A stretch of DNA of 13,790 nt from Candidatus Heimdallarchaeota archaeon (GTDB taxonomy: Archaea; Asgardarchaeota; Heimdallarchaeia; Hodarchaeales; Hodarchaeaceae), in assembly GCA_019057635.1 (NCBI GenBank), contig DXJL01000161.1, forward strand, positions 1 through 13,790. The letters run 5' to 3'. Made by a program: the position numbers and the translations under genes. Positions 1 through 13,790 of the stretch are shown one piece after another; position 1 is the stretch's first letter; each line of letters begins with the position of its first letter. Below the pieces are notes generated by a model that worked only from the letters and a program-made list of their open reading frames with translations, had not been told where the DNA came from and ran no database searches.

Positions 1-110
1 TAAATTCAAAAATTCAAAAAAACAAAAATTCCAAAAAGTTAAAAACAAATTCTATAAACGTTCTAATAAGGAAAAATGGTGTATTCATAATTTTCTCGTG
101 AGTAATAATA

Positions 111-1202
111 ATGTCCAACATTCAAGATCCTCTTTTAAAACTAAAAAACGACTATTTGAACTTTATAGCCCAAGCAAACAAATCTTTAGGTTATAATCCA
201 TATTTAAAAGGTGTATTGTTCGCTTTGATGTTGGATGGGGGGTTGCTTTCACAAGAAGAAATTATGCTCTTAACTGGATATAGTAGATCCATGGTTTCAG
301 AAACTTTAGCTGAACTGACCGAATTTACAAGTAGATATCCCGTACATGAGTCACGGAAAAAAGGGGATAAGAAAAAATATTACAGCAGTTCTCTAACTTT
401 CGTACAATACACCAAGATCTTGGCAAAAACGAACTTAGAAGCCTCTGAAACTAGTTATGATTTTGTTGATGAAATGCTACCTCGTTTGGAGACCCTAACT
501 CCTCAAACCCCCGATATAGCACATGTTAGAAACCTGATGGTTTTTCTAAAATCAACTTATTTTAGTGTACGAGCAATTATTAATTATCTTGATGATAAAC
601 TAGATTATATTTTGGAAACTGGCGAATTTCCAGATATATCACCTTACATTAGTCGATCTCTAGAAAAAAACAAACCTACCTCTCAGATATCAAATATAAT
701 ACCTGAATCAGACAGTTTGTATCAAATAAAAACGGATTTCATCTCTCGATTACTTGAAGTAATTCCTCCTTCAGGAAAACAAAGAGATGTAGTCACGATT
801 TATTTTAGTTTATTTTTAGAACGAGAACCTGTAACTCAGGATCAACTCAAGGAGTTTACAGGAGCCAGTCGAACAGCTATCTCTGAAACTCTTTCCTTAC
901 TTACGAGCATTAGAAGTGTCAAAATTGTTAAAAAACCACGAGATAGGAAAAAATATTACTCTCCATTAATGAGTATGGCAGAATATAGTCTTTCAAAATA
1001 TACTAATCAGAAAAGAGTATTTACACAGATAAAAACCGCAATAAATTCCGAGATTATTCCTGAGCTAAAAACAATAACAGGGAATGCTGAGGAGATAACA
1101 AAGATTGAAAACTTCCTGAATGAAAATGTACGGTGTTATCAAATACTAGAAGATTTTATTACACTAATGTATCATACATTTGATCAAAATTATTCCCCCT
1201 AA
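111..1202 (+). CDS. Transcriptional regulator with two tandem GbsR/MarR-like winged-HTH units
   Basis: 363-aa ORF with GTGA SD at 98-101. Two homologous wHTH segments, LSQEEIMLLTGYSRSMVSETL...RKKGDKKKYYS and VTQDQLKEFTGASRTAISETL...KKPRDRKKYYS, each followed by a helical region. The 'TGxSRxxxS...G/RDRKxYY' pattern is typical of the GbsR/COG1510 family. Confidence 0.8.
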   Translation: MSNIQDPLLKLKNDYLNFIAQANKSLGYNPYLKGVLFALMLDGGLLSQEEIMLLTGYSRSMVSETLAELTEFTSRYPVHESRKKGDKKKYYSSSLTFVQYTKILAKTNLEASETSYDFVDEMLPRLETLTPQTPDIAHVRNLMVFLKSTYFSVRAIINYLDDKLDYILETGEFPDISPYISRSLEKNKPTSQISNIIPESDSLYQIKTDFISRLLEVIPPSGKQRDVVTIYFSLFLEREPVTQDQLKEFTGASRTAISETLSLLTSIRSVKIVKKPRDRKKYYSPLMSMAEYSLSKYTNQKRVFTQIKTAINSEIIPELKTITGNAEEITKIENFLNENVRCYQILEDFITLMYHTFDQNYSP

Positions 1203-1290
1203 ACAACTCTTACTTTTTCCGATTAGAAGAAAAGACTAGAGGGGTTCAATTACGAAGATACAATAAACAAAAGAATTCTTAAGAAAAATT

Positions 1291-1326
1291 AAAAGAGAAA
1301 AAAAAGAGGGGAGCAAAGGATTGCTC
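1291..1326 (-). terminator. Intrinsic terminator of the actin gene
   Basis: On the - strand, 1 nt after the TAA: GAGCAA-TCCT-TTGCTC (perfect 6-bp stem, 1326-1311), then CCCTC-TTTTTTTT-CTCTTTT. Confidence 0.75.
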
Positions 1327-1327
1327 T

Positions 1328-2470
1328 TTAGATAGCTCTCTTGATAACGGTTGGACCCTGCTCTTGATATTCTTTGCGAGATACCCAAAGGCGTTGGAAT
1401 GTCTTTAGGGAGGAGAGAATAGAACCACCAATCCAAACAGAGTAACGTCGTTCGGGAGGGGCAACGATACGAATCTCGACATTGTCAGGGACAAGCTCGG
1501 TGAGTTCTTTGTGAAGACGTTCTTTTAATCCAGGGAACATAGTTGATCCACCAGATAGAACAATGTTTTGGTACAGTTCTTTTCGAAGGTCAATATCACA
1601 AAGTTGAACTGCATTATAAATAGCTTCATCTAAAGGAGTTTCTTCTTTTCCGATAGCACTGGGGTTGAAGAAAGCTTCAGGGGCTAAGAATCGTTCAGGA
1701 CCAATGGTCAAAGTTTCACCATCAGGAAGAGTATATTGCTTTTCCATACCAGAGACTTTTTCAGCTAACTTGAGTTCCTTTTCAGGATCAAGAGCAACAT
1801 AACAGAGACGTTCTTTGATATCACGAACAATTTCACGTTCGGCGGAAGAGGTTAATGCACGACCACGTGTACGCAATAATCGGCGTAAATACTCGGTAAT
1901 ATCACGACCGGCAATATCAATACGGCTAATAGCATGGGCAATGGCGAATCCTTCATAGATAGGGACAATGTGTATAACACCATCACCAGCATCAATAACT
2001 AATCCAGTTGTTCTTCCAGAAGCATAGAGAGAAAGAACTGCCTGCATAGATACATACATTGCTGGAACGTTGAAGGTTTCAAAGAGAATTTCTGCCATCT
2101 TTTCACGATTTTTACCAGGATTGAGTGGGGCCTCGGTAAGAAGTATTGGATGCTCACTTGGATTAACTCGTAAATCGTTGTGGAACGTATAGTGCCAGAT
2201 TTTTTCCATTGCATCCCAGTCTGTAACAACTCCGTGCACAATGGGGTATATTAATTTGAGTACACCCCGAAGGTTCATAGCTTCTTCGCCTACATAGTAT
2301 TCACGGACATAATGATCTACATCGGACATAATGGATTGGTATTTAGGGTACCCGATCAAAGTGGGGAAAACTGAACGAGGTTGATCCTCACCAGCATAAC
2401 CATTCTTTGATAAACCAGTACCATTATCAATAACGAGGGGTTTACCTGTAATTCCTTCTGCTAGGGACAT
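1328..2470 (-). CDS. Asgard actin (Lokiactin-type, eukaryote-like actin), 380 aa
   Basis: Collinear with eukaryotic actin along its whole length: VIDNGTG (phosphate-1), [40 protein letters not shown] (phosphate-2), [38 protein letters not shown]. No introns. I place the start at ATG 2470 rather than GTG 2479 because that GTG lies in an SD-like AAGTGA 5 nt upstream. Confidence 0.96.
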
Positions 2471-2501
2471 TTTTATCACTTAATTTATTTGTTGTTTTAT
2501 C

Positions 2502-2611
2502 GCTTTACGAACCGAAGTTTGGTAAGCAACCGTAATTTTCGATTTCATGGGATGCCTTTTATATACCGCACAGATATCGTTTCACTCGAATAAATGAAAT
2601 TGTATCTGCGG
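2502..2611 (-). promoter_or_regulatory. Putative structured 5' leader of the actin mRNA (two hairpins)
   Basis: Long imperfect hairpin at 2611-2566 (CCGCAGATA..TTTCATTT/ATTC/GAGTGAAA..TATCTGTGCGG). Second hairpin at 2527-2502, capped by a cUUCGg tetraloop (AAC-TTCG-GTT). Confidence 0.4.
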
Positions 2612-2650
2612 GTTCGATTAGCTCAATGCAGGTCAAAGATATTGTTGTTT

Positions 2651-2670
2651 TATTATAAAGTTTCCCTTTC
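2651..2670 (-). promoter_or_regulatory. BRE + TATA box, probable actin promoter
   Basis: - strand reads GAAAGGGAAA-CTTTATAATA: a purine-rich BRE directly followed by TTTATAAT. Predicts a TSS near 2630 and a ~160-nt leader. Confidence 0.6.
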
Positions 2671-3257
2671 GCTAGATGAAGATCTTTAAACGAGTTTTAT
2701 GTCAATTATATGGGTGGAATAATGAGTTCACTCATAATAAGTGAAGCGATTCATAAGTACTAGACTTTTGTCCTATATTTTCCAAAAAAGACGGGGAATC
2801 AGCCAATTATTGCTCACGAAAAGATTCTCTAGTAAAACTATCCGCCTAATGGATTTTGCTCTTTAAATGAGGAATACAATGTAAAAATAGCATGTAATGT
2901 AAATTCTTTGCACTTACTTGTTAAGAATCCTTAATTATATTGGTTAATGGATTTTTTCTTATTTTCAGGAAGAAATTAGTTGTGAAAAGTTGTTTTAGGA
3001 TTATAGAATAAGATAAACTATGTTTAATATGCTCTAGTTCACTATGAAGAATCCATTCTCTGGAAGTTTTTATGGAGATTTGTAATCTCTCAATCTAGTT
3101 CCTAATACTATTCATCCAAAGTACGAGCTCATTTTTTAAATTCAAAAAACTATAAAAATTCTCTTGGAATTAAGTTGAATATCTACTATATTCTGAGGAA
3201 GAAAGATGACTTCTTCGATTAAATAACAAATACAAGTATTCTCATGAGGTTTATTCT

Positions 3258-4253
3258 ATGTCAGAAGAAAAATATCGGTTTGATTTAAGTGATGGATTTG
3301 GAAAAGAGGATATCTTTGCCATATTCGGCGCAATTTGGCGTTTTTTTGCGTTTTTTTTGAAATTAATCTTTTATCCTTATGTATGGATTTTTAGAATGTT
3401 TGGACGGTCAATTCGTTTTGTTCGGACTAAAAAATCCCCAGAAAAGGCTCTTGATCCCGATGAACGTAGTTTTATTGAGAGTGTTCCAGGATTTTTTGTT
3501 TTAACTGGCTTTTTTGGAGGTATATTGTTCGCAGCTGTTGTTTGGTTGTCTGACCAAACAGGTTTGAGTGACTTTCTGGATGATATTAATCTTACATCTA
3601 TAATAGAGATGTTTGGACACTTCTTTGGATTTATTCTAGAGATCATCTTATGGATAATAGGCATTGATAAGAAGAATGCTGCTGGTGAGGTCATTCTAGA
3701 TCGATTTGGATTACTTGATCTTATTTTTGATATATTCTATGAAATGATCTTACTTAACATCGTTGGTTTCGTAGCTCAAGATGCGATTATGACGTTCATC
3801 GGGATTGGCGTTGTTGGTGTTATTCTAGCAGTAGTGTGGATCGTAATTAGCGAAACAGGAATAGTTGGTGGTATAATTGGTTTTATTGCGAAAATTCTTA
3901 ATTTTATCATAACAGTTCCCACTAACTTTTGGGAAAGAGCAAATAAAGTATATATTAAATTCAATAACATAATGGCCTCAATTGTGATTGGCCAAGAAAG
4001 ACTTGATGAAAGAAATATCGGTTTTCATCGAAAGATCCTCCTTTTAACATTAGGATTAGGAATCTATACGTTTATTGCAGGCATTGTAGTAGGTGTTTCT
4101 AACCCCCAAGATCTAATTAATCCTATTGGATACATCTTTGTCGTTATTCTAGTGCTTGGAATCGGTGTCGGTATAATCGAAATGTTTCTAATCGTTAGAA
4201 TCTTGGATATCGTGTCTCGCAAAAAATACGCTCCAGGAAAATCAGCTGAATAA
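3258..4253 (+). CDS. Uncharacterised polytopic membrane protein (about 4-6 TM or amphipathic helices), 331 aa
   Basis: Long ORF with GAGGT SD at 3246-3250. Hydrophobic stretches at aa ~79-97, 121-136, 177-197, 260-280 and 290-313; basic C-terminal tail. No family recognised. Confidence 0.85.
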   Translation: MSEEKYRFDLSDGFGKEDIFAIFGAIWRFFAFFLKLIFYPYVWIFRMFGRSIRFVRTKKSPEKALDPDERSFIESVPGFFVLTGFFGGILFAAVVWLSDQTGLSDFLDDINLTSIIEMFGHFFGFILEIILWIIGIDKKNAAGEVILDRFGLLDLIFDIFYEMILLNIVGFVAQDAIMTFIGIGVVGVILAVVWIVISETGIVGGIIGFIAKILNFIITVPTNFWERANKVYIKFNNIMASIVIGQERLDERNIGFHRKILLLTLGLGIYTFIAGIVVGVSNPQDLINPIGYIFVVILVLGIGVGIIEMFLIVRILDIVSRKKYAPGKSAE

Positions 4254-4267
4254 TAATTTTTCAAGAT

Positions 4268-4299
4268 AGTAGGAGGATTCCTCCTACTTTCCTTTTTCT
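4268..4299 (+). terminator. Intrinsic terminator after the membrane-protein gene
   Basis: AGTAGGAGG-ATT-CCTCCTACT (perfect 9-bp stem, 4268-4288) followed by TTCCTTTTTCT, 14 nt after the stop codon. Confidence 0.75.
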
Positions 4300-4300
4300 G

Positions 4301-4312
4301 TTATTATAAAAA
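4301..4312 (+). promoter_or_regulatory. TATA box for the gamma-CA gene (possibly a leaderless transcript)
   Basis: TTATTATAAAAA centred ~25 nt upstream of ATG 4331. No clear BRE. Confidence 0.45.
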
Positions 4313-4330
4313 TCTTGAAAAACGTGGACC

Positions 4331-4882
4331 ATGAGTAATAATATTAGAACAATTATGACACTCTATCAATTTGAAGACTCTACTCCAATTCTTGGTGAGG
4401 ATTCGTATGTTGCTAGTACGGCAGAAGTGATTGGAGATGTAAAAATCGGCAACAACTGTTATATAGGCCCAGGAGCAAAAATTCGTGGGGACTACTGTAG
4501 AATTCGTATTGGAAACCGAACTTCGCTTCAAGAAAATTGTGTTATGCATGCTGGCCCTGATCAAGTTGCGCTAATAGGAGATAATGTCACAATTGGGCAT
4601 GGTGCGATTGTACACGGACCTACGATTCATAATAATGTTATCATAGGAATGGGAGCTATTGTTAATGACCATGCGGTGATACATGATTGGTGTTTAATTG
4701 CAGCTGGTTCATTGGTTACTGGGAAACAAATTATCCAAGAAGAATCTCTGGTAGTTGGTGTACCAGCAAAATTTGTGAGAAAAATTTCCAATACTAACCG
4801 CACATTGATTGAGTATTCAGCAAATCTGTATGCTGAACTAGCTCCCCGTTATCTTGCTGGTTTGAAGAAATTGGCCGAATAA
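4331..4882 (+). CDS. Gamma-carbonic-anhydrase family hexapeptide-repeat protein (PaaY/CaiE/YrdA-like)
   Basis: Left-handed beta-helix hexapeptides (VIGDVKIGNNCYIGPGAKIRGD). Three His metal ligands present (CVMH, TIGH, AIVH), plus RGD and QEN motifs, GVPAKFVR and a C-terminal helix. The true start may be ATG 4355 (MTLYQFED). Confidence 0.92.
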   Translation: MSNNIRTIMTLYQFEDSTPILGEDSYVASTAEVIGDVKIGNNCYIGPGAKIRGDYCRIRIGNRTSLQENCVMHAGPDQVALIGDNVTIGHGAIVHGPTIHNNVIIGMGAIVNDHAVIHDWCLIAAGSLVTGKQIIQEESLVVGVPAKFVRKISNTNRTLIEYSANLYAELAPRYLAGLKKLAE

Positions 4883-4938
4883 CTTAGTTTAAAATTGATA
4901 CCAGTTCTGATAAATCAATATGAAATTGTTTGGTGTCG

Positions 4939-7548
4939 ATGGTGAAACAGAATTTTGTTACAGACATTGAGTTTGTTCTGTTAGATGCTGATTATTCTGT
5001 TTCTAATGATCAAAGATCAGCCAATATTCATTTGTGGGGAAAATCTGGAAATAAAAGGGTGGAAGTCATAGTAAAAGGATTTTCCCCCTACTTTTATGTT
5101 GAAACCTCAGAGGAAAACGTTCAAGAAATCATTAGTGAAGAGGAGGGGCTATTACAATCATGGATTATTACCACACAAATATGTCACAAACAGACATATT
5201 TTGGGGCAAAAAAAAAGATTCTAACCAAGATCATTGGTCGACGTCCATATCAGGTTCCCAAGGTTCGTTCAGTTTTCGAACGTAAAGGGTTCAAGGTCTT
5301 AGAAGCAGATATTCCTTTTACAAAACGATTTTTGATTGATCAGAAATTAAGAGCTTTACATATGCTCTCTGTAACTGGAAAAATCACTAATGAAACCTCT
5401 TCTGAAATTGTGATGGAGACAGGATATCAAAATGTGAACCTATCTCCCTCTCAAAATATTGATTATCTGCCATTAGTTCTCGCATTTGATATCGAAGTAA
5501 ATGAACAAGGGGAATCTTTTCAAGAATTATTCAACGATAAAGTGCGCAGAATTACGGCTATTTCGTATGCTTGGGGAAAACTAGGAGTAGCCAAACCTGA
5601 AGTAAGTGCACTCATTCTGGATGCCGATAATGATGCTGCTGAAAAGAGATTATTGCACGATTTCATTGTTAATTTAAGGACCATAGCTCCAGATATTTTT
5701 GTTTCCTTTAATGGTACTTATTTCGACATTCCTTATCTTAAAGCGCGAATGACACGGTATAGTTTATCATTAGGATCACTTGCACTATTCGAAAATCGAC
5801 AAACTGATATTATTCGAACTAGTGTTCCAACTGATGGATATCGTTTGAAAGGAAGGGCAGTTGTCGATCTATTACCCAAAACATGGCATATTCATCCTCT
5901 TTCAGGTCAAAAGAATTTAGACACAATTGCCAGTATGTTGTTGGGAGAGACCAAAATCAAGTCAGACAAAAGCCTTGGAGAATTATGGAGGCATAGCATT
6001 AAAGGGTCGCAATCGGATGAAGATCTATTCTACCAATATTCAATCACTGATTCAATCCTCACCTTTCGGTTAGCTTCTGAGTTAGGTGTAAATACGACTG
6101 TTGAGTTATGTAAACTGGCTGGTTACCTCTTACCTGAAGGCTTACTCTCCACTAGTCGTAATATTGGAGAATTTGAATTAATGCGTATTTTACATGAGAG
6201 AGACATCCTTGTTCCTTCTAAACCAACAAAAACTGAGATATCAAAGCGGAACGCATTAAAAGAGAAATATCCTCATCTCGGGGGTTGGGTTATAGACCCA
6301 GAAGTAGATGAAGCATTATTTGTAGCCATTCTTGACTTTCGATCGTTGTATCCAAACATAGTAAGACAGCATAATATATCTGGAGAAACGTTAATTTCCC
6401 ACTCTGAGTCTAAAAAACCTGAAGATCGTTTTCTGAGACATCCAAGAGGTGCATTCGCTGACCTTATGGATCGAATACTGGTTGAGAGATATAATTCTAT
6501 TAGTCTTTTAAATTCTCTTAAAAAGGAAGGCCCCTCTCCTGAACAACAGAGAAATGTGCATCTACTTGAAAAACAGCAACGCTCTTTAAAACTGATGGCT
6601 AACTCACTATGTGGTGCGGCGAACTACCCTCGTGGACGTTTCTATCATCATCTCTTATCAAATAGCATCACAGGGATCGCTCGGGAGTTATTAGGAGAAA
6701 GATTGCAGGATTGGACAAAGCAATTTTCAAAGAATCATGATTATGATGTAGAAGTTCGATATGGTGATACAGATTCGATTTTTTGTGAGTTTATTAGTCC
6801 TAACTTGCGCCCCTCTGATTTTCTTCCTTCAATATCTGAAGAGAAACGAAATAAAAGCATTAAATTACTTGAAAGTTATATCCATGAATATCAACATTAT
6901 CTCACGACTAATCTTCCTGATCTCTTGGAATTAAAACTTGAAGATATTGCCTTTAGAATCATTCTAAAAAAAGGACGGAAGAAAGCCTATGCCTATCTCT
7001 CCCTAATTTCTCAAGAGGTAATCATTCGAGGTTTCGAAGCTGTTCGTTCTGACTGGTCCCCTTTAGCGAAGCAAACTCAACGGGCACTCCTTGAAAGATT
7101 GTTAATGGATTTTTCTGAAAATCGATTACAGAATGCTCGAAAAATAGTTATTCAAACTTGTCGATTTATCTTGAAATCTTCCATAGATGACTTACTCACC
7201 GAATTAAGTATCAGAGGACCAGTAAAACGTGCGCCTACGAAGTATAAAACTCGAACACCTGCAGTAGGTGCGTTTCTCAATTACTGCAAAGATCAAAACT
7301 TAGATCCTGAGGTAGAATGGAAACAGTGGGATGGTTTCCCTTATATTATAGCAAAGAGTGCACTTAGTCAACCTCAATTTAAGCGTGCATATCATCCTGA
7401 CGTTTTTCGGACTGGTACAAAAGAAATTGATCGTACTCACTACATTAAAGAAATACTTGGGGCTAGTAATCGGTTTGGGATTTCACTCAATGAGAATGAA
7501 GCTCTAAGCGGCCGTTTTATAATCCCATTAACTGAATTTTTTCATTAA
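4939..7548 (+). CDS. polB: Family B DNA polymerase, archaeal PolB3-like
   Basis: ExoI FDIE, ExoII FNGTYFDIPYL, ExoIII YSITD; motif A LDFRSLYPNI, motif B KLMANSLCG, motif C YGDTDS; KKAY and RGFEAVRSDWS. N-terminal uracil-pocket motifs LLDADY, PYFY, QVPKVR, EADIPF. ATG 4939 (preceded by GGTG) preferred over TTG 4930. Confidence 0.95.
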   Translation: MVKQNFVTDIEFVLLDADYSVSNDQRSANIHLWGKSGNKRVEVIVKGFSPYFYVETSEENVQEIISEEEGLLQSWIITTQICHKQTYFGAKKKILTKIIGRRPYQVPKVRSVFERKGFKVLEADIPFTKRFLIDQKLRALHMLSVTGKITNETSSEIVMETGYQNVNLSPSQNIDYLPLVLAFDIEVNEQGESFQELFNDKVRRITAISYAWGKLGVAKPEVSALILDADNDAAEKRLLHDFIVNLRTIAPDIFVSFNGTYFDIPYLKARMTRYSLSLGSLALFENRQTDIIRTSVPTDGYRLKGRAVVDLLPKTWHIHPLSGQKNLDTIASMLLGETKIKSDKSLGELWRHSIKGSQSDEDLFYQYSITDSILTFRLASELGVNTTVELCKLAGYLLPEGLLSTSRNIGEFELMRILHERDILVPSKPTKTEISKRNALKEKYPHLGGWVIDPEVDEALFVAILDFRSLYPNIVRQHNISGETLISHSESKKPEDRFLRHPRGAFADLMDRILVERYNSISLLNSLKKEGPSPEQQRNVHLLEKQQRSLKLMANSLCGAANYPRGRFYHHLLSNSITGIARELLGERLQDWTKQFSKNHDYDVEVRYGDTDSIFCEFISPNLRPSDFLPSISEEKRNKSIKLLESYIHEYQHYLTTNLPDLLELKLEDIAFRIILKKGRKKAYAYLSLISQEVIIRGFEAVRSDWSPLAKQTQRALLERLLMDFSENRLQNARKIVIQTCRFILKSSIDDLLTELSIRGPVKRAPTKYKTRTPAVGAFLNYCKDQNLDPEVEWKQWDGFPYIIAKSALSQPQFKRAYHPDVFRTGTKEIDRTHYIKEILGASNRFGISLNENEALSGRFIIPLTEFFH

Positions 7549-7695
7549 AAAGAAAAATATGATCAGTGTAGGTTGTATTCAATTTTTTGCAACCATAAAT
7601 GGATAAAATCAGTGAAAGAAAGCAACCTGGTACTAGTTCGAAATACTAGAACAGCCTGATTTTGTGTGTTCTAATGCTTGGTATCTAATAAGACT

Positions 7696-7712
7696 CGAAA
7701 CTCCATTTATAT
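7696..7712 (+). promoter_or_regulatory. Putative BRE/TATA of the A2M gene
   Basis: CGAAA-CTCCA-TTTATAT about 40 nt upstream of the proposed start. It lies inside the ORF-track N-terminal extension, which supports a later start codon. Confidence 0.45.
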
Positions 7713-7752
7713 CAGAAAAAAAAGGATCCATCTTTCTTTAAAAGTGATGAAA

Positions 7753-10700
7753 ATGATTAAACACAAAGTTATTAGCTTAACACTCTTATTAGTTTTATTA
7801 ATTGGAATAGTACAGGTTACATCGGCAGATTTAGATTCAAATCAAGATACTAAATCGGTCAATGATCTGAATAATTTTGAATATGCAGTACCTGATCTTA
7901 AACCGGAAATTCAAGCCTTAGAACAACCTGAACCGTCTGTTTTACCGGTTTTTAACCCTAGTCCTCTAAATTTCAATAATATGACTCCAGAAGTGACATC
8001 AAAGACTGTTCAAGATGATGATGAGCGCTTAATCATACAAATAGACCTTGAGAAAGAAATCACTCAACCTGGTCAACCTCTAAAGTATGTAATTCAAGCT
8101 TCAAGGGGAATGAATCCAGCTCCCGGGGAATGGATAACAATAGAGATAATCAAAGGAGAATACTGGGGGTGGTATCGTTATTATTATTATGATAGTGTAG
8201 ATTACGATAATCGGGTTATTGAAAGCATAACTGTTCCCACAGATGCAGATGGTCAATATGAAGGAGAGTTTCAATCATCTGACCGTGGGCGGTATTCAAT
8301 AATAATTCGTTCGAAGGAGAATTACTATTACAAATCTCGTTCGTTTAACATCGCTGAAATAGGCATTTTTTGGAGAGTTTCCCGAGAATTTGCTAAAGGA
8401 CAGCCCCATTATTCCGTTGCCTATGTTTTAAATACAACAGACTTTTCTCCTATTACAGGAGCCGCTGTAACACTTACTGGTGAGCTATACACATATGATT
8501 ATCAAACAGATAAATATTCACTATACTCAGAAGAGTTATTTGCTGGAATCTCAGATGTTCAGGGAGTAACTGAGATTGTTTTTACTCCACCATCCAATTT
8601 CAGTGAGAACTATCACTTTTTAGCGAATCTCTCAGTTTCCTTTAATGGTGAAACAACCTACGTTCTACGCGATATTTATAGAGGTGGATACTACTGGACT
8701 TCAGATGGCTATCAGGAATTCAGTCCCTATGAGTTTATTGTCACGACTGATAAACCCATTTATAATCCAGGCGAAACTGTGCAAGCTCGTATCCTTTTAT
8801 GGCATAATGATTATTTAAAAGCGACAAAGGAGCCTATTGCAACTTCATTTACTTTGAAACTGCTTACTCCATCCCAACATACATTGTTTCAAAAAACTCT
8901 GAAGTCGAATTCGTTTGGTATTGCTACATACTCTTTCGAACTCGATTCTGAAAGCGAATTGGGAGCTTACAGTATTGTAACTCAGAAAGATGAAGTTATA
9001 ACTACAACAGACATCCGTGTCGATAAATATGAGAAACCTGCTTACCGAGTCGAAATTGAATTGGATAAGGAATATGTTGCTCCAGGTCAAAAGGTTTCTG
9101 GGACGTTAAGTGCGATATACTACTTTGGTAAACCTGTTGTTAAAGGACAGGTAGAGCTCCTTATTGGCGATTTAACAACTCTTTCTGGAATTACTGATGA
9201 AGATGGATTATGGACGTTTTCTTATAAATTACCGAGTTCCCTAGAGGAAAGTGGCTTATATGCATTATCATTAAATGCAACAGTAACTGATACTGTAGAT
9301 CGTGAAGTATCTGTTTCTACATCAGTACAAATTACTGAAAATGTGTATGTCTGGGCCTGGGTAAATCCCTGGTTCCCCAAAGCAGATCAGAACGTGACAC
9401 TATATTTTGGTGCATACCAGTATTCATACGGATTTTATTATTGGAGAAGTTTTCAACCGCTACCAGAGGCTGATGTGACCATCAAGTTATACGGGATGCT
9501 ATCGACATCAATCACTGTTCATGTCGCCACCTATCAATCACAAACCGATGCAGATGGCTATGGACGGTTTGAATTTAATATTCCCCAAGAAGTATTAAGT
9601 TTAACAACTAGGTTCAAAGGTGTGGTAGAATTAGATTCGGGTGATGGACGCAACGGAATGTCGACGTTCTACTTTTCCGTGGATCTTACAAGAACAGATG
9701 CGAAGTTAGATAAAGATACATACTCTTCTGGCGATACAGTCAATATTGATATTAGTATTCACAATATTCTTACATTTACTGCTATGTCTGGAAGTGTACG
9801 AGTTCGCATTTTTGATACCGATTATGAGCTGATAGGTGAGAAAACAAGTGATGTCTCAAACTCTGGAAAGAAATTCTCTTTTCAGCTCTCATCTTTTGCT
9901 CCAAATGGCAAGTATCTTGTTCATATTTACGTAAGTAAGACTTTTACGTACGAATGGGGTTCGTATAATTACTATAGATATGACACAACGGTTTCATTCA
10001 CGGTCGGTCCCTCTCAAAAGTTTTCTATGAGTTTGGATAAACCAAGCTATACCTTGAGTGATACTATGACTATAACAGGACAGGTCGAAGGGGAGACTAA
10101 TGCTCCTGTAATGGTTCAATTTGTGAAAAAAGGAATTCTAACAACACAATATGTCCCACAGAATAATGCAGATTCATTCAGTCTGACGATTGCTGATATA
10201 ACTCCTCTTGCACCGAAAGTATGGATTTATGGATTTGCAATTTTGTCTACTGGATTAATCCAAGAAGTACGTTTGTATGTGGAAATCGATTCAACCCTTA
10301 TTGTGGAAATCAACTCCGATAAGGATGTTTATACACCAGGTGAAGAGGCGCAAATAGACATTCAAGTTTACGATGCTAATAAAAATCCTGTATCAACTGT
10401 GCTGGCAATTTCTTTCATTGACAGTTCAGTATTCGGAGTTGAGCCAGATCCTGAAACTGAAACTGAACATTTTAAGGAACAAGAATTTTGGCCTTCAGTC
10501 TGGACAGTATCTTCATGGAAAAGTCGACAGCTAAACTGGTGGTTCTGGTGGTATGATGATTTCTATGGATTAGGTTATAGTCCTGGTTATTGGAGAGGTG
10601 GCCACGAGATAAATGTGTTCGCCATGGAAGATACCGCGGCTCCTGGTGAGCAAGGGATGAAATCTGCAGACGAAGAGGCTCCTGATGCCGATATGGGGCA

Positions 10701-13617
10701 GAAAATCAGAGATAATTTGCCTGAGAATGCCTATTGGACCCCATTTATTGTTGTTGAAGATGGATCAATGTCCATAACTTTAACACTCCCTGATACTATT
10801 GGTGAATGGACAGTGAGAGTTGTAGCTACCTCATCCACTTCTGGAATTGGTGTATTGGAAAAATATACATTCACGACCTTTATACCATTCTTTGTTGACA
10901 TTGTGAAGGACCCATTTGTCCTTCAAGATGACATATTCATAATTAAAGGTGTCGTGTACAATTATCTAGGCAAATTAACTGATATTGATGTCTCTATAGA
11001 TCCTGCAGCTGGAATAACTGTCTTAGGTGAAGCATCACAAAGAATTCGATTACCTGGCGACTTTTTAGGTTCAATTTCTTGGGCCTGTTTGGCTGAAGAC
11101 GCCAATTTTGTAAATGTAACTATTTTTGCCACCACAGAGCTGGCGAATGGAACTCGTTATTCTGATGCTATAAGAAAAGCAGTTGAAATCATTCCAAATG
11201 GCGTGGAATTGGAATTCAAGGCCAGCAGCTTTGTTTCTCAGGACCCTCAATTTGAATATTACCAGTACTCCGAAGCTGTTAAAAAAATAGAATTTCTCGA
11301 ATTATCGCTAGGACTAGGAGCAACGGCAATCAGCTCATGGGAGCGATTAGTGGGTTATCCTTATGGATGTACAGAACAAACAATATCTCGAGTTGTGCCT
11401 GATGCGCTAATATTAGATTATCTCAATCAAACGGGTCAATTAACAAATGAAACTGCAGATTTATTAACTGATATGCTCGTTACTGGGTTATCTCGGTTGT
11501 ATAGTCAACAACATCCTGATGGAGGCTGGGGCTGGTGGTCAAGTGATTCCTCACGAGTTTATATGACTACTCTTGTCCTTTACGGGTTGAGTGCTGTTCG
11601 AGATGTAGGGATCTACGTCGATCCCGCCGTAGTGAAAGAGGCTCTGCAGTCCATCCTAACCAAACAAAACTATGATGGAAGCTGGACTGTTGACTCGTGG
11701 CGAAATATTGATGGTTTTTCCTTCACAGCGTTCGCTCTTCGGTCACTTGTTAGATGGTCTTCTGAATTAGTAGATAATGATCCGATAAATGATGCCATTA
11801 GCTATATTTCCGATGCATGGAGTGATTCTGCTCACCAATCATCTTATTTAGCTGCTCTATATCTGGATGCAGTCATGGATTCTCCATTTGGCTCTCCTGC
11901 GTTTGAATCTTCATTAATATCATATTTAGTGAGTGAGGTTCAGTTTTCTGGAGACGGTAATTATTGGAAATATTCGACAACTCCTGGATATTGGAGGGCG
12001 TTAGGTGGACAAGTGGAAATAACTGGGTTAGCATTGAAAGCTATCGTTAAAACTGATCCTGCCTCCCATATGCCAATCATTCGCGGTGCTATTCAATGGA
12101 TGTTACAGAGACAATCTCGTTATGGATGGGGAAATACAGCTGATACATCAGCTGCCATTTCAAGTTTGATTACCATTAGTAAAGAGGGTTTCAGTTCAGA
12201 TGATGATGCAAATGTAAAGATATACTTAAATGATGAAGAAATAGGTGATTACGATCTGTCTATAAACGGACAGTCAGTAATTTATCTGGATCTCAAATCC
12301 AAAATCCAACCTGGCGAGAACAACTTCACATTCAGTAAAATTGGGACGGGGAATGTCAGTTATTACTTCTTTAGCCAACAGACTCTTAGGTCGCTACCTG
12401 ATATTCTAATACCATCTGAGGTCTCTTCTGCTCCCAGTCAGGAAATCAATGTTCCCATTCGTCTTACACCTTTGTCATCCGAGGTTTTCGCTGCGAATAT
12501 CACTATCAAACCCGTACAAGGAGAATTACTTCCAGTGATCAATCTTCCTCAAACTATCCAATTGTTGACCCAAGACACGATCATAAATTTCAAATATGAA
12601 GTACCAGCCACTCCAGGGGTTTATTCTATTCCAGGATTCGAAATTGTCTATCTACTCTCAAATAGTGAACAATCATCATTTTCCCCAGGAATTATCAGTC
12701 GACAATATGGACCAATAGATCTCGTTGTGCTCAGCTCAACCGAAGGAATGCTTCCTGTGCTATCATCAACACCCGTACCAGCTCCTCTGCCTAAAGTTGA
12801 CTTGAGTCTTCTTTCGAAATCGAGTGTCTCAGGGTTAACATTAGATCGAGAGTTTTCAAATGAGAAATATATTCAACCTGGAGATCTGATCCTTGTCACT
12901 CTAAAAGTAACAAATGATAATGACTCTATGAATTTCTTAATGTTAGAAGAATCTATACCTGCAGGTTTCTCTGTTGATCCAAGCACTATTCAGCATTCAC
13001 AGCAAATGTACCAGATTACAAGTAGAGGAATTACATTTTTCTTCTCCCAATTACCAATGGGAAAAACTGAGGTAAGCTACGGGTTAATTGCTTCAAATAT
13101 ACGTCAATCTTTAGTAATTCCAGCCAAGTTGTCAAGTATGTATGACGATTGGATGGTGAAAAGTGCGCCTGCAGTCTTGGGTGAAGCACGAGTACCAATT
13201 GATCCACAAACAGGTGAAATTGTCAAAGATTTAAGCTATCCTTCTCTCCTTAAGCTAAAGCTTTCTGAAGTACAAGATACTTCATCTCCTTATCTGAATA
13301 TCGAAGTGTCAGCGGTGGATAATTGGGGTGTTGCATCCGTAATAGTATATATCAAGCAATCCTCATGGTATTCATTCGATTGTTTCGAGGGAGGTAACGG
13401 GTGGAATGCTAAAGCTCGAGGATTAACAACTGGGAATGCTCGTGTATTTGTTGAAATTATGGATTACGCAGGAAATGTCTTTGTAACAAGTGAAAATGTT
13501 CAAATGCTGGATCTGGAGGTAATATTTATACCATTCATCCCCATACTCTCTTTATTATTATTTGCTATTGTGACTGGAATGGGGATTAGTGTATATGTTC
13601 GCAAACGTGGTATATAG
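7753..13617 (+). CDS. Alpha-2-macroglobulin / thioester-containing protein (TEP), secreted and C-terminally membrane-anchored, ~1954 aa
   Basis: Signal peptide MIKHKVISLTLLLVLLIGIVQVTSA. MG-domain motif TDKPIYNPGETV; post-bait motifs IRDNLPENAYW and LPDTIGEW; thioester PYGCTEQT (CTEQ at 11368-11379); TED repeats QHPDGGWGWW, QNYDGSW, GWGNTADT; C-terminal MG domain (GDLILVTLKV..LEESIPAGF..PAKLSSMY); TM helix followed by RKRGI. Start at 7753 (or 7747) based on the AAGTGA SD and the signal peptide. Confidence 0.93.
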   Translation: MIKHKVISLTLLLVLLIGIVQVTSADLDSNQDTKSVNDLNNFEYAVPDLKPEIQALEQPEPSVLPVFNPSPLNFNNMTPEVTSKTVQDDDERLIIQIDLEKEITQPGQPLKYVIQASRGMNPAPGEWITIEIIKGEYWGWYRYYYYDSVDYDNRVIESITVPTDADGQYEGEFQSSDRGRYSIIIRSKENYYYKSRSFNIAEIGIFWRVSREFAKGQPHYSVAYVLNTTDFSPITGAAVTLTGELYTYDYQTDKYSLYSEELFAGISDVQGVTEIVFTPPSNFSENYHFLANLSVSFNGETTYVLRDIYRGGYYWTSDGYQEFSPYEFIVTTDKPIYNPGETVQARILLWHNDYLKATKEPIATSFTLKLLTPSQHTLFQKTLKSNSFGIATYSFELDSESELGAYSIVTQKDEVITTTDIRVDKYEKPAYRVEIELDKEYVAPGQKVSGTLSAIYYFGKPVVKGQVELLIGDLTTLSGITDEDGLWTFSYKLPSSLEESGLYALSLNATVTDTVDREVSVSTSVQITENVYVWAWVNPWFPKADQNVTLYFGAYQYSYGFYYWRSFQPLPEADVTIKLYGMLSTSITVHVATYQSQTDADGYGRFEFNIPQEVLSLTTRFKGVVELDSGDGRNGMSTFYFSVDLTRTDAKLDKDTYSSGDTVNIDISIHNILTFTAMSGSVRVRIFDTDYELIGEKTSDVSNSGKKFSFQLSSFAPNGKYLVHIYVSKTFTYEWGSYNYYRYDTTVSFTVGPSQKFSMSLDKPSYTLSDTMTITGQVEGETNAPVMVQFVKKGILTTQYVPQNNADSFSLTIADITPLAPKVWIYGFAILSTGLIQEVRLYVEIDSTLIVEINSDKDVYTPGEEAQIDIQVYDANKNPVSTVLAISFIDSSVFGVEPDPETETEHFKEQEFWPSVWTVSSWKSRQLNWWFWWYDDFYGLGYSPGYWRGGHEINVFAMEDTAAPGEQGMKSADEEAPDADMGQKIRDNLPENAYWTPFIVVEDGSMSITLTLPDTIGEWTVRVVATSSTSGIGVLEKYTFTTFIPFFVDIVKDPFVLQDDIFIIKGVVYNYLGKLTDIDVSIDPAAGITVLGEASQRIRLPGDFLGSISWACLAEDANFVNVTIFATTELANGTRYSDAIRKAVEIIPNGVELEFKASSFVSQDPQFEYYQYSEAVKKIEFLELSLGLGATAISSWERLVGYPYGCTEQTISRVVPDALILDYLNQTGQLTNETADLLTDMLVTGLSRLYSQQHPDGGWGWWSSDSSRVYMTTLVLYGLSAVRDVGIYVDPAVVKEALQSILTKQNYDGSWTVDSWRNIDGFSFTAFALRSLVRWSSELVDNDPINDAISYISDAWSDSAHQSSYLAALYLDAVMDSPFGSPAFESSLISYLVSEVQFSGDGNYWKYSTTPGYWRALGGQVEITGLALKAIVKTDPASHMPIIRGAIQWMLQRQSRYGWGNTADTSAAISSLITISKEGFSSDDDANVKIYLNDEEIGDYDLSINGQSVIYLDLKSKIQPGENNFTFSKIGTGNVSYYFFSQQTLRSLPDILIPSEVSSAPSQEINVPIRLTPLSSEVFAANITIKPVQGELLPVINLPQTIQLLTQDTIINFKYEVPATPGVYSIPGFEIVYLLSNSEQSSFSPGIISRQYGPIDLVVLSSTEGMLPVLSSTPVPAPLPKVDLSLLSKSSVSGLTLDREFSNEKYIQPGDLILVTLKVTNDNDSMNFLMLEESIPAGFSVDPSTIQHSQQMYQITSRGITFFFSQLPMGKTEVSYGLIASNIRQSLVIPAKLSSMYDDWMVKSAPAVLGEARVPIDPQTGEIVKDLSYPSLLKLKLSEVQDTSSPYLNIEVSAVDNWGVASVIVYIKQSSWYSFDCFEGGNGWNAKARGLTTGNARVFVEIMDYAGNVFVTSENVQMLDLEVIFIPFIPILSLLLFAIVTGMGISVYVRKRGI

Positions 13618-13624
13618 TTTTCCT

Positions 13625-13790
13625 CCGTTCTGAAAGACTTACCCAAATAGGACTGGTAAAAATAATTAGGAATAATTATTACAAATAGTCCTTGGAGCTG
13701 TTCTTCCTGATTCATCGACGCGAGCCTGCATTAATACAGGTCTTACCGCCTCTCCACAGGCGTTTAAGGTCTCCGCAGAACTCTCGGTGA
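13625..13790 (-). mobile_element. Right end of a tnpB-carrying IS, probably IS607 family (truncated by the window edge)
   Basis: - strand ACCGAGAGTTCTGCGGAGACCTTAAACGCCTGTGGAGAGGCGGTAAGACC...GTCGATGAATCAGGAA matches the tnpB-tail/omegaRNA pattern as I recall it. It ends in ...TTTGGGTAAGTCTTTCAGAACGG, an IS607-type end with a terminal GG. GC content is higher than in the flanking spacers. Confidence 0.75.
13666..13788 (-). CDS. tnpB: C-terminal tail of TnpB (partial; 5' part lies outside the window)
   Basis: Open frame ..TESSAETLNACGEAVRPVLMQARVDESGRTAPRTICNNYS*. The 'SSxETLNACGxxVRP' tail is characteristic of TnpB. An alternative frame gives the equally typical SMNQE. RuvC motifs are not visible in the window. 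Confidence 0.6.
   Translation of the reverse strand, partial: TESSAETLNACGEAVRPVLMQARVDESGRTAPRTICNNYS

Follow-up and report, generated by a model that had tools for sequence, protein, structure and literature searches.

The window (the whole 13,790-nucleotide stretch of DNA that was analysed) carries on its forward strand a single ORF, 7678..13617 (+), seen in the ORF list and its translation. The preliminary description of this DNA had placed a one-ORF surface thioester protein at 7753..13617, with which the ORF, the Pfam matches, the GCTEQ motif, and the hydropathy profile agree, the start being 7747 or 7753. Both ATG 7747 (MKMIKHK...) and ATG 7753, the coordinate given in that description, are likely start codons, because relatives start at either one; database protein P0002, a 100% match to the window protein, starts at 7753. 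The TATA-like sequence TTTATATC (7706-7713) lies downstream of TTG 7678, which argues against the latter as the start. Residue numbering throughout counts from ATG 7747. The thioester macroglobulin gene is present in one copy in the source genome, and the homologues of its product are labelled Hodarchaeales/Heimdallarchaeota. The window also carries a gene matching Pfam Actin at 1e-133, which, like those labels, is consistent with an Asgard source. The neighbours found in the window and in the scanned loci of relatives are genes for PolB, a gamma-carbonic-anhydrase-like protein, actin, a histidine kinase, inositol-1-phosphate synthase, and an MFS transporter. A search of sequencing runs listed 23 DNA data sets with the sequence, from 13 studies whose labels point to metagenomes of marine sediment and cold seeps; the list contained no RNA data set. 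The features of the gene are as follows.

7706..7713 (+): TATA-like sequence TTTATATC, 34-41 nt 5' of ATG 7747; candidate archaeal promoter element, read from the sequence
7747..13617 (+): whole gene, 1956 codons plus stop, alternative start ATG 7753; from the ORF list, translation, and Pfam matches
7747..7827 (+): signal peptide, residues 1-27, MKMIKHK followed by a hydrophobic core and cleavage between TSA and D, no Cys; hydropathy scan
7828..8019 (+): variable disordered mature N-terminus, residues 28-91; pLDDT below 50, 0.17-0.27 identity with relatives at the genus level
8029..10371 (+): about seven MG-type beta-sandwich domains, residues ~95-875, with Pfam MG2 at 330-424 and the bait-region domain at 761-896; AlphaFold2 N-part model
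10486..10557 (+): conserved Trp-rich element FWPSVWTVSSWKSRQLNWWFWWYD, residues 914-937, directly before the candidate bait; family alignment
10558..10701 (+): candidate bait, residues 938-985, hypervariable and disordered, followed by the conserved IRDNLPENAYW
10729..10995 (+): A2M (MG7) domain, residues 995-1083; Pfam PF00207, 56.3 bits, beta-sandwich in the model
11335..12168 (+): TED (alpha/alpha toroid) within a CUB-like beta domain, residues 1197-1474; Pfam PF07678, 92.2 bits, model helices 1198-1479
11365..11379 (+): thioester motif G-C-T-E-Q, residues 1207-1211, with Cys1208 and Gln1211
12442..12729 (+): MG8-like beta-sandwich after the TED/CUB, residues ~1566-1661; AlphaFold2 C-part model
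12739..12825 (+): Pro/Ser-rich disordered linker, residues 1665-1693; pLDDT below 50
12868..13146 (+): bMG10-type domain, residues 1708-1800; Pfam PF17973, 36.0-40.4 bits against a cut-off of 26.2
13243..13509 (+): extra Ig-like beta-sandwich beside the membrane, residues 1833-1921; modelled strands, weak sub-cut-off Big_13 match (E 0.049)
13513..13599 (+): C-terminal transmembrane helix, residues 1923-1951, opening with I-P-F-I-P-I; hydropathy up to 2.72, helix in the AlphaFold2 model, present in 46/46 full-length homologues
13600..13617 (+): short basic cytoplasmic tail RKRGI plus stop; read from the sequence

These features support placing the window protein, 1,956 residues long and from an Asgard archaeon, in the A2M/TEP superfamily as a secreted thioester protein with a C-terminal membrane anchor. 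All five Pfam domains score above their cut-offs: MG2 (100.1 bits; cut-off, 32.8), A2M_BRD (29.7; 22.7), A2M (56.3; 21), TED_complement (92.2), and bMG10 (36.0; 26.2). The AlphaFold2 models (mean pLDDT of 82.5 for the C-part and 74.6 for the N-part) show the MG domains, CUB, the alpha/alpha-toroid TED, and the MG8-like, bMG10, and Ig-like domains followed by the terminal helix, with about 11 beta-sandwich domains over the two models. The full MG/bait/TED/MG layout reported earlier is thus recovered by both the HMM search and the models. In Foldseek searches with the N-terminal half, the best E-values belonged to the bacterial proteins ECAM (5a42) and SaA2M (4u48). The C-part superposed on native C3, C5, CD109, and A2M with TMq of 0.49-0.54, compared with about 0.25 for activated C3b, which suggests that the modelled state is the closed one with the thioester buried. 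The receptor domain A2M_recep (Pfam PF07677) gave no match in the window protein at E <= 0.01 and is listed for none of the 51 family members in the precomputed Pfam lists; in the same kind of precomputed data, bMG10 is present in 36 of the 51 (counted by eye) and PF19077, which relates to the Ig-like region 1833-1921, in two homologues. We know of no counterpart of the Trp-rich element (residues 914-937) in characterised A2Ms.

Signal peptide, cleavage site, and topology were judged by a hydropathy scan and the -3/-1 rule of thumb. The N-terminal segment consists of a basic n-region, a hydrophobic core, and the predicted cleavage site, and a hydrophobic segment occupies the same position in 43 of 46 full-length homologues. 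The scan found only two hydrophobic segments, residues 1-31 and 1918-1952, and at least two K/R residues follow the C-terminal helix within 12 residues in 45 of the 46 full-length proteins. Since the only three Cys residues are at positions 1114, 1208, and 1879, none precedes residue 1114 and there is no lipobox Cys. The cleavable signal peptide without a lipobox Cys, the Cys count, and the C-terminal transmembrane helix with its basic tail had all been named in the preliminary description and hold up here. Its count of 14 N-x-S/T sequons is also right, but the glycosylation proposed with it is not borne out: composition-preserving shuffles yield 12.8 +/- 3.2 sequons and 820 of 2000 reach 14, so the count is at chance level and leaves the claim without support. 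The conservation of 13 of the 14 sites in the three closest relatives is what is expected at 80-94% identity, and N1123 is the sole widely kept sequon (21 of 24).

The thioester motif is intact at residues 1207-1211 (nt 11365-11379), as first reported, and all 51 family members have GCxEQ. In C3, C4B, and TEP1, a catalytic His lies downstream of the thioester and permits attack on hydroxyl groups. In the corresponding column, whose content is alignment-dependent owing to the indels of the loop in which it lies, His is seen in 17 of the 46 bacterial proteins of the receptor-domain type and in 3 of the 21 animal A2Ms, whereas all 21 Asgard-clade rows are gapped; direct A2M-like reaction with amines is therefore the more likely chemistry of the Asgard protein, as far as its sequence indicates. 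Residues 938-985 are a candidate bait, placed where A2M baits sit on the basis of position, predicted disorder, and variability. The pLDDT is below 50 over residues 926-995, between the bait-region domain and MG7, and both the length and the sequence of segment 938-985 vary across the family alignment. Conservation along the protein is lowest in the 30-residue blocks starting at 928 and 958: relatives of 80-94% identity give 0.71 and 0.60 there, against about 0.87 elsewhere, and comparison at the genus level gives 0.39 and 0.10. IRDNLPENAYW, which follows the candidate bait, can be aligned by eye with RKFFPETWIW of a rodent PZP. For A2Ms in general, it is established that a bait is cleaved, that the thioester captures the protease, and that a conformational change closes the trap (PMC3328433), a subject reportedly also treated by Garcia-Ferrer 2015.

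The database homologues of the window protein number 51, all from Asgard archaea, of which 46 are full length (1,940-2,082 residues; 27-94% identity to the window protein), and among these homologues the long-form clade appears to be confined to Asgard archaea. GCxEQ, the C-terminal helix, and the domain order are kept throughout the family; the entry named Promethearchaeum syntrophicum has an orthologue, as do other closed Asgard genomes. The distribution is patchy, as the long form was detected in 39 of 400 Asgard genomes, in 17 of 85 genera, and in 0 of 31 in a sister family. The window copy is of the Hodarchaeales type: its tail is the short RKRGI, its helix starts with I-P-x-x-P-I, and PolB lies upstream, as in 7 of 7 loci of its own genus. 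The Loki-type copies differ: their cytoplasmic tails are 34-46 residues long, each protein has 15-34 sequons, and in 8 of 9 loci the gene directly upstream encodes a small membrane-bound wHTH protein that has no homologue among the window ORFs (best E, 0.053). An all-against-all comparison of neighbours in 18 loci revealed no partner gene common to both subclades. A literature search found no paper on this Asgard membrane-anchored thioester macroglobulin family.

By homology to A2Ms, the protein is probably a surface-tethered protease snap-trap, a reading that we favour with some reserve. It would be a type-I membrane protein from which the signal peptide is cleaved, leaving about 1,900 residues outside the cell, held on the membrane by the single C-terminal helix and the short basic tail. 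The ectodomain would form a complete A2M-type machine, with an MG string, an exposed bait loop, and a CUB/TED that hides the Cys1208-Gln1211 thioester. A foreign endopeptidase would cut the disordered, fast-evolving bait at residues ~938-985, upon which the protein would rearrange and expose the thioester for reaction with a lysine of the protease. The protease would end up attached to the archaeal surface by a covalent bond and hindered sterically, so that the membrane and surface proteins of the cell would be protected. The trap may be a monomeric snap-trap, as in the bacterial ECAM and SaA2M, and the protein may act alone, given the lack of a partner gene common to the family.

An alternative, which we regard as rather unlikely, is that the protein is a covalent adhesin or tagging protein whose activated thioester, instead of serving to inhibit proteases, would link the archaeal surface to a virus particle, a substrate, or a partner cell. 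Such a role would resemble that of complement or opsonins, or that of the Gram-positive thioester adhesins. A membrane tether combined with a conserved thioester would suit it, the Loki-type cytoplasmic tail could signal, the membrane-bound wHTH gene lies directly upstream in most Loki-type loci, and both immunity and adhesion roles are raised for other archaeal A2M homologues in the available text of Makarova et al. 2021 (PMC8416519). However, the Asgard rows have no His in the column associated with the hydroxyl reactivity of C3 and TEP1, the protein has the full architecture of a trap, with bait and MG ring, rather than that of a free TED adhesin, and no convertase-like protease partner is conserved alongside it.

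It is improbable that the protein is mainly structural, i.e., a large surface-coat component whose thioester cross-links its envelope neighbours and which has no anti-protease role. Its very large size, its single copy, and its location among housekeeping genes (PolB, actin, and the gamma-carbonic-anhydrase-like protein), in a synteny kept within the genus, would be compatible with that role, but the patchy distribution described above would be unexpected for an essential envelope component, and a hypervariable bait-like loop is a mark of conflict, not of structure. An equally improbable idea is that the Asgard-only anchored macroglobulins are more than protease inhibitors and form an old archaeal surface immune or recognition module, a covalent-capture sensor in which bait cleavage by a protease of the intruder (or of a partner) would tag the intruder and report it across the membrane, through the Loki-type cytoplasmic tail and perhaps the upstream membrane-bound wHTH regulator. 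If true, this would be a complement-like system to detect, tag, and signal that arose independently of the animal one.

The anchor itself could be read differently. The C-terminal helix might be a sorting signal removed by an archaeosortase-like enzyme, which would leave the protein lipid-linked or released. The tail does look tripartite (motif, helix, and basic cluster), the helix of 24 of the 51 family members starts with [ILVF][IV]PxxP[IVLM], the same genome encodes PGF-type C-terminal tails on at least 8 ORFs, and a weak, sub-cut-off match to the archaeosortase-A-like model TIGR04125 (20.7 bits) is found on another of its contigs. Nevertheless, the tail has neither a PGF motif nor a Thr-rich linker, no NCBIfam sorting-signal model matches the last 45 or 155 residues even at E <= 10, and Pfam Exosortase_EpsH (PF09721) has no match in the 91.6%-complete genome. 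In addition, the Loki-type orthologues lack P-x-x-P and have tails of 34-46 residues, which makes the helix the conserved feature. Processing of this kind is very improbable, and a membrane-spanning anchor is the preferred reading of the helix.

The relationship of the family to other A2Ms was examined in trees built with FastTree (99 rows), IQ-TREE under LG+G4 (48 rows), and LG+C20 PMSF (30 rows), in which 68 rows are labelled bacterial, 6 of them with a source name, the animal sample consists of A2M-like sequences only, its rows being representatives 35-65% identical to a rodent PZP fragment, and two of the group labels were checked via their PDB matches. Nesting within a bacterial clade together with patchiness had been named as signs of recent transfer into Asgard archaea; the clade proved to be monophyletic at 100/100 and not nested in any sampled bacterial clade (LG+G4, 48 rows), yet it is patchy. 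The main split separates animal and receptor-type bacterial proteins from the long Asgard, short Asgard, and ECAM-like proteins, with support of 100/97 (LG+G4, 48 rows) and 98 (LG+C20 PMSF, 30 rows), and the AU test rejects a clade of long Asgard and animal proteins (p-AU 0.005; delta lnL 17.7). A2M_recep is present in 53 of the 55 nearest bacterial matches. Among proteins of solved structure, sequence searches ranked animal A2Ms best (E 3e-38), with A2ML1, TEP1, and CD109 (1e-24) also far above ECAM/SaA2M (~3e-7); a bacterial member of the receptor-domain type, however, matches CD109 at 1.7e-64, much better than the Asgard protein does.

A special kinship of the Asgard clade with animal immune proteins is thus not supported by these comparisons. 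The eukaryote-like topology proposed earlier stands insofar as a C-terminal anchor is present, but not in its evolutionary meaning: with the Asgard-plus-animal clade rejected, A2M_recep absent, and animal proteins grouping with bacterial ones, C-terminal anchoring as in CD109 and Mcr is an analogy, best read as convergence. The relevance to the origin of eukaryotic TEPs, also proposed for this gene, is not supported, given the grouping of animal A2Ms with receptor-domain-type bacterial proteins and the AU test. Among eukaryotes, TEPs are not known from outside the animals. A direct line of vertical descent from this protein to eukaryotic TEPs, by way of the Asgard ancestor of eukaryotes, is scarcely credible, despite its Hodarchaeales-type host and the animal A2Ms, A2ML1, TEP1, and CD109 outscoring ECAM/SaA2M, in view of the supported animal-bacterial grouping, the rejected alternative topology, the much better fit of a bacterial receptor-type member to animal TEPs, the lack of A2M_recep in all 51 family members, and the patchy Asgard distribution. 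On present evidence, the Asgard family has no bearing on the origin of animal complement and A2M proteins.

If the protease-trap mechanism holds, Asgard archaea would display a covalent trap on a naked cell membrane, a form of cell-surface defence in organisms that associate tightly with bacteria and about whose surface biology almost nothing is known. The orthologue in the Promethearchaeum syntrophicum entry opens the family to testing in culture.

Archaeal A2M homologues have been described before. According to the available text of Makarova et al. 2021 (PMC8416519), these are secreted proteins with a TED and an intact CxEQ, for which roles in conflict and immunity were proposed, and they come mainly from Halobacteria and Methanomicrobia genomes in the arCOG set. 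A C-terminal membrane anchor, which the Asgard protein has, is not mentioned in that portion of the paper. The bacterial type-1 A2Ms (ECAM/YfhM and SaA2M; PDB 5a42, 4ziq, and 4u48) are, like the Asgard protein, monomer-sized and membrane-tethered and share with it a long N-terminal MG string, the bait, the CUB/TED thioester, and a C-terminal bMG10-type domain; the main tree split leaves them and the Asgard clade on one side. Their sequence likeness to it is limited to ~130 TED residues (E ~3e-7 to 3e-6), and the Asgard protein, 300 residues longer, contains an additional Ig-like domain. ECAM/YfhM is anchored through an N-terminal lipobox Cys and its type is often encoded with pbpC (PBP1C), whereas the Asgard protein is anchored through its C-terminal helix and has its first Cys at 1114, with no pbpC-like gene in the window or among the scanned neighbours of relatives, so the distinction from ECAM drawn in the preliminary description proved correct for the loci scanned. 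The archaea of this group lack both an outer membrane and a periplasm, and the periplasm-guarding rationale of ECAM is not directly transferable to them.

The best non-Asgard matches are the receptor-domain-type bacterial A2Ms (named examples come from Hydrogenedentes, Tepidisphaerales, Pirellulales, and Blastocatellia), which align over MG7-CUB-TED at about 25% identity (E 1e-75 to 1e-50), while animal A2M/PZP matches at E 3e-38. These bacterial and animal proteins form a separate supported group, of which A2M_recep is characteristic (0/51 in the Asgard clade), and the bacterial ones have the catalytic-position His in part, where the Asgard clade is gapped. One of the best structural matches for the C-terminal half is native CD109 (8s3o; TMq 0.54, rmsd 6.8), and both CD109 and Mcr share with the Asgard protein the C-terminal tethering of the ectodomain, although the sequence match to CD109 reaches only E 1e-24. 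CD109 is GPI-anchored and Mcr is a transmembrane protein. The A2M fold thus appears to have been tethered to membranes in three separate ways, by an N-terminal lipid in bacteria, by GPI or a helix in animals, and by a C-terminal helix in Asgard archaea.

The large A2M-family gene of the window is real and intact; it belongs to a clade of the A2M superfamily found only in Asgard archaea, and its product, in our estimation, probably serves as a surface-tethered protease trap. The window is an entire 13,790-nt contig of a 3.19-Mb genome that is 91.6% complete.

Features of the window (coordinates, strand, description)
1328-2479, minus strand: full-length actin homologue of the lokiactin type, 383 aa, spanning positions 5-407 of the 410-position Pfam Actin profile with E = 1e-133
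3258-4253, plus strand: 331-aa ORF without a Pfam or NCBIfam match
4930-7548, plus strand: family-B DNA polymerase (PolB), directly upstream of the A2M gene
7678-13617, plus strand: A2M ORF (from the ORF list), last gene of the window
7706-7713, plus strand: candidate TATA-like sequence TTTATATC, proposed from sequence, between an upstream TTG and ATG 7747/7753
10486-10557, plus strand: Trp-rich element FWPSVWTVSSWK..Q..WWFWWYD, residues 914-937, directly before the hypervariable candidate bait (family alignment)

The A2M gene likely starts at ATG 7747 or ATG 7753, either of which is used by relatives; the former yields the protein of 1,956 residues numbered here. A hydropathy scan finds only two hydrophobic segments, residues 1-31 and 1918-1952. 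The first (MKMIKHK, a hydrophobic core, and TSA↓D) looks like a cleavable signal peptide, and a lipobox is impossible because the sole cysteines are at positions 1114, 1208, and 1879; the second is directly followed by RKRGI. The protein matches the Pfam profiles MG2 (100.1 bits), A2M_BRD (29.7 bits), A2M (56.3 bits), TED_complement (92.2 bits), and bMG10 (36.0 bits), with no match to A2M_recep in the same search, and carries the thioester motif GCTEQ at residues 1207-1211. The signal peptide without a lipobox Cys, the MG/bait/TED/MG layout, the intact thioester motif, the three cysteines, and the C-terminal helix with a basic tail are thus as the preliminary description had them. Its count of about 14 N-x-S/T sequons is likewise correct (14), but the weight it placed on glycosylation is not sustained: shuffled sequences have 12.8 ± 3.2, and 820 of 2000 shuffles reach at least 14, so that sequons are not enriched by this comparison. 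Raw counts per protein are 15-34 in the Loki-type subclade of the family (homologue loci L020-L027) versus 9-21 in the Hodarchaeales-type one (L011-L017, L028, L029, and L031, plus the close relatives of the window).

Among 5.8 billion proteins, a word-indexed search found 153 matches. Fifty-one of these (P0002-P0052, the Asgard-long family) are 27-100% identical to the A2M protein across almost its full length, and source names among them carry Asgard labels in every case; the nearest copies share 94% (Heimdallarchaeota B3_Heim) and 76-84% (Hodarchaeota) identity with it. Matches beyond this family are proteins of 1,370-2,100 residues with ∼25% identity over ∼29% of the query, and the six non-Asgard matches with source names are all bacterial. 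GCxEQ is present in 51/51 family members, and the C-terminal hydrophobic segment in all 46 full-length ones, with at least two Lys/Arg residues just behind it in 45. The N-terminal hydrophobic segment is found in 43 of these 46, the other three looking like truncated gene calls.

Matches at E ≤ 1e-10 occur in 50 of the 400 Asgard genomes surveyed; 39 have the long form (E ≤ 1e-80), and the other 11 match more weakly and over part of the protein. The long form is found in 20 of the 22 genomes of the window's genus (its own counted), one other family of its class, one further genome, 8 of 14 genomes of the Asgard family f19 (closed genomes included), and 9 of 135 genomes of the family f20 (all within one genus), and in none of the 31 genomes of a sister family. 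With 17 of the 85 genera having a match, these counts make the Asgard distribution patchy. The family tree has two clades, Hodarchaeales-type and Loki-type; the f20 copies (L020, L021, L026, L027) are nested within those of f19 (L022-L025, L034) with SH-aLRT 97, a hint either of gene transfer from one Asgard lineage to another or of a taxonomic problem. A few Asgard genomes encode a second, shorter A2M type (L035-L041; 1,540-1,670 residues, GCxEQ in 6/7).

In pairwise sequence comparison with proteins of solved structure, animal A2Ms rank first, with E = 3e-38 for residues 985-1535, followed by A2ML1, TEP1 (2e-28), CD109 (1e-24), C4, and C3; ECAM and SaA2M match only ∼130 TED residues (∼3e-7 to 3e-6). 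As this ranking might suggest a eukaryote-like protein, trees were built from the MG7-CUB-TED region (∼547 columns) of Asgard-long proteins, six shorter Asgard A2Ms, non-Asgard homologue matches, and representatives that share 35-65% identity with a fragment of a rodent PZP; source names are known for a minority of the rows. Removal of rows >70% identical to a kept row reduced 142 rows to 99, and fixed steps gave sets of 48 and 30, the latter leaving out two long-branch rows. FastTree resolves the 99 rows into five clean groups. In the 48-row IQ-TREE analysis (LG+G4), the Asgard-long and animal groups each receive 100/100, and the Asgard-short proteins form their own group near the ECAM-like (E. 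coli ECAM/YfhM type) ones (94/85). The same tree separates animal plus receptor-type bacterial proteins (those with A2M_recep) from Asgard-long, Asgard-short, and ECAM-like ones (100/97), and the LG+C20+F+G4 PMSF tree of 30 rows gives the same split (SH-aLRT 98). All of these trees are unrooted, their animal rows are A2M-like proteins only, and several rows have a deviant amino acid composition.

A clade uniting Asgard-long with animal proteins is rejected by the AU test (delta lnL 17.7, p 0.005), which was run after the FastTree outcome was known, on a hypothesis taken from the preliminary description. Independent support for the split comes from domain content, with A2M_recep in 53 of the 55 nearest bacterial matches and PZP versus 0/51 Asgard-long proteins and bMG10 in 36/51 of the latter (precomputed lists, counted by eye), and from database matches: a receptor-type bacterial member matches CD109 at 1.7e-64 and A2M at 6.5e-60, much more strongly than the Asgard protein matches them, and an ECAM-like member matches SaA2M and ECAM at ∼4e-34. 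These results lend no support to the proposal that the protein bears on how eukaryotic TEPs arose. As for recent acquisition from bacteria, the patchy distribution fits it, but the Asgard-long proteins form a clade of their own instead of nesting among the bacterial ones sampled.

Structures of the two halves of the protein (residues 28-995 and 985-1956) were modeled separately, each from a family alignment of 25 rows. The C-terminal half (mean pLDDT 82.5, pTM 0.68) has the following predicted order.

Domains in the model of the C-terminal half
MG7, followed by a CUB-like beta domain that the alpha/alpha-toroid TED interrupts (TED helices 1198-1479)
MG8-like sandwich, after TED/CUB and before the Pro/Ser linker
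Residues 1665-1693: disordered Pro/Ser linker
bMG10 domain (Pfam, 36.0 bits), between this linker and the Ig-like sandwich
Residues 1833-1921: additional Ig-like sandwich (weak Big_13 match, E = 0.049)
Residues 1930-1955: terminal helix

In Foldseek searches, this half matches native C5, C3, frog A2M, CD109, and A2ML1 (TMq 0.49-0.54) better than C3b (∼0.25), so the model represents a closed, native-like state. The N-terminal half (mean pLDDT 74.6) begins with 64 disordered residues, followed by approximately seven beta-sandwich domains and, after these, disorder at 891-912 and 926-995; its best E-values are to ECAM (5a42, 2e-28) and SaA2M, with low TM-scores.

Conservation, scored in 30-residue blocks, is lowest at residues 928-987: the blocks from 928 and 958 score 0.71 and 0.60 versus ∼0.87 elsewhere against three relatives at 80-94% identity, and the latter block scores 0.10 at genus level (∼50% identity). 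In the family alignment, the Trp-rich element is followed by 45-60 residues varying in length and sequence and then by the conserved IRDNLPENAYW, similar to RKFFPETWIW behind the bait of rodent PZP. Taken together, position, predicted disorder, and variability fit this segment being the A2M bait. The conserved Trp-rich element has a WWFWW core, and a looser form of it (YWW) is present in both subclades; we know of no counterpart in characterized A2Ms.

The chemistry of C3 and C4 provides the basis for judging hydroxyl attack against direct aminolysis as in human A2M. At the His column of the 99-row alignment, His occupies 17/46 receptor-type bacterial and 3/21 animal rows, and all 21 Asgard-long rows are gapped, which makes direct aminolysis in the manner of human A2M appear more likely than hydroxyl attack, to the extent that the alignment places this column correctly.

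The C-terminal helix could be either a membrane anchor or part of a sorting signal. At least eight other ORFs of the window's genome (e.g., on contigs C117, C161, C179, C212, C128, C136, C81, and C55) have PGF-type tails with a Thr/Ser-rich linker, PGF, a helix, and a basic cluster, and one sub-threshold match to archaeosortase A (TIGR04125; 20.7 bits) lies at C82:73619-73939. The A2M tail contains no PGF motif or Thr-rich linker and matches no NCBIfam sorting-signal model, and a search with Pfam Exosortase_EpsH found nothing in this 91.6% complete genome. A P-x-x-P opens the helix in 24 of 51 family members; in Loki-type copies this motif is missing and the tail is 34-46 residues long. Because the conserved part is the helix itself, it is read as a putative membrane anchor.

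PolB adjoins the A2M gene on its upstream side in 7/7 loci examined in the window's genus, down to 47% A2M identity, and in none of the Loki-type loci examined. The 331-aa ORF stays near this pair in six loci of the genus, and the actin gene, 5 kb upstream of A2M, keeps its order in the nearest relative locus (L003). Between PolB and A2M, two TACTAG copies flank a TTCGAA palindrome (7631-7649), an arrangement that may serve a regulator or may have arisen by chance. Downstream, close relatives have a convergent 7TM-PAS histidine kinase and inositol-1-phosphate synthase. The actin, PolB, and nearest A2M copies fit an Asgard (Hodarchaeales-type) origin. In 8/9 Loki-type loci, the gene immediately preceding A2M, in the same orientation, codes for a conserved protein of 154-202 residues that combines an ArsR/TrmB-like wHTH with two hydrophobic (membrane) helices at its C-terminus; in the ninth locus, one gene separates the two.

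Genes for the wHTH membrane protein
Loki-type: L020:9292-9795; L023:13733-14338; L025:6589-7143; six other loci
Window's genome, contig C106:12850-13353, minus strand: homologue with 37-47% identity, encoded on another contig than A2M

The first residues of the neighbors of the C106 homologue suggest no link. Comparison of neighbors reveals no partner gene common to Hodarchaeales-type and Loki-type loci, and, in agreement with the preliminary description, no pbpC-like gene is seen among the neighbors scanned in the window and its relatives.

Full-text searches on macroglobulin/thioester proteins in Asgard archaea yielded no paper on the Asgard-long family. Makarova et al. 2021 (PMC8416519) report proteins with TED and CxEQ from 24 genomes of archaea, chiefly Halobacteria and Methanomicrobia. 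In its predicted type-I membrane topology, the Asgard A2M differs from the characterized bacterial type.
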